In this document: positions 1 through 7,538 of the stretch, piece by piece | How positions within the stretch are numbered: position 1 is the stretch's first letter | How the letters are laid out: every line of letters begins with the position of its first letter | Origin: a virus | Taxonomy: Duplodnaviria; Heunggongvirae; Uroviricota; Caudoviricetes | IMG/VR virus record: IMGVR_UViG_2529292734_000008 | Span: 1-7,538 of that record | DNA length: 7,538 bases | Reading direction: 5' to 3' (one strand) | The notes under the pieces: model-generated | Database searches by the model: none | The model's input: only the letters and a program-made list of their open reading frames with translations | Told to the model about the DNA's origin: nothing | Made by a program: the position numbers and the translations under genes

Positions 1-523
1 TTACCCGTTCTGTGCGGATCACTTTCAGGGCGCTGCTCACCAGTTCCAGTTGTTCTGCGCTGACTTCCCCCAGATAATCCAGCTCACCGCCACACTCCGG
101 GCAACAGCTTTCTTCAGGCTCCAGGCGGTATATCTCACGGGGGAGATGTGCCGGTAACGGACGACGATGGCGCGACTGTCGCAACTGGCGGGGAACCAGT
201 GGGTCATCCTCACGCCCACTGTAACGATCGCTTTCCTGCTCGCGTTGTTTCAGCAGGGCTTCAGCCTGTTCAACCTCACGACGCAGTTTTTCAGAACGGG
301 TTCCGAACAGCATCCGGCGCAGTTTTCTATCTGAGCCCGCAGATGCTCTATTTCTCGCTCATCTTCTTCGATCTTTTCTTCGGCACGTGCCAGTTGCAGA
401 GCGCAGGAAGGCCTCCGTCTCTTCAACCAGACTCAGTTGCTGGTCTTCCTGACGGAGGGCTTCAGCCTGCTCAGAGAGCAGCCTTTCCAGCTCAGCGATG
501 CGAATGAGGTATTTCTGACTCAT
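1..523 (-). CDS. tnpC: IS66-family transposase TnpC, N-terminal part (3' end outside window); reading frame appears interrupted
   Basis: ATG at 523-521 gives MSQKYLIRIAELERLLSEQAEALRQEDQQLSLVEETEAFLRSA. A coiled-coil segment LARAEEKIEEDEREIEHLRAQIE then lies in the +1 frame, and the long segment KLRRMLFGTRSEKLRREVEQAEALLKQ...CCPECGGELDYLGEVSAEQLELVSSALKVIRTERV returns to the ATG frame. Read straight from the ATG, the frame hits TGA (plus 359-361) after 54 codons. Confidence 0.75.
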
Positions 524-553
524 GGCCGTTTTTATAATCCGGCCCGGCGTTTT

Positions 554-904
554 TTACAACATTGTCAGTGCGTTAAGGCGGGATGTTTTTGGCTGACGCC
601 AGTCCAGCTTATCGAGGAGCATTGCCAGTTGCGAGCGGGTAATGGATATCTTACCGTCACGCACCGCAGGCCAGATAAACTGACCTTCCTCAAGGCGTTT
701 GGTGAACAGGCACAGACCATCAGCATCAGCCCACAGGATTTTAATCGTGTCTCCCCGTCGGCCACGGAAGATAAACAGGTGACCGGAGAAGGGGTTATCA
801 TCCAGCACATGCTGTATCTGCTCCCCCAGACCGTTGAAGGATTTACGCATATCAGTAACGCCGGCAACGAGCCAGATACGGGTACCTGATGGGAGTGAAA
901 TCAT
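554..904 (-). CDS. tnpB: IS66-family accessory protein TnpB (orf2)
   Basis: 116-aa ORF MISLPSGTRIWLVAGVTDMRKSFNGLGEQIQ...GHLFIFRGRRGDTIKILWADADGLCLFTKRLE, which matches the characteristic IS66 Orf2 sequence as I recall it. It sits between tnpA and tnpC. Confidence 0.85.
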   Translation of the reverse strand: MISLPSGTRIWLVAGVTDMRKSFNGLGEQIQHVLDDNPFSGHLFIFRGRRGDTIKILWADADGLCLFTKRLEEGQFIWPAVRDGKISITRSQLAMLLDKLDWRQPKTSRLNALTML

Positions 905-1338
905 CGTCCCTCCCGGTCAGCTCACGGATCAACACCGTGAGCAGCTCTGGTGAAGGATTTTCCAGCATCATTTTACCGTAATGGAATTCCACATGGCAGG
1001 AAGCTGCACAAGCAACTGATAATGCCTCCGGAGCAGGAGCATCTGTAGCACAGCGCGGGGGGTCGATAAGTTCCACTGGAACCAGAGTCGGAGAGGCCGG
1101 AAAAGATTGTGATACTGTAGGGCCTACAATAGTTGGAGGCATTCTACGAGAAAATACGTCCTTCTCTTTGCCAGAGGCGTAGCCATTTAAAAATCAGGTT
1201 GTTATCAACGCCATGTTCCCGGGCCAGTTGTGCAACATTGGCATTTGGTTTCGAAGCCAGTTCAACCATATGAAGTTTAAATTCATTAGAAAATATCCGG
1301 CGGGTTCCGGAGCGCCAGTCTGTAGGTTTATCCATCAA
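852..1338 (-). CDS. tnpA: IS66-family TnpA (orf1), present as two ORFs in different frames (1338-1144 and 1142-852); possibly frameshifted
   Basis: First ORF MMDKPTDWRSGTRRIFSNEFKLHMVELASKPNANVAQLAREHGVDNNLIFKWLRLWQREGRIFS (HTH-like) stops at TAG 1146-1144. Second ORF starts at ATG 1142 in another frame (MPPTIVGPTV...LLTVLIRELTGRDDDF...). The junction lies at the T4 run on the coding (minus) strand (A-run 1151-1154 on plus). Whether the native gene is continuous is from memory and unverified. Confidence 0.55.
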
Positions 1339-1449
1339 TAGAACTCCGTCTAATTTAGAAGGAGCTCTAATTTAGTCTGCAAGGAGCAGGTGTTACAGAC
1401 GGCATTGGCTTTACGCTTACGATTATTCATACTTCGTTTCTCCTCTTGA

Positions 1450-1839
1450 TCAGGCGGCTGCACCCGCCGTTTTCTCGTACTTACTGATAGTGATCTCGAC
1501 CTTCCCTTCCGGGATAACCGGTCCCCACTCCACCAGCATTCTTTTCACCTGACTGTCGTCTTCCCACACCCCCGCGTGGGTCAGGGCGTCAAACAGCGCC
1601 TTGTTATAGTTGTCCAGATCGCGGATCCTGTTATCCGGAGGAAACAACACGATCTCCACTGAAGCAGGTGCCGACGTTGGTTTCGGCAGACGACGTAACT
1701 GCTCAACTATTGCTGCGCACGCCGCGCTCTGGAATTTTCGCCCCGCCGCGCTTATCAGGCTCTTACCAGCAAACGCCCCTTTGTTGGGGTGTCGCCAGTA
1801 CGTGTTCACGCTGGGCGGAAAAGGCAGGATCAGCTTCAT
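1450..1839 (-). CDS. rusA: RusA-family Holliday junction resolvase (crossover junction endodeoxyribonuclease), lambdoid nin-region type
   Basis: 129-aa ORF with PPSVNTYWR...RIRDLDNYNKALFDALTHAGVWEDDSQV, resembling the RusA signature including the acidic RDLDN motif. Its ATG overlaps the stop of the upstream gene (ATGA). Confidence 0.85.
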   Translation of the reverse strand: MKLILPFPPSVNTYWRHPNKGAFAGKSLISAAGRKFQSAACAAIVEQLRRLPKPTSAPASVEIVLFPPDNRIRDLDNYNKALFDALTHAGVWEDDSQVKRMLVEWGPVIPEGKVEITISKYEKTAGAAA

Positions 1840-2162
1840 ACTTTCAGGCCCCTCTCATGTAACCAGTGGGTTGCACGCAGCCTTGCGTTTTCCTCACCGG
1901 CAAGCAGTGAGCGGATAATCCCGACCGCCTCGCTGTCGTCGTCCTTCACCGCGGTATGAAGCGTGATGCCCCGGGCCACGCCACGCTTTATCGTGATGAC
2001 GCCTTTTTTCTCCAGTGCGCGAAGATGCTCCACCGCTGCATTCACTGAACGGTATCCCAGCATGGTTGCCACCTCCTGATTGGTTGGCGGGAAGCCACGT
2101 TCTTTCTGATAAGAAATCAGCATATCCAGCACCTGCTGCTGGCATTGAGTTAACGTCGTCAT
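1836..2162 (-). CDS. LexA-like DNA-binding protein (LexA N-terminal winged-HTH domain only, no S24 peptidase domain)
   Basis: 108-aa ORF MTTLTQCQQQVLDMLISYQKERGFPPTNQEVATMLGYRSVNAAVEHLRALEKKGVITIKRGVARGITL aligns by eye with E. coli LexA residues 1-70 ([69 protein letters not shown]). The protein ends about 35 residues later with no Ser/Lys protease module. ATGA overlaps at both ends. Confidence 0.75.
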   Translation of the reverse strand: MTTLTQCQQQVLDMLISYQKERGFPPTNQEVATMLGYRSVNAAVEHLRALEKKGVITIKRGVARGITLHTAVKDDDSEAVGIIRSLLAGEENARLRATHWLHERGLKV

Positions 2163-2812
2163 GCCGCCATCTCCCTGACCAGTTTTTCTGCCTGCTGGCG
2201 AACCTGCGCCAGAAAGGCCTCACCACATGCCTCAAGTTCATCGCGCCCGATGTAGCTGATTGCCGGTCCCTTCCAGGTCTTGTCGAAAACAGCAATAGCA
2301 CCAGCGAAGAAAGCGCCTGTCGGCACCTGCTTCTCATCCTTCGGGATAAACCAGGCAGGCAGTTCAAAACCAATACGCCCGCGAATAAAAGCAATATGAT
2401 CTGCATCTTCCGGCCACCACACTTCGCTGGTGGCAGCTTTGATCAGGAAAACATAGCGCCCGCCTTTATCACGCATGGCACTGGCATGCTTCATGATGTA
2501 ACGCATGCCGGTGATGTATTGCCCCTCATGCTGGCTGGCGCGGCTGTATGGGGGATTACCAAAGGCAGCACCTTTAAGCTCCGCAAGGCGTTCTGACCAG
2601 TCATGCGCCAACGCGTTGTCTTCCGCCGTGTAATACGCAGCACATTTGGCGTTATCACCGTCAGTAAACAGATCCAGAACAAACGGGCCAAACAGAGTGT
2701 TAATTCCCCAGAAAATGTTGTCCGGCGTGCGCCACTGATCGCCCACTTCCTTCAGTTCATGGGCTGGTTTGTTCCGCAGTTCCGCCAGCGCCTGGCAATA
2801 TTTATTACTCAT
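2159..2812 (-). CDS. Phage N6-adenine DNA methyltransferase (Dam-like orphan MTase)
   Basis: ORF contains the motif-IV sequence FGNPPYS (NPPY) and an overall phage N-6-adenine MTase-like sequence. The likely start is ATG 2812-2810, overlapping the upstream stop as TAATG, with GGGGG just upstream. The ORF track extends to a GTG at 2845. Confidence 0.8.
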   Translation of the reverse strand: MSNKYCQALAELRNKPAHELKEVGDQWRTPDNIFWGINTLFGPFVLDLFTDGDNAKCAAYYTAEDNALAHDWSERLAELKGAAFGNPPYSRASQHEGQYITGMRYIMKHASAMRDKGGRYVFLIKAATSEVWWPEDADHIAFIRGRIGFELPAWFIPKDEKQVPTGAFFAGAIAVFDKTWKGPAISYIGRDELEACGEAFLAQVRQQAEKLVREMAA

Positions 2813-3306
2813 TAAGCCCCCACGTAATTCCCTGAGAGATACCACTCTTCACCTGATGCAGCCCGCTTACTGCTTTTCCGTAAACACAGTTCACGACGTG
2901 CCAGAAAATTGTTTCGTTCTGGCTGGGAGTGGCTTTCACGGAATGCCGCCATCCACACCGTTGCAGCACGACGGTATAAGCCCCTGGACTCCAGTTCTTC
3001 CGCCTGGCGGGTCAGGCACAAAATCACCCGCGGGTCGTTAGTGCCGACATAGAAATTGCGCACAGGTCTGGTTTCACGAACTGGTTGTGGTTCCGGATCC
3101 TGCGCTCTCTCAGTCAGGCGCGGGAAATGTCTGTGTGTATCTCCTTCACAACGGTGAGCCACACGCCCACTCTGACGTAACTTGCTTGCTGACTGCAGAA
3201 CGCGCTGCCGTGAGTAACCTGCAAAAGCATCCGCAATGTCTCCGGAAGTACAGCCCGGATGGGCTTCAATGAATTTCTGAACGTCATTCAAAAGACTCAT
3301 GCTCAC
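2812..3306 (-). CDS. Phage regulatory protein, winged-helix-like N-terminus with PerC-like C-terminal region (putative)
   Basis: 164-aa ORF translationally coupled at both ends (ATGA with the replication gene stop; TAATG with the MTase start). The C-terminal segment LESRGLYRRAATVWMAAF resembles the conserved core I recall for PerC/Pch-family activators; this assignment is from memory and is tentative. Confidence 0.55.
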   Translation of the reverse strand: MSMSLLNDVQKFIEAHPGCTSGDIADAFAGYSRQRVLQSASKLRQSGRVAHRCEGDTHRHFPRLTERAQDPEPQPVRETRPVRNFYVGTNDPRVILCLTRQAEELESRGLYRRAATVWMAAFRESHSQPERNNFLARRELCLRKSSKRAASGEEWYLSGNYVGA

Positions 3307-4244
3307 CCCCTGAATCCTGCCGGGATCTGGCTGTAGTCCACATTGTCGTAACTGGCTTTGAAGTACGGGTCTTCGCGTTTTTCTGTGTACGTGCTGACGG
3401 ACGGCGATAAGCGCAGGGAAAGCTCATCCCATTTTTCCCGCAGCTTCGACGGGCTGAGCACGTTACGGCACCAGAACGGATCGCGGCTGACGCGGCTGTA
3501 CATCTCGCAGATTTGTTTGTGAGTACGACCATCCTGCACACACATCAGGCGAATTTCGTTTGCCCAGGCTGTCCAGTTCGGTTCTTTGGGACGAACCACC
3601 TCGCCGTCACATTCGGCAGCCTGCTCGTACAGGGCGATGATTTTTTTCCAGAGCCACTGTGCGCAGGTCAAATCATCCTGCGTCCCCCACTGGCGCTTTT
3701 TAGGGCTGAATACAACCGCATCAGGATGGCGAGTTAAAAAATCCTGTTCAGCCGTCTGCGTGTCCGGTTGCGAAGCGTCCGGACGAGAAGGTTTTTTATC
3801 TGACGGATCATGTTTTGATTTTACTGACGGATCCCCGCCAGATTCTGACGGGTGAAAACCCGCTTTTTTGCCAGATTTCGACGCATCAAATTTTGACGGG
3901 TCAGATTTTGATGCGTCAGATTTTGACGGGTCAGAATCTGACAGTTGAGAAAATGCCGCTGCCTGAAGCTTCGCAACGTTAAGCTGATAAACATTCGACG
4001 CATTGCGGTTACCCTGGCGACGCGCCTTACGCGTTAACCAGCCTTCTGCTTCCAGCCGTGCGATAGCCGTTCTGACGGTACTCATCCCCGCGCCAATCTG
4101 ACGGGCAATGGTTTCAATTGATGGCCAGCACACACCTTCGTCATTACTGAAATCAGCCAGGCGGGCCATAATTGCCACGCTGGATAACTTCATGCCTGAT
4201 GCAGCGCAACCATCCCATACATAGCCGGTTAATTTAGTGCTCAT
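3303..4244 (-). CDS. Phage replication initiation protein (lambda O-like function): N-terminal HTH DNA-binding domain, low-complexity linker, C-terminal domain
   Basis: 313-aa ORF. The N-terminus ([70 protein letters not shown]) is typical of phage replication-initiator HTH domains. The central linker SDSDPSKSDASKSDPSKFDASKS is encoded by tandem DNA repeats. SD GAGGT lies 5 nt upstream of the ATG. Confidence 0.8.
   Translation of the reverse strand: MSTKLTGYVWDGCAASGMKLSSVAIMARLADFSNDEGVCWPSIETIARQIGAGMSTVRTAIARLEAEGWLTRKARRQGNRNASNVYQLNVAKLQAAAFSQLSDSDPSKSDASKSDPSKFDASKSGKKAGFHPSESGGDPSVKSKHDPSDKKPSRPDASQPDTQTAEQDFLTRHPDAVVFSPKKRQWGTQDDLTCAQWLWKKIIALYEQAAECDGEVVRPKEPNWTAWANEIRLMCVQDGRTHKQICEMYSRVSRDPFWCRNVLSPSKLREKWDELSLRLSPSVSTYTEKREDPYFKASYDNVDYSQIPAGFRG
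3798..3950. repeat. Putative replication origin: about 8 iterons with 10-bp core TGAYGSRTCA inside the replication-initiator gene
   Basis: Core copies at about 3801, 3825, 3846, 3880, 3895, 3910, 3925 and 3940, the last four at exact 15-bp spacing (GATTT-TGACGGGTCA). Flanking T-rich tracts at 3791-3797 and 3864-3869. The position matches the lambda arrangement where ori lies within the O gene linker. Confidence 0.6.
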
Positions 4245-4592
4245 GACCGACCTCTATTTCCCTGAATTTACGACGAAACTGTTCGAGCGGACTGAAGCAT
4301 TCATGCTCATAACCTTCGCGGAGGTAGATAACCCGTTGTGTTTCCGGCTCCCAACGAATGACTCTGACGGGCACTCCGTAGTGATCTTTGAACCAGCGGT
4401 TAACTTGTCGCAAAGGACTGTCTCCTTCTGCCGGTTGAAATCACCCACAGCCCACTCTGCAAAGCTGTGGGTTACAATTTCCCTGTCACCTGGTACATTC
4501 ACTGCATAGCAATATTCCACCTTCGCTTTTCCACCCGGAACAGGAAGCGCAATCAGTTGCGAGCGACGGTAGTGTGTTGTTAAACTGTTCAT
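4234..4592 (-). CDS. Hypothetical phage protein, apparently frameshifted (N-terminal part in one frame, protein-like C-terminal part in another)
   Basis: The track ORF 4592-4254 starts [51 protein letters not shown] and then degenerates into a Ser/Thr-rich tail. From 4440 down to TAA 4236-4234 a second frame encodes [68 protein letters not shown]. The start overlaps the upstream gene stop as ATGA. Confidence 0.5.
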
Positions 4593-4957
4593 GCGTTAGT
4601 TTCTCCACAGTCACGACACGCCACGGCGCCCGGAGCTGCACACTCGCGGGCGTCATTACTTTCTGAAATGCAAAAAATTTTGTAGACCAGTGCTGCATGC
4701 TCCTGCAGCTTCGAAATTGAGAGGTAGAGCTCGTCATTAATTGCTGTCTTCTCATGCGGTTCCACTACACCGTCTTCGATTGCTGAACGAATCTGTTTTG
4801 AATAACTGCCGATCTGTTCAATGACTTCCAGCAGACGCTGGTTAATATCGGCGTTGTCCACATCCTCGACGTCAGGAAGAGACACAAAGACGCCATTTGC
4901 AGACTGCGCCACAGCATCAGCAATGAAGTGAGTTCCACCAGCACGTTGCAAAATCAT
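4589..4957 (-). CDS. Hypothetical phage early protein (122 aa, predicted helical)
   Basis: ORF with ATG at 4957. Its stop overlaps the downstream gene start (ATGA at 4592-4589). It lies between the cII-like and replication genes in the same operon. No family recognised. Confidence 0.55.
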
Positions 4958-4978
4958 TGCCCATCCCAGCGGGAAAAT

Positions 4979-5185
4979 CTAATCGCCATCGGCACGAAGG
5001 CGGTTAAATAATGCGTTCTCTGTTACATCCAGCCAGTCAGCAGCTTCAGCGTAACCCCCCGGCAACGCTGCGATAGTTTTTCTGACAGCTTTCACGTACC
5101 ACTCAGGCTGTTTGTCTACTTTCCAGTGATGCTTACCCACGGTTAGCCTCATCGTTCTGTGGTTTCTGTTAATCGATTTATCCAT
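4979..5185 (-). CDS. CII-like / YdaT-like HTH regulatory protein (putative), ending at an amber codon
   Basis: HTH-like segment GYAEAADWLDVTENALFNRLR at the C-terminus, in the position of lambda cII (immediately downstream of cro). The start is uncertain: ATG 5185 overlaps the cro stop, with alternatives at 5197 and 5152; none has a strong SD. The ORF ends at TAG 4981-4979. Confidence 0.45.
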   Translation of the reverse strand: MDKSINRNHRTMRLTVGKHHWKVDKQPEWYVKAVRKTIAALPGGYAEAADWLDVTENALFNRLRADGD

Positions 5186-5378
5186 TAGATTTTTCATAAA
5201 GCTCAGGTTTAAATGGCAACCGTCCGCAAGTTCTATATGCAGCTTCTGCTGCACGTCCTTTTGGAATTAACTGGCCCGGACGGTTTCGCCACTGATAAAC
5301 GGCTTCAGTTGTTATGCCGAAAAAAGCAGCAACTTTCTCAATACTGCCGAAGTAGCTTTCGATATCGTCAGTTGTCAT
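5178..5378 (-). CDS. Cro-like transcriptional regulator (small HTH protein)
   Basis: 66-aa ORF MTTDDIESYFGSIEKVAAFFGITTEAVYQWRNRPGQLIPKGRAAEAAYRTCGRLPF with an HTH motif (VAAFFGITTEAVYQWR). SD GGAGGG lies just upstream of ATG 5378. It is transcribed divergently from the repressor gene. Confidence 0.7.
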   Translation of the reverse strand: MTTDDIESYFGSIEKVAAFFGITTEAVYQWRNRPGQLIPKGRAAEAAYRTCGRLPFKPELYEKSNG

Positions 5379-5388
5379 ACGCCCTCCA

Positions 5389-5455
5389 AACTAAGTTTTA
5401 TTAGATGCTAATTACAAATCTATCTTTGGTCAATAAAAACTAAGATTACTTAGTA
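5389..5455. promoter_or_regulatory. Divergent immunity control region (OR-like): two 14-bp inverted-repeat operator candidates and a PR-like promoter for cro
   Basis: CTAAGTTTTATTAG (5391-5404) and CTAAGATTACTTAG (5440-5453; perfect 5-bp arms CTAAG/CTTAG). On the minus strand, -35 TTGACC (5433-5428), a 17-bp spacer and -10 TAGCAT (5410-5405) precede the cro ATG. The first operator overlaps the -10/+1 region. Confidence 0.55.
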
Positions 5456-5475
5456 ATTAAAGAAATGGTGCTCCT

Positions 5476-5985
5476 ATGGAAACGGTTGGTCAGCGTATAA
5501 AAGCTCTGAGAAGAGTTACCAGAACGTCCCAGAAAGAATTGGGTAAATTTTGTGGAGTAAGCGACGTTGCTGTGGGGTACTGGGAGAAAGACATCAATAC
5601 CCCTGGTGGGGAGGCACTTTCGAAATTAGCGAAGTTCTTCAATACGTCAATAGATTACATTCTTTATGGTGCTGAGTTTGAAGGCAAACTCGTCACAAAC
5701 ATGCGCAGAGTTCCTGTAATATCGTGGGTTCAGGCTGGGCAGTTTACTGAGTGCAGGGCAGCAGAAGTGTTTAGTGAAGTGGACAAGTGGGTAGATACAT
5801 CATTAAAGATTGGTGATAACTCATTTGCATTAGAGGTTAAAGGTGACTCCATGACTAACCCTAATGGCCTCCCAACAATACCAGAAGGCGCAACAGTGAT
5901 TGTAGATCCAGATGCAGAACCTCGTCATGGAAAAATAGTCATCGCTCGACTTGATGGAACAAACGAAGCTACAGTAAAAAATTAG
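5476..5985 (+). CDS. CI-type prophage repressor (XRE HTH + LexA-like S24 peptidase domain), truncated by a frameshift; remaining C-terminal codons continue in another frame to 6101
   Basis: N-terminal HTH (QKELGKFCGVSDVAVGYWEKD) and S24 catalytic Ser motif GDSM. The ORF ends ...ARLDGTNEATVKN*. The adjacent frame encodes KKLVIDGPQKFLVPLNPRYPNIPINGNCLIIGVVKGVQYEL* (to TAA 6099-6101), which matches the lambda CI C-terminus pattern [35 protein letters not shown]. The break is in the A6 run 5976-5981. Confidence 0.85.
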   Translation: METVGQRIKALRRVTRTSQKELGKFCGVSDVAVGYWEKDINTPGGEALSKLAKFFNTSIDYILYGAEFEGKLVTNMRRVPVISWVQAGQFTECRAAEVFSEVDKWVDTSLKIGDNSFALEVKGDSMTNPNGLPTIPEGATVIVDPDAEPRHGKIVIARLDGTNEATVKN

Positions 5986-6115
5986 TCATCGATGGCCCTC
6001 AAAAGTTTTTAGTGCCATTAAATCCTCGGTATCCCAACATCCCTATCAATGGTAATTGCCTTATCATTGGTGTAGTCAAAGGAGTTCAATACGAACTCTA
6101 AGACCTCTCTTCTCT

Positions 6116-6183
6116 AACTAAGGCACCGAACTAAGAAAAGTTTGGTGTTTTCTCTTGCCATAATAACTAAGTTAAGTTAGATT
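6116..6183 (+). promoter_or_regulatory. OL/PL-like element: repeated AACTAAG half-sites, a 14-bp operator-like site and a sigma70-like promoter pointing rightward
   Basis: AACTAAG at 6116-6122, 6129-6135 and 6165-6171. CTAAGTTAAGTTAG at 6167-6180 matches the OR motif. -35 TTGCCA (6155-6160), 17-bp spacer, -10 TAGATT (6178-6183). Confidence 0.45.
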
Positions 6184-6261
6184 TTATGTCAAAGATAACG
6201 AACAGGCAGGACGCCCACGAAGTAGCCGCCTGGGGCATATGAAGTCCAGGATGATTCGTTA

Positions 6262-6290
6262 GCAACAAAAAAGCGCCCTACAGGACGCTT
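6262..6290 (-). terminator. Intrinsic terminator-like hairpin with U-tract, minus-strand sense
   Basis: Minus-strand RNA would read AAGCGUCC-UGUA-GGGCGCUU followed by UUUUUUGUUG (stem 6271-6290, A-run 6267-6272 on plus). On the plus strand the same hairpin has a C-A mismatch and no downstream U-tract. Confidence 0.5.
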
Positions 6291-6291
6291 A

Positions 6292-6303
6292 GCTCTTTAA
6301 CAA
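6292..6303 (+). promoter_or_regulatory. boxA-like antitermination element (12/12 match to the rrn-type boxA core GCTCTTTAACAA)
   Basis: GCTCTTTAACAA at 6292-6303, immediately after a hairpin and about 45 nt upstream of the ATG of the first plus-strand gene downstream of the PL-like promoter. A weak AU-rich hairpin CAAGTAACTGATAACTTG follows at 6319-6336. Confidence 0.45.
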
Positions 6304-6348
6304 TCTGGTCCCCATCAACAAGTAACTGATAACTTGAGGAGATGTGAA

Positions 6349-6555
6349 ATGCACAAAACAGAACCCAAAATCGTCGCGCCTGGCTACACAGATGAGGAAA
6401 TTTATGAGTGGATGACAAAGAAGCTGGCAGCTATAAACCAGCTTCGTGAAGTGCTGTCTTATCGACAGGAAACAATAGACTCCTTAAAAAAACTGGATCA
6501 GGAAATCACGGTTTTATCACAGGATGTTACTTTAGATATTGTGCAGACAAATTAG
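6349..6555 (+). CDS. Hypothetical small protein (68 aa), first gene of the rightward PL-like transcript; AT-rich accessory gene
   Basis: ATG at 6349 preceded by a strong SD GAGGAG (6336-6341). The track ORF begins at an earlier in-frame ATG at 6334. The translation MHKTEPKIVAPGYTDEEIYEWMTKKLAAINQLREVLSYRQETIDSLKKLDQEITVLSQDVTLDIVQTN is predicted helical and acidic. No family recognised. Confidence 0.6.
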   Translation: MHKTEPKIVAPGYTDEEIYEWMTKKLAAINQLREVLSYRQETIDSLKKLDQEITVLSQDVTLDIVQTN

Positions 6556-6961
6556 GATCCCATTCATTTTCGTCAAAATCATCAAAGTGATGAATTTGTG
6601 ATCTCCAGTCTCGATAATCTAAAAATTTCTGGGCGGTTACGCTTATTTTATCAAGTGTGAGTTCATCCTGAATTGAAAGAAGAAGTTCATCAAATTTCAT
6701 CTCATTAATCTGTTTTGGCATCCAGTGATGCTTCATCAGAATAAGGTGAACCAGAGCCTTTTTCCCATTCAACTGATTATAGGGAGTGCCGAATTTCTTC
6801 CGGTGCTCATGTAAGACAAGGTCCAAAAGAGTAAGTAATGTTGCCCTTGATTCAACTTTGCTTATTTCGACTGATGACACTACCCCACTGATTTCAATGC
6901 CCCGATACTTTCCAACATTTTCACAGTGGGATTTGTACAGCGTATAGATATTACCGGACAT
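6527..6961 (-). CDS. Hypothetical protein (144 aa), moron-like accessory gene transcribed convergently to the PL-like operon
   Basis: ORF with SD AAGGA (revcomp of plus 6962-6975) upstream of ATG 6961. The region looks AT-rich compared with the flanking phage backbone. Its 3' end overlaps the 68-aa gene by 29 bp. No family recognised. Confidence 0.7.
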   Translation of the reverse strand: MSGNIYTLYKSHCENVGKYRGIEISGVVSSVEISKVESRATLLTLLDLVLHEHRKKFGTPYNQLNGKKALVHLILMKHHWMPKQINEMKFDELLLSIQDELTLDKISVTAQKFLDYRDWRSQIHHFDDFDENEWDPNLSAQYLK

Positions 6962-6976
6962 TTCTTTTCCTTTTGC

Positions 6977-7028
6977 GTTGTTGGGGATAACCAGATTAAC
7001 CGAATCCTTGTTGTTGGGGAATAACCAG
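6977..7028. repeat. Two 18-19 bp direct repeats GTTGTTGGGGA(A)TAACCAG separated by about 15 bp, in the upstream region of the 144-aa gene
   Basis: Copy 1 at 6977-6994 and copy 2 at 7010-7028, nearly identical, located 16-67 bp upstream of the minus-strand ATG at 6961. Confidence 0.5.
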
Positions 7029-7245
7029 GTCCACCTCGCCTGATGTGGCTAAAAGCAGGCACATAACAGCTAAGTATTTTCAACCAGAGAGAATCCTTAG
7101 CGTTGTGGTGAATGCGGCTCAGCGCACGCGGGTTAAGGTTGAGGCTGACAGTCGACCTTCTGTGGATACCCACCCGCCTGGTGTGCAACCTTCGCCAGGC
7201 ACCGGGAGGCACCCGGCACCACAACTTTATGCTGTGTGTAGTCTT

Positions 7246-7292
7246 GGCGGTACCAGCTTGTACCCTTGCTTCCGGCTGGTACCGTCCTTTTT
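7246..7292 (+). terminator. Rho-independent terminator-like hairpin (10-bp perfect stem CGGTACCAGC/GCTGGTACCG, 17-nt loop, T5 tract)
   Basis: Stem 7248-7257 pairs with 7275-7284, followed by TTTTT at 7288-7292 on the plus strand. Confidence 0.6.
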
Positions 7293-7297
7293 ACAAA

Positions 7298-7379
7298 ACA
7301 GAGAAGAGCATCACCGGACGACGGGCTCATAACCCAATCCATCCGGGCGGCAGTCACCGCAGGTGTTCTTCTCTGTTTT
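7298..7379 (+). other. Long-range helix (about 15 bp including G-U pairs) enclosing about 49 nt, followed by a UUU run; structured leader element
   Basis: 7298-7312 pairs with 7362-7376 (ACAGAGAAGAGCATC / GGTGTTCTTCTCTGT). It lies about 50 nt upstream of the next gene's ATG. Confidence 0.35.
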
Positions 7380-7429
7380 GTGGAGAAACTAACCGACCTT
7401 GCAGGGTCGATATGATGAGGAGCAGCAAA

Positions 7430-7538
7430 ATGGCTAGCGAACGCAGTACTGATGTGCAGGCATTTATCGGGGAGCTGGACGGCGGCGTATTTGAAACCAA
7501 AATCGGCGCAGTTCTCAGTGAAGTCGCTTCCGGTGTGA
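7430..7538 (+). CDS. Hypothetical protein, 5' partial view (continues beyond window end)
   Basis: ATG 7430 with SD GAGGAG (7417-7422) 8 nt upstream. Translation MASERSTDVQAFIGELDGGVFETKIGAVLSEVASGV... is open to the window end. No family recognised. Confidence 0.55.
   Translation, partial: MASERSTDVQAFIGELDGGVFETKIGAVLSEVASGV

Follow-up and report, generated by a model that had tools for sequence, protein, structure and literature searches.

IS629 has been shown to be the main source of variation among otherwise identical Stx2a prophages of Escherichia coli O157:H7, in which the roi gene is also hit (PMC4587872). The prophages Sp1-Sp18 of O157 Sakai carry IS insertions and frameshifts, although many of them are still inducible and transferable (PMC2669165), and therefore an insertion is not to be equated with a dead prophage. 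The prophage of E. coli DEC14B described here is lambda-like with IS insertions and, as assembled, frameshifts, as in the case of the Sakai prophages (PMC2669165). It also resembles the Stx2a prophages with IS629 in roi, in that an IS has entered a small early-right gene for a DNA-binding protein upstream of Q (PMC4587872). The roi case involves an IS3-family element, roi and an Stx prophage, whereas an IS66-family element, kilA-N and a non-Stx prophage are involved in the present case, which is known from sequence. As for the element, the order tnpA-tnpB-tnpC, termini beginning with GTAAGCGT and an 8-bp target-site duplication are common to the present IS and to ISEc47, whose close relatives are ISEc43 and IS679/ISEc8. 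Unlike ISEc47, the present copy as assembled has four 1-bp homopolymer indels, which break tnpA and tnpC.

The stretch analysed (the window) makes up the whole 7,538-bp contig AIHL01000003.1 of the draft DEC14B assembly GCA_000250435.2. Leftward extension is impossible, the assembly having broken off in a multi-copy repeat, with the contig ending within the IS; ISEc47-type sequence occurs at a median of 2 and at up to 46 places per genome. All genes from 5378 down to 1, the repressor gene excepted, lie on the minus strand and form the early-right operon of a lambda-like prophage (Table 1). Since rusA is on this strand, lower coordinates are downstream of it. The predicted RusA gives a full-length match to the family profile PF05866, over residues 6-118 of 129 (E 6e-15), matches PHROG 34 (E 3e-58), and is 100% the same protein as in E. 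coli strain D6. The prophage part of the window differs from D6 at four sites only. Two are substitutions at 2534 and 2888, one is a G-to-A change by which ymfL acquires an amber codon (4979-4981), an allele that is very common, and one is a 1-bp deletion in an A7 run of the repressor gene cI (at about 5976), which as assembled truncates the product to 169 aa. In exact-protein look-ups, this truncated cI was matched in IS-free assemblies only, and the 122-aa YmfL fragment was too common to discriminate. A scan of the window with the Rfam gathering thresholds gave no match.

Table 1. Coordinates of features in the 7,538-bp window of E. coli DEC14B
Feature	Position	Strand	Basis or remark
ISEc47-like IS, first 1,420 bp (IRL, tnpA, tnpB, 5' third of tnpC)	1..1420	-	ISEc47 identity and Pfam
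tnpC, 5' part of DDE transposase (leucine-zipper and zinc-finger regions)	1..523	-	frameshifted as assembled
tnpB, IS66 Orf2-like, intact, 116 aa	554..904	-	PF05717, E 3e-36
tnpA, 144 aa in intact ISEc47	901..1335	-	broken as assembled
Chimeric 26-codon ORF MNNRKRKANAVCNTCSLQTKLELLLN with stop, from kilA-N start into IS end	1350..1430	-	
Terminal inverted repeat IRL, GTAAGCGTAAAGCCAATGCCGTCTGTAA on minus strand	1393..1420	-	inverted-repeat comparison
8-bp target-site duplication, one copy (GATTATTC on plus, GAATAATC on minus strand)	1421..1428		single copy in uninterrupted D6
First 10 nt, ATGAATAATC, of interrupted KilA-N gene (265 aa in IS-free relatives)	1421..1430	-	D6 alignment
Shine-Dalgarno region AAGAGGAGAA of kilA-N, stranded upstream of IS	1438..1447	-	sequence reading
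rusA, predicted Holliday-junction resolvase, intact, 129 aa	1450-1839	-	PF05866, PHROG 34
LexA-DNA-binding-domain protein	1836-2162	-	early-right operon
Phage Dam methylase	2159-2812	-	early-right operon
PerC/yfdN		-	early-right operon, between replication initiator and Dam methylase
HTH_36 replication initiator, 313 aa	3303-4244	-	early-right operon
ymfL		-	early-right operon, after cro-like gene
cro-like gene	5178-5378	-	early-right operon

In a megablast search with the whole window as query, 74 of 5,426 complete E. coli genomes reached the threshold of at least 80% coverage, and all of the 25 matches listed align with 1421-7538 only, at 98.9-99.9% identity. No genome covers more than 81% of the window, and therefore the insertion is absent from these 5,426 complete genomes. 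The 74 IS-free genomes and Escherichia phage Kati have the order rusA, kilA-N, DUF968/HNH, Q. In D6 this is followed by an oppositely oriented porin gene, holin, lysozyme and Rz; the order rusA, kilA-N, DUF968, Q and lysis genes is found in D6, phage Kati, Shigella phage SfII and Stx2a phages. The rusA-kilA-N-DUF968-Q module has no IS in Kati (PP925833.1; 100% identity) or SfII (97% identity), and PhiR phages as well as several Stx2a phages carry it too. A preliminary description of the window stated that the region after rusA normally leads into Q and the late genes in lambdoid phages. Q does lie downstream, but kilA-N and a DUF968/HNH gene intervene in D6 and Kati. The D6 module belongs to a complete-looking 45-kb prophage at a tRNA-Arg gene, with full lambda-type head and tail genes, which adjoins intD and carries genes with the DLP12 names quuD, essD and rrrD. 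Its site is presumably argU/intD, as for DLP12 of K-12. DLP12 is a lambda-like defective prophage, while D6, DEC10E (see below) and phage Kati retain full head, tail and packaging genes.

Positions 1-1420 of the window are the tnpA-tnpB-5'tnpC portion of an ISEc47-like element of the IS66 family, with 99.6% nucleotide identity to annotated ISEc47 copies. The three-gene set of the family is represented by PF01527, PF05717, PF13007 and PF13005 in the window and by PF03050 and PF13817 on a second contig of the same assembly (AIHL01000044.1, the partner contig). The LZ_Tnp_IS66 and zf-IS66 domains of TnpC lie at 1-358(-) of the window (Pfam), and the C-terminus of DDE_Tnp_IS66 lies at 112-471 of the partner contig. 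The coordinates of tnpB correspond to WP_000624688.1 in an annotated, intact ISEc47 copy (L002). This copy is 2,541 bp long, begins with GTAAGCGT at both ends and is flanked by the 8-bp duplication GAAGTTTT. The imperfect terminal inverted repeats of IS66-family elements reportedly begin with GTAAGCG, and such a start was verified directly on the intact ISEc47. The first 8 bases of the IRL match the opposite end of the IS, both termini beginning with GTAAGCGT.

Window base 1420 is the last base of the complete 2,541-bp ISEc47. In a pairwise alignment with D6, the best match, the sequences agree perfectly to the right of the junction between 1420 and 1421 and are unrelated to the left of it. 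The IS terminus and the rusA stop codon were thus rightly placed in the preliminary description, at about 1420 and at 1450-1452. The IS66-family assignment made there holds as well, in view of the identity to ISEc47 and the Pfam IS66 domains, and the distance from rusA, given as about 30 bp, is 29 bp (1421-1449). Chance resemblance can be dismissed for the IS, its terminus and rusA alike. On the minus strand, these 29 bp follow the rusA TGA with TCAAGAGGAGAAACGAAGT and ATG AAT AAT C before GTAAGCG of the IS, that is, a ribosome-binding site, a start codon and ten coding bases. Comparison with IS-free relatives, which had been proposed as a way of finding the interrupted gene, identifies it in D6 and others as a 265-aa KilA-N gene. 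The assignment of the insertion to the nin/late-control junction therefore needs amendment: the site does lie between rusA and Q of a lambdoid prophage, but it falls inside kilA-N, at nt 10, and is not intergenic.

The intact gene occupies 5213-6010(-) of the D6 locus (L001), and its 265-aa product has PF04383 at residues 7-105 (E 2e-26) and belongs to PHROG 129, 'transcriptional regulator'. The insertion point is codon 4. From the severed kilA-N start codon, the chimeric ORF runs into the IS and stops just upstream of the tnpA ATG. On the other side, the residual ORF (residues 5-265) could start only at a TTG in the IS end or at Met5, neither of which has a recognisable Shine-Dalgarno sequence. 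Because the ribosome-binding site and start codon are severed and the remainder has no good translation start, KilA-N has most likely been knocked out by the IS.

The preliminary description had pointed to the other IS end and an 8-bp target-site duplication as a check, and the far end with the second copy of the duplication was found outside the window. The far junction was predicted from D6 and the intact ISEc47, and the products that a gene caller would report there were searched for in a protein collection. Both predicted products, one of 261 aa from Met5 and one of 268 aa from the TTG in the IS end (MTLTNNLMVIDG...), were present. The 268-aa chimera, whose first codons derive from the IS end and the duplicated target, was matched exactly once, by EHX83901.1 of DEC14B, which is encoded on the 7,047-bp partner contig AIHL01000044.1. 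This contig starts with the last 501 bp of the IS (one mismatch to ISEc47), which end in the matching GTAAGCGT terminus, followed by GAATAATC and by kilA-N from nucleotide 11. Then come DUF968, Q, porin, holin, lysozyme, Rz and bor, and the contig ends within the first part of an IS2. The genes for Q (PF06530), holin, lysozyme and Rz are all intact, and the Q antiterminator gene is placed as in the relatives, after the nin-like region and before the lysis cassette.

The junctions read ...ATGAATAATC directly followed by GTAAGCG... on the minus strand of the window, and ...GACGCTTAC directly followed by GAATAATCTGATGGTC... on the partner contig. They overlap the uninterrupted sequence by exactly 8 bases (GATTATTC on the plus strand), a perfect target-site duplication of the same size as that flanking the intact ISEc47 elsewhere. 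Identity to ISEc47 is 99.6% over 1,420 bp on one side and 99.8% over 501 bp on the other, and the middle ~620 bp is in neither contig. We infer from the duplication that both ends belong to one element. The locus is thus very probably the product of a single transposition of an ISEc47-like element (~2.54 kb) into nt 10 of kilA-N with duplication of 8 bp, by which KilA-N was likely lost and Q might be subject to polarity.

The same insertion exists in a second strain. The 261-aa product led to contig AIGT01000007.1 of E. coli DEC10E (O26:H11, stx1, eae), an independent assembly in which the IS ends at the identical base with the identical 8-bp duplication. This contig aligns with the DEC14B partner contig at full identity and without a gap over 6,549 bp, including the IS2 junction after bor. 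Beyond bor, the DEC10E contig has a complete IS2, DUF3950, nu1, terminase A, gpW and portal genes. Accordingly, the prophage retains late genes and is marked by two insertions, the ISEc47-like element and the IS2 between bor and nu1. The exact junction had no match in GTDB representative genomes or in JGI metagenome contigs. When the 83-aa PerC and 137-aa cI products called in the source annotation were used as exact probes for the contig bearing the early region of DEC10E, only the window was recovered. DEC14B is, we assume, a different DEC clone from DEC10E. The shared, doubly IS-marked prophage could reflect spread after the IS insertions, or equally shared descent or a laboratory mix-up. 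Horizontal movement of the prophage after it acquired the IS, with an IS between PR and Q that did not abolish transmission, is on balance unlikely.

Whether the IS copy itself has decayed bears on its possible effects. Its part in the window differs from ISEc47 by two substitutions and four 1-bp indels (T3 to T4, G4 to G3, A to AA and A5 to A4). In tnpA, one base is gained in a T run (IS position 267; the plus-strand A run at window position 1151) and one is lost at 908; the product called there has 63 aa (1144-1335), and an HTH_Tnp_1 fragment of TnpA is matched at 1144-1338(-). In tnpC, one base is gained at 394 and one lost at 323, with a stop codon between them. The two DEC14B contigs have six indels, five of which sit in IS sequence near contig ends. 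An A7-versus-A6 indel in the IS2 of the partner contig is absent from the otherwise identical DEC10E contig, while the ~3.5 kb of unique partner-contig sequence adjoining the junction has zero indels against D6. This pattern is at least as compatible with errors in homopolymers or in the repeat consensus as with real decay. An IS66 relative of 93% identity on a metagenome contig also has the T4 run in tnpA, and therefore the T4 run may be a genuine slippage site. The 96-aa ORF specific to the frameshifted reading had no exact match in the protein collection.

IS insertions in operons are classically polar. Here, the IS genes are co-oriented with the early-right operon (cro ... rusA, kilA-N, DUF968/HNH, Q), and PR transcripts would reach DUF968 and Q only after 2.5 kb of IS. 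With this length to cross, the supply of Q and activation of the late genes after induction would probably be lowered by polarity, and the chance that Q and late expression would be strongly blocked is roughly even. Rho-dependent polarity on Q is plausible, especially if the frameshifts are real. Antitermination of the kind known from lambdoid early operons could let RNA polymerase pass the IS, and read-through from the induced early operon would then transcribe the transposase genes. A consensus scan found no convincing intrinsic terminator on the operon strand of ISEc47. Two terminator-like sites were present against 2.8 expected from shuffled sequences, and the one on the operon strand has a weak 5-bp stem. 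No outward promoter was found at the IS end by consensus scan. A hybrid outward promoter using TTGACG at the IS terminus was considered and rejected, because the flank has no acceptable -10 element at 16-18 nt.

It is quite conceivable, if somewhat short of probable, that the insertion is nearly neutral: only an accessory KilA-N would be lost, and antiterminated early transcription would cross the co-oriented IS and express DUF968 and Q. The shared orientation, the lack of a strong terminator, the intactness of the downstream genes and the occurrence of the insertion in two strains are consistent with this, as is the finding that IS629 in nin-region genes such as roi is common among otherwise active Stx2a phages (PMC4587872). 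On the other hand, the Rfam scan of the window revealed no N-like or put-like antitermination function, and the polarity expected of operon insertions in general argues for an effect on Q. Furthermore, many functional phages conserve kilA-N at this position, and the gene therefore may not be dispensable.

The opposite outcome, raised in the preliminary description, is that early transcription no longer gets past the IS to Q and the late genes, leaving a prophage that is defective owing to the IS. We hold this as a tentative possibility. The position between PR and Q, with 2.5 kb of foreign DNA to cross, points in this direction, and the tnpA and tnpC frameshifts, if real, would mean long untranslated stretches favouring Rho-dependent polarity. 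Further lesions are seen as assembled, namely the cI frameshift and the IS2 between bor and nu1. However, the IS is co-oriented and has no convincing terminator, and Q, lysis, terminase and portal genes are intact. Two strains share the doubly IS-marked prophage without a single difference over 6.5 kb, and 0 of the 5,426 complete genomes contain it, which is more easily explained if it was still transmissible after the insertion. In addition, O157 prophages that look defective are often active (PMC2669165).

Readings in which kilA-N was not simply interrupted fare much worse. The IS end near rusA might be the border of an IS-mediated deletion or inversion, so that the late region is no longer adjacent; the window sequence alone is compatible with this, and a related IS on a metagenome contig (L013) stands between unrelated genes and has no duplication. 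Such a rearrangement is very improbable here and was rejected on the exact 8-bp duplication, since the partner contig resumes kilA-N at exactly the expected base and has DUF968, Q and the lysis genes in native order. A repeat mis-assembly that joined an IS to the rusA flank where there is none would suit a short draft contig that ends in a multi-copy repeat and bears four homopolymer indels, but it can practically be discounted and was rejected on the same duplication, because the two contigs, though separate, each carry a junction that matches the uninterrupted sequence, their overlap being exactly 8 bp as is typical of real transposition, and the far junction recurs in another genome that was assembled independently.

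The transposition of an ISEc47-like element into kilA-N is ordinary biology of a kind already known, a catalogued IS in a lambdoid prophage. It adds one more case of the IS traffic into lambdoid prophages that is a documented driver of variation and decay in pathogenic E. coli. Its importance beyond the strain is small; it is a clean case in which the two junctions, the duplication and the interrupted gene are known and IS-free references exist. The insertion could be used to mark the strains DEC14B and DEC10E or their prophage, and on induction it would provide a natural experiment on the polarity of a co-oriented IS66 element on Q. If the two hosts are truly unrelated, the prophage would have moved after acquiring the IS, which would then have left it transmissible, perhaps because antiterminated transcription reads through the element; in that event, induction of the prophage would also turn on the transposase genes.

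The ISEc47-like copy in the window differs from ISEc47, an IS66-family element, by four 1-bp homopolymer indels (at 323, 394, 908 and 1151), so that both tnpA and tnpC are broken as assembled. Since these indels are grouped in repeat sequence close to the contig end, they may have arisen from assembly or pyrosequencing errors and not from decay. An IS66-family relative with 93% identity is found at 5101-7643 of an ENA metagenome contig (L013), where the T-run of tnpA carries an extra T as in the window copy, giving a 63-aa TnpA. This relative lies between a P22-type portal gene and a TonB-dependent receptor gene, and a target duplication is absent at its two flanks; either a rearrangement mediated by the IS or chimerism of the contig could account for this arrangement. 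The second IS of the prophage, IS2, is located between bor and DUF3950/nu1 (around 6240-7047 of the partner contig L015 and 6231-7560 of L021). It is common to the E. coli assemblies DEC14B, the source of the window, and DEC10E, its orfA/orfB region having an A7 run in the DEC14B copy versus A6 in the DEC10E copy. In an unrelated run, the 1,142-bp Logan contig SRR11859172_107003 has its first base 2 nt ahead of kilA-N codon 5, directly following the position of the target duplication in this gene.

Point differences from the IS-free relative prophage of E. coli D6 affect two further genes. In the cI-type repressor, 1 bp is deleted from an A7 run (window around 5970-5976), which results in a truncated 169-aa product. 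Because the identical truncated product is also present in several other assemblies, all of them IS-free, the deletion recurs, either through slippage or through miscalling of the homopolymer. Relative to D6, a G to A change creates an amber codon in ymfL and divides the gene into products of 53 aa and 122 aa. The allele is natural and common rather than specific to this strain, as 1,327 blocks of the protein collection contain a record of the 122-aa product.

Features of the prophage in the window
Feature	Position	Strand	Description
Iteron-like array	3872-3935		15-bp unit CAGATTTTGACGGGT, 4.3 copies, 81% matches
Overlapping ORF pair	4234-4413; 4254-4592	-	different frames
ymfL amber codon	4979-4981	-	
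cI-type repressor	5476-6102	+	HTH_3 plus Peptidase_S24
ECs1072-family gene to yfdP	6962-7429		about 470 nt

The overlapping ORFs are alternative calls by annotation, a 59-aa DUF4222 protein in D6 versus a 112-aa hypothetical protein in the IS-free phage Kati and in DEC-type and Logan sequences. The region between the ECs1072-family gene and yfdP contains no convincing ORF, its counterpart in D6 being annotated as a frameshifted hypothetical protein, and no Rfam match is found there at the gathering threshold.

The iteron-like array lies within the gene for the 313-aa HTH_36 replication initiator and is probably the phage origin, in the same arrangement as in lambda O.

Follow-up and report, generated by a model that had tools for sequence, protein, structure and literature searches.

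A reading-frame switch in the tnpC gene of a prophage-borne ISEc47 copy, probably a base-calling artefact at a draft contig end

The closest described relative of the locus analyzed here is ISEc47, an insertion sequence (IS) of the IS66 family. As reference we used the copy at NZ_CP025916.1 414505-417045 (L001), an element of 2,541 bp that has GTAAGCGT termini and an 8-bp target duplication (CGTAATAT) and encodes a 537-aa transposase (TnpC, WP_001744949.1). Transposase genes that change frame part-way are known from the IS1 and IS3 families, in which two open reading frames (ORFs) are fused by programmed -1 frameshifting, a single, conserved shift on a slippery A-rich heptamer. Genes can also appear split through the homopolymer errors of flow-based and long-read sequencing, which change run lengths by one base.

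The stretch of DNA that we analyzed (the window, 7,538 bp) resembles each of these in part. It shares with ISEc47 the order tnpA-tnpB-tnpC, the same terminus, and an identical TnpB, but differs from it by four one-base homopolymer indels and two transitions. As in the IS1 and IS3 families, the frame of its transposase gene changes part-way; unlike in those families, there are two opposite shifts, which are conserved in no other copy, lack a slippery motif, and have a stop codon between them. With homopolymer errors it has in common the ±1 changes in run length, their location in a region where the weakest coverage is expected, and the split genes; it differs in that it also contains three transitions, which are not typical of such errors, and in that errors are here deduced from assembled sequence instead of from reads. 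A copy on contig AIGT01000006.1 sits in the same prophage at the same insertion point, without the eight differences that are private to the window. Whether the differences are errors or real, the element is nothing novel but an ordinary, prophage-borne copy of ISEc47.

An ISEc47 copy at the end of a prophage contig

The window is the entire contig AIHL01000003.1, reverse-complemented, of the draft assembly GCA_000250435.2. It is a small contig of a 2012 draft. The DEC genome project reportedly combined 454 and Illumina sequencing. The AIHL project corresponds to Escherichia coli DEC14B, a strain name that we take from a paper using another of its contigs (PMC11914072). The features discussed below are listed in Table 1.

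Table 1. Features of the 7,538-bp window
Feature	Position	Strand	Basis or remark
Left 1,420 bp of ISEc47-like IS66-family element	1..1420	-	99.6% identity to annotated ISEc47 copies
tnpC residues 68-174 (LZ_Tnp_IS66, zf-IS66 regions), ATG frame	2..322	-	
Second tnpC indel, A5->A4 (plus-strand T-run), restores ATG frame	323..326	-	
23 shifted codons, residues 44-66, LARAEEKIEEDEREIEHLRAQIE	325..393	-	readable only in +1 frame
TGA ending the ATG frame (54-aa product)	359..361	-	
First tnpC indel, extra A, A1->A2 on gene strand (plus-strand TT), frame +1	394..395	-	
tnpC codons 1-43, ATG frame	395..523	-	three-frame translation and DNA alignment
tnpB (IS66 orf2), intact, 116 aa	554..904	-	100% identical to reference TnpB
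tnpA (orf1, HTH_Tnp_1), broken	909..1335	-	N-terminal fragment ends after 63 aa
Outer end of left inverted repeat, GTAAGCGT...	1413..1420	-	adjoins phage DNA
Lambdoid (SfII/SfIV-like) prophage, early/regulatory region, host of the IS insertion	1421..7538	.	
cI/LexA-like repressor gene	5476-5985	+	A7->A6 at 5976-5981

The contig carries only the left 56% of ISEc47 and breaks off in tnpC at residue 174, a point that falls within an A7 run of the reference (...ACGGGTAAAAAAAGCC...). Next to the left end of the IS, at 1421-1428, is the phage target GATTATTC; because the right end is off the contig, the target duplication of this copy is not visible. The three genes of the IS66 set, tnpA (helix-turn-helix, HTH), tnpB (IS66 orf2), and tnpC, follow one another with an order and spacing identical to those of annotated ISEc47. 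Profile searches matched TnpB_IS66 (E = 3.1e-36), LZ_Tnp_IS66 and zf-IS66 on the repaired N-terminus of TnpC, and HTH_Tnp_1 on the tnpA fragment as well as on its intact orthologue. The DDE_Tnp_IS66 domain occupies residues 196-486 (E = 2.8e-97) of the reference TnpC, from a 99.9%-identical element, and would in the window lie beyond the contig end. Once the four indels are repaired, the IS of the window and ISEc47 are 99.9% identical over 1,420 bp. E. coli genomes contain a median of 2 and a maximum of 46 places that match the IS of the window.

The prophage part carries rusA, a lexA-like gene, dam, perC, a replication gene, ymfL, cro, a cI-like repressor gene, and yfdP. Strain D6 (L002) has this site without an interruption, and comparison with it places the insertion behind codon 3 of kilA-N in the prophage, directly downstream of rusA. 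An identical junction between IS and phage occurs in AIGT01000006.1 (L016), and no IS is found in AIHM01000024.1, which is otherwise identical; the insertion is therefore very recent within the clone. In addition, ymfL (minus strand, 4589-5140) contains a nonsense codon at 4979-4981, a C->T change on the gene strand relative to strain D6, that splits the gene into pieces of 53 and 122 aa. Two sister drafts and two Logan assemblies share this nonsense codon, which is thus a real marker of the lineage. In the repressor gene, the shortened A7 tract cuts the S24-peptidase protein from 208 to 169 aa, a change that is private relative to the sister strains. Another 11 contigs, some of them from short-read (Logan) assemblies, encode the identical 169-aa product, and this A7 tract may vary recurrently in nature.

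Paired frameshifts in tnpC and tnpA

Three-frame translation of the minus strand from the ATG at 523 gives MSQKYLIRIAELERLLSEQAEALRQEDQQLSLVEETEAFLRSA in frame 0, followed by junk (TGTCRRKDRRR*) up to the TGA, so that the ORF (359..523) ends after 54 aa. The segment LARAEEKIEEDEREIEHLRAQIE can be read only in the +1 frame, and from KLRRMLFGTRSEKL... onward the protein is again in frame 0, to the end of the window. This agrees with the original prediction, made from the DNA alone, of about 43 codons in the ATG frame followed by a segment readable only in +1. The same prediction had two single-base changes taking the frame out and back within about 70 nt, a return at the T-run 323-326, and a stop at 359-361. 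Alignment with the intact NZ_CP025916.1 copy supports the whole of this description: one change is +1 (CTGC-ACTGG -> CTGCAACTGG), the other is -1 (ATAGAAAAACTG -> ATAGAAAACTG, one A lost), and they are spaced 68-69 nt apart, while the predicted stop is found in both the ORF listing and the translation. The assignment of the gene to IS66-family tnpC is likewise borne out by the match to ISEc47. The ATG frame resumes at CTG 322-320 (L68), and residue numbering is kept. The 23 codons in the shifted frame encode residues 44-66 of the intact protein with 100% identity, and the flanks are identical except for K26E. Such an exact match means that the frame switch is not a product of chance. Since the TGA lies within the shifted stretch, a full-length TnpC is impossible from the sequence as written.

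A BLASTX alignment in one continuous frame had been named beforehand as an outcome that would speak against the switch, and on this point the two kinds of comparison diverge. Run as tblastn, the check returns a single one-frame high-scoring pair covering residues 1-174 at 87.6% identity, whereas alignment at the DNA level confirms the switch. As a refutation the single-frame match is misleading, because the alignment just bridges 23 wrong codons. Only the DNA alignment, and not a translated search, exposes the change of frame in tnpC.

Comparing the whole IS part of the window with the reference revealed a further +1/-1 pair in tnpA that had not been predicted. It consists of T3->T4 (plus-strand A-run 1151-1154) and G4->G3 (plus-strand C-run 908-910), 243 nt apart, and in tblastn residues 1-61 fall in frame -3 and residues 62-142 in frame -1. 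An intact TnpA of 144 aa is encoded both in the ISEc47 reference and in AIGT01000006.1. The ATGA in which the tnpA stop overlaps the tnpB start is present at 904, and the G4->G3 change leaves the body of tnpA out of phase with that TGA. We found the 63-aa tnpA fragment (the T4 state) once more, on an ENA metagenome contig (L014), in an IS66 relative that has diverged and whose own tnpC is likewise split, into two pieces. The 'compensating' nature of the indels in tnpC and tnpA does not mean functional rescue.

Differences private to the contig

In 5,426 complete E. coli genomes, which together contain 8,014 matching places, we searched for independent copies of the two tnpC indels and found neither. 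The best identity there was 98.6% over the 141-nt query, which corresponds to exactly the two indels. Exact scans for each indel gave 0 matches in viral contigs, in a set with one genome per species, and in metagenome contigs. Moreover, the frameshift products of 54 and 38 aa occurred on no contig besides AIHL01000003.1 among 153 billion recorded gene positions. The repaired IS reaches at best 99.9%, not 100%, in complete E. coli genomes, so the two transitions in the IS are also private.

Using the N-terminal fragment of ymfL that results from the nonsense codon as a lineage marker, we reached sister assemblies of the contig. The 48.8-kb contig AIGT01000006.1 (GCA_000250075.2) shares with the window the prophage, the IS, and the junction between them, and the whole window aligns to it at 99.89%. 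In AIHM01000024.1 (L015, 120.9 kb) and in an assembly of short reads (L017), the prophage is present and the IS is missing. In AIGT01000006.1 the IS part is identical to the ISEc47 reference, with an unbroken TnpC N-terminus and an intact TnpA, and the contig ends 18 nt further into tnpC than the window. The two contigs thus break off no more than 18 nt apart, at the A7 run of tnpC or slightly beyond it. This hints that they share an assembly breakpoint, such as a place where the IS66 copies in these genomes diverge or another element interrupts.

In a multiple alignment, the window and AIGT01000006.1 differed at only 8 places, comprising five ±1 homopolymer indels (A1->A2, A5->A4, T3->T4, G4->G3, and A7->A6, all of them changes in run length) and three A:T->G:C transitions (134, 448, and 2534). 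The window was the odd one out every time: at 2 of 2 differences in the phage part when compared with AIGT01000006.1, AIHM01000024.1, L017, and strain D6, and at 6 of 6 in the IS when compared with AIGT01000006.1, the ISEc47 reference, and ISEc43. Over 13.7 kb, AIHM01000024.1 and AIGT01000006.1 are separated by a single indel and no substitutions, and against this background the roughly 1 private difference per kb of the window is far out of line. Six of the eight private differences fall in the 1,420-bp IS end, which makes up 18.8% of the window (binomial p ~ 9e-4), and the remaining two in the prophage DNA beside it (6.1 kb), amounting to a concentration of about 13-fold in the IS. The private substitution in dam is synonymous. 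The transition at 448 (AAA->GAA, K26E) can also be read as the gain of a G and the loss of an A at a run boundary. We also considered the +,-,+,- order of the four IS indels, and it is not significant, a net-zero outcome having a chance of 6/16.

Origin of the frame switch

We consider it probable, at roughly 80%, that the out-and-back switch in tnpC is a base-calling artefact in the consensus. This reading is favored because the changes are private, do not occur in the orthologous copy of the sister assembly, and are clustered homopolymer differences at a contig end that lies in a repeat. Consensus support is weakest where a repeat meets a contig end. We propose that homopolymer miscalls entered the consensus at the thinly supported, repeat-derived end of this small draft contig, in the form of A1->A2 and A5->A4 in tnpC and T3->T4 and G4->G3 in tnpA, which would break two of the three IS genes if taken literally. 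The true element would then be an ordinary intact ISEc47 with tnpA, tnpB, and tnpC at codon 4 of kilA-N, as in the sister assembly. The IS part contains 4 indels versus 2 substitutions, and the natural mutation spectrum is the reverse of such a ratio. From comparison of the sequences we infer an error of sequencing or assembly, and not mutation, as the cause. The original prediction had called the transposase non-functional unless the changes were sequence errors; the TGA does block a full-length protein, and the error branch of that statement appears to be the likelier one. Several observations argue against an artefact. The prophage has real lesions, such as the ymfL nonsense codon that independent assemblies have in common, and the 169-aa repressor allele on 11 other contigs indicates that indels of the A7->A6 type are natural too. 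A:T->G:C transitions together with homopolymer indels also form the spectrum of mismatch-repair deficiency, and the T3->T4 change of tnpA is present in one unrelated metagenome contig (L014).

Alternatively, the indels may be real, in which case the ISEc47 copy of DEC14B would have been privately pseudogenized by four slippage-type frameshifts and two substitutions. Such a copy would encode TnpB alone and would be mobile only with TnpA and TnpC supplied in trans by other copies. This is how the deposited sequence reads, decay is known in this prophage (the shared ymfL nonsense codon and the recurrent repressor frameshift), and the private changes resemble the spectrum of mismatch-repair-deficient cells, which in E. 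coli mutation-accumulation studies consists of A:T->G:C transitions and ±1 homopolymer changes. We nevertheless regard pseudogenization as unlikely. It requires the DEC14B branch alone to have acquired 8 changes within 7.5 kb, with none in the sister that has the same insertion, and the density of the changes is not even but about 13-fold higher in the IS. Nor could the second tnpC indel have been selected as a suppressor, because a stop is already present within the shifted stretch. A repair-deficient mutator is expected to hit long runs first. The IS indels are at runs of 1, 3, 4, and 5 bases, and both 6-base runs of the IS are unchanged, as are 12 of the 13 runs of at least 6 bases in the window, the thirteenth being the A7 shortened to A6. 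Given the clustering in the IS, this distribution of run lengths, and the lack of any change in the sister strain, we judged a mismatch-repair mutator unlikely. It is highly improbable that real changes record mutation aimed at the repeated element, by repeat-targeted inactivation or by a burst of mismatch-repair-deficient slippage, with tnpA and tnpC silenced and tnpB spared.

A consensus blended from diverged IS66-family copies (a collapsed repeat with misaligned paralogous reads) would be a special case of the artefact. The number of matching places per E. coli genome (median 2, up to 46) and the end of the contig inside the repeat are consistent with it. However, the six states of the window are not those of ISEc43 or of the diverged L014 element, except for T4, and none of the many sites that distinguish ISEc43 or L014 from ISEc47 is seen in the window, so that we give this very little weight. 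Least probable of all, to the point of being excluded, is programmed recoding, in which full-length TnpC would result from a ribosomal shift of +1 near GCA-A and a second one of -1 on the A-run. The frame does leave and return, and the second site is an A-run; yet the sister copy, the ISEc47 reference, ISEc43, and the 8,014 other matching places are all single-frame, no X-XXY-YYZ heptamer exists in the incoming frame at TCTGCAACTGG or ATAGAAAACTG, and a stop lies between the two shift sites. To our knowledge, no member of the IS66 family uses frameshifting in tnpC. Transcriptional slippage was rejected, as A4 is too short.

If, as we favor, the changes are consensus errors, what the prophage carries is a normal ISEc47 insertion, and the lesson is one for annotation only. 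If they are real, it is one more dead IS copy, which is commonplace. Ends of draft contigs that lie in IS elements can show paired frameshifts that mimic pseudogenes and even pass BLASTX as a single frame. AIHL01000003.1 is unreliable at its five homopolymer sites, and the calls of tnpA, tnpC, and the cI-like repressor are affected. Among other assemblies with this prophage, six near-identical chromosome assemblies (L004-L009, GCA_0532916xx) have Dam, PerC, KilA-N, and DAO each split in some of them, and these differing splits suggest abundant indel errors in those long-read assemblies.

Follow-up and report, generated by a model that had tools for sequence, protein, structure and literature searches.

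Single-base frame breaks in an ISEc47-bearing prophage contig of E. coli DEC14B are probably errors of the deposited consensus

The window analysed here, a 7,538-bp stretch of prophage DNA, contains five single-base indels that disrupt the reading frames of tnpC, tnpA and cI. Comparison with near-identical assemblies suggests that all five are very probably consensus errors in the deposited contig AIHL01000003.1 and not mutations of the organism. All are private to the contig, none being present in its sisters, and sequencing or assembly error is therefore their most likely origin; three private transitions are probably errors as well. The underlying biology would then be ordinary, with an intact ISEc47 inserted after nucleotide 10 of kilA-N in a lambdoid prophage resembling e14, SfII and SfIV. 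The coordinates of all features are collected in the table.

Exact-protein matches of the truncated products identified the window as the entire contig AIHL01000003.1 of assembly GCA_000250435.2. Such a look-up also finds the sister assemblies, which provides a cheap and read-free way of separating errors from mutations. AIHL01 is named in a paper as E. coli DEC14B, and the assembly, going by its accession series, is a multi-contig whole-genome shotgun (WGS) draft of 2012. At one end this short contig stops within the IS, so that a multi-copy element bounds it on that side. In 2012 the same centre ran a sibling project with 454 Titanium and the Celera 6.0 assembler, and by analogy DEC14B was presumably also pyrosequenced on the 454 platform; long reads were probably not used. 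A search for the IS/prophage junction in genome, metagenome and viral contig collections returned zero matches, as did an Rfam scan of the full window.

Table: Features of the window and sites at which the deposited sequence differs from its closest relatives
Feature	Coordinates	Strand	Remarks
ISEc47 (IS66 family)	1-1420		Inserted in kilA-N of an e14/SfII-like prophage
tnpC, 5' part, IS66-family DDE transposase	1..523	-	Cut by contig end; 99.6% identity to ISEc47
Transition T to C	134		Private; synonymous in tnpC
tnpC -1 T (T5 to T4)	323-326		Private; absent from sister AIGT01000006.1
tnpC +1 T (T1 to T2)	394-395		Private; absent from sister AIGT01000006.1
Transition T to C	448		Private; tnpC K26E; TTTC to TTCC
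tnpB, IS66 accessory protein, 116 aa	554..904	-	Intact
tnpA, 144 aa in the ISEc47 reference	901..1335	-	63 aa here
tnpA -1 C (C4 to C3)	908-910		Private; in the last codons, just before the tnpA stop; 3 nt upstream of the tnpB start codon
tnpA +1 A (A3 to A4)	1151-1154		Cuts tnpA to 63 aa; absent from sister
IS terminal inverted repeat	1400..1420	-	Minus strand: GTAAGCGTAAAGCC...; seen in the sequence itself
kilA-N, first 10 nt (ATGAATAATC)	1421..1430	-	Remainder disrupted by the IS
Transition A to G	2534		Private; synonymous in the phage Dam methyltransferase gene
DUF4222 gene, 59 aa	4234..4413	-	Nested within ymfM (3' half), different frame; Pfam E = 2.6e-19
ymfM, 112-aa ORF	4254..4592	-	Intact, without frame break
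ymfL, Phage_CP76 family, 183 aa in relatives	4589..5140	-	In-frame TAG at 4979-4981 (Q54*), CAG to TAG
cI-type repressor (HTH_3 + Peptidase_S24), 208 aa in relatives	5476..6101	+	A7 to A6 shifts the frame; 169 aa
cI -1 A (A7 to A6)	5976-5981		Sisters have A7

Across its 1,420 bp the IS is 99.6% identical to annotated ISEc47, and among 5,426 complete E. coli genomes there was no copy nearer than intact ISEc47 (99.6%). Its place in the IS66 family follows from the conserved order of tnpA (HTH_Tnp_1), tnpB (TnpB_IS66) and tnpC (LZ, zf and DDE_Tnp_IS66 domains); the tnpC fragment in the window matches Pfam LZ_Tnp_IS66 and zf-IS66, and the DDE part falls past the contig end. The element is closest to ISEc47/ISEc43 and agrees with annotated ISEc47 in its gene order, in having tnpA and tnpB overlap at ATGA and in its terminal repeat (GTAAGCG...). 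The deposited copy carries four 1-bp indels and two transitions that the same insertion lacks in the sister assembly. ISEc47 similarity stops at about position 1422 and prophage similarity begins at 1421, placing the junction at 1420/1421. One terminal repeat is visible, and the other end lies off the contig together with the 8-bp target duplication expected of the family. The insertion into kilA-N is real and is common to the sister contig AIGT01000006.1.

A sequence-only reading of the window had described recurrent single-base breaks at short homopolymers. Near-identical references bear this out for tnpC (one gained and one lost T), for tnpA, where a suspected break at a short A/T run corresponds to an extra A, and for cI, which has lost one A of its tract; a break reported for a 117-aa gene did not survive, as described below. 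That reading had overlooked the lost C in tnpA, which is the fourth indel of the IS, and the TAG codon in ymfL. As deposited, tnpC begins with a 54-aa ORF (523..359) and returns to its original frame at 313..1; among indexed assemblies the frameshifted 54-aa product occurs in this contig only. The tnpA insertion recurs in one unrelated, independent metagenome contig, whose IS is about 96% identical.

All three deletions lie in runs of at least four bases, which make up 7.1% of the window (p ~4e-4), and both insertions copy an adjacent base. The link to homopolymers is thus beyond chance, although homopolymer context alone cannot tell real slippage from sequencing error. The errors within the IS are located at runs of one to five bases, with its T6 and G6 runs correct, unlike the classic length-dependent homopolymer pattern, and across the window only 1 of 13 runs of at least six bases is affected. 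All three private substitutions are A:T to G:C transitions.

Three near-identical sequences were compared with the window. In AIGT01000006.1 the IS sits at the identical junction, and over all 7,538 bp the sequence departs from the window at only 8 positions, comprising 5 indels and 3 transitions. It equals intact ISEc47 at all six differing IS sites and encodes an intact tnpA of 144 aa. In contrast to the window, it has none of the five indels, and the cI indel is also missing from AIHM01000024.1 and a Logan contig of ERR4899355, both with A7 in the cI run. These two differ from positions 1421-7538 of the window only at 2534 and in the cI A-run. The sisters, apparently from the same project, are themselves clean: AIHM01000024.1 and ERR4899355 are 100% identical across 14,213 bp, and AIGT01000006.1 and ERR4899355 across 10,018 bp. 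The problem is therefore confined to this contig or assembly, and is not a general platform effect.

The composition and placement of the private differences are both unusual. Their indel to substitution ratio of 5:3 far exceeds that of natural divergence at the locus, 1-2:72 (Fisher p = 4e-5). Six of the eight fall within the IS, which makes up 19% of the contig (binomial p = 9e-4), whereas the unique prophage portion has two in 6.1 kb. The error density of about 0.4% in the IS portion (1-1420) suggests that at the repeat the consensus was assembled from a small number of reads or from misaligned ones. We infer an error in the reads or the consensus as the cause. Known indel errors of draft assemblies, whether of the pyrosequencing type or from consensus at repeats and contig ends, share several features with the window: single-base gains or losses at or beside runs, privacy to one assembly, apparent pseudogenes inside otherwise intact operons, and clustering in a multi-copy element where the contig ends. 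The window differs in that its longest IS runs are untouched while a T1 gained a base, and the pattern resembles a consensus of low depth or with misaligned reads more closely than it does systematic miscalling that depends on run length. Taken as consensus errors, the frame breaks are an ordinary artefact. For annotation, tnpA, tnpC and cI should here be taken as intact genes that the assembly has miscalled, and not as pseudogenes, and neither a repressor-less or decaying prophage nor a dead IS should be deduced from the breaks in AIHL01000003.1.

The repressor gene encodes a protein of the lambda CI/LexA type, with an N-terminal HTH and a C-terminal S24 domain containing a Ser/Lys dyad. Alignment of the C-terminal domains places its GDSM motif and K168 in register with lambda CI, K168 aligning with the catalytic K192. 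The A7 tract, A6 in the window, encodes K168-K169, so that in the deposited sequence K169 reads N and residues 170-208, the final 39, are missing. The same A6 allele recurs in assemblies that have other 1-bp indels, namely six replicate assemblies (16-22 gaps each) and the contigs of SRR030603 and ERR4592251, and judging from these sequences the tract is error-prone. At least five different sequence backgrounds carry A6, among them that of a contig free of any other defect (SRR2070766), and this form can be a real allele elsewhere. The cI of DEC14B probably has no frameshift and would be truly intact.

The surrounding prophage DNA corresponds to the early and immunity region of lambdoid prophages of the e14, SfII, SfIV and vB_EcoS-569R4 type, with identical gene order (cI, cro, ymfL, ymfM, O-like, perC/yfdN, dam, lexA-like, rusA and kilA-N) and 98-99.9% identity. 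The lineage of the window differs from these in having ISEc47 in kilA-N and the nonsense codon in ymfL. The latter allele is common to AIHM01000024.1, AIGT01000006.1 and Logan contigs from ERR4899355 and SRR099102, and on this distribution ymfL Q54* is a real, inherited nonsense substitution involving no indel. A methylation-related miscall, considered because a GATC site is lost through the G/A difference at 4981, was rejected since four independent assemblies have the allele.

The 117-aa gene that had been read as broken at an A3 run turned out to be the intact ymfM (ORF 4592..4254, minus strand) together with an overlapping DUF4222 gene, the two having been mistaken for one. K-12 e14 has almost the same sequence here: ymfM differs by 2 nt from finished K-12 MG1655, and the two-frame layout is identical. 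DUF4222 is annotated by RefSeq in strain D6 and starts here as AAGGAG-7nt-TTG; Klebsiella phages and mEp390 have the same layout, with a separate Shine-Dalgarno sequence and start codon for DUF4222 (GGAG-5-ATG in the Klebsiella phages). Two apparent fusions of the genes were rejected. A single-piece tblastn match in phage mEp390 crosses stop codons, with the two-frame layout retained, and the single ORF of Salmonella phage 118970_sal3 arises only from a shift inside DUF4222.

Several other origins of the breaks have to be weighed against consensus error. The eight differences could be real and very recent mutations of DEC14B, acquired for example in a mismatch-repair-deficient mutator lineage or during long storage. 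A:T to G:C transitions and +/-1 indels in runs constitute the mutL/mutS mutational spectrum, and the private changes, with their exclusively A:T to G:C substitutions and their +/-1 indels at or beside runs, resemble it; the A6 allele in the otherwise clean contig of another strain also fits real mutation. However, a genome-wide mutator would not put six of eight changes into a 1.4-kb IS, nor leave the longest IS runs unchanged while a T1 gained a base. Extrapolated to the genome, one private change per kb would come to about 5,000 changes, the indel share lies above even mutator spectra, and the tnpC indels are in no other assembly. We therefore regard recent mutation as unlikely. The sequence-only reading had attributed the breaks either to homopolymer-length errors of a long-read assembly or to decay of a cryptic prophage. 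Error as such is upheld by the privacy of the indels, but its assignment to unpolished Nanopore or PacBio reads is very improbable. The indels are indeed single-base and located at runs, and error-laden, long-read-looking assemblies have A6 at the same cI tract. Yet the source is a 7.5-kb contig ending inside an IS in a 2012 multi-contig draft, whereas a long-read assembly would cross a 2.5-kb IS; the sibling project used 454, and nearly all of the long runs are unaffected.

Lineage-wide decay of the prophage, together with a dead IS copy, has real lesions in its favour. Independent related assemblies share both the kilA-N insertion and the nonsense codon of ymfL, real lesions that the sequence-only reading had not counted as decay; a further inherited lesion is a PGAP-flagged frameshifted hypothetical gene at ~7105-7415, common to all relatives. 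For the five indels this origin is refuted, since none occurs in the sister that shares the IS insertion or in the two other near-identical assemblies, and their ratio to substitutions is incompatible with natural divergence at the locus; inherited decay is thus scarcely credible as their source. Hardly any weight can likewise be given to functional recoding, be it ribosomal frameshifting in ymfM-DUF4222 and the IS genes or a slippage-prone switch at the cI A7 tract. The two-frame ymfM/DUF4222 layout is kept as far as Klebsiella phages at ~75% amino-acid identity, and the A6 allele recurs on its several backgrounds. Against this, DUF4222 comes with a Shine-Dalgarno sequence and a start codon of its own in all lineages examined and stands alone in many phages, and a conserved slippery heptamer is absent. 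A search for a programmed -1 frameshift from ymfM into DUF4222 found no X XXY YYZ motif, and with an independent start present, programmed frameshifting of this pair was rejected. The reference ISEc47 requires no frameshift, and most A6 carriers are visibly error-laden assemblies.

Taken separately, the proposal that the cI A7 tract is a real slippage hotspot, at which prophages repeatedly switch from a cleavable 208-aa to a truncated 169-aa repressor, is unlikely because most A6 carriers are error-laden and the near-identical sisters have A7. If such a switch did operate, inducibility would change. The label 'LexA family protein (x2)' in some complete genomes was considered as a possible split cI and rejected; it refers to two different genes, and cI in these genomes is intact, with A7.

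From the ORF listing and similarity searches the window was divided into two parts. Positions 1-1420 carry, on the minus strand, one end of an IS66-family element with 99.6% identity to annotated ISEc47, and the terminal repeat of ISEc47 (GTAAGCG...) terminates at 1420. The remainder, 1421-7538, covers the early/immunity region of a lambdoid prophage resembling e14, SfII and SfIV. It shares 99.9% identity with E. coli D6 and 98.9% with both ST131 prophages and phage vB_EcoS-569R4, and its kilA-N gene is interrupted by ISEc47 after nucleotide 10. An exact-match search with the shortened proteins of tnpC and tnpA led to AIHL01000003.1 of GCA_000250435.2, of which the window is the complete 7,538-bp contig. 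This E. coli DEC14B assembly belongs to the drafts of the DECA collection (Hazen et al., J Bacteriol 2012). The strain is named in a paper using AIHL01000073.1. For a sibling project, run at the same centre in the same year, 454 Titanium reads from 3-kb paired ends were assembled with Celera 6.0. The record is therefore probably not a long-read assembly, and we infer 454 as the DEC14B platform.

The IS portion was aligned to intact ISEc47, which revealed four single-base indels and two transitions, and the prophage portion to D6, which revealed one indel and three substitutions. The frame breaks that the sequence-only reading had reported in tnpC (two), possibly tnpA (A4) and cI (A6) were all recovered as indels; a second tnpA indel and a TAG nonsense codon in ymfL, a substitution without frameshift, had been overlooked.

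Features of the window and differences from the aligned references
Feature	Position	Strand	Location	Basis
tnpA (ISEc47)	1335..901	-	IS portion	ORF listing and similarity
tnpB (ISEc47)	904..554	-	IS portion	ORF listing and similarity
tnpC (ISEc47)	start 523, continues past left window end	-	IS portion	ORF listing and similarity
-T (T5 to T4)	323-326		tnpC	alignment to ISEc47
+T (T1 to T2)	394-395		tnpC	alignment to ISEc47
-C (C4 to C3)	908-910		tnpA	alignment to ISEc47
+A (A3 to A4)	1151-1154		tnpA	alignment to ISEc47
transitions	134, 448		IS portion	alignment to ISEc47
A7 to A6	5976-5981		cI	alignment to D6
substitutions	2534, 2888, 4981		prophage portion	alignment to D6
ymfL Q54* (CAG to TAG)	4979-4981	-	ymfL	
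ymfM, intact, 112 aa	4592..4254	-		
DUF4222 gene, 59 aa	4413..4234	-	inside ymfM 3' half, another frame	Pfam E = 2.6e-19

The 53-aa N-terminal fragment of ymfL, searched for exact matches, located sister assemblies sharing the ymfL nonsense codon. Across all 7,538 bp, AIGT01000006.1, which carries ISEc47 at the same junction, showed exactly eight differences from the window (the five indels and the transitions at 134, 448 and 2534) and matched intact ISEc47 at all IS difference sites. AIHM01000024.1 and a Logan contig of ERR4899355 are without the IS and differ from 1421-7538 just at 2534 and in the cI A-run, which is A7 there. The comparator assemblies are clean, with 100% mutual identity across 10-14 kb. 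On this comparison, the ymfL nonsense codon, perC R140L (2888) and the IS insertion are real and inherited, whereas the five indels are private to AIHL01000003.1 and absent from its near-identical sisters. Both the DEC14B and the AIGT01000006.1 contig break off inside the IS, after ~1.42-1.44 kb of it and with ends separated by 18 nt, which suggests the same assembler behaviour at this repeat.

A single draft contig is the most likely origin of the five indels, as an artefact. The private changes comprise five indels and three substitutions, versus 72 substitutions and 1-2 indels in natural divergence at the locus (sister versus ST131 prophage, plus ISEc47 versus ISEc43; Fisher p = 4e-5). Six of the eight private changes, and four of the five indels, fall within the IS, which makes up 19% of the contig (p = 9e-4 and 5e-3, respectively). 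All three deletions lie in runs of >=4 bases, and such runs account for 7.1% of the sequence (p about 4e-4). In the IS portion T6 and G6 are correct and the affected runs are 1-5 bases long; of the 13 runs with >=6 bases that the window contains, only one is hit. A low-depth or misaligned repeat consensus therefore fits better than a systematic length-dependent miscall. Real slippage also favours the longest runs, so their sparing argues against it.

The reported frame breaks were thus confirmed in part. Their earlier attribution to homopolymer-length errors in a long-read assembly is supported in substance, the indels being private and absent from the sisters, but is probably wrong on the platform; long-read error is unlikely for this record. 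Inherited decay and recoding are likewise unlikely. A mutator or storage origin of the private changes in DEC14B would fit their spectrum (three A:T to G:C transitions plus 1-bp indels), but neither the clustering within the IS nor the share of indels, and we consider it improbable. Beyond the probable contig artefact, the real biology is ordinary, consisting of ISEc47 in kilA-N and ymfL Q54*.

The A7 run of cI encodes K168-K169, and in an alignment to lambda CI the catalytic K192 falls opposite K168. The A6 form ends in ...TVKN-stop, such that K169 becomes N and residues 170-208 are lost. Exactly this 169-aa protein is encoded by 11 contigs, which represent at least five backgrounds. Most A6 carriers have additional 1-bp indels (six replicate one-strain assemblies with 16-22 gaps each, SRR030603 and ERR4592251), and SRR2070766 is a carrier that is clean otherwise. 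Errors clearly concentrate at this tract, and genuine mutation may also occur there at times. In the window A6 is more likely an error than a mutation, because three near-identical sisters have A7 and the contig holds four other private indels. Genuinely error-laden assemblies are illustrated by L009-L014 (GCA_0532915xx-0532917xx, JBRXB* single-contig records, apparently of one strain): 6/6 have A6 at cI, they differ mutually by many 1-bp indels, and phage and chromosomal genes are split differently in each.

The break reported in a '117-aa gene' (A3) dissolved, since ymfM had been joined to a separate DUF4222 gene. The ymfM of the window differs by two bases from finished K-12 MG1655, where the layout is the same. 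DUF4222 has its own start (AAGGAG-7nt-TTG, a strong SD) and is annotated by RefSeq in D6. Klebsiella phages (~75% amino-acid identity) and phage mEp390 share the two-frame layout, and in each of them DUF4222 likewise has an SD and start codon to itself; in many other phages it is found alone. Programmed frameshifting from ymfM into DUF4222 was rejected because no slippery heptamer was present. In translations of 4234-4592 (-) compared by eye with Klebsiella phages, the DUF4222 frame was the conserved one of the two, at roughly 88% versus 40%. The K-12 product is named 'cell division inhibitor YmfM'; the filamentation study cloned the entire ymfM ORF and left the embedded ORF unmentioned, so the phenotype may be due to either product.

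Because of Q54*, ymfL reads as two ORFs of 53 aa and 122 aa; the codon is common to at least four independent assemblies. ST131-type prophage copies instead inherit a C6 to C7 frameshift (tract at 5055-5060 in the window), so that ymfL has been inactivated independently in two lineages.

An IS66-family copy, roughly 96% identical, lies on an unrelated metagenome contig (ENA ERZ28751884 contig_2823, 5186-5377); its tnpA T3 to T4 insertion is the same as the plus-strand A3 to A4 of the window, with an identical 63-aa product. The match may be a real variant, or the site may be error-prone and the agreement coincidental. A region at ~7105-7415 (+), called a 'frameshifted hypothetical protein' by PGAP in D6, YZ3E2001, p11B and strain 4433, which all match the window in sequence here, is GC-rich with inverted repeats; an Rfam scan gave no match, and it may be non-coding rather than a pseudogene. 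Inside the O-like replication gene, 3872-3946 holds four to five iteron-like direct repeats of 15-nt period (CAGATTTTGACGGGT and variants), and 3795-3853 holds weaker copies. By analogy with lambda, the repeats presumably mark the phage origin. ACTAAG-N4-CTTAGT operator-like palindromes flank cI at 5390-5405, 5439-5454 and 6166-6181 (chance expectation 0.2) and are probably the OR and OL operators of this immunity type.

What the first reader, a model, noticed from the sequence alone, without database searches (positions are those of the whole stretch)
1836..2162. Prophage-encoded LexA mimic: LexA DNA-binding domain without the autocleavage domain
The 108-aa protein closely resembles the LexA N-terminal winged-HTH, including the recognition-helix region SVNAAVEHLRAL versus [12 protein letters not shown], but it lacks the S24 Ser/Lys peptidase domain. 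If it binds SOS boxes it would not be removable by RecA-stimulated cleavage, so it could modulate the host SOS response or prophage induction. It is co-transcribed with the MTase and rusA.
Basis: partly seen in the sequence, partly recalled or inferred. Interest (0 to 1): 0.6.

Follow-up and report, generated by a model that had tools for sequence, protein, structure and literature searches.

The report
Phage LexA-type DNA binder without protease
A very common E. coli prophage gene encodes a small protein that copies the DNA-binding half of the SOS repressor LexA but lacks the self-cleaving half; databases already list it, nobody has tested it, and whether it really sits on SOS boxes remains open.

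Summary
Window 1836-2162 (minus strand) is an intact 108-aa ORF. Residues 1-65 are a full LexA DNA-binding domain (Pfam E=2.9e-19; model 1.0 Å from DNA-bound LexA). There is no S24 peptidase domain. Four-base ATGA overlaps couple it to Dam and RusA in the pR operon of a lambdoid prophage.

It is not new as an object. RefSeq calls it "LexA family transcriptional regulator", it is PHROG 362, and it occurs in 2233 of 5426 complete E. coli genomes. A truncated phage LexA homologue has also been characterised: GIL01 gp6, an activator with its own site.

What I add:
- A conserved C-terminal helical hairpin (residues 75-103), absent from LexA and gp6, which I infer dimerises the protein.
- Very strong purifying selection on the winged helix (pN/pS 0.03).
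- Four of the five published LexA contact residues are kept. E44 is hydrophobic in all 17 aligned members, and R28 is never kept.
- No SOS box in this window or its prophage.
- An apparent link to SOS boxes in related phages disappeared under a control.

The "uncleavable SOS-box mimic" idea is plausible (about 0.4) but untested. Moderate interest.

The parts
1836..2162 (-). CDS of the 108-aa LexA-domain-only protein (RefSeq WP_000210170.1-type 'LexA family transcriptional regulator', PHROG 362)
   Evidence: ORF; PF01726 E=2.9e-19; phrog_362 E=1.1e-59 over the full length; RefSeq annotation in the 99.9%-identical prophage of strain D6
1968..2162 (-). Codons 1-65: LexA-type winged helix-turn-helix domain
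   Evidence: Pfam match 1-65/65. AF2 model elements are H6-22, H28-35, H40-52, E56-58 and E66-68. Foldseek top hit is 3jso (LexA-DNA complex), rmsd 1.0 Å over 68 columns at 50% identity. pN/pS for residues 1-69 is 0.03
2007..2048 (-). Codons 39-52: recognition helix SVNAAVEHLRALEK (LexA: [14 protein letters not shown])
   Evidence: Alignments. S39, N41, A42 and E45 match the published LexA contact residues, while E44 is V and P40 is V (contact list from PMC3091678)
1959..1997 (-). Codons 56-68: beta-hairpin wing, with R64-G65-I66 invariant in the family and identical to LexA
1839..1940 (-). Codons 75-108: family-specific C-terminal helical hairpin (H75-88, H93-103), proposed dimerisation module. 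Residues 78-90 still align with the LexA hinge and Ala84-Gly85 cleavage-site region
   Evidence: AF2 block pLDDT is about 88-90 for residues 81-100 and the linker 71-75 is below 50. The tail is conserved in members only 38-47% identical, with A97 and L101 invariant and positions 82, 83, 86, 87 and 100 hydrophobic. No Pfam match for the last 39 residues (70-108) scanned alone. pN/pS is 0.29. TIGR00498 alignment reaches profile position 91
2159..2812 (-). Phage N6-adenine DNA methyltransferase (Dam). Its stop overlaps the LexA-like start codon (ATGA)
   Evidence: PF05869 E=1.2e-45; TIGR01712 at 255 bits; RefSeq coordinates transferred; overlap read
1450..1839 (-). RusA Holliday-junction resolvase. 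Its start overlaps the LexA-like stop codon (ATGA)
   Evidence: PF05866 E=6.1e-15; phrog_34; overlap read. It is adjacent to the LexA-like gene in every listed E. coli hit
2812..3306 (-). PerC-family regulator (yfdN), upstream gene of the same conserved module
   Evidence: PF06069; annotation. It co-occurs with the LexA-like gene in 55/60 and 48/51 loci selected by cI type
5405..5433 (-). pR-like sigma-70 promoter (TTGACC-17-TAGCAT) just upstream of cro. It is the only promoter-like site on this strand upstream of the operon
   Evidence: cro is at 5178-5378

Best explanation
The gene encodes a small sequence-specific DNA-binding protein descended from a lexA gene. It keeps the LexA winged helix-turn-helix and a remnant of the hinge and cleavage-site segment. 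It has lost the S24 protease and dimerisation domain. In its place it has a 34-residue amphipathic helical hairpin. I propose that the hairpin makes the protein a homodimer, and that the dimer recognises CTGT-type inverted half-sites, meaning SOS-box-like operators. Because it has no catalytic domain, RecA* cannot inactivate it. It is transcribed from pR with the replication, Dam and RusA genes, so it appears after infection or after induction. That is exactly when host LexA has been destroyed. Its most likely job is then to act as a RecA-proof stand-in for LexA that closes LexA-type operators again during lytic growth. Candidate targets are host SOS genes, LexA-gated genes of co-resident prophages, and the SOS-box-bearing modules that many related phages carry.

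Shown: fold, domain content, operon position, purifying selection, conservation of four of five contact residues and of the wing, and conservation of the tail.

Inferred: dimerisation, the operator sequence, repression, and the biological target.
For: - Domain and fold: PF01726 over the full domain, E=2.9e-19. AF2 model pLDDT 83.8, superposing on DNA-bound LexA 3jso at 1.0 Å.
- Contact residues: LexA contacts are S39, N41, A42, E44 and E45 (PMC3091678). The protein has S39, N41, A42, V44 and E45, and wing residues R64-G65-I66 are identical to LexA. S39 is invariant across 17 family members down to 38% identity. N41 is kept in 16 of 17 and E45 in 13 of 17.
- Tail: predicted with confidence as two helices and conserved in hydrophobic pattern across the family.
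- Need for a dimeriser: a LexA DNA-binding domain represses a LexA operator only when fused to a dimerising partner, about 975 versus 16 Miller units (PMC503385). A dimerising tail would therefore be sufficient to make a repressor.
- Selection: pN/pS is 0.03 in the winged helix and 0.29 in the tail, and 204 of 204 copies are intact.
- Operon position: ATGA overlaps with Dam and RusA, and no internal promoter-like or strong terminator-like site on the coding strand.
- Host range: tail-bearing relatives were found only in Enterobacteriaceae. From general knowledge, LexA in these hosts uses CTGT-N8-ACAG.
- Possible cis targets elsewhere: strong SOS boxes exist in many phages that carry the identical gene, for example 5 perfect boxes in mEp460 against 0.56 expected, plus recurrent extended-consensus boxes.
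Against: - No binding data exist, and I found no paper on this family.
- E44 is replaced by a hydrophobic or small residue in all 17 members, R28 is never retained, and P40 is V in the E. coli group. The specificity could therefore differ from LexA.
- Four distant members have lost E45: P0086, P0124, P0168 and P0242.
- The window has no perfect SOS box, and its four one-mismatch hits are at chance level, 4 against 2.9 expected. The matching D6 prophage has a single box, inside a tail gene.
- 36 of 80 loci with the gene have no strong box within 10 kb on either side.
- Co-occurrence with the SOS box inside cI is explained by module linkage. The gene is found in 56/60 loci with that cI type and in 47/51 loci with a box-free cI type.
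- The only characterised analogue, gp6, activates transcription at a site of its own.
- Dimerisation could not be modelled. The pTM of 0.57 leaves the position of the tail relative to the domain uncertain.
Confidence: 0.4

Rival explanations
1. It is a phage-specific transcription factor of the GIL01 gp6 type. The LexA-derived winged helix has drifted to an operator of its own somewhere in the phage genome. There it activates or represses a phage promoter, for example to time Q or late genes or a moron gene, with no meaningful action on the host SOS regulon.
For: gp6 sets the precedent: a 66-aa LexA-domain-only protein that activates P3 from its own site (PMC6182141), and it belongs to the same Pfam family. 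The family departs from LexA at positions 28 and 44 in every member, and some members vary at 40, 42 and 45. Its position in a tightly conserved early-operon module, PerC-(Dam)-LexA-like-RusA, suggests a phage-internal role. This prophage has no SOS boxes.
Against: No candidate operator was found. CTGT half-site pairs at spacings 0-20, whether inverted, everted or direct, are not enriched in the window or in the D6 prophage. The early operon is almost gap-free, leaving little intergenic DNA for a dedicated operator. S39, N41, A42 and E45 are kept in most members, which fits a retained LexA-like half-site better than a new one. There is no sequence similarity to gp6 beyond the shared domain.
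Confidence: 0.3
2. It is an accessory DNA-binding or architectural partner for the neighbouring DNA-transaction enzymes Dam and RusA, or for replication. It would bind DNA with little sequence specificity, or bind a partner protein through the tail, and would not act as a transcription factor.
For: RusA is adjacent in every listed E. coli hit, and the gene is translationally coupled to Dam and RusA. The more distant homologues also sit in the region between the replication genes and Q, next to RusA or DUF968/HNH genes. The tail has no known fold match and could be a protein-interaction module.
Against: RusA and Dam occur widely without this gene, and the gene occurs without Dam: Dam is found in 47/60 and 32/51 loci, against 56/60 and 47/51 for the LexA-like gene. 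The Klebsiella homologue has no annotated RusA or Dam nearby. The extreme constraint on the recognition helix and wing (pN/pS 0.03) argues for sequence-specific DNA reading.
Confidence: 0.12
3. It is a decoy or pseudo-substrate for the SOS proteolysis machinery. The retained hinge and Ala-Gly segment (residues 78-90) would dock into the active site of host LexA or of an S24-type phage repressor. It would then be cleaved in trans or would inhibit cleavage.
For: The TIGR00498 alignment runs to profile position 91, and DDSEAVGIIRSLLAGE aligns with LexA EEEEGLPLVGRVAAGE, placing A88-G89 on A84-G85. From my own recall of Kim and Little 1993, not checked here, intermolecular cleavage by LexA and lambda cI has been described.
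Against: G89 is replaced by N, R, C, E or D in 7 of the 17 aligned members, and by K in a further close homologue (P0028). A88 is replaced in 6 of the 17. In LexA, G85D abolishes cleavage (PDB 1jhf title). The segment is predicted to be helical, not a strand. The strongest selection falls on the DNA-binding domain and not on this segment.
Confidence: 0.05

Closest known systems
E. coli LexA (TIGR00498; PDB 1lea, 1jhh, 3jso)
   Same: The N-terminal winged helix-turn-helix is shared, with 43% identity over 90 aa and 1.0 Å rmsd to the DNA-bound form. The recognition helix is identical at 9 of 12 positions, including S39, N41, A42 and E45. Wing residues R64-G65-I66 are identical. A remnant of the hinge and Ala-Gly segment is retained.
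   Different: There is no S24 domain and so no Ser119/Lys156, which means no autocleavage, no RecA* response and no LexA-type dimer interface. It scores 70.8 bits against the 110.95 cut-off. E44 is V, P40 is V and R28 is N. It has a C-terminal helical hairpin that LexA lacks. It is encoded in a phage early operon and is not an autoregulated chromosomal gene.
Bacillus phage GIL01 gp6 (ORF6), the 'truncated homologue of LexA' (PMC6182141)
   Same: It is a temperate-phage protein consisting of a LexA_DNA_bind domain without a protease domain (PF01726 E=7.9e-14). It is encoded among early genes and is described as derived from host LexA.
   Different: gp6 is 66 aa, the winged helix only, with no tail. 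There is no detectable pairwise similarity to the window protein. It comes from a tectivirus of a Gram-positive host. It is experimentally an activator of late promoter P3, binding a site of its own, with K38 critical. The window protein keeps the gamma-proteobacterial LexA recognition residues and has never been tested.
Engineered LexA-DBD fusions (pSR658 with the SU101 reporter) and the natural LexA(1-84) cleavage fragment
   Same: The design logic is the same: a LexA DNA-binding domain that is inactive as a repressor alone and becomes a repressor of a LexA operator when any dimerising module is attached (PMC503385).
   Different: Those are laboratory constructs or a short-lived cleavage product. 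Here a natural gene carries a conserved appended helical hairpin, and its dimerisation is inferred, not shown.
PHROG 362 / RefSeq 'LexA family transcriptional regulator' (SfV orf42, mEp460 gp46, cdtI, SfII, SfIV, Stx2c and some Stx2a phages)
   Same: This is the same family. Identity is 95-100% in 50 phage records and in 2233 of 5426 complete E. coli genomes, with a full-length profile match.
   Different: Nothing differs in sequence. The family has a name by homology only. Annotations range from 'unknown' to the incorrect 'SOS-response repressor and protease LexA' and 'RecA-mediated autopeptidases'.

Membership tests
LexA repressor proper (NCBIfam TIGR00498 equivalog) | N-terminal LexA winged-HTH DNA-binding domain | tested here: met
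   PF01726 1-65/65 at 69 bits; Foldseek 3jso rmsd 1.0 Å
LexA repressor proper (NCBIfam TIGR00498 equivalog) | C-terminal S24 peptidase domain with the Ser/Lys dyad (Ser119/Lys156), which is also the dimer interface | tested here: not met
   The protein ends at residue 108. There is no PF00717 hit. The TIGR00498 match covers positions 1-91 of 203 only. rusA follows immediately
LexA repressor proper (NCBIfam TIGR00498 equivalog) | Whole-protein score above the curated cut-off | tested here: not met
   70.8 bits against a cut-off of 110.95
LexA repressor proper (NCBIfam TIGR00498 equivalog) | Conserved Ala-Gly autocleavage site | tested here: inconclusive
   A88-G89 aligns with A84-G85 in this protein. 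However, G89 is replaced in 7 of the 17 aligned members and by K in another close homologue, and no catalytic domain exists to use the site
LexA repressor proper (NCBIfam TIGR00498 equivalog) | Binds CTGT-N8-ACAG SOS boxes and represses the SOS regulon | not testable with these tools
   Indirect evidence only. Four of five contact residues are kept, and there are no boxes in the window
Pfam PF01726 LexA_DNA_bind domain family | Score above the gathering threshold over the whole domain | tested here: met
   69 bits against 23.7, profile positions 1-65/65
PHROG 362 (phage 'transcriptional repressor', about 106 aa) | Full-length profile match | tested here: met
   E=1.1e-59, residues 1-108 on profile positions 1-106/106
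PHROG 362 (phage 'transcriptional repressor', about 106 aa) | Location in the early-right ('nin') region of lambdoid phages, next to rusA | tested here: met
Truncated phage LexA homologues of the GIL01 gp6 type | Phage-encoded protein made of a LexA_DNA_bind domain with no S24 domain | tested here: met
Truncated phage LexA homologues of the GIL01 gp6 type | Sequence relatedness to gp6 beyond the shared Pfam domain | tested here: not met
   No BLASTP alignment at E<=100. gp6 is 66 aa and lacks the tail
Truncated phage LexA homologues of the GIL01 gp6 type | Direct activation of a late promoter from its own binding site | not testable with these tools
   A property of gp6 only (PMC6182141)

The most novel reading that the evidence does not exclude
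Prophages in about 40% of E. coli strains carry a RecA-proof LexA surrogate. It would be a natural 'LexA DNA-binding domain plus dimeriser' made from pR during lytic growth. It would re-occupy SOS boxes after host LexA has been cleaved. That would shut off host SOS functions such as mutagenic polymerases, RuvAB (a possible competitor of the co-encoded RusA), SulA and colicins. It would also shut off the LexA-gated antirepressors of rival prophages. The result would be phage control of the SOS regulon and of competition between prophages. In decayed prophages with a dead cI, as this window appears to be, the protein could be made constitutively and blunt the host's SOS inducibility.
Probability: 0.25. 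Interest if true: 0.7.

Novelty: new member of a known kind. Interest (0 to 1): 0.4.

Why it matters
If the protein does bind SOS boxes, a very common prophage gene could override the main bacterial DNA-damage switch in a way RecA cannot reverse. It is found in 41% of complete E. coli genomes and in Stx2c phages, some Stx2a phages, and the Shigella serotype-converting phages SfV, SfII and SfIV. Such an override would bear on SOS-dependent mutagenesis, antibiotic tolerance, Shiga-toxin phage induction and competition among co-resident prophages. If it instead binds its own site, as gp6 does, it becomes a second independent case of phages turning the LexA DNA-binding domain into a private regulator. 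Either answer is cheap to obtain, because the LexA-operator reporter strains for the key experiment already exist. In its present state it is an annotated gene of unknown function with a reasonable hypothesis attached.

Tried and rejected
1. SOS boxes in cis. The window has no perfect CTGT-N8-ACAG box, and one-mismatch hits are at chance level, 4 against 2.9 expected. The same prophage in strain D6 has one box, inside a tail gene.

2. Other half-site geometries. CTGT pairs at spacings 0-20, whether inverted, everted or direct, are not enriched in the window or the D6 prophage. Only N8 is enriched in mEp460.

3. Co-occurrence with phage SOS boxes. At first this looked striking. All 11 phage records with the SOS box inside cI also carry the gene, as do 56 of 60 loci selected by that cI type. 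The control removed the signal: loci with the box-free window-type cI carry the gene just as often (47/51), and PerC and RusA track it equally. I rejected this as evidence for a cis target. By count, distinct N8 boxes are also not enriched in about 417 kb of unique flanking sequence (10 against about 6.4 expected).

4. Trans-cleavage or pseudo-substrate idea based on the retained Ala-Gly. The Gly and Ala are not conserved in the family, so I gave this low weight.

5. Homology of the tail to a known domain. There is no Pfam hit. Foldseek matches beyond the winged helix are poor, with rmsd of 8 Å or more.

6. Dimer modelling. This was not possible. The structure tool takes single natural sequences only, and the fused relatives I inspected (P0121, P0001, P0175) are Dam, O-protein or unrelated fusions rather than tandem copies.

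7. Literature. Six searches found no experimental work on this family. The primary LexA-DNA structure paper is not in the library.

8. First attempt at the genome scan with the 17-sequence alignment failed for lack of a conserved stretch. I repeated it with 7 sequences.
Full report
**1. The observation**

The window contains an ORF at 1836-2162 on the minus strand. It starts with ATG, ends with TGA, and encodes 108 aa (sequence read). Pfam places residues 1-65 on the complete LexA_DNA_bind model, PF01726 positions 1-65 of 65, at 69 bits against a 23.7 cut-off and E=2.9e-19. There is no Peptidase_S24 hit.

The NCBIfam LexA equivalog aligns only to its positions 1-91 of 203 and scores 70.8 bits, below its 110.95 cut-off. 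BLASTP against E. coli LexA gives 43% identity over 90 residues. A search of PDB sequences returns the LexA chains 1lea, 1jhh and 3jso at E about 1e-15.

An AlphaFold2 model built on a 17-sequence family alignment has mean pLDDT 83.8 and shows the winged helix: H6-22, H28-35, H40-52, and strands at 56-58 and 66-68. Foldseek ranks the DNA-bound LexA structure 3jso first, with 1.0 Å rmsd over 68 columns at 50% identity.

Profile and fold searches do not place the protein in an unrelated winged-helix family.

**2. Genomic context**

The window is the early-right region of a lambdoid prophage. Positions 1421-7538 are 99.9% identical to a prophage at the argU tRNA/intD site of E. coli strain D6.

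Gene order on the minus strand is:
- cro (5178-5378)
- ymfL, a CII-like gene
- a DUF4222 gene
- an O-like replication initiator (3303-4244)
- PerC/yfdN (2812-3306)
- Dam (2159-2812)
- the LexA-like gene (1836-2162)
- RusA (1450-1839)

In D6 the order continues with KilA-N, DUF968, the Q antiterminator, and the lysis genes.

The LexA-like start overlaps the Dam stop, and its stop overlaps the RusA start, both as ATGA. The only promoter-like site on this strand is the pR-like TTGACC-17-TAGCAT upstream of cro. No strong terminator-like site lies between it and rusA. Co-transcription with Dam and RusA from pR is therefore well supported. It implies expression during lytic growth and not in a repressed lysogen.

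**3. How common and how well known it is**

The gene is present in 2233 of 5426 complete E. coli genomes, at one to four copies. RefSeq annotates it as 'LexA family transcriptional regulator/protein', and RusA is next to it in every listed hit.

It is also present at 95-100% protein identity in 50 phage records, including:
- SfV (orf42, 'unknown')
- SfII and SfIV
- mEp460
- cdtI
- all listed Stx2c phages
- some Stx2a phages

It matches PHROG 362, 'transcriptional repressor', over its full length. Some records wrongly call it 'SOS-response repressor and protease LexA' or 'RecA-mediated autopeptidases'.

More distant members, 38-51% identical, lie in the same region between the replication genes and Q in mEp390, Klebsiella phages and an Edwardsiella phage. 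Among one genome per GTDB species, tail-bearing relatives were found only in Enterobacteriaceae: Shigella, Citrobacter, Kosakonia, Enterobacter and Silvania.

Six literature searches found no experimental work on this family.

The concept is not new either. Bacillus phage GIL01 gp6 is published as 'a truncated homologue of LexA' that activates the late promoter P3 from its own binding site (PMC6182141). gp6 hits the same Pfam domain. However, it is only 66 aa and has no pairwise similarity to the window protein.

**4. What is distinctive: the tail**

After a low-confidence linker (residues 71-75), the model predicts two helices, 75-88 and 93-103, at block pLDDT of about 88-90. This segment has no Pfam match and no convincing structural neighbour.

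It is nonetheless conserved in family members that are only 38-47% identical. A97 and L101 are invariant. Positions 82, 83, 86, 87 and 100 are always hydrophobic, and 93 is Ala or Ser.

Residues 78-90 (EAVGIIRSLLAGE) still align with the LexA hinge and cleavage-site region (GLPLVGRVAAGE). This is why the TIGR00498 alignment reaches position 91. The gene therefore looks like a lexA truncated just after the cleavage site, with a short helix added.

Across 204 intact copies (114 alleles) in related loci, pN/pS is 0.12 overall, 0.03 for the winged helix and 0.29 for the tail. Both parts are under purifying selection, and selection on the DNA-binding domain is extreme.

**5. Bearing on DNA specificity**

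The published LexA contact residues are Ser39, Asn41, Ala42, Glu44 and Glu45 (PMC3091678). Numbering is collinear through residue 69.

The window protein has S39, N41, A42, V44 and E45. It also has V40 for P40, N28 for R28, and an identical R64-G65-I66 in the wing.

Across 17 family members:
- S39, R64, G65 and I66 are invariant.
- N41 is kept in 16 of 17.
- E45 is kept in 13 of 17.
- Position 44 is never acidic.
- Position 28 is never Arg.

I read this as retention of a LexA-like CTGT half-site with family-specific tuning. It is not proof of identical specificity.

A second requirement is dimerisation. In the standard LexA-based assay, the LexA DNA-binding domain alone leaves a LexA-operator reporter at about 975-1490 Miller units. 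Fusion to a homodimerising protein drops it to 16 (PMC503385). The conserved amphipathic hairpin is the obvious candidate for that role, but I could not model a dimer with the tools available.

**6.

The window has no perfect CTGT-N8-ACAG box. It has four one-mismatch matches against 2.9 expected by chance. The 30 kb of the matching D6 prophage has one perfect box, inside the tape-measure gene. No other half-site spacing or orientation is enriched.

Phage mEp460, which encodes an identical protein, has five perfect boxes against 0.56 expected. Two of them lie upstream of dinI.

In 80 IMG/VR loci with the same gene, extended-consensus boxes recur in several places:
- inside the linker-coding part of an mEp460-type cI
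- just after rusA
- at the start of a methyltransferase gene downstream of Q

All 11 phage records with the box inside cI also carry the LexA-like gene, and so do 56 of 60 loci selected by that cI type. I tested this with a control. Loci selected by the box-free, window-type cI carry the gene just as often (47 of 51), and PerC and RusA are equally frequent.

The association therefore reflects a conserved PerC-(Dam)-LexA-like-RusA module in this phage group. It is not a functional link to SOS boxes. These boxes remain possible targets, but host LexA explains them equally well.

**7. Most likely mechanism, and rivals**

I commit, at about 0.4, to the following. The protein is a homodimeric LexA-type operator-binding protein that RecA cannot inactivate. 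It is made from pR during lytic development and binds SOS-box-like sites once host LexA is gone.

The main rival, at about 0.3, is a gp6-style private regulator with a diverged site. Lesser alternatives are an accessory factor for the neighbouring DNA enzymes (about 0.12) and a pseudo-substrate for S24 proteases (about 0.05). The pseudo-substrate idea is weakened because the Ala-Gly is not conserved in the family.

Shown: fold, domain loss, operon position, conservation and selection. Inferred: dimerisation, operator sequence, the sign of regulation, and targets.

**8. Verdict**

It also omits the key dependency on the tail.

The object is already annotated and extremely common, and a characterised analogue exists. 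I file it as a new and uncharacterised member of the known kind 'phage-encoded LexA-domain-only regulators'. It is not a member of LexA proper, because the S24 domain and the score cut-off were tested and not met. Interest is 0.4.

**9. Side observations**

This copy of the prophage is decaying:
- cI carries a 1-bp deletion at about 5976, giving 169 aa where D6 has 208.
- ymfL has a nonsense codon at 4981.
- The end of an IS66-family ISEc47 element occupies positions 1 to about 1426, some 20-25 bp beyond the rusA stop.

The LexA-like, Dam and RusA genes remain intact.

Noticed in passing
window 5476-6101 (+), deletion at about 5976: The prophage cI repressor (HTH_3 plus Peptidase_S24) has a 1-bp deletion in an A-run relative to the 99.9%-identical D6 prophage. 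It is truncated to 169 aa where D6 has 208, losing the end of the S24 domain. This could be real decay or a homopolymer sequencing error. If real, pR and the LexA-like gene might be expressed constitutively.
   Followed up: partly
window 4589-5140 (-), position 4981: ymfL (a CII/CP76-like regulator) carries a nonsense codon at codon 54. The window has A where D6 has G on the plus strand. The gene is split into the two ORFs listed at 4589-4957 and 4979-5254.
   Followed up: yes
window 1 to about 1426: This is the end of an IS66-family element (ISEc47-like: tnpA, tnpB, and the start of the transposase gene). It is inserted some 20-25 bp downstream of the rusA stop and replaces the KilA-N/DUF968/Q continuation seen in strain D6. 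The early operon is therefore cut off from Q and the late genes.
   Followed up: partly
L004 (phage mEp460) 31972-31987, and all 80 loci L087-L166: A strong SOS box, within the 24-bp palindrome AATACTGTATGTAAAAACAGTATT, lies inside the coding sequence of the mEp460-type cI repressor. It sits in the linker between the HTH and S24 domains. A LexA operator inside a cI gene is odd, and I cannot explain it.
   Followed up: partly
L004 41023-41038; L004 23257-23272 and 23285-23300; L050, L063 and L067 about +766 nt and L071 +742 nt from the gene start (L025 has the same box at +2115): Other extended-consensus SOS boxes occur in related phages. One overlaps codons 4-9 of a DNA methyltransferase downstream of Q. 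A tandem pair lies upstream of phage dinI. One (TACTGTATTTATGAACAGTG) lies just after rusA in four loci. They suggest LexA-controlled accessory (moron) genes in this phage group.
   Followed up: partly
proteins P0132, P0133, P0149, P0152, P0156, P0163, P0186, P0211 (representative search): These proteins, 141-352 aa long, carry two tandem LexA_DNA_bind domains and no S24 domain. They could be single-chain pseudo-dimers of the LexA DNA-binding domain, a different route to a LexA-type binder that cannot be cleaved. Their taxonomy and context are unknown.
   Followed up: partly
window 2159-2812 (-), and phage RefSeq records: The Dam gene meets the curated N6-adenine methyltransferase models (PF05869, TIGR01712). 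Many RefSeq phage records nonetheless label it 'phosphoadenosine phosphosulfate reductase', apparently carried over from phrog_33262. This is probably an annotation error.
   Followed up: no
window 6710-6725 (+): A one-mismatch SOS-like box, CTGTTTTGGCATCCAG, lies inside the ECs1072-family phage gene (6527-6961, minus strand). It resembles, from my recall, natural boxes that end in CCAG. It is within chance expectation for the window, and a promoter-like hit overlaps it at 6715-6742.
   Followed up: no
window 1839-1940 (-), residues 78-90: The segment EAVGIIRSLLAGE aligns with the LexA hinge and cleavage-site region GLPLVGRVAAGE, including the Ala-Gly. This suggests the gene arose from a lexA truncated just after the cleavage site. 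The segment is now predicted to be helical.
   Followed up: partly

Follow-up and report, generated by a model that had tools for sequence, protein, structure and literature searches.

Classical members of the PerC family are small single-domain proteins of about 60–105 amino acids, among them PerC from EPEC pEAF and PchA/B/C from the EHEC prophages Sp4, Sp11 and Sp14, which switch on the virulence loci LEE1/ler. The ANR family includes Aar of EAEC, Rnr and Cnr. Activation by Pch depends fully on repression by H-NS/StpA/Hha/YdgT, and Pch lowers H-NS occupancy at LEE1; direct interaction between Pch and H-NS was not detectable (Fukui et al., PMC4764244). The ANR protein Aar binds both H-NS and AraC-family regulators directly (PMC5570504; PMC4983702). 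One PICI PerC-like protein represses LEE1, and other PICI-encoded homologs were reported inactive there (PMC11773190). Effects at LEE1 range from activation through none at all to repression, and belonging to the PerC family does not predict LEE activation. Viewed across these precedents, the shared core would be a compact helical unit able to disturb complexes of nucleoid proteins or of regulators, with an outcome that varies by member.

Escherichia coli K-12 encodes one such protein, YfdN. Called 'the K12 unique PerC homologue', its gene was deleted as a precaution from a ler-lacZ host by Uhlich and colleagues before their Pch assays (PMC5931665), a step implying that the authors thought cross-activation possible. 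The papers found to mention yfdN report no experiment on YfdN, and in the others among them the gene appears only as rows in expression or screening tables. Here we describe a near-identical yfdN in a 7,538-nucleotide stretch of viral DNA (IMGVR_UViG_2529292734_000008:1-7538; the window), in which a sequence-only reading had pointed to a PerC-like regulatory motif in a prophage early gene and had tentatively suggested a possible lysogenic-conversion regulator. Our analysis indicates that YfdN belongs to the PerC family by its core only, and that this core sits within a two-domain protein of the early operon.

yfdN is a widespread prophage gene

The open reading frame at 2812..3306 (minus strand, stop codon included) was identified as yfdN from the ORF call, from its RefSeq annotation, carried by many genomes, as 'yfdN: PerC family transcriptional regulator', from a match to PHROG 1324 ('transcriptional activator') across the full length at 1e-77, and from its likeness to K-12 YfdN (b2357) of the cryptic prophage CPS-53/KpLE1. 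The strand had not been given in the sequence-only reading. The window and K-12 proteins are identical at 163 of 164 positions, the sole substitution being R141L (164-aa numbering). The neighbours are also the same in K-12, with the O-like yfdO upstream and the methyltransferase gene yfdM downstream, but both flanking genes are truncated there and full length in the window. Translation from GTG 3306 would yield 164 amino acids and from ATG 3300 162; the latter is more likely to be the true start, given its better Shine–Dalgarno spacing and the MSL... N-terminus common to most homologs. We hold the identity of the gene, and the domain anatomy described below, with high confidence.

The gene is very common in prophages of E. 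coli, Shigella and Salmonella, Stx2a and Stx2c phages included. Its DNA is 96–99.8% identical to the counterpart gene in 49 phage records, among them SfII, mEp460, Ayreon, Kati and many Stx2a and Stx2c phages, and it is frequent in commensal and K-12 strains that lack the LEE. The PerC-family label of the gene is already known from RefSeq, Pfam, PHROGs and the literature; since RefSeq already calls YfdN a 'PerC family transcriptional regulator', the assignment itself is not new.

YfdN shares a core with PerC and Pch

Searching YfdN against Pfam-A returned a single match, PerC (PF06069), with E=5.8e-9; its score of 36.5 bits clears the gathering cut-off, 22.6 bits. The PerC-like motif that had been recognized in this open reading frame is therefore real and well beyond chance. 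The match spans residues 100–151 (window 2854–3009) and covers model positions 5–56 of 90 only; in the Pfam alignment, YfdN has no counterpart of model positions 57–90, the C-terminal half of PerC. The motif originally quoted, LESRGLYRRAATVWMAAF (residues 105–122; 2941..2994, minus strand), runs from the last part of helix 1 across the turn and through helix 2 in the PerC-like core. PF06069 also matched 30 of 31 diverse two-domain relatives, and L103, R111 and A112 are invariant in the 31 relatives, which are 23–47% identical to YfdN.

For comparison with Pch, we took pchA (ECs_1091) from the O157:H7 Sakai genome and translated it. Sakai PchA was used in place of EPEC PerC; a plasmid tblastn with a short PerC-like query gave no recognisable pEAF perC among the matches listed. 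BLASTP aligned YfdN residues 100–143 (162-aa numbering) with PchA residues 7–50 at 18 of 44 identities (41%; E=2e-7), and the PchA counterpart of LESRGLYRRAATVWMAAF in this alignment is LEKKGLYRRAAERWAKVM. The profile search and the Pch alignment that the sequence-only reading had put forward as checks thus both bear out the PerC-like core. Common to YfdN and PerC/Pch is the pattern A-E-x-L-E-x-x-G-L-Y-R-R-A-A-x-x-W ... R-x-x-C-L-R-K.

Outside this core the proteins differ. YfdN, at 162–164 amino acids, carries an added winged helix and linker that set it apart from the single-domain family. Short classical PerC-like proteins run on into a '...MGI...FR' segment that YfdN lacks, and in YfdN a WYLSGNYVG tail stands in place of the C-terminal half of classical PerC/Pch. 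What places YfdN in the PerC family is therefore its core alone, and it does not count as a classical activator of the PerC/Pch kind: the family name here denotes a core of about 50 residues inside a different, two-domain early-operon protein.

Predicted architecture of YfdN

We ran AlphaFold2 twice, first on 16 close homologs and then on the 31 relatives at 23–47% identity, and both runs agree on the architecture. YfdN is predicted to have an N-terminal winged helix joined through a flexible linker to a basic PerC/ANR-like domain of three helices, behind which comes a short conserved tail. The winged-helix (wHTH) domain, residues 1–60 in 162-aa numbering (3121..3300, minus strand), is modelled as three helices followed by a β-hairpin, with a pLDDT of 94–98 in the second run. 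Residues 61–87 (3040..3120, minus strand) form a linker predicted at low confidence (pLDDT 45–59), which differs in length and sequence among relatives. The PerC/ANR-like domain, residues 88–148 (2857..3039, minus strand), is supported by both the Pfam match and the models, which place its helices at 90–105, 109–122 and 126–148 with pLDDT above 90 (94–98 in the second run, as for the winged helix); the domain is strongly basic (pI 10.7). The pTM of 0.48 in the second run suggests that the two domains are independent, with no fixed mutual arrangement.

The C-terminal tail, ending ...EEWYLSGNYVGA (residues 149–162; 2815..2856, minus strand), is modelled at low confidence (pLDDT 42–57). Although predicted to be disordered, it is invariant among close relatives at W153, L155, G157, Y159, V160 and G161, and a pattern LAGxYxG can still be recognized in the tails of distant relatives and of some short PerC-like proteins.

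Comparisons with known structures recovered the winged helix. A profile built from the 31 relatives matched BlaI/MecI and MarR winged-helix domains among PDB sequences at E of about 2e-4, and scattered MarR, Penicillinase_R and PaaX Pfam matches occur among the relatives. With Foldseek, SmtB, MarR and BlaI superpose at an rmsd of 2–3 Å over about 60 residues, but with E>0.01; the Foldseek matches in the PDB were winged helices only, none of them at E<=0.001. Neither Foldseek nor the sequence-profile search found a PDB counterpart of the PerC/ANR-like domain. Its closest structural neighbour is a BFVD model annotated 'ANR family transcriptional regulator', from an Aeromonas phage, with an rmsd of 0.5 Å over 56 residues.

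Proteins of this kind form a small set. When 1.84 billion cluster representatives were searched exhaustively with the profile, only 153 clusters came up at E<=0.001, of which about 30 are two-domain proteins of 133–165 amino acids and the remainder fragments and short PerC-like proteins; every named member is a 'PerC family transcriptional regulator'. YfdN fits the two-domain type of PHROG 1324, in which a winged helix is connected by a linker to a PerC core and an LAGxYxG tail, and whose gene has its slot between replication and methyltransferase genes.

yfdN is embedded in the early operon

The surroundings of yfdN in the window agree with its description as a prophage early gene in the replication operon. 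Reading along the minus strand, a pR-like promoter (5405..5433; sigma-70 consensus scan) lies upstream of a cro-like gene (5178–5378), between divergent cI-like and cro-like genes and at a position fitting pR. There follow a cII/YmfL-like gene (4589–5140), interrupted in this copy, a DUF4222 gene (4234–4413) and an O-like replication initiator gene (3303..4244), whose product has an HTH_36 N-terminal domain (4e-11) and matches PHROG 391 'replication initiation O-like' at 8e-136; four 15-bp iterons lie as tandem repeats inside this gene (3872–3935). yfdN comes next and is followed by dam (2159..2812), encoding a phage N6-adenine DNA methyltransferase (Pfam Dam, 1e-45; TIGR01712, 255 bits), then by a gene for a protein with a LexA DNA-binding domain only (1836–2162) and by rusA (1450–1839), all on the minus strand.

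On both sides, yfdN overlaps its neighbours. The stop codon of the O-like gene and the annotated yfdN start share GTGA (3303..3306, minus strand), a 4-nt stop/start geometry that recurs in two distant loci (L006 and L009), and the yfdN stop and dam start share TAATG (2810..2814, minus strand); in the RefSeq coordinates of strain D6, dam ends where yfdN begins. A crude consensus scan of the minus strand from 1400 to 5600, weak by itself, found no sigma-70-like site other than the pR-like one. From the overlaps and the single pR-like promoter, yfdN should be repressed in the lysogen and expressed on induction; it is probably co-expressed with the replication genes from pR.

The near-identical prophage of strain D6 also reveals damage in the window. 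The cII/ymfL-like gene contains a TAG nonsense codon (4979–4981), and the repressor gene has lost one base in an A-run near 5970–5976, so that its product is 169 rather than 208 amino acids long, and its S24 domain is cut short. Positions 1–1420 are taken up by a partial IS66-family element, where D6 has a KilA-N gene. The nonsense codon, the frameshift and the insertion element together indicate that this prophage copy is decaying. Expression in decayed prophages such as K-12 CPS-53, or in this window, where the repressor gene is damaged, may depart from the pattern expected of pR.

Gene order is kept in distant relatives

We surveyed the gene context of eight relatives at 23–41% identity. 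Seven of them lie directly after a replication gene, encoding an initiator of the HTH_36 or Phg_2220_C type or, once, a lambda-P-like protein; the eighth sits after recT. For one of the seven, L004, the upstream gene is off the contig. Directly downstream, all seven have a DNA methyltransferase gene, drawn from three Pfam families: Dam (PF05869), MT-A70 (PF05063) and a 1096-aa fusion with D12 (PF02086). LexA-DBD and RusA genes come next in the four loci with a long enough contig (L003, L004, L006 and L009/L010), and adjacent genes usually overlap by 1–4 nt where coordinates are available. The packing of the gene between a replication gene and a methyltransferase is thus kept in relatives down to about 25% identity.

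A scan of viral contigs recovered only 98–99% identical copies of YfdN, and so informs mosaicism and not diversity; the corresponding scan of genome contigs gave 5 loci only. An O-like gene lies upstream in 79 of 80 such viral contigs. These O-like genes fall into three types, about 100%, 70–80% and 30% identical to that of the window. The same Dam lies downstream in 72 of the 80, and the LexA-DBD gene follows yfdN directly in 7. The occurrence of near-identical YfdN with three O-like types indicates that it travels with a nin-type module and not with a particular initiator. In this lambdoid prophage, yfdN is the first gene of the nin-type region, immediately behind the replication genes.

Weighing possible functions of YfdN

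The proposal that a prophage-expressed YfdN acts in lysogenic conversion, switching on host LEE1/ler in the manner of PerC and PchABC, draws on the genuine PerC-family core, on the precautionary deletion of K-12 yfdN before the ler-lacZ tests, and on the frameshifted repressor gene of the window, from which early genes could leak. It is not supported by the comparison of loci. In prophage Sp4, pchA lies in the late region after a Q-like gene and tRNAs, on the opposite strand and adjoining IS629, which is the position of a late-region moron, whereas yfdN lies inside the early pR operon, is translationally coupled and lacks a separate promoter-like site. YfdN also lacks the C-terminal half of PerC/Pch, is common in strains that have no LEE to activate, and has PerC-like counterparts that are inactive or repressive at LEE1. 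With a partial match and a family name that does not predict LEE activation, we consider a conversion role highly improbable, and the label 'PerC family' on YfdN should not be taken to mean 'virulence activator'. A related possibility is that the three-helix domain works as an ANR-type anti-activator, inactivating an AraC/XylS-family or other host or phage regulator and not acting on DNA-bound H-NS, with the winged helix supplying a second contact. The ANR-annotated top structural neighbour points this way, as does the repression of LEE1 by a PICI PerC-like protein, and YfdN shares with the ANR family a domain of three helices, some 55 residues long. Read by eye against the published ANR signature (PMC4983702), YfdN has A10, E14, A22, W26, A29, R47 and C51 if a 2-residue indel is allowed (7 of 8 positions) but lacks the conserved W43, and its match to the NCBIfam ANR model NF033650 (24.7 bits, E=1.5e-5) falls below the cut-off of 32. 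With its extra domain, YfdN moreover reaches about 18 kDa; ANRs stay below 10 kDa and are encoded alongside an AraC/XylS-family activator, and no AraC-family gene occurs in the window or the related loci. We regard anti-activation of this type as unlikely.

Two further readings start from the position of the gene. A Ren-like or replication-accessory YfdN would guard the phage from exclusion by a resident prophage or assist the initiator at the origin. The slot directly after the last replication gene and the overlapping codons match lambda P–ren, and the homolog P0130 follows a lambda-P-like gene directly. Lambda Ren has a small N-terminal winged helix like that of YfdN; the two N-domains align in register over 46 columns (HHalign E=5e-4, probability 30%, which is not significant), both proteins match PHROG 1687, and 3 of the 31 relatives match PHROG 142 'Ren-like' with a best E of 8e-4. 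YfdN itself reaches E=0.0055 against PHROG 142 with no stretch passing on its own, the likeness goes no further than a generic winged helix, Ren lacks a PerC core, and the association of the same YfdN with three O-like types only about 30–80% identical to each other argues against a specific partnership with the initiator. This role too has little chance of being right. Alternatively, YfdN could time or target phage DNA methylation as a controller of the methyltransferase, like the C-proteins of restriction-modification systems. A methyltransferase from one of three families as next gene in seven of eight distant contexts, and the overlap of the yfdN stop with the dam start, would suit such a controller. 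The 7 of 80 close loci in which the LexA-DBD gene replaces Dam directly after yfdN would not, nor would the intact yfdN of K-12 beside a truncated methyltransferase gene; the two genes may be neighbours only through the gene order of the nin region, and a PerC/ANR domain acting on a methyltransferase has no known mechanistic precedent. We think control of methylation most doubtful.

Two other candidates were rejected. Ren as a truncated YfdN was suggested by tails that look alike by eye (ECRxS...VLAVYG and RCLRKS...YLSGNYVG), but the C-terminal parts do not align (HHalign E=0.2). YfdN as a substitute for a helicase loader such as lambda P was set aside given the 41%-identical homolog directly after a lambda-P-like gene and the three divergent O-like types; in the window, no P/DnaC/DnaB gene follows the O-like gene.

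The explanation that we prefer is a two-domain, early-operon YfdN, driven from pR, in which a PerC/ANR module is placed on DNA; taken as a whole, it seems to us evenly poised between right and wrong. Transcription of yfdN from pR would have the protein made upon induction or infection but not while the lysogen is repressed, and the winged helix would place it on DNA. The PerC/ANR-like helices might then act as Pch does, lowering H-NS/StpA occupancy, or as Aar does, binding H-NS and AraC-type regulators. The expected effect would be a loosening of silencing by nucleoid proteins, or the sequestration of a regulator, in the course of lytic growth. As the likeliest function we tentatively put forward, by analogy with Pch and Aar, a DNA-binding modulator of the induction phase which would counter H-NS-type silencing or sequester a partner; our confidence in this mechanism is well below even.

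Discussion

As a finding about the gene itself, this analysis adds little to a label already in place; what it yields is a caution about that label and a lead. The lead is that induction of prophages carrying so common a gene may deliver an H-NS antagonist, which would bear on the expression of virulence islands. A more speculative idea, on balance improbable, is that YfdN-type proteins are a distinct phage early class in which a sequence-reading winged helix delivers a PerC/ANR module to DNA at lytic onset, disrupting H-NS or sequestering a partner. If it were true, they would work against the xenogeneic silencing of AT-rich DNA belonging to the phage itself, or against a host exclusion system in the manner of lambda Ren, and the conserved tail modelled at low confidence would be a docking motif for a partner. 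The effect could then spill over onto H-NS-silenced host islands when the prophage is induced.

Conserved neighbours and tail of yfdN

The gene directly 3′ of the yfdN-like gene encodes a DNA methyltransferase in seven of the eight contexts examined around distant YfdN relatives. These enzymes fall into three distinct Pfam families (Dam, MT-A70 and D12), and the corresponding genes lie at 934-4224 in locus L003, 485-1144 in L004, 761-1342 in L005, 5435-6121 in L006, 920-1450 in L007, 5462-6013 in L009 and 648-1172 in L011. The L003 gene is a 1,096-aa open reading frame (ORF) with a D12 domain, and our reading of its sequence suggests additional C5-methyltransferase-like and PAPS-reductase-like parts. 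Among the 80 viral contigs with nearly identical YfdN, seven lack the methyltransferase gene. In distant loci, the conservation of yfdN, rusA and the methyltransferase gene extends to a gene for a LexA DNA-binding-domain protein. In the window this 108-aa product (1836-2162, minus strand; PF01726, 69 bits) comprises the DNA-binding domain alone, without the S24 cleavage domain, and it could operate as an uncleavable LexA mimic that targets SOS boxes during lytic growth.

The C-terminal tail of YfdN, EEWYLSGNYVGA (2815-2856, minus strand), is near-invariant despite a low-confidence structure prediction (pLDDT 42-57). Distant two-domain relatives carry it in the form LAGxYxG, as do some short PerC-like proteins (P0189, P0200, P0204 and P0210), and the tail resembles a short linear docking motif.

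In the cryptic prophage CPS-53 of E. coli K-12 (locus L099, 5113-6247), yfdN is intact between two truncated remnants: yfdO, which retains 122 aa of the O-like initiator gene, and yfdM, which retains 91 aa of dam. CPS-53 also lacks cro, cII and the repressor region. The survival of yfdN in K-12 could reflect either chance or selective retention.

Candidate origin repeats and overlapping reading frames

The O-like initiator gene contains four 15-bp tandem repeats at 3872-3935 (consensus CAGATTTTGACGGGT), whose translation accounts for the repetitive stretch PSKSDASKSD. By analogy with the lambda origin, which lies within O, these repeats are probably origin iterons.

At 4234-4592 on the minus strand, two ORFs overlap in different frames and each has a strong family match: a 112-aa ORF at 4254-4592 (PHROG 1170, 8e-70) and a 59-aa DUF4222 ORF at 4234-4413 (Pfam, 9e-19). 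RefSeq annotates DUF4222 only, which is also retained in distant loci.

Departures from the intact prophage

The left end of the window (1-1420) is occupied by a partial IS66-family element that includes IS66 Orf2/TnpB (554-904, minus strand) and an HTH_Tnp_1 orfA (1144-1338, minus strand). Homology to intact prophages ends at 1421; the nearly identical prophage of strain D6 carries a KilA-N gene after rusA, whereas the window has the IS66-family element in its place. None of the complete E. coli genomes in the collection spans the full window.

Two further differences from D6 affect regulatory genes. Within the ymfL/cII-like gene (CII-like, Phage_CP76/YmfL; 4589-5140, minus strand), an in-frame TAG at 4979-4981 replaces the CAG of D6 and breaks the gene into two ORFs, 4979-5254 and 4589-4957. 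The cI-like repressor gene (5476-5985, plus strand) has lost one base from a run of A near 5970-5976 (A6 in the window, A7 in D6), and its product is 169 aa rather than 208 aa, the Peptidase_S24 domain being truncated. The deletion could be genuine and inactivate the gene, or it could be a sequencing error in the homopolymer. A genuine deletion might leave the early operon, yfdN included, derepressed.

Follow-up and report, generated by a model that had tools for sequence, protein, structure and literature searches.

The window, by which we mean the whole stretch of 7,538 nucleotides that was analysed (IMG/VR record IMGVR_UViG_2529292734_000008), contains a prophage early region read on the minus strand. 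The ORF that is annotated there, ymfM (4254–4592, minus strand; ATG at 4592, TAG at 4256–4254), specifies a protein of 112 amino acids which matches PHROG 1170 over its full length; we refer to its reading frame as frame A. Its product is identical at 111 of 112 positions to YmfM of prophage e14 in Escherichia coli K-12 W3110, and the gene order ymfL-ymfM-replication gene is the same as in e14. The ymfL stop codon overlaps the ATG of ymfM (gcATGAac). The next gene downstream (3303–4244, minus strand; ATG at 4244–4242) specifies an O-like or "primosomal" replication protein with an HTH motif. At the junction between these two genes (4242–4256, minus strand) the sequence reads TAG-AGGTCGGTC-ATG, such that the stop codon of frame A overlaps the Shine-Dalgarno sequence (GAGG) of the replication gene and lies 9 nt before its ATG.

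The part of ymfM which is overlapped by no second gene (4414–4592, minus strand) encodes a conserved N-terminal domain of approximately 55–59 amino acids. This domain is kept as a protein in E. coli, Klebsiella, Citrobacter phiNP and Providencia phages, and stand-alone ORFs of 59–77 amino acids, such as those of Citrobacter phiNP and Yersinia YeP2, also encode it. Among the YmfM relatives in a set of 5.8 billion proteins the 112-amino acid form is the commonest, with clusters of 1295, 300 and 96 members. The AlphaFold2 model has a modest pLDDT of 60–73 over residues 10–66 and values below 40 over residues 67–112, and the tail is thus predicted to be disordered. The original prediction described this tail as rich in Ser and Thr, which it is: these two residues make up 28% of positions 60–112 versus 12% of the first 59. 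Residues 19–50 of the N-terminal domain also match, at 37–47% identity, stretches that are repeated up to 13 times in giant proteins of 1076–1700 amino acids (P0212, P0232, P0233, P0246).

The neighbouring frame (frame B) is open, as had been noticed: a TGA codon at 4443–4441 is followed by 68 codons beginning at 4440 and by a TAA codon at 4236–4234, set against the replication gene 8 nt beyond its ATG (ATGAGCACTAA). Within this open frame lies a gene of 59 codons (4234–4413, minus strand) which begins with TTG, ends with the TAA, and is preceded by the Shine-Dalgarno sequence AAGGAG (4422–4427, minus strand) 8 nt before the TTG. Its product belongs to Pfam family DUF4222 [PF13973; E = 8.6e-19, 67.3 bits against a cut-off of 27]. 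The match spans profile positions 3–52 of 53, corresponding to residues 2–53 of the 59-amino acid ORF, so that the start of the Pfam domain coincides with the frame B start codon. PHROG 1343 matches the protein from end to end. In RefSeq exactly this CDS is present as a "DUF4222 domain-containing protein" [WP_001250269.1] in E. coli D6 and, within e14, in K-12 W3110-P. NCBI's pipeline (PGAP) does not call ymfM in either of these genomes, while the curated K-12 annotation and most phage records show only ymfM at this locus. In length and position the frame B protein resembles the usual member of its Pfam family, which consists of small phage proteins encoded upstream of replication genes.

Based upon an alignment of homologs from approximately 40 species, the start codon of frame B lies at the same position throughout; it is ATG in most lineages, GTG in some, and TTG in the E. 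coli type alone. A purine-rich motif resembling a Shine-Dalgarno sequence occurs at the same place upstream of it in all lineages. Frame B is closed just before its own start, by a stop codon 1 codon upstream in mEp390, 6 codons upstream in Klebsiella and 10 codons upstream in the window. The TGA which closes it in the window is polymorphic, being GGA in E. coli prophages of the PhiR49_1 type; in these (locus L004, 522–770) frame B is open for 83 codons. The databases also hold "DUF4222" proteins of 69–86 amino acids (P0093–P0095). The TTG start and the AAGGA(G) sequence, the latter paired with (U)CCUU, can be drawn into a predicted hairpin (4411–4428, minus strand), which within a 91-nt fold forms part of a longer stem (z = -3.0). 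This hairpin is restricted to the E. coli type and is not kept in the lineages with an ATG start, and we have therefore dropped it as evidence. An Rfam search of the window gave no match, and promoter and terminator scans gave results at chance level.

Could frame B be a chance ORF, with ymfM the only real gene, as is given in the curated K-12 annotation and in most phage records? We consider that there is next to no prospect of this. Apart from the Pfam match, AlphaFold2 (with 30 homologs) folds the DUF4222 protein confidently as a small beta-barrel plus helix (pLDDT 84), and its amino acid identity is 63–88% across the aligned phage homologs, 40% to Yersinia phage YeP2, and 32–54% in Providencia and Yersinia genomes. 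Since a Foldseek comparison of the model with the PDB found only generic barrels of the SH3/KOW/Tudor type (best E = 0.03), the fold does not reveal a function. A sequence search of the PDB with this protein gave no match, and neither it nor YmfM was matched in NCBIfam or PADLOC.

The original prediction held that the two frames are the halves of one gene, separated by a single-base indel at the plus-strand AAA of 4438–4440. The AAA is present, and an indel near it would indeed fuse the frames, though into a protein of 119 residues (51 + 68) rather than of 117. The second frame likewise proved to encode a real protein, as had been supposed, but one with its own Shine-Dalgarno sequence and start codon rather than the C-terminal half of the annotated gene. 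In favour of a split gene, whether by mutation or by sequencing error, and of a meaningless annotated tail, one could cite a Logan assembly in which a single contig encodes a 119-amino acid fusion with exactly this junction (P0065), and the fact that the same prophage carries a real frameshift in its cI-like gene and an amber codon in ymfL, both described below. Nevertheless, we regard this as highly improbable. The sequence of the window is 100% identical to that of phage Kati between 4150 and 4700 and to that of E. coli D6 between 4200 and 4620, and of 5426 complete E. coli genomes 2004 contain at least 80% of the latter segment, so that an assembly slip cannot be behind the layout. The same two-frame arrangement is kept in the homologs of some 40 species. 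Fused proteins are rare in the set of 5.8 billion (P0031, P0053, P0060 and P0065), each having a different junction, and a pseudogene test recovered no intact single-ORF homolog with a common junction among 133 loci. Since the stops upstream of frame B lie within 1–10 codons of its start, there is no common place at which a fused ancestor could have been joined. The outcome which the original prediction had named as its refutation, homologs matching the annotated frame alone, did not occur either, as the second-frame peptide has many matches.

In a tblastn search with the fused sequence as query two one-piece matches appeared, and both failed when read frame by frame. The mEp390 match is interrupted by a stop codon. 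Compared with ST64B, Salmonella phage 118970_sal3 differs within DUF4222 by a 1-nt indel private to it; the indel joins frame A to the second half of DUF4222 (locus L011, 341–721), and the product is annotated as a "putative antirepressor".

Fusion at the level of translation is another matter. Frame B is in the -1 register relative to frame A, a Shine-Dalgarno-like AAGGAG is found in the region, and tRNA-Phe could slip on U-UUC at 4440–4437, so that a programmed -1 ribosomal frameshift might join the YmfM N-terminal domain to DUF4222 as a minor product. However, no X XXY YYZ heptamer occurs between 4441 and 4413, the candidate region carries indels and is not conserved, and frame B remains closed until 1 codon before its start in mEp390 and 6 codons before it in Klebsiella. 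The position of these stops leaves no common site for a programmed shift, and a shift would give no reason for frame A staying open downstream. We judge it very unlikely. Frame B is an independently initiated gene, and not half of ymfM.

The two genes thus overlap out of frame for 160 nt (4254–4413, minus strand), comprising residues 60–112 of YmfM and residues 1–53 of the DUF4222 protein, with frame A in the +1 register relative to frame B. This overlap was studied in 46 loci, each species being represented by a single genome, together with 80 viral contigs and a number of phage records. Over the 51 codons of DUF4222 the +1 frame is free of stop codons in all 133 loci, which include 67 distinct overlap sequences, and the third (+2) frame is open in none of the 133. 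When the amino acid sequence of DUF4222 is kept constant and its synonymous codons are sampled according to their usage in 193 neighbouring ORFs, the +1 frame comes out open with a probability of 0.02–0.13 per sequence.

The choice of codons in frame B depends on what follows them. Among 32 representatives below 95% DNA identity, which are related sequences so that the counts are not fully independent, all 78 Val codons that precede a codon starting with A are GTT or GTC, against a background in which GTG and GTA account for 55%; all 21 Leu codons in the same context are CTC or CTT. Before codons starting with C or T, by comparison, Leu is CTG in 21 of 40 instances and Val is GTG or GTA in 11 of 42 (Fisher's test, p = 4e-6 and 1e-8). 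Parsimony on a neighbour-joining tree of 50 distinct sequences places ten synonymous changes in the three Val/Leu columns at risk, every one of them from pyrimidine to pyrimidine and none to a purine, while 26 of the 37 changes at control four-fold sites exchange one base class for the other (p = 7e-5). A within-gene permutation of synonymous codons is a weak test here (P = 0.08–0.69), since the codon usage of the gene as a whole already avoids stop-making codons.

More distant DUF4222 genes, those of Fraca, CharmingMan, EKP1 and Morganella phage IME1369_02, have no overlapping +1 ORF entering from upstream, unlike the clade to which the window belongs, and contain 1–3 stop codons in the +1 frame. 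The openness of frame A is therefore not due to the composition of the family. In an independent lineage (L149, reached via P0081) with a distantly related DUF4222 protein and a GTG start, frame A is open over the whole gene.

At the amino acid level the two frames behave differently. Over 406 pairs the mean identity is 0.75 for DUF4222 and 0.44 for the frame A tail, and within the overlap purifying selection on amino acids is found in frame B and not in the tail. Synonymous differences at identical DUF4222 residues amount to 0.456; codons 1–80 of the gene downstream give 0.490 when the same 104 pairs are compared. Given this low identity and these similar synonymous values, the sequence of the tail is almost free, with only stop codons being excluded, and such freedom fits the prediction that the tail is disordered. 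Frame B is under strong selection at the amino acid level; what is selected in frame A is the absence of stop codons.

A simpler account would be that the N-terminal domain and the DUF4222 gene alone matter, and that the ymfM read-through tail is an accidental feature which was inherited in open form and has no effect. The tail evolves almost as fast as neutral sites and is predicted to be disordered, N-domain genes without a tail exist, and PGAP leaves ymfM out altogether. An accident of inheritance, however, would hardly have left 67 distinct sequences free of stops when synonymous sites are near saturation (0.46–0.49), nor would it lead to the context-specific avoidance of stop-creating codons while turnover between pyrimidines goes on, and the more distant members of the family do have stops in this frame. 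We think it unlikely that the tail is accidental, though less so than the explanations discussed above.

The relationship of frame A to whatever follows it is also instructive. The frame A stop overlaps the Shine-Dalgarno sequence (GAGG or AAGGA) of the next gene with three different replication modules, while the position of the frame B stop varies. Frame A lacks this stop in SfV, ST64B, Hafnia yong2 and a C. braakii prophage, where it runs into the Pfam domains Phage_ASH and Phage_pRha. In RefSeq the resulting SfV-type ORF of 382 amino acids, from an MNSL start, is named a "Rha family" protein, and an intact DUF4222 ORF lies hidden inside it, invisible in the annotations of these prophages. 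The SfV/ST64B-type proteins known as "Rha family" or as orf37/Sb41 can be described as a YmfM-like N-terminal domain, the overlap tail, Phage_ASH and Phage_pRha; composite loci with an unannotated DUF4222 ORF are L150 (1623–2771), L014 (273–983) and L013 (282–1001). In Yersinia and Providencia the +1 frame is open over DUF4222 even though stop codons separate it from the upstream ORF, and coupling alone therefore does not account for its openness. In Providencia (L059, 1166–1360; L060, 1157–1360) this frame forms a separate ATG-started ORF of approximately 58 codons with a hydrophobic N-terminus (MKTQIILIGCIWISAVFVFVSYVM...), and judging from that sequence the product could be a small membrane protein encoded by a nested gene.

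The explanation which we favour, and consider probable, is that two genes of the prophage early-right operon, each initiated on its own, overlap out of frame at this locus. Translation of ymfM would start at the ATG overlapping the ymfL stop and produce a folded N-terminal domain of about 55 amino acids, after which the ribosome would continue in the +1 register through the DUF4222 gene and stop 9 nt before the ATG of the replication gene. The second gene would be initiated from its own Shine-Dalgarno sequence and TTG at 4413, giving the 59-amino acid SH3-like DUF4222 protein and terminating just inside the replication gene. The YmfM tail would then be an overprinted, disordered extension or linker of nearly free sequence, kept open because translation and the polypeptide must reach the start of the next gene. 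In e14-type phages the open frame A may couple the replication gene to ymfM by termination and reinitiation; in phages of the SfV type, where frame A runs on into the Ash-Rha protein, it would provide a physical fusion. The functional part of YmfM, as regards the SfiC division inhibition discussed below, is most likely the N-terminal domain. The nearly free sequence of the tail and the existence of tail-less N-domains weigh against a function of the tail as a peptide.

A precedent exists in phage lambda, where Rz1 is embedded in the +1 frame of another gene, Rz, of a lambdoid phage. In both cases same-strand phage genes are read in different frames, the inner gene is initiated from a Shine-Dalgarno sequence and start codon of its own, and both frames are open across relatives. 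The present overlap differs from Rz/Rz1 in covering only the 3'-terminal 160 nt of ymfM, in combining strong amino acid conservation of the inner gene with stop avoidance alone in the outer frame, and in belonging to the early-right (replication) operon instead of the lysis cassette. The proximity of stop and start codons is associated with translational coupling in polycistronic phage operons. The ATGA overlap of ymfL and ymfM and the ymfM stop within a Shine-Dalgarno sequence, 9 nt before the replication ATG, resemble such operons; here, unlike there, two upstream frames end at one downstream start, and the coupling is putative.

Conserved out-of-frame overlaps of this kind are known, and the two halves of the present one are already annotated separately in different databases. 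What is new is the evidence of selection on both frames and its consequence for the assignment of SfiC. Neither the records which give ymfM nor those of NCBI's pipeline, which give DUF4222, show that the two coexist or that both frames are selected. The overlap is also a clean natural example of stop codon avoidance without amino acid constraint, and may be useful for telling a requirement for translational coupling or for a linker from true dual coding.

YmfM has been reported to be SfiC, the SOS-inducible division inhibitor of e14 (Ansari et al., bioRxiv 10.1101/2020.11.19.390815). The evidence consists of a pBAD24 clone of "the open reading frame", which when expressed blocked the formation of the FtsZ ring, together with a deletion of ymfM, which was treated as one gene (Ansari et al., bioRxiv 10.1101/2020.11.19.390815). 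Earlier library clones extended from ymfL' to ymfN'. These papers do not mention the second frame, our literature search yielded no paper in which ymfM is connected with an overlapping gene, and DUF4222 itself is mentioned in few papers. The YmfM of Ansari et al. is that which is identical to frame A at 111 of 112 residues and is flanked in the same way by ymfL and the replication gene. Both their clone and their deletion, like every ymfM clone or deletion employed to date, also contain the Shine-Dalgarno sequence, the TTG and residues 1–53 of DUF4222, in other words the whole Pfam domain. Since the filamentation phenotype was mapped with constructs carrying both coding frames, which do not tell frame A from frame B, either product could account for the block of division. 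That SfiC is wholly or partly the hidden SH3-like DUF4222 protein and, separately, that the YmfM tail is an overprinted linker kept open across the prophages of the Enterobacterales, is a proposal which we make tentatively and to which we would give the lesser chance.

Elsewhere in the window, ymfL carries an amber codon (TAG, 4979–4981, minus strand) where phage Kati and E. coli D6 have CAG (Gln). It splits ymfL into ORFs of 91 and 122 amino acids, upstream of the ymfM start that is putatively coupled to the ymfL stop. The gene for a cI-like repressor of the LexA family has a run of six A residues at 5976–5981 (plus strand) versus seven in E. coli D6; the resulting frameshift leaves a protein of 169 instead of 208 amino acids, in which the last part of the peptidase domain is missing. 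A genuine one-base indel such as the original prediction had sought is present here, but in a different gene. Homology to phages begins at 1421, beside the RusA gene, and the first 1420 bases contain ORFs, such as that at 554–904 on the minus strand, which resemble those of an IS66-family element.

Follow-up and report, generated by a model that had tools for sequence, protein, structure and literature searches.

A predicted lambdoid prophage right operator that follows the P22/21 plan with different repressor half-sites

The divergent cro-like and cI-like genes of the viral DNA analysed here (the window, a stretch of 7538 bases) are separated by a 97 bp intergenic region (5379-5475) that holds inverted repeats. 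Are these repeats the operators of a prophage immunity switch, and if so, which protein would bind them and with what specificity? Our best answer, given with good confidence, is that positions 5389-5455 form the right operator (OR) in the immunity region of a lambdoid prophage organised like P22 and 21; repressor binding is what we infer from sequence comparison. Because its half-sites and recognition helix differ from those of P22, the region is predicted to have a separate immunity specificity. The features are listed in Table 1.

Table 1. Predicted operators, promoters and genes of the immunity region, in window coordinates
Feature	Position	Strand	Sequence or product	Basis
cro-like gene	5178-5378	minus	66 aa	Pfam P22_Cro, E = 4.4e-11
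OR1-equivalent operator	5391-5404		CTAAGTTTTATTAG, 1 mismatch	motif match; PWM 24.3 bits
PR-like promoter	5405-5433	minus	TTGACC (5433-5428)-17-TAGCAT (5410-5405)	consensus scan
Candidate weak OR2	5415-5428		CAAATCTATCTTTG, 3 mismatches	PWM 2.1 bits, rank 7 in window
OR3-equivalent operator	5440-5453		CTAAGATTACTTAG, perfect palindrome	motif match; PWM 22.8 bits
Putative PRM -10	5441-5446	plus	TAAGAT inside OR3	likeness to annotated P22 PRM
cI-like repressor gene, frameshifted	5476-6101	plus		alignment with vB_EcoS-569R4 and mEp460_4F5
OL2-equivalent operator	6131-6144		CTAAGAAAAGTTTG, 2 mismatches	PWM 14.3 bits
PL-like promoter	6155-6183	plus	TTGCCA (6155-6160)-17-TAGATT (6178-6183)	consensus scan
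OL1-equivalent operator	6167-6180		CTAAGTTAAGTTAG, 1 mismatch	motif match; PWM 27.5 bits, top in window

The gene assignments of the first-pass annotation, which had read the sequence without database searches, are borne out by protein homology. The match of the cro-like gene to the P22_Cro family exceeds the gathering score of that family, and a GGAGGG Shine-Dalgarno sequence for the gene (reverse complement) is present at 5383-5388. The intact 208 amino acid allele of the cI-like repressor (L001) has HTH_3 (1.2e-9) and Peptidase_S24 (9e-28) Pfam domains and is 49% identical to P22 C2 over its full length; the predicted autocleavage motifs, Ala87-Gly88, Ser125 and Lys168, are unchanged when it is aligned with C2. 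Among solved structures, its N-terminal domain is best matched by the P22 C2 N-terminal domain and operator complexes 2R1J/3JXB/1ADR (E = 4e-11), and no 434 protein is among the solved-structure matches to this domain at E <= 0.01. The same immunity region is found in the Escherichia phages vB_EcoS-569R4, vB_EcoM-689R6, mEp460_4F5, Kati and LLS, with 95-99.9% identity across cro, OR, cI and OL; over 5100-6350 the window is 99.8% identical to 569R4 and 94.9% identical to mEp460_4F5, and all operator sites are identical in these two phages. Beyond the near-identical set, repressor identities among sequenced phages are 90% for LLS, 48.8% for phage 21 cI and 47-48% for the P22-like C2 proteins, and lambda cI is about 34% identical.

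The gene downstream of cro is cII-like (Phage_CP76/YmfL). This gene (4589-5254, minus strand) has an in-frame TAG at 4979-4981 that divides it into 91 and 122 amino acid open reading frames; the gene is likewise interrupted in 569R4, E. coli Ecol_AZ146 has it annotated as a frameshifted pseudogene, and in mEp460_4F5 it is a single gene of 194 amino acids. An IS66-family element at the left end of the window (about 360-1340, minus strand) adjoins rusA and includes TnpB_IS66 (554-904, 3e-36) and an HTH_Tnp_1 open reading frame (1144-1338); its TnpC part appears broken or extends past the window start, and Ecol_AZ146 has a KilA-N gene in place of the element. The IS66 element and the split cII-like gene are further signs of decay beside the cI frameshift described below.

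Two inverted repeats in the divergent region, one of them perfect, and a recurrence of their motif downstream of cI had been reported in the first-pass annotation, and a scan of the window with CTAAGNNNNCTTAG at no more than one mismatch recovers precisely these three sites (OR1, OR3 and OL1). They are the only matches in all 7538 bases against a chance expectation of 0.13, and none of 200 dinucleotide-preserving shuffles reached three; the motif is thus not frequent in this DNA. OR3 is the cI-proximal site, 22 bp ahead of the cI ATG, and its palindrome extends to 16 bp (ACTAAG-ATTA-CTTAGT, 5439-5454). OR1, the cro-proximal site, follows the PR -10 directly and would include the PR start expected at about 5398. 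A position weight matrix (PWM) trained on relatives only, with the window excluded, was used to rank about 7500 window positions, and the four that score highest are 6167, 5391, 5440 and 6131, in that order. The last of these, OL2, scores just over 13.6 bits, the 95% point of the shuffled null maxima, and its centre lies 36 bp upstream of the OL1 centre. The centre of the candidate OR2 is 24 bp from that of OR1 and 25 bp from that of OR3. Two further candidates were dropped: a third OL site at 6119-6132 (CTAAGGCACCGAAC), whose right half is unmatched and whose left half is CCAAA in mEp460_4F5, and a fourth copy of repeat family D1 inside cI (5818-5840), which scores -1.3 bits. A whole-window Rfam scan (E <= 1) detected no RNA family in 5100-6400 and hence gives no reason to regard the repeats as RNA elements.

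Consensus matches for the putative promoters PR and PL interleave with these operators in the manner of annotated P22. The cro promoter of the first-pass annotation, TTGACC-17-TAGCAT on the minus strand, is recovered by the consensus scan, and the overlap it described between an operator and the -10 does not: the 14 bp core of OR1 ends at 5404 and abuts the hexamer, and 2 bp are shared only if OR1 is drawn as an 18-mer (5389-5406), the P22 operator format. The PR -35 has OR3 on one side and the candidate OR2 (5415-5428) on the other; the PR hexamers are kept in relatives, where the -10 is mostly TAATAT. On the left side OL1 sits between the PL -35 and -10 and shares 3 bp with the latter, the segment reading TTGCCA-TAATAA-CTAAGTTAAGTTAG-ATT. 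The consensus promoter scan returned no PRM, which has almost no -35; a poor -35 is as expected of an activated promoter. By analogy with P22, the PRM -10 may be the TAAGAT within OR3. The relatives examined retain the leading AT of the OR3 centre but not the centres of OR1 and OL1, which fits a promoter role for this dinucleotide.

The arrangement resembles that of P22 in nearly every particular. In the annotated P22 record the OR cores are OR3 (TTAAGTCATCTTAA, perfect and next to c2), OR2 (TAAAGATTCCTTTA) and OR1 (TTAAGTGTTCTTTA), with operator centres spaced 25 and 23 bp apart compared with 25 and 24 bp in the window if the candidate OR2 is counted, and in both it is the perfect palindrome that adjoins the repressor gene. 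The P22 PR has its -35 (TTGACT) between OR3 and OR2 and its -10 abutting OR1, the same plan as in the window with TTGACC, and the P22 PRM -10, TAAGAT, lies inside OR3 (1174-1179 of L084, reverse complement), as does the TAAGAT of the window OR3. The P22 PL reads TTGACC-ATTTAA-TTAAGAAGTCTTAA-ATT, the same construction (-35, 6 bp, operator, ATT) as the window PL, and the distance from OL1 to OL2 is 35 bp there and 36 bp here. The operator format of a 5 bp contacted core, four uncontacted central bp and a second 5 bp core is also shared. The differences are that P22 has OL1-3 and only two OL sites are evident in the window, that the P22 c2 transcript is nearly leaderless and the 22 bp between OR3 and the cI ATG would here give a short leader, and that the replication and early-left genes of P22 are unrelated to those of the window. 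Phage 21 is near-identical to P22 in immunity and has TTAAG-type sites. With lambda the region shares its logic and gene order: divergent cI and cro genes across an operator that is probably tripartite here, OL and PL downstream of cI, an S24 domain predicted to autocleave and a cII-like gene after cro, but the lambda operators are 17 bp long with an unrelated consensus and lambda Cro belongs to a different fold family from P22_Cro. With 434 it shares a short (14 bp) symmetric operator, central bases that are read indirectly and an HTH_3-type N-terminal domain; the 434 half-site and spacing (ACAA-N6-TTGT) differ.

A scan of reference genomes gave a series of homologues in which the repressor is 90 to 63% identical, and about 20 loci from nine genera (Enterobacter, Kosakonia, Kluyvera, Serratia, Rahnella, Yersinia, Rouxiella, Providencia and Proteus) were examined; these loci are not independent of one another, and the conservation statistics overstate the number of independent events. 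Nearly all of them have a pair of CTAAG-N4-CTTAG-type sites (<=2 mismatches) with a spacing of exactly 49 bp, at about -86 and about -37 relative to the repressor ATG; in L016, a metagenome-assembled Serratia contig, the cro-side site alone is present there. The half-sites are kept and the central four bases and surrounding intergenic DNA vary. In 18 loci anchored on the cI-proximal site, each half-site position carries 1.7-1.9 bits of information and each PR hexamer position 1.5-1.6 bits, against about 0.6 bits for flanking positions; OR3 is the most conserved block of the intergenic region. The site after cI is likewise kept in most related loci. Among lambdoid-type relatives it is CTAAGTTAAGTTAG, the OL1 sequence, which is identical in the Enterobacter, Kosakonia, Kluyvera, Rahnella and Serratia relatives in spite of different flanks, and OL2 is represented by CTAAG-N4-GTTTG about 36 bp upstream of it, with AAAA or TTTA as its centre.

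Which protein binds these sites is addressed by two further comparisons. A cro homologue (61-100% identical) is found in the same place in 12 of 18 relatives; the other six (the Rouxiella group and Serratia aquatilis) are without one, all have a cI homologue, and five of them keep the site pair and the sixth the cro-side site. Since the sites are kept where cro is absent, they travel with the repressor and not with Cro. The sites also change when the recognition helix of the repressor changes. The present helix, GVSDV[A/S/T]VGYWEKD, goes with CTAAG/CTTAG sites; Photorhabdus and Xenorhabdus relatives have a P22-like helix (GVSHVAISQWEKE) and three TTAAG-N4-CTTAA sites at -74, -50 and -25, and Proteus and Morganella relatives have the helix GVNRVTVTGWEKG with GTAGG/CCTAC palindromes. 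Such co-variation of helix and operator is the pattern expected of repressor operators. The proposal in the first-pass annotation that the repeats are the binding sites of the repressor is strengthened by their conserved position and half-sites, their persistence without cro and their change with the helix, all of which argue for this assignment.

We note that the loci with repressor and CTAAG operators but without cro (L012, L013, L015, L016 and L026; Rouxiella, uncultured Serratia and Gammaproteobacteria) show other peculiarities. Terminator-like hairpins with T runs, and not OL, appear after the repressor gene in these five; in L013 and L026 the operators directly face a Phage_antitermQ gene (7.6e-48) on the PR side, and a further pair of operators lies 440-570 bp upstream in L016 and L026. 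These cro-less loci may represent a minimal repressor-Q module, such as a defective prophage or a tailocin might carry. Outside the family the only near-match to the motif is TTAAGTATGCTTAG, about 70 bp upstream of repressor genes in three Pseudomonas loci (L068, L074 and L081), which suggests that distant Pseudomonas homologues may use P22-like TTAAG/CTTAG operators.

Other readings of the repeats can be set against these observations. That they are chance palindromes in AT-rich promoter DNA with no operator function draws on the base composition, which is about 73% A+T across the intergenic regions of the relatives and favours AT-rich repeats. This reading is effectively refuted by the shuffles described above, by the absence of any perfect site (and the presence of four with one mismatch) in 209 kb of loci with more distant repressor homologues outside the family, and by the conservation of position and half-sites over nine genera while the flanks diverge. 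It is also very improbable that the palindromes are bound mainly by Cro or another regulator and not by the cI-like repressor. A Cro of the P22_Cro family is a helix-turn-helix protein as well, Cro shares the operators of the repressor in lambda, 434 and P22, and the two binders are inseparable from the window sequence alone; it is the six cro-less relatives, and the change of the sites with the repressor recognition helix across the family, that speak against it.

The number of sites in OR is a closer matter. A bipartite OR, made up of 5391-5404 and 5440-5453, would have a middle segment conserved as PR spacer and -35, no OR1-OR2 cooperativity or PRM activation, and dimers that act independently or by short-range looping. 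The middle site scores below the median null maximum (5.6 bits) and is not significant by its sequence alone; the matches at its position are very poor in Providencia, the Rouxiella group and L026, and the promoter scan found no PRM. Against this, in 13 of 18 loci no other offset between OR1 and OR3 scores as well as that of OR2 (exactly -25), and the site at this position in Rahnella loci has 2 mismatches (CTAATCTTTATTAG); P22 and the Photorhabdus and Xenorhabdus relatives have three sites at 24-25 bp spacing; and with 49 bp (about 4.7 turns) between their centres the two outer sites would not share a face of the helix, which would make direct contact between dimers difficult. We consider a bipartite OR unlikely. 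The preferred reading is that OR is probably tripartite, with 5415-5428 retained as a putative middle site on positional grounds. A variant to which we give slightly less credence, and regard as doubtful, keeps the operators but changes their order of occupancy from that of lambda and P22, OR3 being as strong as OR1 or stronger, and adds a natural specificity switch within the P22 repressor family (position 3 T to C together with N32D, S36G and Q37Y). OR3 could be the stronger because it is the only perfect palindrome and has an all-A/T centre (ATTA), and because E44 and N46, with which the P22 repressor penalises central sequences, are replaced by T42 and G44; its relative affinity might then exceed that of OR3 in P22. 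If this were so, the dominant feature of the switch would be either tight repression of cI by its own product or Cro taking OR3 first.

In P22, repressor contacts are confined to operator positions 2-7 and 12-17, with none at 8-11 (PMC4267663), and this contact pattern fits the conserved half-sites and variable centres found here. The P22 repressor reads positions 8-11 of its 18 bp operators indirectly, in part through E44 and N46 (PMC4267663), the residues that align with T42 and G44 of the window repressor. The P22 operator consensus is ATTTAAGATATCTTAAAT (PMC5175364). The P22 specificity, with this consensus, a TTAAG half-site and the helix SNVAISQWERS, is not the one found in the window, where the strong sites are all CTAAG/CTTAG. 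The P22 half-site is (T)TTAAG compared with (A)CTAAG here, so that positions 2-3 and 16-17 of the 18-mer differ, and the recognition helix is SDVAVGYWEKD, with the changes N32D, S36G and Q37Y. As both half-sites and helix differ from those of P22 and 21, the prophage is predicted to be heteroimmune to these phages. By homology, the predicted target of a repressor dimer is ACTAAG-N4-CTTAGT, and D30, G34 and Y35 are candidates for the residues that face base pair 3.

Under the tripartite reading, dimers of the cI-like repressor would bind symmetric sites made up of two contacted (A)CTAAG half-sites and four uncontacted central bp. Repressor at OR1, probably helped cooperatively by the weak OR2, would block PR and so keep cro and the early genes off, and repressor at OR2 would adjoin a weak maintenance promoter, PRM. 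Excess repressor, or Cro, at OR3 would cover the PRM -10 and turn off cI transcription; Cro is expected to use the same sites as the repressor. Repressor at OL1 and OL2 would likewise block PL. SOS-dependent, RecA-stimulated autocleavage at Ala87-Gly88 would then lift repression and allow prophage induction.

The window copy of cI does not encode an intact repressor. An A run at 5976-5981 is six bases long in the window, and it is seven long in vB_EcoS-569R4 and mEp460_4F5, where, as in the other Escherichia phages with this immunity region, cI is intact at 208 amino acids. The shorter run leads to a stop at 5983-5985, so the protein is truncated after Lys168 with loss of its last 39 residues, and the remainder (5982-6098) is readable in another frame. 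The best matches in complete E. coli genomes differ from the window by this A6/A7 base alone. A pseudogene or a homopolymer sequencing error, which are inseparable by sequence, is more likely than programmed frameshifting or transcriptional slippage, a candidate that was dropped because the relatives examined use one frame with A7. If the deletion is real the window copy probably makes no working repressor, and the operators would matter only in trans or in intact relatives; being intact and the same as in viable phages, they should remain responsive to repressor from another source.

Several other features of the window may bear on immunity or early gene expression. A gene at 1836-2162 (minus strand), between the Dam methylase gene and rusA, encodes a 108 amino acid protein with a LexA DNA-binding domain alone (PF01726, 2.9e-19) and no S24 cleavage domain, and might act on SOS or induction as a LexA mimic that resists cleavage. 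Directly downstream of PL, about 6186-6250 is 90-100% identical in some 1,470 E. coli records, many of which are without this immunity region, and a hairpin at 6271-6290, also called as a minus-strand terminator, precedes an rrn-like boxA (GCTCTTTAACAA, about 6292-6303); 6186-6303 (plus strand) may be a nutL-type antitermination leader. The open reading frame at 6334-6555 has no match to an N-like protein family. The Rfam sRNA STnc100 (RF02076) matches 7072-7295 (plus strand) over its full model length with 43.4 bits (E = 5e-7), slightly below the gathering score of 47.

At least 80% of the immunity region is present in 517 of 5426 complete E. coli genomes. The exact operator strings do not occur in the literature searched, the mEp460 papers checked deal only with prophage typing, an sRNA and dicBF, and operator annotation is absent from the records of phages 569R4, 689R6, mEp460_4F5, Kati and LLS. 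The assignment made here supplies a prophage type that is widespread in E. coli with predicted operator sequences and a predicted immunity specificity. The region would be an ordinary heteroimmune addition to the P22/21 immunity family and reveals no new regulatory principle. Together with P22 (TTAAG) and the Proteus and Morganella relatives (GTAGG) it forms a natural series that bears on how changes in the recognition helix retarget a well-characterised repressor fold.

Follow-up and report, generated by a model that had tools for sequence, protein, structure and literature searches.

The CI repressor of phage lambda and the C2 repressor of phage P22 are LexA-like, self-cleaving proteins of MEROPS family S24. 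The repressor gene described here shares their HTH_3 domain, their C-terminal domain, the Ala-Gly cleavage site and the catalytic Ser and Lys residues, and, as in these phages, it is transcribed in the opposite direction to cro and flanked on either side by half-site repeats. It lies in a window of 7,538 nucleotides (the whole stretch of DNA that was analysed), identical in sequence to all of contig AIHL01000003.1 in GCA_000250435.2, a draft assembly of E. coli DEC14B. The early region of this prophage matches the lambdoid phages vB_EcoS-569R4, SfII, SfIV and mEp460. Fimbrial genes and a gene for a response regulator adjoin the prophage in relatives, joined in E. coli D6 by intD and a tRNA-Arg gene; this is presumably the argU/DLP12 insertion site. 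The following features of the window are relevant to the state of its repressor gene.

1 to 1420, minus strand: partial ISEc47 (IS66 family: tnpA, tnpB and the start of tnpC), inserted 10 nt into a KilA-N gene, with the junction at 1420/1421
4589 to 5140, minus strand: ymfL (CII-like, Phage_CP76), with a stop codon at 4979-4981; position 4981 is A where E. coli D6 has G
5178 to 5378, minus strand: cro-like gene of the P22_Cro family, 66 aa, divergent from cI
5379 to 5475, no strand assigned: cro-cI intergenic control region, with AACTAAG half-sites at 5389 and 5438 and the palindrome ACTAAG-ATTA-CTTAGT at 5439-5454; putative OR
5476 to 5985, plus strand: cI-type repressor reading frame as written, 169 aa, with HTH_3 and positions 1-80 of the 116 of Peptidase_S24, ending in ATVKN and a stop codon
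5572 to 5985, plus strand: gene call of the source record, EHX90490.1, "peptidase S24-like family protein", 137 aa from an internal GTG at 5572, ending in ATVKN
5976 to 5981, plus strand: tract of six A's (A6), with seven (A7) in the three closest relatives and in all 512 complete E. coli genomes that contain the gene
5976 to 6101, plus strand: continuation in the -1 frame, KKLVIDG...YEL followed by a stop codon, corresponding to the C-terminal 41 residues of the 208-aa repressor and aligning with lambda CI residues ~192-229
6102 to 6171, no strand assigned: region just 3' of cI, with AACTAAG half-sites at 6116, 6129 and 6165; putative OL

The repressor and its interrupted reading frame

The N-terminal part of the protein carries the Pfam domain HTH_3 (residues 17-62, E about 1e-9) and matches the N-terminal domain structures of P22 C2 (E about 5e-10). 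The C-terminal part is split. The 169-aa product matches only positions 1-80 of the 116-position Pfam model Peptidase_S24, whereas one extra A in the tract yields a 208-aa HTH and S24 repressor which covers positions 1-115 (E 9e-28), such that a complete Peptidase_S24 domain is absent from the product as written and is present only in the A7-restored reading. The restored protein matches the structures of the C-terminal domain of lambda CI (lambda residues 101-229) with an E value of about 1e-27, and it is identical at 208 of 208 residues to WP_000450737.1 of E. coli D6, a protein annotated as LexA-family and found under this annotation in hundreds of genomes. An initial sequence-only reading of this DNA had described a CI/LexA-type repressor split at its KK codons, in which an A7 tract would restore a product of about 208 aa. 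Both statements hold, the former being backed by Pfam and by alignment with lambda CI and P22 C2, and the latter by the identity with WP_000450737.1. By its domains and alignments, the gene is an ordinary and already annotated CI-type immunity repressor of a lambdoid prophage, with nothing new about it.

The codons at the break read GCT ACA GTA AAA AAT TAG, with the TAG stop at 5983-5985. Translation of the -1 frame from position 5976 gives KKLVIDGPQKFLVPLNPRYPNIPINGNCLIIGVVKGVQYEL up to a stop codon that ends at 6101. Re-reading of the sequence thus agrees with the earlier description of an in-frame product ending in ATVKN and of a next frame that goes on to the C-terminus. Chance is not in question here: the tract simply comprises the last A of a GTA codon and two AAA lysine codons, and there are 13 mononucleotide runs of at least 6 bases in the window. 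The proposed placement of the break in the region of the catalytic lysine is correct insofar as the frame is split at the KK codons, but the catalytic residue itself is retained: K168, the first lysine of the pair (AAA at 5977-5979), aligns to the residue mutated in the lambda CI K192A structures and is kept in the product as written, in which only the second lysine is changed to N, followed directly by the stop codon. The catalytic serine (S125, in GDSM) and the Ala-Gly self-cleavage site (A87-G88, in VQAGQF, aligned to lambda VQAGMF) are upstream of the stop and are kept as well. The source-record call EHX90490.1, which is devoid of the HTH domain, arose in annotation as a consequence of the broken frame.

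The motif AACTAAG occurs 5 times in the window, against 0.68 copies expected, and all copies are located either between cro and cI or immediately behind cI; one of them is included in the palindrome ACTAAGATTACTTAGT at 5439-5454. These repeats probably serve as operator half-sites for this immunity type. The reading frames for the replication protein, Dam methylase, RusA and Cro are intact. A short second LexA-related gene (1836-2162, minus strand, 108 aa), with a LexA_DNA_bind domain only and devoid of an S24 domain, is flanked by the genes for Dam methylase and RusA and is conserved in all relatives seen.

Two other genes of the prophage are disrupted. The KilA-N gene is interrupted by ISEc47 at a junction that is also present in the draft contig AIGT01000006.1, and this insertion is therefore considered real; the gene is intact in AIHM01000024.1 and in E. 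coli D6. The nonsense codon in ymfL is a real, inherited change, since the same 53-aa ymfL fragment is called on at least 5 other contigs. In another lineage, represented by the ST131 strain Ecol_AZ146, ymfL is annotated as frameshifted.

Closest relatives and tract length in public genomes

Close relatives of the window were found by using the 53-aa ymfL fragment as a tag.

AIGT01000006.1 (sister draft): same ISEc47 junction and same ymfL stop; A7; 8 differences over all 7538 bases
AIHM01000024.1: no IS in the KilA-N gene; A7; differs at 2534 and in the A tract, over 1421-7538
Logan ERR4899355: no IS in the KilA-N gene; A7; differs at 2534 and in the A tract, over 1421-7538

The cI tract of E. 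coli D6 is also A7. The differences between the window and AIGT01000006.1 consist of 3 substitutions (at 134, 448 and 2534) and 5 one-base indels, and all 5 indels are located in mononucleotide runs (window/sister: T4/T5 at 322, TT/T at 394, C3/C4 at 907, A4/A3 at 1151, and A6/A7 at 5976-5981). At the six positions within the IS element, the sister contig agrees with an independent copy of ISEc47, and at the two positions outside it with E. coli D6, the AIHM01000024.1 contig and Logan ERR4899355. All eight differences are thus private to the DEC14B contig, the covering references siding with the sister at each of them. The private substitution at 2534, located in the Dam methylase gene, is a G in the window and an A in E. 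coli D6, in both sister drafts and in two Logan contigs. Each of the five indels breaks an open reading frame (tnpC twice, tnpA twice, and cI), and those at 322, 394, 907 and 1151 form two offsetting pairs (-1/+1) that are absent from both the sister contig and the independent ISEc47 copy. These four changes provide an internal control for the type of error made in this assembly. A mixture of gains and losses in which run-length changes outnumber substitutions by five to three is typical of homopolymer miscalling, and not of divergence between near-identical strains.

A 91-base query containing the A6 tract was used to survey 5426 complete E. coli genomes, 512 of which contain this stretch of cI. 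An ungapped match to the query was found in none of these 512 genomes. The identity of 511 of them falls in the 95-99% band, corresponding to about one gapped base against the 91-base query, and the 30 matches listed all share 98.9% identity with it and align 92 subject bases to its 91, which amounts to one extra base. Every match listed is annotated as an intact LexA-family protein. Natural termination at ATVKN, which the sequence-only reading had held up, together with reads supporting A6, as evidence that would speak against a broken gene, is rejected, all annotated homologues seen being 208 aa in length.

The exact 169-aa product is found elsewhere, but rarely: on 11 contigs, compared to at least 1000 for the 208-aa protein. 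Six of these 11 contigs belong to a single set of assemblies (GCA_0532916xx), which relative to a complete ST131 genome display 1-4 substitutions along with 30-39 one-base indels in each 12.8 kb. Apart from two, these indels are homopolymer deletions. This is evidently plain undercalling of run lengths. The set consists of six chromosome-scale assemblies of one strain, in which many prophage genes are fragmented and from which false truncated proteins have been seeded into protein collections. A further A6 carrier, ERR4592251, has two additional homopolymer deletions in 1.4 kb. The Logan carrier SRR2070766, in turn, shows no indel relative to the window over 5.4 kb; the best complete-genome matches of a second Logan A6 carrier and of this one, at 98.4% and 99.4%, are too distant to part errors from divergence. 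An A8 (+1) form, with a product of 193 aa, was detected on 13 + 2 contigs. With similarly low frequencies, the A6 and A8 forms look like noise rather than like a selected allele.

Origin of the six-base tract

Of the options that the sequence-only reading had left side by side, a homopolymer sequencing error is favoured, because the DEC14B contig has four other private one-base indels, all of them in its IS element, the closest relatives have A7, and none of the 512 complete genomes with the gene has A6. The tract very probably has seven A's in reality and was called one base short in a draft contig prone to errors. Two marks of such an error are found, namely a change private to one assembly and other run-length changes in that same assembly. 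Strain DEC14B would then carry an intact 208-aa repressor. The identity of the gene, the A7 state of all relatives and the other private homopolymer indels of the contig are shown directly, whereas we infer that A6 reflects a miscall and not a mutation private to DEC14B, and likewise that operators and mechanism are as in the family: as in lambda and P22, repressor dimers bound to the operators would keep the lytic promoters off, and self-cleavage stimulated by RecA would relieve repression. The DEC drafts were reportedly made by 454 pyrosequencing, a point that carries no weight in this argument. Two points run against a miscall: apart from the A tract, the 6.1 kb of unique prophage sequence contain no indel, and the other four indels are all located in a multi-copy IS element, where piled-up reads from different copies could raise the local error rate.

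The same isolation of the A tract in 6.1 kb of unique sequence speaks for DEC14B having undergone a real and recent one-base deletion, from A7 to A6, by replication slippage. Its repressor gene would then be a pseudogene in a decaying prophage, encoding a CI cut short at 169 aa, with the last third of its S24 domain missing. Runs of seven A's are natural hot spots for slippage, and the A6 form occurs in several different prophage backgrounds. At least one of its carriers, SRR2070766, shows no indel relative to the window over 5.4 kb. Decay of this prophage is real in itself, since ISEc47 in the KilA-N gene, upstream of Q, and the nonsense codon in ymfL are both common to other assemblies; given these two lesions, relaxed selection on cI is conceivable. 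To this extent the pseudogene option of the sequence-only reading finds support. Nevertheless, the change at cI is one of five private homopolymer indels in a single draft contig, and relatives which, apart from the A tract, are one substitution away over 1421-7538 have A7. The absence of A6 from the 512 complete genomes points in the same direction, and most of the other A6 carriers are demonstrably noisy assemblies. Moreover, with the replication-protein, Dam methylase, RusA and cro frames intact, a host whose prophage lost its repressor would probably suffer, by analogy with lambda. A real deletion is thus an unlikely, minority explanation; if it did occur, it would leave a prophage devoid of its immunity repressor, a common and unremarkable step of prophage decay.

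It is also formally conceivable that the tract is a functional switch, either phase-variable or acting through -1 ribosomal slippage on A_AAA_AAT or through transcriptional slippage, with some full-length CI being made. The heptamer fits the X_XXY_YYZ consensus, a -1 slip of tRNA-Lys on it would yield exactly the wild-type protein, and both A6 and A8 forms are present in public data. The split arrangement is not conserved, however, being absent from all 512 complete genomes and found on 11 contigs, whereas the intact protein occurs on at least 1000, and forms of deviating length are concentrated in noisy assemblies. Neither of the stimulatory elements looked for beside the slippery heptamer was found: there is no stimulatory RNA structure downstream, where the predicted fold of 80 nt is not superior to that of shuffled sequences (z-score -0.53), and inspection of the upstream sequence revealed no Shine-Dalgarno-like element. 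A run of six A's is also shorter than those known to support efficient transcriptional slippage. Programmed frameshifting is rejected for this lack of conservation and of downstream structure, and slipped-strand variation, the other option of the sequence-only reading, is unsupported, with no A6 among the complete genomes and off-length forms mostly in noisy assemblies; a functional switch of any kind is extremely improbable. It is tempting to speculate that the A7 tract over the KK codons is a real slippage hot spot, that rare cells with A6 or A8 would lose repressor function, contributing to spontaneous induction or to inactivation of the prophage, and that the A6 form would leak traces of wild-type CI through -1 slippage, but we regard this scenario as highly doubtful.

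With the homopolymer undercall as the preferred explanation, the case calls for caution in the use of draft genomes, as one miscalled base has produced an apparent repressor pseudogene together with an odd 137-aa "peptidase S24-like" gene call, and other noisy assemblies have brought the same false truncated protein into public protein collections as well.

Comparison with known systems

In the A-rich slippery heptamer at its frame junction, the window resembles dnaX, with its -1 frameshifting on A_AAA_AAG, and the contingency loci subject to phase variation. Unlike in those systems, the split is not conserved, downstream structure is absent, the tract is short, and the wild type is a plain in-frame gene. 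The likeness is closer with the homopolymer miscalls of draft or unpolished assemblies obtained by pyrosequencing or from long reads: here, too, a single base is changed in a run of seven, with four more such changes in the contig, and the same false 169-aa product is encountered elsewhere in assemblies in which homopolymer deletions number 30-39 per 12.8 kb. Compared with known miscalls, the error proposed here is derived from sequence comparison, and not from reads. As for lambda CI and P22 C2, the repressor as written differs from them in that its last 39 residues are out of frame, whereas with A7 it would not differ from them in kind.

Follow-up and report, generated by a model that had tools for sequence, protein, structure and literature searches.

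A probable OL/PL region of the P22 type, followed by a conserved leader RNA element, in an SfV/CPS-53-type lambdoid prophage of E. coli

In bacteriophage lambda, the OL region leads to the recombination, xis and int genes. It contains three adjacent 17-bp operators, with OL2 lying over the -35 element; the rexA and rexB genes are located between cI and OL, nutL and the N protein follow, and OL and OR are engaged in DNA looping. In P22, the sequence of which was read directly in this work and scored with its own consensus, OL/PL follows the repressor gene directly and on the same strand, with no rex genes in between. The P22 operators are 18 bp long (7-4-7) with a TAAG/CTTA core, OL1 is placed in the spacer and the -10 element of PL (TTGACC-17-TAAATT), and the phage possesses gene 24, an analogue of N, and a boxB after boxA. 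In bacteriophage HK022, which has no N protein, a structured RNA of about 70 nt, putL, is located immediately downstream of PL (PMC9378689), and its apical loop is formed by an AGGAU motif (PMC9378689, supplement).

The DNA considered here, referred to below as the window, is the whole analysed stretch of 7538 bp. Its ORF map and database matches identify a lambdoid prophage of the SfV/SfIV/CPS-53 (yfd) type, in which rusA, a small LexA-like gene, dam, yfdN, an O-like replication gene, ymfL and cro occupy the minus strand, and cI, a 68-aa gene and yfdP the plus strand. The closest match is E. coli D6 (99.9% across 1421-7538); with that genome as the reference, the window contains three substitutions and one deletion. 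The plus strand of E. coli D6 leads from the 68-aa gene through yfdP-Q-R-T to an integrase gene beside tRNA-Arg. The orientation of the window is flipped relative to the lambda map, so that cI and the expected PL both point rightward. Judging from sequence comparison, the region 6116-6183 is very probably the OL/PL of a P22-like immunity region in this SfV/CPS-53-type lambdoid E. coli prophage. The features of the immunity region are the following (operator scores are given out of 14 positions):

5378-5178, minus strand: cro
5389-5455: OR region, with OR1 at 5389-5406 (12/14), candidate OR2 at 5413-5430 (10/14) and OR3 at 5438-5455 (14/14)
5405-5433, minus strand: candidate PR driving cro, TTGACC-17-TAGCAT
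5476-6100, plus strand: cI repressor gene, with an HTH_3 N-terminal domain and a Peptidase_S24 C-terminal domain
6116-6122, plus strand: distal AACTAAG half-site, which may belong to a site at 6116-6133 (11/14) overlapping OL2
6129-6146: OL2, AACTAAG-AAAA-GTTTGGT (11/14), at about -62 to -45, with 36 bp between its centre and that of OL1
6155-6160, plus strand: PL -35 element, TTGCCA (TTGACC or TTGACA in relatives)
6165-6182: OL1, AACTAAG-TTAA-GTTAGAT (12/14), filling the PL spacer and overlapping the -10 element; identical in LLS, mEp460 and most relatives
6178-6183, plus strand: PL -10 element, TAGATT

The arrangement described for P22 recurs in the window in considerable detail. The repressor gene is again followed directly by OL/PL on the same strand without intervening rex genes, the operators have the same 18-bp (7-4-7) format and TAAG/CTTA core, and in both phages OL1 occupies the spacer and the -10 element, starting 10 bp after the start of the -35 element. 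PL in both has a 17-bp spacer and takes its -10 element from the right half of the operator. From the beginning of the next operator to that of the -35 element the distance is 25 bp in P22 and 26 bp in the window; this upstream operator is about 35 bp away from OL1 in both cases, and a third, weaker site is present further upstream. Adjacent OR centres are 23/25 bp apart in P22, the corresponding values for the window being 24/25 bp. The N-terminal domain of the repressor is homologous to C2, matching the P22 C2 structures PDB 1adr, 2r1j and 3jxb (E ~5e-10, residues 3-65), and Cro is assigned to the Pfam family P22_Cro. Both phages also carry an opposite-strand gene in the early-left region, sieB in P22 and an ECs1072-family gene in the window.

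The differences from P22 are of several kinds. The operator half-site is AACTAAG in the window and ATTTAAG in P22, so the immunity specificity is expected to differ and the window phage to be heteroimmune to P22. Gene 24 and the boxB after boxA are both absent, while a 66-nt leader element of the window has in P22 just a short look-alike stretch, CAGGACGC..GTAGCC. Unlike the C2-like N-terminal domain, the C-terminal domain of the repressor has lambda cI as its nearest solved structures (E 7e-28). Taken together, the likeness in register, operators and repressor suggests that the window OL/PL is a heteroimmune member of the P22-type design. The preliminary description had proposed an OL-like operator cluster with a rightward promoter downstream of cI that mirrors lambda OL/PL. 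The identity of the region as OL/PL is borne out, so far as sequence can tell, by its position and orientation, by the operators shared with OR, by conservation across genera and by the mosaic joint described below, and lambda too has a repressor-controlled early promoter at the immunity edge that shares its operator consensus with OR and leads to xis/int. The layout, however, is closer to that of P22 than to that of lambda.

The operators themselves stand out from the background. AACTAAG occurs five times in the window against 0.68 copies expected, and none of 200 shuffles reached five. Three copies are on the plus strand at 6116-6122, 6129-6135 and 6165-6171, and the others are found only at 5389 and 5438, between cro and cI; the heptamer is thus 7-fold enriched and restricted to two 70-bp regions. 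The 14-mer CTAAGTTAAGTTAG at 6167-6180 is an imperfect palindrome (12/14 positions) and forms the core of the 18-bp site AACTAAG-N4-GTTAGAT at 6165-6182. The operator unit can be written as the 18-bp dyad WACTAAG-N4-CTTAGTW, which is perfect at 5438-5455 and is matched at 12 of the 14 positions at 5389-5406 and 6165-6182. When the window was searched with AACTAAG-N5-TTAGWT (at most one mismatch), a pattern written from the operator sites themselves, only these three sites were found, with 0.01 matches expected. Sites scoring 10-11/14 are frequent in shuffles (about 6.6 per window), so that it is clustering and conservation, and not the score, that speak for the sites at 6129-6146 and 6116-6133. 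LLS and mEp460 have a conserved OR region. Conservation does not extend to the half-site at 6116, which is present in the window, LLS and two Enterobacter loci only and absent from mEp460 and most relatives. The three half-sites and the full 14-bp site reported earlier are all present, but the statement that they overlap the promoter applies to the third half-site and the full site, which cover the spacer and the -10 element; the other two lie upstream of the -35 element, with OL2 ending 8 bp before it. The operators share the OR consensus, and OL1 covers the core promoter.

The promoter was earlier described as a good sigma70 match, TTGCCA-17-TAGATT. This sequence is indeed present at 6155-6183 on the plus strand and agrees with the consensus at 9 of 12 positions, its -35 hexamer departing from the TTGACC/TTGACA of the relatives at one or two positions. 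The match taken alone is nevertheless no better than chance, a promoter scan having returned 5 sites in 2.6 kb against 3.9 expected, and its weight comes from conservation. Since the promoter match and the operator scores of 10-11/14 are each at chance level, the case needs comparative evidence. The start of transcription is predicted at about 6190-6191 from the 7-nt rule.

Such evidence is provided by a scan of cI homologues at 63-90% identity, one genome per species, to which phages LLS (77% DNA identity) and mEp460 were added; besides Escherichia, the homologues belong to Enterobacter, Kosakonia, Kluyvera, Serratia, Rahnella, Yersinia, Providencia and Proteus. In 17 of the 18 cI-homologue loci (63-100% identity, nine genera) the sequence TTGAC(C/A)-17-TAGATT is found 40-98 bp past the cI stop, and the 17-bp spacer is invariant; one Yersinia locus has TAGCCT as its -10 element. 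The spacer and the -10 element are occupied in these loci by CTAAGTTAAGTTAG or a close variant of it, with the distal operator 34-36 bp upstream of the proximal one, and the flanks on both sides of OL/PL are unalignable. The left half of OL2 and its AGTTTGG part are kept in Enterobacter, Kosakonia, Kluyvera, Serratia and Rahnella. The right half is degenerate (GTTTGG) in Enterobacteriaceae, and a full dyad is present at this place in Yersinia and Providencia. Five homologue loci of the Rouxiella type have a terminator after cI, and no OL/PL was found in them.

The second line of comparative evidence is a mosaic joint at the predicted start of the transcript. Phages of the same immunity (LLS and the two Enterobacter loci) lose homology to the window right after the -10 element, and the heteroimmune phages SfIV, SfV, SfII and ST64B gain homology from window position 6197 onward, which places the breakpoints of both groups within 6186-6197. 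With the joint located just past the -10 element, the conserved transcript would start a few bases after 6183. When 6197-6222 was used as an exact pattern, it was detected in more than 120 IMG/VR viral contigs behind at least seven upstream (immunity) types. Types A, B (SfIV), D and F carry a promoter of their own according to the promoter scan, with the -10 element ending 13-21 nt before the joint; at the chosen threshold the scan called none in types C, E, G or Xenorhabdus L152, and by eye TTGCAC-17-TATCTT is seen in type G and TTGACT-17-TAAAAC in Xenorhabdus L152. In types B (SfIV), D3, F and G, 7-mers of the promoter stretch recur about 750-1040 bp upstream, at the OR of the same phage. 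SfIV has a terminator after cI and then TTGACA-16-CATAAT under TGTACC half-sites, which are also present between its cro and cI. Prophages of Photorhabdus and Xenorhabdus, with repressors 41-46% identical, have P22-type operators and a promoter, TTGACA-17-TAAATT, that ends 8 nt before a downstream element of the 6197-6262 type. The mosaic joint suggests that every immunity region supplies an operator-covered promoter of its own at the same point.

The features found to the right of PL are the following:

6197-6262, plus strand: structured leader RNA element, about +7 to +72 of the predicted PL transcript
6271-6290, minus strand: hairpin with a U6 run, upstream of boxA and the only hairpin near it
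6292-6303, plus strand: boxA, GCTCTTTAACAA, an exact rrn-type consensus (0.0009 exact matches expected)
6349-6555, plus strand: first PL gene (68 aa), preceded by the ribosome-binding site GAGGAG; acidic product, phrog_1744 (unknown function)
6527-6961, minus strand: convergent ECs1072-family gene (moron), inside the early-left region
7072-7295, plus strand: STnc100-like/sRNA-17-like RNA with a strong terminator at 7251-7295, upstream of yfdP
7430-7538, plus strand: start of yfdP, the first of the early-left genes yfdP-Q-R-T...int in the intact relative

What follows the joint is a self-contained element, bounded on its other side by a second mosaic joint at about 6262. It folds into a closing helix enclosing two hairpins. 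Among 21 distinct sequences 96.7% of the cells are paired, compared with 20-38% when the partner columns are slid, and compensatory changes are observed in five pairs: one hairpin accounts for four of them (out of its five), and the remaining one is a closing-helix pair that occurs as three pair types. The element moves as a cassette between immunity types, at least seven of which have it, stands ahead of at least five unrelated first genes (the gene after the leader differs among relatives) and is found in prophages of Escherichia, Shigella, Kluyvera, Kosakonia, Yersinia, Photorhabdus and Xenorhabdus. In 6100-6400 no Rfam family was matched with a cutoff as loose as E<=10; a put model is missing from Rfam, and its silence is therefore uninformative about put.

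The position of the element invites comparison with HK022 put, and the two have in common CGAAC.GG towards the 5' end and AGGAUGA towards the 3' end. Homology between them was nevertheless rejected, as a covariance model of the leader misses putL and putR (E<=10, filters off), blastn gives no match and the role of AGGAU differs, this motif being the apical loop in HK022 putL and the 3' side of a covarying stem in the window leader. The topology differs as well, and put is present in a second copy downstream of PR, whereas the search of the window PR operon found neither a second leader element nor a second boxA. We therefore keep the likeness to put as a functional analogy only.

The boxA is conserved in the related leaders L129 and L130, with a near-match in L025, a third lineage. 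An MFE fold of 6190-6350 contains no boxB hairpin directly 3' of boxA, and boxA itself lies in a stem. The exact GCTCTTTAACAA and the hairpin upstream of it recall the boxB-boxA order of the rrn leader. Unlike in rrn, the boxA of the window is part of a phage early transcript, and the upstream hairpin, with a C-A mismatch in its plus-strand form and a U-tract that is poor there, more probably serves as a terminator on the minus strand; as its sequence suggests, it probably terminates the leftward transcripts of the convergent ECs1072-family gene. An N-like first gene was not found, the 68-aa phrog_1744 product having 2 Arg against 12 Asp+Glu.

The preliminary description had also predicted a repressor-controlled early operon to the right of PL. 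Its plausibility stems from the same-strand gene order up to int in E. coli D6, but this is not a simple operon: the convergent gene, overlapping the 68-aa gene by 29 bp (6527-6555), an untranslated stretch of 874 nt and the strong terminator at 7251-7295 all stand before yfdP. The untranslated stretch and the terminator make some processive antitermination likely. That the leader element and/or boxA supply it is our best guess, made with modest confidence. The more specific proposal, in which the leader element and the rrn-type boxA would constitute a cis-acting RNA module making the polymerase termination-resistant without an N-like protein, as an analogue and not a homologue of HK022 put, is a tentative one that we consider rather doubtful at present.

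Several other observations concern this part of the window. PADLOC and Pfam returned no match for either the 68-aa or the ECs1072-family protein, and NCBIfam supplied a family name only. Downstream of the ECs1072-family gene, and within the 68-aa gene, lies a second minus-strand terminator-like hairpin (6420-6445). Between the STnc100-like RNA and the beginning of the convergent gene, GTTGTTGGGGA(A)TAACCAG is directly repeated (6977-6994 and 7010-7028), and one of these two neighbours may be regulated through the repeat. The RNA at 7072-7295 matches STnc100 (RF02076) over the full model length with E 5e-07 and 43.4 bits, which is below the gathering score of 47, and is a probable diverged STnc100 homologue by this sequence match. 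In E. coli K1 RS218, sRNA-17 is a separate 193-nt RNA, the RACE-mapped 5' end of which corresponds to window position 7101 (PMC7719688), and the sRNA-17 primers of that study match the window at 16/16 and 29/32 positions. RefSeq places a frameshifted 'hypothetical protein' over this RNA in E. coli D6. Just upstream of it, at 7033-7060, we observed CCNCGCCTGATGTGGYTAAAAGCAGGC, which is also located at about 3470-3500 of L003 and which directly follows PL in phage LLS and in two Enterobacter loci. The occurrence of CCNCGCCTGATGTGGYTAAAAGCAGGC right after PL elsewhere suggests that the STnc100-like module is an alternative PL leader, and that the window has both modules in series.

Three other explanations of the region have to be considered. 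The one that survives best accepts PL as real but takes its main product to be a short non-coding leader RNA ending near 6271-6303, with the downstream genes served by promoters of their own. The leader element is indeed a covarying module joined to at least five unrelated first genes, a hairpin and then CUCUUU follow 80-110 nt past the predicted start, and the STnc100/sRNA-17 homologue further to the right has been mapped elsewhere as a separate 193-nt RNA (PMC7719688). The hairpin, however, is mismatched on the plus strand and makes a far better terminator on the minus strand, it is directly followed by boxA, which is a read-through signal, other variants have a gene directly after the element and no hairpin, and the 68-aa gene with its strong ribosome-binding site follows at 6349. 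We regard a short leader as the main product of PL as unlikely.

A second explanation would leave the operators without a working promoter, as a distal looping partner for OR or as a roadblock ending the cI transcript. The C-terminal domain of the repressor is lambda-cI-like and lambda loops OL to OR; the -35 element is imperfect in the window; and no terminator was found in the window sequence between cI and PL, so that PRM transcripts may read through this gap (the frame-repaired cI would end at 6100, and the -35 element, on the same plus strand, starts at 6155). Operators alone, however, give no reason for the hexamers and the exact 17-bp spacer to be kept in nine genera, the joint is also the site of near-consensus promoters in heteroimmune phages (e.g., TTGACA-16-CATAAT in SfIV), and looping and promoter function are not exclusive. 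The absence of a working promoter thus appears very improbable. Finally, a chance cluster of an AT-rich heptamer beside a chance promoter-like match is hardly credible, for although promoter-like matches are as frequent in shuffles and weak operator-like sites are common there, AACTAAG is 7-fold enriched in just two 70-bp regions, the 18-bp pattern has an expectation of 0.01, and the layout is conserved across genera and matches the P22 register.

Under the OL/PL interpretation that we prefer, the sigma-70 promoter at 6155-6183 would start rightward transcripts at about 6190. A dimer of the C2/cI-type repressor would recognise the 18-bp dyads WACTAAG-N4-CTTAGTW and, when bound to OL1 (6165-6182) inside the spacer and the -10 element, would exclude RNA polymerase; it would also bind OL2 (6129-6146), probably cooperatively through its lambda-cI-like C-terminal domain, and the half-site at 6116 would be optional. 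Cro would use the same operators as the repressor. Upon SOS cleavage of the repressor PL would fire, and its transcript would contain, in this order, the folded 66-nt RNA, boxA, the 68-aa gene and, if read-through occurs, yfdP...xis/int.

Whether this control operates through the prophage's own repressor in the window copy is doubtful, since cI is truncated here. The A-run at 5975-5980 is A6 in the window and A7 in E. coli D6 and the phage relatives; this 1-nt deletion frameshifts cI, and the ORF stops at 5985 (residue 169). The frameshift lies in Lys codons that align with K192 of lambda cI, and it may be either a real inactivation or a homopolymer sequencing error. The cro gene is intact in the window copy. 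Compared with E. coli D6, the window has a G-to-A change at 4981; the resulting TAG stop (4979-4981) in ymfL, on the minus strand, splits this gene into ORFs 4589-4957 and 4979-5254. At the left end, fragments of an IS66-family element with apparent frameshifts occupy 1-1400 and abut rusA:

554-904, minus strand: TnpB-like ORF, IS66-family fragment
1144-1338, minus strand: TnpA-like ORF, IS66-family fragment

These fragments stand where E. coli D6 has the KilA-N, DUF968 and Q genes, and the junction is matched by none of the complete E. coli genomes searched, the coverage of the window by any one of which is at most 81%. The cI deletion, the ymfL stop and the IS66 fragments point to a decaying prophage, or to homopolymer sequencing error. 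In the O-like replication gene, a repetitive stretch at 3820-3960 encodes SDPSK-type peptide repeats; these may be iteron-like repeats of an origin. An Rfam match to mir-5880 at the same coordinates was discarded as spurious, the repetitive stretch being its source.

The OL/PL region of this prophage is an ordinary feature of a known type, and its only unusual neighbour is the conserved leader RNA. The operator consensus WACTAAG-N4-CTTAGTW and the position of PL are now available for an immunity group that is found in about 150 complete E. coli genomes and in phages such as mEp460, and they help in annotation, in immunity-group prediction and in reporter design, which is a modest gain. From a comparative point of view, the OL/PL layout of P22 is kept in exact register over nine genera while the operator sequence changes. 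The placement of PL at 6155-6183 means that the early-left transcript of lambdoid phages lacking N opens with a widely shared, covarying RNA and a consensus boxA, and with PL fixed in this way the read-through to xis/int in these N-less phages becomes directly testable.

Follow-up and report, generated by a model that had tools for sequence, protein, structure and literature searches.

A hairpin and a ribosomal-type boxA lie back to back in the early-left leader of an E. coli lambdoid prophage, where they form a backbone module of about 50 nt (segment about 6265-6308). Sequence comparison led us to assign the two halves of this module to opposite strands: the hairpin is a predicted terminator for a convergent cargo gene, and boxA appears to be constrained in its own right on the PL transcript. 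We give an even chance to the reading that the module is a backbone 'insulator', placed where the PL operon meets the convergent cargo slot of an N-less lambdoid prophage.

The prophage region and its PL leader

The stretch of DNA analysed here (7,538 nucleotides; referred to as the window) comes from an SfV/SfIV/CPS-53-like lambdoid prophage of E. coli, of which it covers the immunity and early region (7.5 kb). Many E. coli chromosomes matched it with 100% identity, and the phages vB_EcoS-569R4, vB_EcoM-689R6, and Kati with 99.6-100%. On the minus strand the window carries cro, ymfL/ymfM-like genes, an O-like gene, a methylase gene, and rusA. On the plus strand, a LexA/cI-like repressor gene (5476-~6100) is followed by the leader region and then by yfdP. 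The repressor gene is frameshifted at ~5985 in the window, the copy in NZ_CP018991 being intact (627 nt). The window copy is probably a decaying prophage. It may be noted that IS66-family ORFs break up the prophage beyond rusA (window 1-1340).

The features of the leader and of the sequence downstream of it are the following.

6120..6155, plus strand: cI terminator hairpin (13-bp hairpin, U-rich tail, -15.1 kcal/mol, z = -3.5)
6155..6183, plus strand: PL-like sigma-70 promoter TTGCCA-17-TAGATT, from a promoter scan; candidate operators overlap it
6197..6260, plus strand: 64-nt structured leader RNA, with closing helix P1, short P2, hairpin P3, invariant loops, and an AUGA junction
6261..6290, minus strand: predicted intrinsic terminator that would end minus-strand cargo transcripts; its stem is 6290..6271 and its U-tract is the complement of 6272..6261
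6292..6303, plus strand: rrn-type boxA (GCUCUUUAACAA) on the PL transcript, an exact consensus match 1-2 nt past the hairpin
6349..6555, plus strand: 68-aa ORF (PHROG 1744), the first PL gene in the ECs1072 sub-lineage, 45 nt past boxA
6420..6445, minus strand: first terminator-like hairpin 3' of the cargo gene, with a weak U-tract
6527..6961, minus strand: convergent cargo gene of the ECs1072 family, 144 aa (PHROG 5286); the slot has unrelated genes in relatives
7072..7295, plus strand: STnc100/PasD-like sRNA region (Rfam RF02076, 43.4 bits against a gathering score of 47, E = 5e-7)
7288..7384, plus strand: unusually long hairpin (~25 bp) just before yfdP, directly after the 7246-7292 terminator
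7430..7538, plus strand: start of yfdP, which opens the conserved yfdP-yfdQ-yfdR...xis-int early-left block

In SfV, a terminator is annotated at the position equivalent to the 6120..6155 hairpin, and relatives have a promoter at the equivalent place downstream of cI. The hexamer ACTAAG occurs six times in the window, against 2.3 expected by chance over its whole length, and all six are clustered, being confined to 6117-6171 and to the cro/cI intergenic region (5390-5454). These hexamers are candidate OR and OL operator half-sites. Since the PL-like site lies just past the cI terminator and amid ACTAAG repeats, a repressor-controlled PL is a reasonable reading of the promoter at 6155-6183. boxA is in the sense orientation 3' of this predicted promoter with its operator-like repeats. 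Transcription of the plus strand is supported also by the structured RNA just 5' of boxA, whose G.U pairs fit that strand only.

Past the 68-aa ORF, the PL transcript of the window would be untranslated from 6556 to 7429, a stretch that includes the antisense of the cargo gene and the STnc100/PasD-like region. The latter ends in a strong intrinsic terminator at 7246-7292 (13-bp stem followed by U5). A 155-nt segment holding this terminator together with the ~25-bp hairpin gave a folding energy of -74.2 kcal/mol (z = -8). When the C/G composition of the antisense stretch was examined for possible rut sites, only modest G-poor windows were seen (6550-6590 and 6830-6910).

The hairpin as a predicted minus-strand terminator

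The hairpin is made of AAGCGCCC (6271-6278), the loop TACA, and GGACGCTT (6283-6290), and AAAAAA stands in front of it at 6267-6272. A terminator scan called it on the minus strand only (8 bp, 5 G-C pairs, tail TTTTGTTGCT). As minus-strand RNA, it forms a perfect 8-bp stem with one G.U pair, a 4-nt loop, and U6, at -12.1 kcal/mol. As plus-strand RNA, it has an A.C mismatch at the position of the G.U pair, reaches only -7.5 kcal/mol, and is followed by no U-tract. Two natural stem substitutions likewise give G.U pairs on the minus strand and mismatches on the plus strand.

Conservation was assessed for 24 distinct modules lying 3' of the 64-nt leader RNA, which had been picked by the hairpin alone. 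Among these, the hairpin loop (3-4 nt) occurred in more than 12 variants and the linker between hairpin and boxA in four (TA, TC, TT, and T). The A-run of the hairpin was kept in all modules. In many unrelated contigs the hairpin also occurs without boxA, immediately past the stop codon of a minus-strand gene, and the weak Rfam matches at the hairpin were all to terminator portions on the minus strand. In the window, it sits 3' of a minus-strand gene, that of the ECs1072 family (6961..6527); in relatives, minus-strand stop codons lie 9-225 nt from the module. From the strand-asymmetric pairing, the kept A-run, and the presence of the same hairpin after minus-strand stops elsewhere, we conclude that the hairpin is, as predicted from its sequence, a minus-strand intrinsic terminator for the convergent gene. 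The sequence-only reading had already assigned it this role.

Sequence and conservation of boxA

The 12-mer GCTCTTTAACAA at 6292-6303 (plus strand) was the sole match in the window, even when up to two mismatches were allowed, and an exact match appeared in 0 of 200 dinucleotide-preserving shuffles. The exact rrn-type boxA on the PL transcript, on which the sequence-only reading was built, was thereby confirmed. The base after the 12-mer is also as in rrn, so that the identity extends to 13 nt (GCTCTTTAACAAT). The site fits the consensus GYTCTTTAANA / UGCUCUUUAACAA, the first form of which was derived experimentally (PMC5725501). The locus is not among the E. coli entries of the Baniulyte supplementary list (PMC5725501), and Rfam gave no match at E <= 10 for the boxA region or for the 64-nt element.

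A consensus boxA was present 1-2 nt 3' of the hairpin in all 24 distinct modules. Eleven of its 12 positions were 100% conserved and position 10 was 83% conserved; position 10 is the N of the consensus, and the species-level genomes add G there. Beyond the TCTGG that adjoins boxA, identity among the 24 modules falls to 33-57%. As loop, linker, and flank have diverged while 11 of the 12 boxA positions are fixed, we conclude from these alignments that boxA is constrained in its own right on the plus strand. In a constrained fold boxA lay outside any stable local helix, a weak pairing with 6191-6195 being possible. The sequence-only reading had made conservation of the 12-mer in related phages a touchstone, and the answer was divided: the 12-mer is invariant wherever the module is present, but the module with its 12-mer is missing from SfV, SfII, and mEp460, which are without convergent cargo.

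In most module copies (L005, L469, L503, L536), conservation continues beyond boxA as TCTGGATATCC, which includes the palindrome GGATATCC. The equivalent segment of the window (6304-6314) has diverged and reads TCTGGTCCCCA. Exact boxA sequences were also seen ~10-70 nt from strong consensus promoters in the viral contigs L063 (~1783), L101 (~6339, minus strand), and L052/L085; these have no adjoining hairpin, and the downstream gene is co-oriented. Judging from such sites, phage leaders may make wider use of stand-alone boxA; a part of these sites could instead be bacterial rrn-like leaders.

A lambda-type nut site was considered and rejected. Like the nut sites of lambda, P22, and 21, the boxA of the window lies just 3' of PL in a lambdoid early operon, and P22 and phage 21 have a consensus-type boxA too. 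What sets the window apart from them is the lack of an N gene, of a boxB following boxA on its 3' side, and of a nutR copy in the PR operon. No conserved hairpin was found 3' of boxA, where relatives diverge after TCTGG(AT), and no other boxA with two mismatches or fewer exists in the window that could represent nutR. Two relatives of 14-24 kb (L002 and L556) have a single GYTCTTTAANA each. In the complete relatives SfV, the E. coli prophage, and phage 569R4, the Q antiterminator is annotated and N is not, and no N-like arginine-rich ORF was found among the window ORFs. With no N annotated in complete relatives, no second boxA, and no boxB, the earlier statement that no N-like protein is evident was borne out.

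Distribution of the module and the convergent cargo genes

A BLAST comparison with phages showed that the PL leader is modular, 6197-6260 forming one block and the hairpin with boxA a separate one. Of 5426 complete E. coli genomes, 1077 (~20%) carried the module, as did the phages SfIV, PhiR29/R49, and Klebsiella Kp4882-1. Species-representative genomes added Enterobacter, Kosakonia, Citrobacter, Buttiauxella, Raoultella, and Cedecea, as well as Atlantibacter, Mangrovibacter, Edwardsiella, Sodalis, and Symbiopectobacterium. For several of the collection scans the figures are among the matches listed, and some of the scans used boxA or the hairpin as their anchor.

Gene orientation was compared for distinct leaders in which the 64-nt RNA is present and the sequence continues downstream for 1.5 kb or more, the ORFs being called mechanically throughout these cargo counts. 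The longest nearby ORF was on the minus strand in 21 of 21 contexts with the module, compared with 23 of 67 without it. Most of the latter 23 look spurious or distant, and one leader counted as lacking the module (L311) proved to have it with a 1-nt linker. The same convergent arrangement was found in 23-24 of the 25 species-level genomes with the module, the cargo stop codon lying 12-225 nt from boxA. The minus-strand cargo belonged to four unrelated families (PHROG 5286, 6315, 1244, and 7681), for which Pfam and PADLOC gave no function. Four unrelated families at one slot imply that the module is a feature of the backbone and not of any cargo gene. In relatives whose leader is followed by a co-oriented first gene (SfV orf33; a 122-aa ORF in mEp460), the module was missing. 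In the sequences compared, the module was thus found only where the PL transcript is predicted to read antisense through a convergent cargo gene.

In the sequence L060, cI is followed by a terminator, PL, boxA, and a convergent 163-aa gene, while the hairpin and the 64-nt RNA are both missing. A few convergent genes without the module (e.g., that of L331) count against the link with cargo. Moreover, all the modules are homologous, and their associations with cargo are not independent events; the association may be due partly to shared descent of 'leader + slot' rather than to repeated selection. The stems of the module never covary, which indicates that it is young or has spread horizontally. 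Modules also follow other types of leader that have no 64-nt RNA. By their distribution, the module and the 64-nt RNA are independent elements that often co-occur.

In the window, the 68-aa ORF and the 144-aa ECs1072-family gene are convergent, with their 3' ends overlapping by 29 nt, and a seemingly similar arrangement of the 68-aa/144-aa type occurs in a distant relative (L099). The 68-aa ORF (6349..6555) has no arginine-rich motif. The direct repeats CTGGTTATTCCCCAACAAC and CTGGTTATCCCCAACAAC lie at 6975-7026 (minus strand), directly 5' of the ribosome-binding site of the cargo gene, and may, by their position, be the binding site of a regulator. No consensus promoter was found for the ECs1072-family cargo gene.

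The 64-nt leader RNA

The segment 6197-6260, which the sequence-only reading had overlooked, is the most conserved part of the PL leader. Helices P1 (6197-6202/6255-6260) and P3 (6229-6233/6246-6250) showed extensive covariation over 84 distinct sequences: 95.1% of cells were paired, and double (compensatory) changes were found in 10 of 14 pairs. The covariation score was reached by 0 of 500 shuffles, and when the 3' partners were shifted by 1-3 columns as a control, at most 53% of cells could pair. In the 3-bp P2, the changes from G-C to G-U fit the plus strand only. The loops AGGACGCCCACGAAGUA and GGCRUAYGAA and the junction AUGA were nearly invariant, 14 nt of the first loop having been set by the search pattern; a covariance model later found variants there. 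The fold of minimum free energy for the single leader sequence, with a CAGGC/GCCUG helix, was discarded, as covariation gave it no support.

The covariance model matched the window once, with 90.8 bits, and the RNA is present in one copy per early region. It starts 7-25 nt past the predicted PL start in the window, SfV, SPN3UB, ZF40, mEp237, and mEp460. It occurs in 1864 of 5426 complete E. coli genomes (~34%), where it is unannotated, and 6197-6260 is conserved in phages of Escherichia, Shigella, Salmonella, Klebsiella, Citrobacter, Pantoea, Yersinia, and Pectobacterium. The RNA matched no Rfam family, a literature search with its core GGACGCCCACGAAG gave no match, and a viral scan anchored on its loop L3 returned nearly all noise. 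A second conserved leader motif, AACGTTCCGCYRGCCNGGCG..AAGGCA, was seen in L006 (2560-2620), L466 (3555-3612), and L004 (2960-2995). It lies 20-40 nt past the 64-nt RNA in leaders of the SPN3UB, mEp237, and Klebsiella types, and sometimes directly before the hairpin and boxA module.

The put RNAs of HK022 and HK639 resemble the 64-nt RNA in being structured, ~65 nt long, and placed directly after PL in N-less lambdoid phages. The short strings CGAAC and CAGGAUGA are shared at similar spacing, and the CCAGG held in common with put is a covarying stem in the 64-nt RNA. The architectures differ: the 64-nt RNA has a closing helix around two hairpins, whereas put is a two-stem V shape by cryo-EM (PMC9378689). 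The covariance model (R1) gave no match at E <= 10 with HK022 putL, rebuilt from the genome with its numbering checked against PMC9378689, or with the annotated putL-like RNA of HK639. The identification of the 64-nt RNA as an HK022-type put was hence rejected. As it belongs to N-less phages and is positioned 5' of intrinsic terminators, a put-like role as a protein-independent antiterminator is nevertheless an attractive suggestion by analogy. Such a role may explain how these phages do without N.

Proposed function of the module

The pairing of boxA with a terminator probably lets each transcript end or continue correctly at the meeting point of the two. In a lysogen, the cargo gene would be transcribed toward PL and cI, and the hairpin with its U-tract would stop the cargo transcripts before they enter PL/OL and the repressor gene in antisense. 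After induction, transcription from PL would have to cross 0.5-1 kb of untranslated RNA that is antisense to the cargo. boxA, emerging in the nascent PL transcript ~100 nt past the start, would bind host NusB/NusE and nucleate an rrn-type Nus complex (NusA, NusG, and SuhB) on RNA polymerase. Such a complex would render PL transcription resistant to Rho over the antisense stretch, with no N involved. The strong intrinsic terminators downstream would be read through by something else, for which the 64-nt leader RNA is the candidate.

Untranslated antisense RNA is of the class that is normally terminated by Rho/NusG. BoxA/Nus complexes without N act mainly against Rho and are poor at suppressing intrinsic terminators. 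In rrn operons and upstream of CRISPR arrays, NusB/E bound to boxA, together with other Nus factors, yields a Rho-resistant polymerase (PMC7665894; PMC12360218), and long untranslated CRISPR transcripts are protected from Rho by boxA (Stringer et al. 2020, PMC7665894). Given the Rho/NusG target class that would be crossed and the Rho resistance conferred by boxA in rrn and CRISPR, we propose boxA as an N-independent anti-Rho signal. Its binding of NusB/E and its anti-Rho role we infer by analogy with those systems. It counts in favour of the insulator reading that L060 has boxA before a convergent gene without the hairpin. Against it count the conservation of TCTGGATATCC past boxA, the relatives without boxA in which 400-600 nt of RNA ahead of yfdP are nonetheless untranslated, and the finding that boxA can also, depending on context, promote Rho termination or repress translation (PMC5725501).

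The sequence-only reading would have taken unchanged read-through of the downstream terminators as evidence against boxA function. Both elements (7246-7292 and 7288-7384) are strong intrinsic hairpins, so that this test is not diagnostic; as boxA/Nus complexes without N act mainly on Rho, unchanged read-through at intrinsic sites would not refute a function of boxA.

Alternative explanations

It is rather unlikely, though worth weighing, that the 12-mer has no present function and is the relic of an ancestral nut site, or a recombination joint, hitch-hiking with the terminator. The module is indeed one homologous block with invariant stems, conservation runs on into the segment past boxA, the module marks the boundary of cargo gene exchange, and many relatives do without the 12-mer. 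Such hitch-hiking is difficult to reconcile with 11 invariant boxA positions beside a loop, a flank, and a linker that have diverged (the linker in both sequence and length). Further, the sole variable position of boxA is the any-base position of the functional consensus, L060 keeps boxA without the hairpin, and no remnant of boxB or N exists. Unlikely as well is a reading in which boxA serves the first PL gene as translational repressor or attenuator, on the model of suhB or of lambda N autoregulation. In that case, NusB/E bound to boxA would loop the RNA to the polymerase, block the loading of ribosomes on the 68-aa ORF, and invite Rho. The boxA of the suhB 5' UTR (Baniulyte et al. 2017, PMC5725501) is, like that of the window, a non-rRNA boxA of the form GYTCTTTAANA within 50 nt of a start codon. 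Repression at suhB tolerates a distance of up to 100 nt from boxA to the Shine-Dalgarno sequence, and boxA repression is known also at a Citrobacter toxin gene (PMC5725501). The spacing in the window would suit, boxA ending at 6303 and the ORF starting at 6349 (not at 6350, as had been given earlier). The outcome at suhB is translational repression with more Rho termination. Most relatives with the module, however, have no plus-strand ORF following it, the 68-aa ORF being specific to the ECs1072 sub-lineage; in L005, L051, L096, and L118 a minus-strand stop codon comes 9-25 nt past boxA, as it does in many of the species-level genomes. Repression of the suhB type is therefore possible in the ECs1072 sub-lineage, and is not general.

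The sequence-only reading had taken the order of hairpin and boxA for that of rrn leaders (boxB, then boxA), with antitermination through 7246-7292 and 7288-7384. The order itself, the missing N, and the strong terminators that do sit between PL and yfdP-int would suit a boxB-boxA antiterminator, which we nevertheless consider improbable. The hairpin belongs to the other strand: on the plus strand it is weak and has an A.C mismatch, natural substitutions keep pairing on the minus strand only, the loop is free to vary, and the same hairpin serves as a terminator elsewhere, so its identification as an rrn boxB was rejected. L060, in addition, has boxA without any hairpin. Nus complexes lacking N are known to act mainly on Rho-dependent terminators, and even in rrn, boxB adds little to antitermination (PMC12360218). 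Finally, the 12-mer might act in minus-strand RNA, where it reads UUGUUAAAGAGC and lies within the cargo mRNA 3' UTR just upstream of the terminator, as a candidate sRNA, Hfq, or RNase site or as a terminator-enhancing element. This we hold to be very improbable: in many relatives the 12-mer does have the cargo stop codon on one side and the terminator hairpin on the other, but no known motif fits, and the exact 13-nt identity with rrn boxA and the consensus-like variation point to the plus strand.

Relation to known systems and significance

The feature is best classed with boxA-mediated Nus regulation, in a form tied to a convergent terminator at the cargo slot of a prophage. It shares the identical 12-nt (13-nt) boxA with the ribosomal antitermination complex (NusB, NusE, NusA, NusG, SuhB, and S4). 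In both rrn and the module, boxA is promoter-proximal in a long transcript, no phage protein would be needed, and a Rho-resistant complex would be expected. Unlike rrn, the module is located in a prophage early-left leader, has no evident boxC, and carries a hairpin that is not a boxB but a predicted terminator of the opposite strand. The closest functional analogy is the boxA upstream of CRISPR arrays (PMC7665894), which also stands alone ahead of a long untranslated RNA; in the prophage, by contrast, the untranslated stretch is antisense to convergent cargo, and boxA is fused to the terminator of the cargo gene. Phage 'morons' are similar in that a cargo gene, directly followed by an intrinsic terminator, is set into an operon. 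The module differs from these in that one terminator serves four unrelated cargo families and is coupled to a signal of the opposing transcript.

It is possible, though we hold this only tentatively, that in N-less Enterobacterales prophages early-left elongation is handled by two RNA signals, a put-like 64-nt RNA and a hijacked rrn boxA, with no phage protein. boxA would then be kept where the operon reads antisense through cargo, fused back to back to the terminator of that cargo. The 64-nt RNA is a candidate for the unexplained N-independent early antitermination of SfV-, ST64B-, Gifsy-, and mEp237-like phages. If the proposed role of boxA is true, it would be a case of a phage directly using the rRNA antitermination machinery of its host without N. 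It would also explain by what means a temperate phage can keep defence or fitness cargo in reverse orientation within an essential operon despite Rho.

Follow-up and report, generated by a model that had tools for sequence, protein, structure and literature searches.

The 68-aa and 144-aa genes at positions 6349 to 6961 of the window, which is the whole 7,538-nucleotide stretch of caudoviral DNA analyzed here, form a conserved two-gene module, which is found at the head of three different lytic operons. We best explain the region as a moron, an accessory cassette of prophages that is self-contained and moves horizontally, here located at the first position of a lytic operon. The features on which this account draws are listed below by position.

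6117..6171, no strand assigned: candidate OL operators, three ACTAAG half-sites (hexamer clustering)
6155..6183, plus strand: predicted early-left promoter PL, TTGCCA-17 nt-TAGATT, overlapped by an operator half-site (promoter scan, 9/12 matches)
6197..6260, plus strand: conserved PL leader, common to SfV, forming the left flank of the cassette (98.4% identity, L002 3001-3064)
6261..7030, no strand assigned: exchangeable accessory cassette (moron), 40.0% GC; homology to SfV stops at 6260 and restarts at 7031
6271..6290, minus strand: outer terminator-like hairpin, AAGCGTCC-TGTA-GGGCGCTT then TTTTTTG (centroid -11.5 kcal/mol)
6292..6303, plus strand: rrn-type boxA GCTCTTTAACAA in the predicted PL transcript, upstream of the small gene (exact 12-mer)
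6349..6555, plus strand: small gene, 68 aa, first ORF of the PL operon (phrog_1744; Shine-Dalgarno sequence GAGGAG at 6336-6341)
6420..6445, minus strand: inner terminator-like hairpin of the large gene, inside the small ORF (9-bp stem, dG -15.6, z -3.8)
6527..6555, no strand assigned: coding overlap of the small and large genes, 29 nt
6527..6961, minus strand: large gene, 144 aa, ECs1072 family, product all-helical and soluble, opposed to the PL operon (NF033230, phrog_5286)
6977..7035, minus strand: two direct repeats of about 25 nt each, core GTTGTTGGGGA(A)TAACCAG, upstream of the large gene

A gene pair conserved in composition, position, and orientation

The first-pass annotation described the two genes as convergent and overlapping at their 3' ends, with a ribosome-binding site dedicated to the 144-aa gene, and both descriptions hold. 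The ORFs share 29 nt in the window, and the coding overlap in homologues spans 29-107 nt. The small ORF runs from an ATG at 6349 to a stop ending at 6555, with a TTG at 6334 as a mechanical alternative start (73 aa), and its Shine-Dalgarno sequence lies 7 nt ahead of the ATG; that of the large gene is an AAGGA at 6968-6972 on the minus strand, 6 nt ahead of its ATG.

A convergent match to the small family was found at 185 of the 189 loci with a match to the large family. These loci comprise 42 distinct large proteins, with identity down to about 20%, and come from Escherichia, Shigella, Salmonella, Klebsiella, Enterobacter, Serratia, Proteus, and Providencia. Pairing extends to versions at 20-40% identity, the identities of the large and small proteins co-vary across loci (r = 0.84), and both reading frames persist in homologues as divergent as about 20-30% identity, alongside numerous synonymous changes. 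Some loci depart from the common arrangement: L003, whose large protein is 56% identical, carries the large gene without a small partner; the partner in Sakai and L022 is a weak motif match; and an extra ORF separates the two genes in L021, L023, and L024.

At all loci examined the large gene opposes the flanking lytic operon. Flank markers were scored at 188 loci, using cI with yfdP for one context and Q with holin and endolysin for the other. They were oriented against the large gene and followed the expected order everywhere except at two loci, each of which has one extra same-strand marker match that is presumably a cross-hit. About 88 loci are in the PL context and about 96 in the Q-holin context, while Sakai Sp4 represents a third context in the cII-O interval. 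The small gene is the first gene of the flanking lytic operon, located either after PL (immediately so in L021 and L024) or after a Q-dependent terminator ahead of holin (in L007, L009, L015, L025, and L026, a terminator hairpin is followed by the small-gene Shine-Dalgarno sequence).

An exchangeable accessory cassette

The finding region and the cassette at 6261-7030 have GC contents of 39.3% and 40.0%, respectively, compared with 50.1% for the whole window and 54.5% for positions 7031-7538. SfV, mEp460_4F5, and PhiR29_1 carry unrelated cassettes between the same two flanks, and the same cassette (at least 95% amino acid identity) is found with five repressor-side and four operon-side flank types. 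The cassette is mobile, and both its base composition and its presence/absence polymorphism among related phages are those of a moron; the moron's own terminator is represented by the hairpins at 6445-6420 and 6290-6271, which are predictions rather than mapped 3' ends. The earlier description of an AT-rich accessory pocket is borne out by these observations. Its placement of the cassette between cI and the early-left operon, as for rexAB, is not, as the cassette lies instead downstream of the predicted PL (6155-6183).

Both proteins are full-length members of catalogued families

Against NCBIfam NF033230 ("ECs1072 family phage-associated protein"), which has a cutoff of 70 bits, the large protein scores 157.8 bits over profile positions 2-142 of 142, and it matches phrog_5286 with an E value of 1.5e-90; it is a full-length member of the family by these profiles, above the curated cutoff. 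The ECs1072 family and phrog_5286 are both catalogued without an assigned function. The small protein matches phrog_1744 over positions 1-68 of 68 (E 6e-35), the longer Q-holin versions match phrog_3501, and both entries are listed as "unknown function." The initial impression that neither protein resembles a recognizable family must accordingly be revised: both have catalogued relatives (phrog_5286/NF033230 and phrog_1744), with function listed as unknown.

An AF2 model of the large protein has a pLDDT of 87 and a pTM of 0.84, and a fold search with this protein gave no match to known folds. The peak 19-aa Kyte-Doolittle hydropathy is 0.84 for the large and 0.29 for the small protein, both well under the transmembrane level. 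The small protein is acidic (pI 4.8) and soluble; near its N terminus it carries the conserved motif EPxI/F...G.T..E.I/L..W.M/L, after which comes a heptad-like helical stretch. This motif is retained to E 3e-7 in the most distant versions and is duplicated in 190-202-aa "mid" ORFs that likewise abut the large gene, while the C-terminal tail is variable and is frameshifted in E. albertii.

PADLOC-DB v2 returned 0 families for the two proteins and for 50 family members, Pfam returned no domains in either protein or in 50 homologues, and PDB sequence and PDB profile searches with both proteins and 50 homologues gave nothing useful. Neither homology nor fold similarity to defense, toxin, antitoxin, or regulator families was detected by sequence, profile, or fold searches. 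The remote-homology and structure checks that the first-pass annotation had suggested thus led to no known family, defense system, or fold beyond the catalogue entries above. That annotation had also offered superinfection exclusion or defense as a candidate role; with PADLOC unmatched and no related fold or family, nothing in these results shows one, and we consider a defense role plausible. Three further candidates were set aside. Recurrent weak matches to HD domains were rejected because the HD motif is not conserved, an HEPN-like Rx4-6H motif was rejected because R54 and H72 are 18 residues apart, and the SfV cassette was rejected as a distant homologue because it is matched by neither family HMM. 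A literature search with the protein accessions, NF033230, the PHROG identifiers, and STMMW_20121 retrieved only Owen et al. 2020 and a Sakai microarray table.

Predicted control of the small gene

At the position equivalent to the predicted PL, SfV and L004 have TTGACA-17-ATAATG and L017 has TTGACC-17-TAGATT. The six ACTAAG hexamers of the window form two clusters, at 5390-5454 (the cI-cro interval) and at 6117-6171; 2.3 copies are expected by chance, and 6 were reached in 3 of 200 shuffles. Because these clusters occur solely at OR and at the predicted PL, we counted them in favor of cI control of the small gene. From these motifs we infer both that the promoter functions as PL and that it is subject to such control.

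The boxA GCTCTTTAACAA matches the E. coli rrn boxA at 12 of 13 bases, and the chance expectation of a match with at most one mismatch is 0.08. An rrn-type antiterminator would carry the boxA core TGCTCTTTAACAA on its transcript and would depend on NusB and NusE. The site seen here is conserved in three cassette variants, and its conservation was also noted across two diverged cassettes. It is present in L001, L004, L005, L006, and L017 and is absent from the Q-holin versions and from the SfV cassette; that is, it was found only in PL-context versions, where no Q acts. Judged by this distribution, the boxA signal is part of the cassette and not of the phage backbone. The resemblance to rrn leaders and their boxA signals extends to a hairpin just upstream of the exact 12-nt core, as the outer hairpin, read on the plus strand, lies directly 5' of boxA. 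Both elements are conserved in L017, and the L004 copy of the hairpin is mismatched, recognizable by eye, and absent from the scan output. A lambda-type nut site would have a boxB hairpin after boxA and an arginine-rich N protein, whereas here neither an N-like protein nor a downstream boxB is present: the sole hairpin is upstream, and the first ORF is acidic (pI 4.8). According to the SfIV paper, N is missing from SfII, SfV, and SfIV.

Predicted termination and antisense transcription at the large gene

Of 89 distinct modules, 85 have a terminator-like hairpin no more than 220 nt from the large-gene stop; the corresponding figures are 24 for the opposite strand and 18 for shuffles. In the window, the inner hairpin is stronger than the outer hairpin at 6290-6271. 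The minus-strand terminator that the first-pass annotation placed at 6262-6290 corresponds to this outer predicted hairpin with its TTTTTTG tract, and its point that PL transcription runs antisense through the 144-aa gene stands, since PL transcripts must cross the large gene. Its further proposal, that the 3' UTR of the large gene is fully antisense to the small gene, its ribosome-binding site, and boxA, is doubtful because it overlooks the inner hairpin at 6445-6420. As this hairpin is inside the small ORF, the large mRNA probably ends short of the small-gene ribosome-binding site and boxA.

The direct repeats reported upstream of the 144-aa gene are likewise present: GTTGTTGGGGA occurs at 6977-6987 and 7010-7020, and the repeat extends to about 25 nt per copy. 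They lie at the right edge of the cassette and are conserved in L004 and L017 despite large-protein identities of 72% and 58%, respectively. No consensus sigma-70 promoter was found at 9/12 matches upstream of the large gene in the window or in ST64B, and alignment of the large-gene upstream regions across genera gave no common promoter.

A homologue is transcribed in Salmonella lysogens

STMMW_20121 of the Salmonella prophage ST64B is a homologue of the large gene (family HMM E 7e-42; 32% identity by tblastn). It is 435 nt long, adjoins holin, and overlaps sb50 / STMMW_20131, the small gene convergent with it; the phage record of ST64B carries no annotation for the large gene. According to Owen et al. 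2020 (PMC7067206), STMMW_20121 has its own dRNA-seq transcription start, and its expression is 61-269 TPM in 16 of 17 lysogen conditions, with holin at 0.3-33 TPM and Q at 0.8-4.6 TPM (PMC7067206, Table S5). The annotated small gene also reaches 23-258 TPM in lysogens (PMC7067206, Table S5), a figure that is ambiguous because the annotation takes in a PR'-like promoter and a short terminated leader. The authors treated STMMW_20121 as a single candidate gene, left "accessory or regulatory" open, and named neither a partner nor a function for it (PMC7067206). The suggestion that the large gene is expressed in the lysogen holds for one homologue, that of ST64B, for which lysogens of Salmonella show transcription from a promoter of its own (PMC7067206).

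The ST64B locus resembles that of the window in that the large gene is antisense to lytic genes, has a convergent small partner, and is transcribed in nearly all lysogenic conditions. It differs in lying between Q and holin, not beside cI, and in being without boxA and without upstream direct repeats. The claim of strictly exclusive expression in the lysogenic and induced states was not confirmed from the available transcript data. Shifts in ST64B under peroxide and nitric oxide, where the large gene goes down and the small gene up, were considered as reciprocal expression and rejected; the fall in STMMW_20121 is not diagnostic because it is too large for a small induced fraction, nor is the shift in the small gene, because the STMMW_20131 annotation covers the PR'-like short transcript.

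Comparison with known prophage systems

RexAB- and SieB-type systems have a membrane-associated effector whose gene is co-oriented with cI or PL, whereas here the proteins are soluble and the large gene is on the opposite strand. The likeness to rexAB/sieB drawn in the first-pass annotation is consequently one of position only, and fails in that both proteins are soluble and the cassette is downstream of PL. Lambda rexAB lies between cI and PL and is transcribed together with cI, and its product RexB crosses the membrane several times. The module shares with it the idea of lysogen-expressed accessory genes close to cI, but is downstream of PL, has its predicted lysogen-expressed gene on the opposite strand, and encodes two soluble proteins. 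In the sieB/esc/sas system of P22 and sieB of lambda, escape from an early-left exclusion gene is provided by a small cognate product and antisense RNA, an arrangement with some likeness to the present one; however, sieB reads in the same direction as PL, Esc is made in frame from within sieB, and SieB is membrane-associated, while here there are two separate convergent genes for soluble proteins, and no homology was detected.

The prophage pairs txpA/RatA and bsrG/SR4 are also convergent, with transcripts that pair over their 3' ends. There, a small membrane peptide acts as toxin and a non-coding RNA as antitoxin, whereas both partners here are conserved soluble proteins; this sets the module apart from type I toxin-antitoxin systems, with which it shares the 3'-overlap geometry alone. 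In type II systems the two genes are co-transcribed in one operon, whereas here they are convergent, and Pfam showed no toxin or antitoxin domain in either protein or in 50 homologues. BstA of prophage BTP1 is a large DNA-binding abortive-infection protein whose antidote is a DNA element within the bstA gene, not a second protein. The account in PMC8585504 describes BstA with aba, its cognate self-immunity determinant, and a defense function for BstA. In concept this is close to the present module, being a lysogen-expressed factor beside the repressor that would harm the phage's own lytic cycle; it differs in having no sequence relationship to the module, and defense has been shown for BstA only.

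Possible roles of the module

We tentatively favor the view that the module is a mobile moron: its large product would be made in the lysogen, and the small protein, together with head-on lytic transcription, would counter it. The 144-aa protein would be made in the lysogen from its own promoter, reading against the lytic operon, with its transcription ending at the hairpin inside the small gene and the hairpin at 6290-6271 serving as a backstop. The 68-aa acidic helical protein would be the first product of the cI-controlled PL operon, or elsewhere of a Q-dependent late operon, and would therefore be made solely once lytic transcription starts. It may bind or neutralize the large protein, and such protein-protein antagonism would be joined by termination-resistant lytic transcription running head-on through the large gene and producing RNA antisense to all of it. 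The rrn-type boxA could shield the PL transcript from Rho over the roughly 500-nt untranslated antisense stretch, so that expression from yfdP to int would survive the insertion. The most likely role of the large product would be protection of the lysogen that is also harmful to the phage's own lytic growth, as in superinfection exclusion or abortive infection, in which case the small protein would give cognate self-immunity. A bolder extension, which we regard as doubtful, is that the module represents an unrecognized class of prophage switch, in which a lysogen effector with a new fold blocks incoming and potentially also resident phages, its protein antidote comes first in any lytic operon that receives the cassette, the two states reinforce each other through convergent, overlapping transcription, and, in the PL-context version, a portable boxA cancels the polarity that the cassette would impose on that operon.

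Alternatively, the large gene may act mainly in cis, with its convergent transcription, perhaps aided by its protein, blocking leaky or read-through transcription from PL or PR', much as lambda PaQ and oop antisense RNAs do, and thereby stabilizing lysogeny or tuning induction; the small protein would then work as a timing factor or anti-regulator, without any foreign phage as target. The placement of the module, always right after a lytic promoter or terminator and ahead of the first lytic genes in three operon contexts, is consistent with this, as are upstream direct repeats suggestive of regulated transcription and ST64B small-region transcripts (23-258 TPM) that stop short of holin (0.3-33 TPM), and the authors of PMC7067206 themselves left "accessory or regulatory" open. 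However, related phages lack the module or have unrelated cassettes at its site, so it is not a core switch, pure interference needs no two proteins conserved at the amino acid level over wide divergence, and low GC and mobility are typical of accessory cargo. We think a regulatory role of this kind rather unlikely. The pair could also be fortuitous, with the small ORF an independent first lytic gene or a translated Rho-shielding spacer and the large gene an unrelated lysogenic-conversion gene acting on host physiology. The solitary large gene of L003, the ORFs interposed in L021, L023, and L024, and the variable small-protein tail, frameshifted in E. albertii, would all be expected of such hitch-hiking, which nonetheless seems improbable to us given that the pair moves as a unit among three operon contexts and many phage backbones, that identities of the partners co-vary (r = 0.84), and that the small N-terminal motif is kept to E 3e-7 and duplicated in the 190-202-aa ORFs abutting the large gene.

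Most improbable, in our judgment, is a toxin-antitoxin or addiction module, in which one product is toxic and the other, with 3'-overlapping antisense RNAs, restrains it, so that the prophage is stabilized or the cell arrested. The 3'-overlapping type I system txpA/RatA of prophages is the model for this idea, and two small co-inherited genes with a convergent 3' overlap, a terminator inside the partner's coding sequence, and the possibility of extensive RNA duplexes recall it, as does a prophage location, common for such systems. Yet neither protein is a small hydrophobic peptide or membrane protein (hydropathy 0.84 and 0.29), both partners are conserved proteins whose genes, unlike those of type II systems, are not co-transcribed, and neither matches a toxin or antitoxin family in Pfam or PADLOC. 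Moreover, a partner expressed from a lytic promoter would be repressed in lysogens, leaving the "toxin" unguarded.

Among the main sources of new anti-phage systems and lysogenic-conversion traits are prophage morons, yet for few of them is it understood how the prophage avoids poisoning its own lytic cycle. If the favored antidote model is true, it would provide a general design rule for finding the self-immunity partners of prophage defenses, and would illustrate how a mobile cassette can arrive with an antitermination signal of its own; if false, the module nonetheless offers a clean natural instance of head-on transcription at the entry of lytic operons. The module is common, and its architecture, with the large gene set against the lytic operon and the partner first in that operon, is unusually explicit. 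Among 5,426 complete E. coli genomes, 406 cover 80% or more of a 1-kb query spanning positions 6100-7100.

The gene pair and its cassette

The first-pass annotation described an AT-rich pocket carrying a convergent gene pair, and these features bear re-examination well. The 68-aa ORF (6349-6555, plus strand; the small gene) and the 144-aa ORF (6527-6961, minus strand; the large gene) are both present, converge and have 29 nt in common, with Shine-Dalgarno sequences ahead of each. GC content is 39% in the pocket versus 50% in the window. Also confirmed are the direct repeats upstream of the large gene, the boxA (6292-6303) and, on the minus strand, a hairpin followed by a T-run (6290-6271).

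Homology to phage SfV extends over 6197-6260 and resumes at 7031, the 770 nt between being replaced in SfV by orf33 and an unannotated convergent 81-aa ORF. The same site holds a 122-aa HTH gene in mEp460_4F5 and a 242-aa minus-strand gene in PhiR29_1; none of the three replacement cassettes matched the HMMs of the large or small family, and their PADLOC scores did not rise above noise. In the 83 loci that share the window's cassette at 95% protein identity or more, the flanks are of five types on the repressor side and four on the operon side. We conclude that the cassette is mobile and the pocket variable. The unrelated SfV pair (3091-3550 of that locus) has the same geometry, the 3' end of orf33 (plus strand, 98 aa) being overlapped for 83 nt by the 81-aa ORF (3305-3550, minus strand), and this design, two convergent overlapping genes, may recur in the pocket.

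Over its full length the large protein matches NCBIfam NF033230 ("ECs1072 family phage-associated protein"), and it is also a member of phrog_5286, while the small protein belongs to phrog_1744; all are catalogued as of unknown function. The SfIV genome paper likewise gives ORF-35 and ORF-36, which are these two genes, as unique and without clear function. An exhaustive phmmer search yielded 65 representative clusters of the large protein, nearly all single-domain and about 145-155 aa long. Across 50 of these only H72 and W134 are invariant, with R54, L64, G66, A69 and W80 nearly so. The two proteins are soluble, the small one also being acidic; searches of Pfam, PADLOC and PDB with both proteins and 50 homologues returned no match. 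A palindrome, TGGGATCCCA (about 6553-6562), codes W-D-P of the large protein's invariant EWDP motif and, on the other strand, PWDP in longer small proteins (80-93 aa); the small ORF of the window ends just ahead of it.

Prophage setting and the predicted early-left promoter

The window derives from an SfV/SfIV/CPS-53-type lambdoid prophage of E. coli, with 99.9% identity to Escherichia phage vB_EcoS-569R4 over 5400-7538 and 98.4% to Shigella phage SfIV over 6197-7538. In 406 of 5,426 complete E. coli genomes, a single place covers 80% or more of a 1-kb query (6100-7100). Its landmarks are as follows.

Minus strand: early-right operon, with cro, a split CII-like gene, an O-like gene, PerC, Dam, a LexA-like gene and RusA
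554-904, minus strand: TnpB_IS66, IS66-family element
1144-1338, minus strand: HTH_Tnp_1, IS66-family element
3303-4244, minus strand: O-like gene, early-right operon
5178-5378, minus strand: cro, early-right operon
From 5476, plus strand: cI
6155-6183, plus strand: promoter TTGCCA-17-TAGATT, the sole good plus-strand promoter of the area, overlapped by the second ACTAAG cluster

The window has six ACTAAG hexamers, every one of them in either of two clusters (between cI and cro, and at 6117-6171), and SfV has TTGACA-17-ATAATG at the position equivalent to the promoter. We read the promoter and the second cluster as PL with its operators, which would place both genes inside the early-left transcription unit, downstream of predicted PL. 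In lambda, rexAB lies between cI and PL, whereas the present pair does not. What the first-pass annotation observed (the pair, its low GC, the repeats, the terminator and the boxA) is confirmed, and its interpretation as a candidate exclusion or defence module is partly supported; the location between cI and the early-left operon is not.

A 1-nt deletion in an A-run near 5975 cuts cI (5476-6100) to 169 aa, without the end of the S24 peptidase domain; the intact repressor has 208 aa (E. coli NZ_CP018991). If this deletion is real and not a sequencing error, PL may escape repression in this strain. The CII-like gene (PF06892/ymfL; 4589-5254, minus strand) is broken into the ORFs 4979-5254 and 4589-4957, and is likewise annotated as "frameshifted" in the reference genome. 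The IS66-family element occupies 1-1420 in place of prophage DNA beyond rusA; homology to intact prophage begins only at 1421, so the KilA-N/DUF968/Q side is interrupted. Within the O-like replication gene, four copies of a 15-nt iteron (3872-3935) mark a probable origin, and caused a spurious Rfam "mir-5880" match.

Conservation of the pairing

Large-gene homologues at 20-72% identity were found in E. albertii, Serratia, Enterobacter, Proteus, Providencia, the Klebsiella phage KPP5665-2, the Salmonella phage ST64B and IMG/VR contigs. In every one examined, a convergent ORF overlaps or abuts the large gene's 3' end and bears the small protein's N-terminal motif, EP-x-I/F ... E-I/L-x-E/D-W-L/M. 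A scan of 191 fetched loci with HMMs of both families gave 189 large-gene matches, of which 185 had a convergent small-gene match; the other four comprise one locus cut by a contig end, two with weak motif matches only (Sakai Sp4 and L022) and one, L003, truly without a partner. These loci contain 42 distinct large-protein sequences, and large and small protein identities co-vary (r = 0.84). Three distant loci have the motif in duplicate, in a 67-73-aa gene followed by a 190-202-aa gene that carries it in its C-terminal half and again overlaps the large gene.

The large-gene homologues in ST64B (AY055382, 3281-3715) and KPP5665-2 (about 2850-3288) lack annotation in the phage records. In Sakai Sp4, a 169-aa ORF (phrog_8304; 29168-29677, plus strand) runs antisense across most of ECs1072, with the small-protein motif at its N-terminus, among several overlapping frames. 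One Proteus locus carries a SIR2 plus DUF87/HerA defence pair (5892-8453; PADLOC SIR2, E 1e-203) about 1.4 kb from the module; its sister loci have a different gene at the SIR2 spot.

Position, orientation and terminators

The module adjoins an S24-type repressor in about 88 loci, with early-left genes on its other side, and in about 96 lies between a Q-type antiterminator and holin plus endolysin. Flanking markers are opposite to the large gene, in the expected order, in all but two of 188 loci; each exception has one extra same-strand marker match, presumed to be a cross-hit. Sakai Sp4, the source of the family name, provides a third context, between a cII-like gene and the O gene, where the large gene again opposes the operon, here that of PR. 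In L021 and L024 the first ORF past PL is the small gene, and in L007, L009, L015, ST64B and KPP5665-2 it follows a terminator hairpin directly 5' of its Shine-Dalgarno sequence. What lies ahead of it in ST64B, namely a promoter with 10 of 12 matches (TTGAAA-16-TATGAT), a short leader and a terminator, looks like a PR'/tR' arrangement.

A second terminator-like hairpin for the large gene, overlooked in the first-pass annotation, lies inside the small ORF (6445-6420; dG -15.6 kcal/mol, z -3.8) and is more stable than that at 6290-6271. Of 89 distinct modules, 85 have a hairpin with a T-run on the large-gene strand no more than 220 nt from the large-gene stop, against 24/89 on the opposite strand and 18/89 in shuffled sequence, and the stems vary in sequence between lineages with pairing kept. 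It follows that the large mRNA probably ends inside the small ORF and pairs only with its 3' part; the 6290-6271 hairpin would then be a backstop, keeping read-through out of PL and cI.

Expression of homologues

By coordinates and length, STMMW_20121 of ST64B is a large-gene homologue: its 435 nt begin 162 nt from the holin gene and overlap STMMW_20131 (sb50), the annotated small gene, by 71 nt. Owen et al. (PMC7067206) map a transcription start of its own, and in their Table S5 it reaches 61-269 TPM in 16 of 17 conditions; the ranges over the conditions are 65-520 TPM for cI, 0.3-33 for holin and 0.8-4.6 for Q. STMMW_20131 is listed at 23-258 TPM; its annotation has a 5' extension covering the PR'-like promoter and leader, so these values may reflect a short constitutive transcript and speak neither for nor against small-protein expression. 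ECs1072 is also among the genes that a Sakai microarray study lists as changing at a growth transition, evidence at the least of a signal detectable without induction.

A possible role for the module

We propose that the module is a moron whose large gene would be on in the lysogen, while the small gene would be expressed as part of the earliest lytic transcripts; the large product would then be shut off by transcription running head-on and by a protein antagonist. The simplest kind of product to need shut-off at lytic start is one that hinders phage development, and exclusion or abortive infection with self-immunity is hence our leading guess, a tentative one that, taken jointly with the architecture claims, falls somewhat short of probable. 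The pair might instead act in cis as a lock on leaky lytic transcription, which we consider unlikely. That the two genes merely hitch-hike with no functional link strikes us as improbable, and a toxin-antitoxin-like module as highly improbable.

Earlier work had catalogued both gene families and recorded expression of one homologue in lysogens. The searchable literature appears to contain no description of the obligate convergent pairing, of the terminator embedded in a partner gene, of the boxA carried by the cassette, or of the rule that, in three operon contexts, the small gene comes first in the lytic operon.

The boxA and other candidate RNA elements

The boxA 12-mer GCTCTTTAACAA and a hairpin 5' of it are kept in the window, E. 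albertii and L017, the last with a large protein 58% identical and a different leader. The boxA is absent from Q-holin versions, more distant PL versions and the SfV cassette, and N is reported lacking in SfV-type phages (SfIV genome paper). Past the small ORF, the PL transcript would be untranslatable in that sense for about 500 nt, and our inference is that Nus factors at boxA would protect it from Rho; in Q-holin versions, Q-modified polymerase would read through without needing boxA.

Between the cassette and yfdP, a structured RNA (7072-7295, plus strand) resembles Rfam STnc100 (43.4 bits, just below the gathering score of 47) and ends in a strong hairpin and U-run (about 7246-7290; dG -27, z -4.4). 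STnc100 has been related to the prophage sRNA PasD in a 2026 preprint, and in the early-left operon the element may serve as a terminated leader or as an sRNA. On visual inspection, a long inverted repeat follows at 7296-7383 (plus strand; ACAAAACAGAGAAGAGCA at about 7296-7313, TGTTCTTCTCTGTTTTGT at about 7366-7383), and then a further small hairpin in the yfdP leader; the repeat is conserved in SfV.

Follow-up and report, generated by a model that had tools for sequence, protein, structure and literature searches.

Introduction

In rrn operons, the leader carries boxB, boxA and boxC in that order, and boxC follows boxA within a helix of leader and trailer, which shares sequence with an RNase III site and loops out the 16S rRNA (PMC10250234). 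Lambdoid phages carry morons, which PMC4104026, citing Juhala et al. 2000, describes as promoter-gene-terminator units. Here, we analyzed a window of 7,538 nucleotides from a Caudoviricetes virus (IMG/VR record IMGVR_UViG_2529292734_000008), in which an earlier note had described two direct repeats in the promoter region of an accessory gene. We found that these repeats are the conserved right-hand edge of an early-left accessory-gene slot in many lambdoid prophages, bordered on its left by a boxA and an inverted copy of the repeat.

Results

A pair of direct repeats precedes the accessory gene

Copy 1 (GTTGTTGGGGATAACCAG, 6977-6994, no strand assigned) and copy 2 (GTTGTTGGGGAATAACCAG, 7010-7028, within a plus-strand hairpin at 7006-7029) differ solely by one inserted A; they start 33 nt apart and are separated by a 15-nt spacer, and their likeness runs on weakly for 7 further bases (ATTAACC versus GTCCACC). 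An ungapped search of the window with copy 1, allowing up to 3 mismatches, returned copy 1 itself only, and 0 of 200 dinucleotide-preserving shuffles of the window contained a match. The near-identical pair reported in the earlier note is thus real and, judged by the shuffles, non-random. Its position just upstream of the gene is also right, since the ORF occupies 6527-6961 on the minus strand and the repeats lie 16-67 nt upstream of it. A third, degenerate likeness to the repeats is visible at 7091-7113 (GAATCCTTAGCGTTGTGG). The 144-aa product of this gene, the current occupant of the slot, belongs to PHROG 5286 and has no Pfam match; AAGGA stands 8 nt ahead of its ATG, and a weak terminator-like hairpin follows the gene on the minus strand (6420-6445).

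The repeats belong to a widespread module with exchangeable cargo

Of 5426 complete E. coli genomes, 1114 carry the module of about 90 bp, as do at least 120 IMG/VR contigs; the proposed search of related prophages revealed a widespread element, not one private to the 144-aa gene. At least seven unrelated first-gene families follow it, and their start codons always lie 46-53 nt away from copy 2. The cargo differs between otherwise identical flanks, and both flanks of the slot vary, leaving no conserved neighbor gene. The same repeats occur beside the 224-aa SfV-type cI of PhiR29_1; the operators in the window (OR/OL) are CTAAG-type palindromes and those of SfV are of the ATGTACCC type. E. coli K-12 CPS-53 lacks the module, and K-12 transcript maps are therefore uninformative on it. 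That one module precedes so many unrelated genes and occurs with different immunity types argues against the suggestion that the repeats are transcription-factor or iteron sites of the 144-aa gene itself.

The earlier note had also reasoned that this suggestion would fail if homologous loci kept the gene and its expression without the repeats, and at the level of gene content this is largely what we observed: five relatives of the 144-aa protein (30-37% identity) reside at homologous loci that have just one hairpin and lack the direct repeat, and one further relative occupies a two-repeat locus. These divergent relatives came from island-bearing loci (see below), whereas the related-locus search with the 144-aa protein returned identical copies only. 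Across genera, six sequence variants of the repeats were found in which both copies change jointly, with 32-37 nt (33 in most cases) between their starts. Given this joint change in other genera, a partner shared by the two copies is possible.

The -10-like hexamer of a candidate promoter lies between the repeats

On the minus strand, the -10-like hexamer TAATCT (6993-6998) lies between the repeats and pairs, at 17-bp spacing, with the -35-like TTCCCC (7016-7021), forming a weak candidate promoter of the accessory gene with a predicted transcript start at about 6986-6988. In nearly all loci, the highest-ranking sigma-70-like site on the minus strand ends 29-35 nt ahead of the ATG. Every lineage keeps TAnnnT, a conservation that is confounded in E. 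coli-type loci with the long-range helix described below. Read on this strand, copy 1 would provide the opening ~12 nt of the leader of the accessory mRNA (CCCCAACAAC); its spacing to the ATG is fixed at 13-16 nt, and a C/A-rich motif beside the Shine-Dalgarno sequence recurs in all locus classes.

This arrangement raises the question of whether the two copies are operator or activator DNA sites for one protein that controls the accessory-gene promoter, with copy 2 over the -35, copy 1 over the transcription start and three helical turns between them. The concerted change in six variants at ~33-bp spacing is what co-evolution with a single protein would give, and in every lineage the -10-like TAnnnT sits between the copies, its distance to the ATG fixed at 29-35 nt. 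The P2 C repressor, which uses direct-repeat operators flanking a promoter, provides a precedent. We nevertheless regard such DNA sites as quite unlikely. That the same repeats serve at least seven unrelated genes, and do so under different immunity types, excludes both the cargo and cI as the binding protein, and with both flanks variable there is no conserved neighbor to encode one. Relatives of the gene manage without the duplication. The promoter itself is weak: TTCCCC-17-TAATCT scores 4.9, not above the shuffles, whose mean is about 6, and a consensus scan missed it. Moreover, the covariation of the copy-2 stem would be superfluous for a DNA site, and copy 1 has a covarying complementary partner 650 nt away, as described in the following sections.

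A pL-like promoter, a hairpin, boxA and an inverted arm define the left side of the slot

A pL-like early-left promoter on the plus strand (TTGCCA-17-TAGATT, 6155-6183; 9 of 12 consensus matches) overlaps CTAAG-type operator-like repeats downstream of cI. The same promoter/operator layout stands directly ahead of the island in two other loci, L204 and L228. Farther right, the hairpin AAGCGCCCTACAGGACGCTT (6271-6290, no strand assigned), conserved left of the slot in related loci, is boxB-like on the plus strand; on the minus strand it is a predicted intrinsic terminator of 8 pairs, the stem being followed by TTTTGTTGCT, that would end the accessory transcript. Next comes an exact boxA 12-mer on the plus strand (GCTCTTTAACAA, 6292-6303), which we take to be the rrn boxA consensus. 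It lies 109 nt downstream of the pL-like -10, matches the consensus GCUCUUUAACAA on the transcribed strand and is the one exact match in the window, where 0.08 would be expected at up to 1 mismatch. The T7 early leader carries the 17-mer around it (GCTCTTTAACAATCTGG) unchanged, at positions 813-829.

Starting inside boxA, and forming the left edge of the slot, is an inverted copy of the repeat, the left arm IR-L (AATCTGGTCCCCATCAACAAG, 6302-6322, no strand assigned). This third copy, on the far side of the gene, is absent from the earlier note. IR-L is complementary to 6978-6997 at 75% over 20 nt and to 7007-7020 at 93% over 14 nt.

The two edges of the slot are complementary and covary

The right arm of the resulting helix is copy 1 with its flank (6978-6997). 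In the window, the duplex energy is -25.0 kcal/mol for IR-L with copy 1 and -27.3 kcal/mol for IR-L with copy 2, compared with -9.5 +/- 2.9 kcal/mol for shuffled partners, and the best partner of IR-L within 6330-7500 is the repeat region. An inverted copy directly follows boxA in 37 of the 37 distinct loci that have a boxA at most 1.6 kb upstream of the island, where boxA and island are 561-865 nt apart; the mean duplex energies over these loci are -27.0 kcal/mol with copy 1, -17.7 kcal/mol with copy 2 and -8.2 kcal/mol with shuffled partners.

The arms also covary. In L024, L029 and L039 the left arm is AATCTGGATGACT and pairs with AGTCATCCAGATT, and the deletion variant of the arm in the window itself retains pairing. 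In alignment A2, which was filtered at a minimum of 15 pairs, 85.8% of cells are paired, versus 23-48% with a slid partner; in the same filtered alignment, 11 pairs are altered on both sides, versus 6.4 in shuffles (1 of 500). The Photorhabdus, Xenorhabdus and Morganella lineages yielded no left arm, though these keep two co-varying copies, and an RNAduplex search for it in the Photorhabdus and Xenorhabdus loci gave nothing over background. Because the pair is kept in three lineages that yielded no left arm, the long-range helix is not the whole reason for the repeat pair. An empty slot with a local hairpin was not seen among the loci compared.

Duplex energy does not separate the strands: over the 37 loci it averages -27.0 kcal/mol on the plus strand and -25.6 kcal/mol on the minus strand, and 22 of the 37 favor the plus strand. 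The left arm could instead belong to the accessory mRNA, since the hairpin that precedes boxA also makes a good terminator on the minus strand. In that case the minus-strand mRNA alone would matter: its copy-1 leader would pair with 6322-6302 in the 3' UTR as a panhandle that stabilizes the mRNA or tunes its translation, and copy 2 would be leftover duplicated promoter-region DNA. The strong minus-strand terminator (6290-6271) right after the left arm suits a panhandle, as do the PhiR29_1-type loci, where the stop codon of the cargo adjoins the left arm. The 13-16 nt that copy 1 keeps to the ATG, the C/A-rich motif by the Shine-Dalgarno sequence in all classes and a minus-strand duplex as stable as the plus-strand one point the same way. 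We consider this structure unlikely, because a start ~7 nt past TAATCT would put just half of the 5' arm in the mRNA, and the weak terminator at 6445-6420 intervenes between the gene and the left arm in the window. It would also leave unexplained why the left arm always begins inside boxA, a plus-strand signal, and why copy 2 forms a covarying hairpin with plus-strand G.U pairs.

Copy 2 forms a hairpin next to a conserved island

The copy-2 hairpin comprises the pairs C7006-G7029, C7007-G7028 and U7008-A7027 and a stem of G7010-U7015 with A7020-C7025, closed by the loop GGGG (7016-7019). Among 17 distinct variants the stem positions comprise 76 Watson-Crick pairs, 17 G.U pairs (which can form on the plus strand alone), 2 A.C pairs and 7 others, with compensatory changes at pairs 1 and 5. 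The G/U-rich composition of the plus strand confounds its 17:2 excess of G.U over A.C. Judged by comparison of these sequences, copy 2 is a genuine hairpin.

Abutting it on the plus strand is a conserved 31-nt island (CCACCTCGCCTGATGTGGCTAAAAGCAGGC, 7031-7060), which was found in 111 loci, at one genome per species, from many Enterobacterales genera. The island-to-ATG distance is bimodal, 43-50 nt at loci with one hairpin versus 74-80 nt at loci with two copies, the gap between the modes being one 33-nt unit. Read by eye, the island holds a candidate H-type pseudoknot with S1 at 7031-7034/7045-7048, S2 at 7038-7042/7056-7060 and an A-rich loop 3; most of the island positions were fixed by the search pattern. 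A full-text literature search with the island sequence returned unrelated primers only.

To the right lies an STnc100-like structured RNA (RF02076; 7072-7295, plus strand) at 43.4 bits, below the gathering threshold of 47 (E = 1e-7), which ends in a terminator hairpin at 7248-7292 and is mentioned as context only. No Rfam family reached its gathering threshold, and over the repeats themselves Rfam gave an 11-bit chance-level match only. In the other right-flank classes there was no STnc100 hit and nothing near the module.

By megablast, homology to other phages begins at 6977, 6991 or 7031. The repeats therefore coincide with mosaic breakpoints, and to that extent the earlier note is supported, but the scar that it suggested from the acquisition of this particular gene is not. 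A more general form of the idea is that the flanks serve mainly as short homologies for cargo exchange, the direct repeat being a by-product. The breakpoints and the varying cargo between otherwise identical flanks are in keeping with this, and the degenerate likeness at 7091-7113 suggests repeated local duplication. Any conserved element in variable DNA, however, falls at breakpoints, and homologies for exchange need neither complementary edges, yet the arms are covarying inverted copies, nor a covarying hairpin, nor two copies that change in concert, their spacing constant, in distant genera. Neither a target-site duplication nor ends of the transposase type were recognized. We judge it decidedly improbable that exchange is the main role of the flanks.

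Other identities considered

Several further identities were rejected. Transposons and MITEs have terminal inverted repeats and a target-site duplication, with a transposase or else uniform cargo. Inverted arms are present here, but the arm sequence varies by family while complementarity stays; the cargo consists of unrelated ORFs, and no flanking duplication was recognized on reading the ends. Integron attC sites have the core sites RYYYAAC and GTTRRRY at the 3' end of a cassette and an integron integrase close by. Here, GTTGGGG departs from the core at its final position, the motif is found on the 5' side of the ORF, and the integrase is lambda-type only and downstream.

Anti-sRNAs of the AgvB/AsxR kind and mimicry of GcvB were considered because CACAACA-like and G/U-rich motifs are present. 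AgvB is encoded at the pR' moron site (PMC4104026), not in this slot, and the AgvB/AsxR anti-sRNAs were set aside on that ground. For GcvB, CCCCAACAAC forms only about 8 bp with R1, and the motif differs in other genera. A minus-strand DnaA box (TTATCCCCA) is lineage-specific, most relatives carrying ATATCCCCA, and inspection by eye revealed no consistent match across lineages to LexA, CsrA, ArcA or PhoP-type boxes. Also by eye, no conserved -35/-10 was seen for a plus-strand spacer promoter of a short hairpin-island RNA, and the TTG of each repeat copy has no -10 at 15-19 bp. Coding readings of the region (the minus-strand ORF 6880-7224, SfIV_35; Kati CDS0005; a 681-bp extended yfdP ORF) were rejected because close relatives have internal 1-nt indels (CCAGGTCC versus CCAGGATCC, AAAAGCAGGC versus AAAAGACAGGC). 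The extended-yfdP reading, which runs through the structured leader, is arginine-rich.

Discussion

The edges of the slot display complementarity, conservation, covariation and fixed spacings. The choice of strand, the pairing of the arms in vivo, the processing of the RNA, a part for Nus factors and the activity of the promoter are inferred. We tentatively favor a reading in which the repeats act within the pL transcript as RNA elements by which the antisense accessory gene is looped out, in the style of an rRNA leader-trailer helix, although we are less than confident of it. Here, the repeats would bound the accessory-gene (moron) slot on the right, in the early-left leader of SfIV/SfV/Kati-type lambdoid prophages, with the plus-strand order pL-like promoter, hairpin, boxA, IR-L, antisense accessory gene, copy 1, spacer, copy-2 hairpin and island. 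In RNA transcribed rightward from pL, the left arm next to boxA would pair with copy 1 or, in this lineage, equally well with copy 2, closing a loop of ~650 nt that holds the antisense of the accessory gene. The loop may then be bridged or excised, perhaps by RNase III, which would set the boxA/Nus complex beside the copy-2 hairpin and the island. The opposite strand would give the accessory gene its weak -10 (TAATCT), a C/A-rich leader of ~27 nt and a terminator (6290-6271). The direct repeat may have arisen long ago, when the arm and loop of the hairpin were duplicated as a 33-nt unit, and both copies would since have been kept alike.

A broader proposal, possible but doubtful in our estimation, is that the module is a generic cassette holder in an rrn-mimicking early leader of Enterobacterales lambdoid prophages. 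The boxA-anchored helix would loop out or excise whichever antisense gene sits in the slot, so that antiterminated early transcription, the hairpin and the pseudoknot-like island work whatever the cargo. The duplicated arm would offer alternative pairing partners, and an accessory mRNA leader complementary to the GGGG-loop hairpin would couple lysogenic cargo expression to the state of pL.

The module is carried by about a fifth of complete E. coli genomes and by prophages of many enterobacterial genera, and was unannotated wherever examined. The slot is a hotspot that swaps unrelated accessory genes with single-codon precision; its cargo genes are candidates for defense, exclusion or conversion functions, and its flanks (boxA with the left arm, the repeats and the island) offer a simple handle for harvesting them.

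Among DNA elements, iterons and phage operators resemble this locus in having short direct repeats near a promoter. Iterons consist of at least three direct repeats of 17-22 bp beside or within an initiator gene, with an AT-rich region; here there are two direct copies only, and the O-like gene (3303-4244), the replication gene, is about 2.7 kb away, which speaks against calling them iteron-like. Unlike cI/Cro operators, the repeats are unrelated to CTAAG-type OR/OL and occur with different immunity types. The STnc100/PasD prophage sRNAs (bioRxiv 10.64898/2026.05.13.724894) are matched by the sub-threshold STnc100-like RNA 40 nt to the right of copy 2, but the Rfam model RF02076 covers neither the repeats nor the island. 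The put RNA of HK022 was rejected as a counterpart: the stretch of HK022 examined (18000-30000) contains neither island nor repeats, and no locus has a second island copy, on the pR side or elsewhere. As in morons, a reversed accessory gene has its own terminator and upstream signals, and the content varies between similar phages; here, however, the upstream leader and terminator are conserved backbone, and the ORF alone is exchanged, at a fixed distance from the repeats.

Among antitermination leaders, lambda nutL likewise lies just downstream of pL and contains a boxA, but its order is boxA then boxB, whereas here the hairpin precedes boxA, as in rrn; no N-like gene was recognized here. The T7 early leader shares the identical 17-mer, downstream of early promoters and just before a processing helix. 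The T7 RNase III site R0.3 follows the T7 boxA; it is not annotated in the T7 record examined. The T7 helix is local, a hairpin before gene 0.3, whereas here ~650 nt separate the two strands of the helix, and the gene between them is encoded on the opposite DNA strand.

The rrn leader differs in several respects. Its loop holds structural RNA rather than the antisense of a protein-coding accessory gene, its helix has 25-40 bp versus about 18-21 bp here, and its boxC (UCUGUGUGGG, of which only the first 4 nt, UCUG, are matched here) follows boxA by 18-19 nt, whereas the left arm here abuts boxA. In both, the boxA 12-mer is preceded by a hairpin, which here is equally well a minus-strand intrinsic terminator; the sequence after boxA (AAUCUGG... 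here, ACAAUCUGUGUGGG in rrn) is the 5' strand of a long-range helix; the 3' strand lies hundreds of nucleotides downstream, which loops out the intervening RNA in rrn and would do so here; and the structure of the helix is conserved beyond its sequence. The arm pairing that characterizes the leader-trailer helix is present here in 37 of 37 loci, with compensatory changes at 11 pairs in alignment A2 and similar duplex energies on the two strands. Should the helix act at the RNA level, a phage mRNA would contain a leader-trailer device in the style of rRNA, which would explain a reversed gene inside an antiterminated operon and would make boxA-tethered long-range pairing testable in a small, non-essential system.

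Results

The window corresponds to the immunity/early-left region of a lambdoid (pro)phage of the SfIV/SfV/Kati type, with 100% identity to phage Kati over positions 6400-7538 and 98.7% identity to SfIV. On the plus strand, cI (5476 to about 6101) is followed by a pL-like promoter, TTGCCA-17-TAGATT (6155-6183), among CTAAG-type operator-like repeats. Downstream, a hairpin (6271-6290) precedes, in the rrn order, the exact boxA-like 12-mer GCTCTTTAACAA (6292-6303, plus strand), which matches the rrn boxA consensus. The minus-strand 144-aa gene (6527-6961) lies between boxA and the repeats. To the right of the repeats, the plus strand carries a structured leader with a sub-threshold STnc100-like match at 7072-7295 (43.4 bits versus a gathering score of 47), a yfdP-like gene and later early-left genes, on to xis and int. 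The accessory gene therefore sits inside the early-left operon in opposite orientation.

The cI gene has a run of six A (5976-5985) versus seven in phage Kati; the frameshift leads to a stop at 5983-5985 and the loss of the last ~40 repressor residues, so that either the prophage is cryptic and its repressor defective, or the homopolymer was misread in sequencing. The STnc100-like RNA ends in a terminator hairpin (7248-7292), followed by a hairpin with 25-bp arms (7293-7381), and in other loci the long hairpins differ, opening with CACAAC and closing with GTTGTG; the comparison suggests a modular structured leader. Deposited long ORFs run through this non-coding leader and across the repeats (Kati CDS0006/SfIV_34, 7112 onward; SfIV_35, 6880-7224). 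We rejected these calls as over-calls on the basis of 1-nt indels among close relatives and the odd composition of the extended yfdP reading; YfdP probably starts at 7431.

The earlier note had described a near-identical direct repeat pair just upstream of the 144-aa gene, and the sequence bears this out. Copy 1 (GTTGTTGGGGATAACCAG, 6977-6994) and copy 2 (GTTGTTGGGGAATAACCAG, 7010-7028) start 33 nt apart and differ solely by one inserted A. The minus-strand ORF occupies 6527-6961 and has AAGGA 8 nt ahead of its ATG, so the repeats lie 16-67 nt upstream of it. Copy 1, searched against the window with up to three mismatches, matched only itself, and none of 200 dinucleotide-preserving shuffles contained a match. 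A degenerate third direct likeness (GAATCCTTAGCGTTGTGGTGAAT to GAATCCTTGTTGTTGGGGAAT, 76-78% identity) at 7091-7113, inside the STnc100-like region, hints that the repeat unit came from local duplication.

The repeats are not the property of the 144-aa gene. An exact-pattern scan of IMG/VR recovered at least 120 contigs with the module. Among the matches listed, copy 1 through GCAGGCAC (about 6977-7062) forms a near-invariant segment with variable flanks on both sides, and a minus-strand ORF invariably begins immediately to its left, 46-53 nt from where copy 2 starts. Proteins encoded in this slot, as we call the space holding the cargo gene, are unrelated to one another and include five PHROGs of unknown function (5286, 1244, 3983, 7681 and 10348), a membrane-like protein of 104 aa and 26-29-aa proline-rich peptides. 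Homology to other genomes starts at 6977, 6991 or 7031, which are repeat edges; PhiR29_1 carries the same repeats beside a different cI, and SfV has neither copy. Of 5426 complete E. coli genomes, 1114 have the module; the 40 records listed carry no annotation of it, and K-12 CPS-53 lacks it. Five relatives of the 144-aa protein (30-37% identity) lie in single-hairpin loci without the direct repeat (L211, L186, L209, L227 and L201) and one in a two-repeat locus (L034). As far as gene presence goes, this nearly matches the case that the earlier note named as refuting its reading, loci that keep the gene and its expression but lack the repeats. A recombination-linker model accounts for cargo-independent conservation, but fails to explain the inverted covarying partner, the copy-2 hairpin and the concerted change of the copies described below.

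At four loci (L023, L005, L008 and L068), the slot starts with a 26-29-aa proline-rich ORF (e.g. MSYDYEERHMPPFKRPEPPPKPDD, MDLCVDKYEERHVPLRQKPPVPPKPPK) rather than a 100-180-aa protein; the short ORF may encode a leader peptide or else a small protein.

Copy 2 is predicted to fold into a hairpin (7006-7029) with the stem GUUGUU/AAUAAC, the loop GGGG and three outer pairs. Among 17 distinct variants, the combinations at the six inner pairs are 76 Watson-Crick, 17 G.U, 2 A.C and 7 other; pair 1 is U-A, A-U or G-C, and pair 5 is U-A, U.G or C-G. That G.U outnumbers A.C points to folding on the plus strand, an argument weakened by the G/U-rich composition of that strand. In most lineages copy 1 keeps only the 5' arm and loop; in the window it also has ATAACCAG in common with copy 2, and the repeat is therefore 18-19 nt here rather than about 14 nt.

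Right of copy 2 lies a 31-nt island (7031-7060; CCACC(TC/GA/GC)GCCTGA(A/T)GTGGnnAAAAG(A)CAGGC), found in one copy per locus in prophages of more than 100 enterobacterial species. A pattern scan of one genome per species gave 111 loci, in Escherichia, Enterobacter, Citrobacter, Klebsiella, Salmonella, Kluyvera, Pantoea, Edwardsiella, Morganella, Photorhabdus, Xenorhabdus and others. An H-type pseudoknot, its third loop A-rich, can be drawn for the island. Where a minus-strand gene abuts it, the interval is always one hairpin (ATG 43-50 nt off) or two copies (ATG 74-80 nt off), a difference of one 33-nt unit. At L204, L228 and L170 the island comes straight after pL or its leader, with no minus-strand gene, hairpin or repeats, and at other loci it stands 10-20 nt ahead of the SD/ATG of varied plus-strand genes. 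At L126, L139, L145 and L221, a conserved arginine-rich 38-44-aa ORF (MIDFARRPTRQRAVKLNWVEVNIRRFCYLLAQKGNPDV and relatives) lies on the plus strand 8-21 nt past the island; in several genera it is the first plus-strand gene after the island, resembling N in position, although much shorter.

About half of 112 distinct sequences have the two-copy layout. In these, an 11-14-mer is common to both copies and recurs after 32-37 nt, in most cases 33, and this word differs by lineage (GTTGTTGGGGA, (G/A)TTGTAGGGGT, CTGTAGGGGT, TTGTGGGGG, TTGCTGGGG or TTGACTGTGGAA), indicating that the pair is old and that its copies have been kept alike. As background, one-hairpin loci score just 7-9 of 14. Of the five facts set out in the Discussion, a gene-specific operator or iteron model accounts only for this concerted change.

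An inverted third copy, the left arm (AATCTGGTCCCCATCAACAAG, 6302-6322), begins inside boxA and marks the slot's left edge. Two regions are complementary to it, 6978-6997 (copy 1 plus ATT) and 7007-7020 (CTT plus copy 2), with duplex energies of -25.0 and -27.3 kcal/mol, respectively, versus -9.5 +/- 2.9 for shuffled partners; nothing else in 6330-7500 pairs with it as well. In each of the 37 distinct loci with boxA at most 1.6 kb upstream of the island, the sequence next to boxA pairs with the region of copy 1 (mean -27.0 kcal/mol; copy 2, -17.7; shuffled partners, -8.2). The arms covary, with GGATATCC/GGATATCC swapped for GGATGACT/AGTCATCC in L024, L029 and L039, and the window's own deletion variant retains pairing. 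In an alignment of left and right arms from loci preselected for 15 or more pairs, the paired share of cells is 85.8%, versus 23-48% with the partner slid, and two-sided changes occur at 11 pairs versus 6.4 in shuffles (1 of 500).

Duplex energies over the 37 loci give no strand distinction (-27.0 versus -25.6 kcal/mol). The main rival to a helix in the pL transcript, which we regard as unlikely, is that the same helix forms within the accessory mRNA, as a 5'-3' panhandle before its terminator; both readings could hold together. The left arm was not found in the Photorhabdus, Xenorhabdus and Morganella loci searched. Concerted copy change in lineages without the left arm is explained by neither helix and leaves room for a trans-acting partner shared by both copies, which we rate as slightly less probable still, or for antisense pairing of the GGGG hairpin with a CCCC-containing mRNA leader.

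On the minus strand, the hairpin at 6271-6290 is a canonical intrinsic terminator, followed by TTTTGTTGCT; the backbone therefore also supplies a terminator to any gene in the slot. In a position-weight scan, the best minus-strand sigma-70-like site precedes the ATG by 29-35 nt at almost every locus, as TTCACC-16-TATnCT in one-hairpin loci (score 7.8 versus about 5.4 for shuffles) and TTCCCC-17-TAATCT in two-repeat loci (4.9 versus about 6). TAnnnT is retained in every lineage (TATAAT, TATTAT, TAAAAT, TAGACT or TATGTT). In the window, the -10 candidate is at 6998-6993, with a poor -35 (7021-7016) in the copy-2 loop and a start at about 6986-6988; given that start, copy 1 would supply the initial ~12 nt of the accessory leader, which would be C/A-rich and 27 nt long. 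A consensus promoter scan of the window did not report the TAATCT site, and the bracket helix also accounts for AGATTA conservation in E. coli-type loci. We treat the site as a weak candidate for the accessory promoter.

Discussion

Five facts call for explanation: the module is independent of cargo; its spacing to the start codon is fixed; an inverted partner abutting boxA covaries with copy 1; copy 2 is a covarying hairpin beside a widely conserved island; and both copies change in concert. Our favoured model, held tentatively and at somewhat below an even chance, is that the repeats and left arm work as RNA, as one device within the pL transcript. The left arm, tethered to boxA, would pair with copy 1, and in the window also with copy 2, thereby looping out or excising the antisense cargo, as in rrn operons and the T7 early leader. 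On the opposite strand, the same DNA would serve as leader and weak promoter of the accessory gene. Function is inferred throughout by comparing sequences. Neither the literature searched nor Rfam yielded a match to the combination of slot, bracket, duplicated arm and island.

The rrn leader has ACAAUCUGUGUGGG where the phage has ACAAUCUGGUCCCC. In rrn operons, boxB-boxA-boxC stand ahead of 16S rRNA, which is looped out by a leader-trailer helix of 25-40 bp; boxC lies within the 5' strand of this helix, which overlaps an RNase III site and in which structure counts more than sequence (PMC10250234). The 17-mer GCTCTTTAACAATCTGG is identical to T7 (NC_001604) 813-829, in the early leader downstream of promoters A1-A3 (locus L399). 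Together with the exact 12-mer, placed behind a hairpin downstream of the pL-like promoter, this identity suggests that this phage group uses N-independent, Nus-factor-dependent antitermination. In T7-like contigs (L281, L307), the order is boxA with an arm, then a small gene, the complementary arm and the next boxA. BoxA-anchored helices enclosing a gene may thus be a wider phage theme. T7 813-829 lies just before RNase III site R0.3, which is absent from the record's annotation. The components, namely boxA, leader-trailer-type helices and morons, are of known kinds; what we found described nowhere in the literature searched is their combination, in which an inverted repeat anchored at boxA brackets a conserved slot for cargo, its right arm being duplicated and next to a conserved island.

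Follow-up and report, generated by a model that had tools for sequence, protein, structure and literature searches.

The window, a stretch of 7,538 nucleotides of viral DNA, carries a modular structured RNA on its + strand between positions 7031 and 7411, within the early-left (PL-side) operon of a lambdoid phage of the SfIV/SfV/e14 type (Table 1). The gene order of cro (- strand) and cI (+ strand) is confirmed by Pfam and by phage annotations, and in all 10 of the annotated phages and prophages examined the element is located between the repressor gene cI and the first early-left gene; in e14, it is found directly upstream of xis-int. The candidate PL promoter overlaps one copy of an operator-like repeat, D3 (5389-5406 versus 6165-6182, 83% identical), which has a second copy between cI and cro, and it is the likely source of the transcripts that run into the element. 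The promoter scan found no sigma-70 promoter adjoining the element on either strand. Consequently, the RNA may be made only once PL is released from repression, and an independent promoter for a small RNA could not be supported. A scan for tRNA and tmRNA gave no match. The window's cI gene is frameshifted, and the prophage may consequently be defective. Downstream of the element, the 120-aa product read from ATG 7430 matches phrog_204 over its full length, and the annotations of ST64B, LLS and mEp460 begin the homologous gene at the equivalent position. Compared with related phages, similarity breaks at positions 6977, 7031, 7244 and ~7395. Of 5426 complete E. coli genomes, 1823 (about one third) carry at least 80% of the element, and the element is also carried by the functional phages Kati, SfIV, SfV, ST64B and LLS.

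Table 1. Features of the element and its surroundings, in window coordinates
Feature	Position	Strand	Basis or remarks
Candidate PL promoter, TTGCCA-17-TAGATT	6155..6183	+	Promoter scan; overlaps operator-like repeat
BoxA-like site GCTCTTTAACAA, rrn-type	6292-6303	+	Sequence; context only
Conserved block X	7031..7066	+	Near-identical in e14, Cronobacter phiES15 and several viral contigs
Predicted 12-bp hairpin, immediately 5' of P1	7069..7101	+	MFE structure
STnc100-type 5' domain, five hairpins closed by the 9-bp helix P1	7102..7225	+	Rfam, fold, covariation
Helix P1	7102-7110 with 7217-7225	+	Isolated fold, covariation
Near-invariant CCGGGAGGCACCCGG in the 5' domain	7202-7216	+	Sequence
Single-stranded seed TGCTGTGTGTAGTCTT	7230..7245	+	Identical to RprA nt 62-77
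Predicted intrinsic terminator, 13-bp stem, 15-nt loop, U5	7246..7292	+	Fold, inverted repeat, homologues
Module B, 20-bp stem closing three small hairpins	7293..7381	+	Fold, covariation
Conserved GGAGAAAC, then leader hairpin 7394-7409 just before the ribosome-binding site	7382..7411	+	Fold, homologues
Shine-Dalgarno GAGGAG, 7 nt before ATG 7430	7417-7422	+	Sequence
yfdP-family gene, real start ATG 7430, SD included	7417..7538	+	Sequence, homologue annotations

The region from 7031 to 7431 folds more stably than its shuffles, with a z-score of -7.5 on the + strand versus -3.4 on the - strand. The initial annotation had called the stretch hairpin-dense and non-coding, and both the + strand fold and the lack of a coding signal in its ORFs bear this out. 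The perfect 10-bp stem with a T5 tract that it placed at 7248-7292 is present: the arms 7248-7257 and 7275-7284 are a perfect inverted repeat, which RNAfold extends to 13 pairs (7246-7258 with 7274-7286), followed by TTTTT at 7288-7292 (z = -3.6, 1 of 200 shuffles as stable). The terminator scan missed this hairpin solely on account of its loop, which at 15-17 nt is longer than the 3-8 nt that the scan allows. The 15-bp helix formed by 7298-7312 and 7362-7376 is likewise found, two G-U pairs included, and is part of a longer, uninterrupted 20-bp stem (7293-7312 with 7362-7381); the fold of 7293-7381 has a z-score of -8.26, and 0 of 200 shuffles are as stable.

The second of these structures, module B, is maintained by compensatory change. 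In the 18-sequence alignment A1, 95.4% of its cells are paired, compared with 40-55% when the partners are slid, and eight pairs have changed on both sides; its covariation score is 0.186 versus 0.094, and 0 of 500 shuffles reach it. A U-G pair is kept in 16 of the 18 sequences. Module B has no match in Rfam. Its 3' U-run is not conserved, reading TTGTGT in LLS/Klebsiella-type copies, and so module B is unlikely to be a terminator. Consequently, of the two tandem tL-type terminators that had been proposed here, the first hairpin stands as a plausible intrinsic terminator, whereas the second structure is a covarying set of several hairpins. By analogy with DicF processing, the 20-bp stem of module B is a plausible site for RNase III. 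Between module B and the ribosome-binding site, the leader hairpin (z = -2.5) has stems that differ between phages, while the hairpin itself is kept with TGCAG in its loop.

The first hairpin is predicted to provide the 3' end of a small RNA together with its Hfq-binding module. Of 83 distinct modules that contain the seed, 77 have a GC-rich hairpin and T-run directly after it, and these hairpins take 63 different sequences; between phages, the stem sequences are swapped while the hairpin and T-run are kept. G-U pairs account for 77 of the 917 pairs in these stems. Both the G-U pairs and the T-runs are consistent with the + strand alone. The hairpin, an upstream UCUU and a U5 tail are present, and the RNA may bind Hfq. 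The U-tail has only five residues, which is short for strong Hfq binding.

Upstream of the seed, the element contains a structured domain that the initial annotation lacked, as it did the RprA-identical block described below. A search of Rfam, which had been suggested as a check, gave no match at gathering thresholds; using E-value thresholds, STnc100 (RF02076) aligns to 7072-7295 over its whole model (1-206 of 206) with 43.4 bits and E = 9.6e-8, below its gathering score of 47 bits. We file the 5' domain as a divergent relative of STnc100, and not as a member of the family, because the match is significant yet below the curated threshold. Five homologous loci have sub-threshold matches to the same model (29-41 bits). 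Folded in isolation, the domain reproduces the exact architecture (z = -2.85). Covariance in homologues had also been proposed as a check, and P1 and module B both covary, with the terminator hairpin and T-run kept. Among 73 distinct pairs of P1 arms, one position is GC in 40, AT in 23 and GT in 7, and another is TA in 25, CG in 21 and TG in 10; 272 of 365 cells are paired, compared with 233 +/- 6.6 in shuffles.

The likeness to STnc100 extends over the whole plan of ~200 nt: the closing helix UGGUG/CACCA, about five internal hairpins, the near-invariant CACCGGGAGGCACCCGGCACCA motif (here at 7200-7221), a single-stranded tail, a terminator and carriage by prophages. The differences are that the first hairpin of the domain is shifted in the window (two non-canonical pairs in the alignment) and that the tail is unrelated. 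The settings also differ: the canonical copies described to date are located downstream of stx2B in the late region (PMC12370729, PMC12711010), and the STnc100 relative PasD lies near Q (bioRxiv 10.64898/2026.05.13.724894), a late-region location downstream of stx or Q and near lysis genes, whereas the element and ten relatives occupy the early-left operon. Identity with PasB was rejected, as PasB is located inside an operon of structural genes. RF02076 overlaps EcOnc27/sRNA103 of EHEC.

Two features precede P1. Homologues do not share the sequence of the 7069-7101 hairpin, whose location corresponds to that of an RNase III cut in the DicF precursor (bioRxiv 10.1101/2023.04.14.536235). Block X, which in some phages directly precedes the seed with no 5' domain in between, has no supported structure in a single-sequence fold (z = +0.23). 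An H-type pseudoknot drawn there by eye, with one apparent compensatory change, was set aside as unsupported by the same z-score.

The seed is the link to a host regulator. Positions 7230-7245 are identical in 16 of 16 nucleotides to the RprA core AUUGCUGUGUGUAGUCUUUGCC (RprA sequence from PMC5606850 and PMC7311995, and the Rfam RprA consensus), and the block adjoins the terminator. Among relatives, the RprA-identical blocks are 14-26 nt long, with the longer ones in LLS (24-26 nt). In homologues found by BLAST the seed is conserved while its flanks diverge, with one or two changes in the seed block of 3 of 8 copies; its invariance across viral contigs is partly by construction, as these contigs were retrieved using the seed as a pattern. 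The RprA model (RF00034, gathering score 70 bits) has no match up to E = 10 within 6100-7538, compared with 118.5 bits for K-12 rprA. As in the window, RprA has its 16-nt invariant core directly 5' of the terminator, and the RNA predicted to be processed from the window resembles RprA60-105. This core block covers anti-site Ib, which RprA uses on csgD and ydaM/dgcM (PMC3465796). In contrast, the window lacks the 5' half of RprA (the rpoS-activating nt ~33-62) and csgD anti-site II; RprA is a core-genome, Rcs-regulated RNA at the ydiK-ydiL locus, whereas the window's copy is phage-borne, has another terminator and lacks an RcsB-dependent promoter. It is speculative, and was not adopted, that RprA arose as a deletion derivative of an STnc100-type element: GCAUGGAAAUCCCCUG resembles GCAUGGUGAAUCCCCCUG, but the STnc100 model has no match at the rprA locus up to E = 10.

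We calculated target pairing for the seed only, since duplex predictions with the full-length RNA were uninformative. Against csgD mRNA at -97..-85, the seed has 13 contiguous predicted pairs (ΔG = -22.4 kcal/mol), a value that 2 of 1000 shuffles reach; the predicted duplex with the dgcM start region is weak and is reached by 4.3% of shuffles. The predicted csgD pairing falls on site Ib, which has been validated experimentally for RprA, and an RprA60-105 species has been reported (PMC3465796). In the main texts of openly accessible papers, we found no earlier description of a phage-borne RprA copy; in full texts, the phage small-RNA sequences retrieved only RprA itself, a microarray probe and a K-12 extracellular-RNA read.

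A characterized RNA occupies the same layout in the Qin prophage of K-12: dicF is preceded by a homologous 5' domain, and another STnc100-like domain (34.4 bits) separates it from dicB, whereas in the window it is module B that follows the terminator. The PL-like dicBp transcript gives rise to DicF in two forms, of 190 nt (RNase III) and 53 nt (RNase E) (bioRxiv 10.1101/2023.04.14.536235). At both loci a PL-like operon follows a cI-like repressor, and in it a structured 5' domain leads into a short single-stranded seed and then a terminator of similar sequence, UUGGCGGUAxCAG...; according to synteny and alignment, the window has the DicF layout, namely a 3' portion of a structured precursor that ends at an intrinsic terminator, within a PL-like operon under repressor control. 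We use DicF biogenesis as the working model for the window's RNA. The window's RNA is not itself DicF: the Rfam model (RF00039) scores 19.4 bits against a required 48 (E = 0.27; 28.5 bits for the e14 copy), and the seed is UGCUGUGUGUAGUCUU and not the ftsZ-complementary UUUCUGGUGA. Because the seed differs, targeting of ftsZ and manX is not expected. Some viral copies combine a DicF-type hairpin with an RprA-type seed.

Given the early-left location, the absence of coding constraint, the covarying helices, the seed and terminator module and the identity with the RprA core, we consider it probable that the stretch is a + strand small-RNA cassette of lambdoid phages, built on the STnc100/DicF scaffold. 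The initial annotation had offered a prophage small RNA ending at 7292 as its alternative, and the near-threshold STnc100 match, the DicF-like terminator and the conserved seed preceding swapped terminator stems now favor it. According to the proposed mechanism, transcripts from PL (or from another promoter) would form the 5' domain structure, and most of them would end at the 7292 terminator. RNase III would trim the precursor to an STnc100-sized species of ~200 nt, as it does for Qin DicF, and RNase E would cut the A/U linker at ~7226-7229, freeing a ~64-nt RNA that would correspond to RprA60-105, a short form of RprA that occurs naturally. This product would bind Hfq and pair through its seed with RprA targets, for example the csgD and dgcM mRNAs, so that upon induction or infection the phage may lower curli and biofilm functions by hijacking the host's biofilm and stress control. 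Read-through would transcribe module B, whose 20-bp stem would likely serve as an RNase III site that splits the small RNA from the yfdP...xis/int mRNA. The maturation steps are drawn from homology to DicF and from the 5' end of a K-12 e14 read (PMC4398507). That read is an abundant 35-nt RNA of E. coli K-12 (PMC4398507), and in the e14 copy of the element (MG1655 ~1201195-1201390, minus strand) it corresponds exactly to the seed together with the terminator's 5' half; it is printed as '+st' (PMC4398507), which would make it antisense to the proposed small RNA and counts against it.

The structures may instead act purely in cis, as a leader in which the first hairpin and module B gate expression of yfdP...xis/int from PL, boxA-dependent antitermination overcomes them and no trans-acting RNA is made. 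The element's position inside the early-left operon, upstream of delayed-early genes and in e14 directly upstream of xis-int, fits such a leader, as do the strong terminator, the 20-bp stem and the rrn-type boxA. The lambda N-leader with tL1 (nutL) offers the precedent, as an early-left leader with an upstream boxA, an intrinsic terminator and a long stem suited to RNase III. The boxA-like GCTCTTTAACAA that the initial annotation noted is indeed present. Its main reading, tandem terminators under nut/boxA antitermination, was partly right, but this site is ~750-1000 nt upstream of the structures and has no identified boxB or N: reading the sequence by eye, we saw no boxB hairpin 3' of it, no N-like protein was identified, and the 68-aa ORF that follows it (phrog_1744) lacks a match in Pfam and is not rich in Arg. 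The hairpin at 6271-6290 that precedes the site is terminator-like on the minus strand according to the scan. A put-type antiterminator like that of HK022 was considered because these phages lack an obvious N. Such put RNAs have two stems in ~70 nt, with one copy directly after PL and another after PR; the element fits putL poorly, as it is ~850 nt downstream of the candidate PL (PMC9378689). Unlike the lambda leader, the window's structures are a conserved small-RNA scaffold that also occurs outside the early operon. A purely cis-acting role also leaves unexplained why a 16-nt RprA-identical block is kept beside terminators of unrelated sequence and why Qin has the DicF small RNA on the same scaffold, and the U-run of module B is not conserved. 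Overall, we judge it unlikely that the element acts in cis alone; regulation in cis and a small RNA are not mutually exclusive.

Other short RNAs of lambdoid prophages, StxS and AgvB/AsxR, resemble the proposed cassette in their early termination and RNase E processing, and differ from it in their loci (PR'-tR' and a late moron site) and unrelated sequences. StxS uses the same rpoS site as host small RNAs (PMC7547250). AgvB and AsxR are prophage anti-sRNAs whose family is conserved in the 3' part and varies in the 5' seeds (PMC4104026); they antagonize host small RNAs, whereas the window's RNA would imitate one. The converse arrangement, a minus-strand RNA complementary to the RprA seed that would act as a sponge for host RprA, like AgvB/AsxR, would belong to this established class (PMC4104026) and would agree with the K-12 e14 read, printed as the MG1655 + strand and antisense to the PL direction (PMC4398507), and with the better-than-shuffled fold of the minus strand. 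However, T-runs follow the hairpin on the + strand only, the G-U pairs of the terminators (77 of 917) and the U-G pair of module B (16 of 18) become A-C mismatches on the minus strand, no promoter-like site was found on that strand upstream of the K-12 read, and the homologous DicF and STnc100 are + strand RNAs. A minus-strand anti-sRNA is consequently improbable.

Lambdoid phages are highly mosaic, and the element could be a decaying, functionless remnant in which host rprA DNA and phage STnc100/DicF DNA were joined by illegitimate recombination, as the four breakpoints and the cI frameshift might suggest. We consider this very improbable, because P1, module B and the terminators carry compensatory changes, the element persists in functional phages and one third of complete E. 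coli genomes, and the breakpoints match the module boundaries, as expected when working modules are exchanged.

A protein product is scarcely credible, whether YmfH in e14 or a YfdP lengthened at its N terminus by 106 residues from 7112: the reading frame that starts at ATG 7112 continues without a stop into yfdP, the extension is annotated in Kati and SfIV, ORFs are also placed over the stretch in SfV and in RefSeq E. coli records (ymfH among them) and ymfH overexpression was a hit in a retron-trigger screen (bioRxiv 10.1101/2020.06.22.160242), but RNA from the ymfH clone could equally explain that result, and the ORFs (ymfH in K-12 e14 and the yfdP extension) show no coding constraint, with substitutions spread evenly over codon positions (13/11/11 and 22/26/26), homologues with frame-breaking indels of 1, 2 and 20 nt, an Arg/Cys/Pro-rich predicted peptide, a strong SD before ATG 7430, the start whose equivalent is annotated in ST64B, LLS and mEp460, no ORF annotated over the ST64B copy and an e14 ymfH frame that ends ahead of xisE and does not continue into the next gene.

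If the small RNA is made and active, it would be a widespread phage-borne mimic of RprA, present in K-12 e14, in Shigella serotype-converting phages and in Salmonella ST64B, and it would tie prophage induction to repression of the curli and biofilm genes csgD and dgcM. The poorly understood STnc100 family would gain a function and a model of biogenesis, with DicF as its characterized member, and several genes annotated as hypothetical proteins, namely ymfH, SfV orf32 and the longer versions of yfdP, would give way to an RNA gene. Small RNAs would also have a further way to evolve, in which phages and the host core genome trade seeds while the scaffold stays conserved.

We extend this more tentatively, with somewhat more doubt than belief, to the proposal that the STnc100 scaffold of lambdoid phages is an exchangeable platform for expression and processing, onto which recombination installs seeds, some of them copied from small RNAs of the host core genome. 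Three different alleles are found at this one early-left locus: a seed of the RprA type in this window, e14, SfIV, ST64B and LLS; a RybB-type allele, with the first 11 nt of RybB, in mEp460 and Stx2 phages; and DicF in Qin. If such a platform exists, induced or infecting phages would take over envelope-stress and biofilm regulons by imitating host regulators, and K-12 would carry an unrecognized example, mis-annotated as the protein YmfH. Compared with 17 E. coli small RNAs, the scaffold tails have matches at chance level beyond RprA, McaS, RybB and DicF, with the RprA and RybB counts inflated by the pattern searches used for retrieval. McaS shares an 11-mer with RprA.

We find that the element, a structured stretch at 7031–7411 on the plus strand, occupies the early-left position of a lambdoid phage, is constrained at the RNA level, is laid out as scaffold, seed and terminator, and carries a seed identical to part of the host small RNA (sRNA) RprA. 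The window corresponds to the immunity region of a lambdoid phage of the SfIV/SfV/e14 type, and its segment 6900–7538 matches Escherichia phage Kati with 100% identity. In 10 of 10 annotated relatives the element sits on the PL strand, with the repressor gene on one side and the first early-left gene on the other, and 1823 of the 5426 complete E. coli genomes carry at least 80% of it. Here, the gene-free stretch measures 470 nt, between a 144-aa gene and a gene of the yfdP family that truly starts at ATG 7430, with GAGGAG ahead. Compared with Kati, the cI gene lacks one A from an A-run at 5975, and this 1-nt deletion causes a frameshift, leaving a repressor of 169 aa (208 aa in Kati) with a cut S24 peptidase domain (profile positions 1–80 of 116). 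Either the missing A marks a prophage that is defective, or it stems from a sequencing error; the window's prophage may be defective or derepressed.

Features of the immunity region and of the element, in window coordinates and orientation
Feature	Position	Strand	Remark
cro	5178–5378	-	
cI	5476–5985	+	
Candidate PL, rightward	6155–6183	+	promoter-like site plus operator-like repeats
boxA-like GCTCTTTAACAA	6292–6303	+	downstream of candidate PL
144-aa gene, phrog_5286	6527–6961	-	AT-rich; function unknown
Block X, CCACCTCGCCTGATGTGGCTAAAAGCAGGCACA	7031–7066	+	conserved
5′ domain	7102–7225	+	isolated fold: P1 closing five hairpins
Seed block	7230–7245	+	single-stranded; invariant
Terminator	7246–7292	+	hairpin plus T-run kept; stem sequence wholly different between phages
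Module B	7293–7381	+	18-sequence alignment
Leader hairpin	7394–7409	+	variable stem, TGCAG in loop

An upstream boxA, proposed in the initial annotation, is borne out by the boxA-like GCTCTTTAACAA, which follows a hairpin ~100 nt 3′ of the candidate PL. At 6271–6303, both the sequence and the hairpin-then-boxA order resemble the boxA of rrn operons. By inspection of the sequence, the boxA-like site has no visible boxB hairpin on its 3′ side, and no N-like gene was found. The phage may use host rrn-type antitermination factors. The site is followed by a 68-aa ORF and then by the convergent 144-aa gene. Just upstream of that gene, on the minus strand, are two copies of a direct repeat, GTTGTTGGGGA(A)TAACCAG (6977–6997 and 7010–7030), which may be a regulator-binding site of the inserted gene; one viral contig has a similar motif. 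No promoter for the element itself was identified.

The element had been described as containing two tandem terminator-like structures, and both structures are real. The perfect inverted repeat 7248–7257/7275–7284 with its T5 is present, within a stem of 13 pairs (7246–7258 with 7274–7286; T5 at 7288–7292; fold z-score −3.6). The proposed 15-bp helix also exists, as the inner portion of an unbroken 20-bp stem (7293–7312/7362–7381) enclosing three small hairpins, but this module B (z-score −8.3; 0 of 200 shuffles fold equally well) probably does not act as a terminator, given that phages have not kept its U-run. Over 7031–7431, the z-score against shuffles is −7.5 on the plus strand and −3.4 on the minus strand. 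Similarity between phages breaks at 6977, 7031, 7244 and ~7395, which are module borders. Block X is near-identical across E. coli, e14 and Cronobacter phage copies, and in some viral contigs it directly adjoins the 5′ side of an RprA-type seed; a pseudoknot can be drawn for it, to which single-sequence folding lends no support.

At Rfam gathering thresholds, nothing in the window matches. An E-value-threshold scan aligns STnc100 (RF02076) end to end over 7072–7295 with a sub-threshold 43.4 bits (threshold 47; E = 9.6e-8), and DicF weakly to the terminator, also under threshold, with 19.4 bits. Sub-threshold STnc100 matches recur in the e14, ST64B, 118970_sal3 and phiES15 copies, and the e14 terminator scores 28.5 bits against the DicF model. 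STnc100, a prophage sRNA with no function assigned to it in the literature, has been reported downstream of stx2B, where it overlaps the Hfq-bound EcOnc27, and is related to PasD (PMC12370729, PMC12711010, bioRxiv 10.64898/2026.05.13.724894). In the K-12 prophage Qin (L011), the 340 nt that precede dicF, including 2740–2882, share homology with the 5′ domain in its F1055-type version, and the dicF–dicB spacer (2933–3142) has a full-length STnc100 match (34.4 bits, E = 1e-5). By these homologies DicF, like the window's seed and terminator, ends a cassette of this kind at the corresponding place in a PL-like operon, downstream of a structured 5′ domain, and the DicF locus comprises two STnc100-type scaffolds. 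Separately, the PR side of ST64B (L004 1409–1597, minus in locus orientation) carries a C4 antisense RNA (79.7 bits) beside IsrK (64.3 bits), both above the Rfam threshold and unrelated to the element.

The seed TGCTGTGTGTAGTCTT matches the invariant core of RprA at every position, ...AACGAAUUGCUGUGUGUAGUCUUUGCCC... (PMC5606850, PMC7311995; Rfam consensus), and in phage LLS 24–26 nt are identical, extending into the terminator. Viral contigs hold the seed block at no fewer than 120 loci in ~110 different contexts, a set in which its invariance follows by construction, the seed having been used for retrieval (ascertainment bias). Among homologues retrieved by BLAST, the seed is intact in 5 of 8 and has one or two changes in 3, and the adjoining stems diverge. 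Compensatory mutations have demonstrated pairing of RprA nt 60–97 with csgD site I and of nt 45–75 with ydaM/dgcM, and a natural short form, RprA60–105, exists (PMC3465796). The seed is predicted to form 13 contiguous pairs with csgD −97 to −85, the validated site Ib, in a duplex of −22.4 kcal/mol that 2 of 1000 shuffled seeds reach; a duplex predicted across the dgcM start codon is weaker (−17.4, reached by 4.3% of shuffles). In contrast to RprA, the element has no rpoS-activating region.

Other phages carry another block in the same layout. Over the equivalent of window 7100–7292, mEp460 (L133 1340–1550) and Stx2a_1447 (L134 1340–1550) keep P1, the window-type terminator and module B around AGCCACUGCUUUGG, which includes the first 11 nt, the seed, of the host sRNA RybB. 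This 11-mer match, taken alone, is only suggestive; in viral contigs the block follows three different 5′ domains, always with one and the same terminator. In one scaffold-family member (viral contigs L167 and L177), the tail after the STnc100-type scaffold has AAUGAUGAUAGC before the terminator, complementary to nt 1–12 of the host sRNA MicF; chance alone would give ~0.5 such 12-mers in this comparison. The STnc100/PasD scaffold family, DicF and RprA are already known, as are a phage sRNA acting on the target sites of host sRNAs, StxS (PMC7547250), and families that combine a conserved 3′ part with differing seeds, AgvB and AsxR (PMC4104026). In the main texts of open-access papers, we came across no account of a phage sRNA with an RprA seed or of module B, and no statement of the STnc100–DicF relationship, including the two-scaffold DicF locus; searching full texts for the sequences yielded nothing beyond RprA itself, a probe and a K-12 read.

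The dicBp polycistron gives rise to two forms of DicF: one of 190 nt, which depends on RNase III for its 5′ end, and one of 53 nt, which depends on RNase E (bioRxiv 10.1101/2023.04.14.536235). By analogy, and as the likeliest course for the element, PL transcripts would fold the 5′ domain and stop at 7292, RNase III would yield a ~200-nt, STnc100-sized species, and an RNase E cut in the A/U linker 7226–7229 would free a ~64-nt RNA that carries the seed at the 5′ end and that Hfq would help to pair with RprA targets. The element's U-tail is short. The 20-bp stem of module B is a plausible RNase III site that could detach the sRNA from read-through mRNA. A purely cis-acting leader, comprising a terminator and a processing site under boxA-dependent antitermination, is compatible with the element's position, but it leaves the conserved seed and the DicF homology unexplained.

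The K-12 read offers an experimental hint of such an RNA: it is a 35-mer, one of the two e14-derived small RNAs that are most abundant in K-12 cells and culture supernatant (PMC4398507). Its sequence coincides exactly with part of the e14 copy, starting at the A that precedes UGCUG and reaching the terminator loop, and its end corresponds to the start of RprA60–105. The paper prints it as '+st', however, which would be the antisense strand (PMC4398507). Only this strand label points to a minus-strand anti-RprA RNA; T-runs, G–U pairs and the lack of a promoter oppose it. The hairpin-plus-T-run form is found in 77 of 83 distinct modules, built from 63 different hairpins, with G–U pairs making up 77 of 917 terminator pairs. 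A U–G pair in module B, retained in 16 of 18 sequences, fits the plus strand only.

Copies from E. coli, Shigella, Salmonella, Klebsiella and Cronobacter phages were aligned, and the covariance check suggested in the initial annotation reveals covariation in P1 and in module B. P1 (9 bp, 7102–7110 with 7217–7225) covaries at the two positions adjacent to an invariant GGTG/CACC core (GC40/AT23/GT7 and TA25/CG21/TG10); across 73 distinct arm pairs from scaffold-containing viral contigs, 272 of 365 cells are paired, versus 233 ± 6.6 in shuffles. In the alignment of module B, 95.4% of cells are paired, versus 40–55% with partners slid; eight pairs have two-sided changes, and the covariation score is 0.186 versus 0.094, with 0 of 500 shuffles reaching 0.186. 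These compensatory changes contradict a decayed remnant.

A protein-coding stretch is likewise contradicted. Annotated ORFs cover it, starting at ATG 7112 in Kati and in SfIV and named ymfH in K-12 e14, but substitutions fall evenly on codon positions 1/2/3 (13/11/11 versus e14, 22/26/26 versus ST64B), indels against these two copies are 1, 2 and 20 nt long, and the ST64B copy has no annotated ORF across the element, all of which supports the earlier view that the ORFs are implausible.

The first downstream gene has a hairpin just ahead of its ribosome-binding site in the window (7394–7409), in ST64B (L004) and in L007, L008, L009, L041 and L058. The stems of these hairpins are unrelated, yet all have TGCAG in or beside the loop, which hints at an element recognised by a protein or used in translational control.
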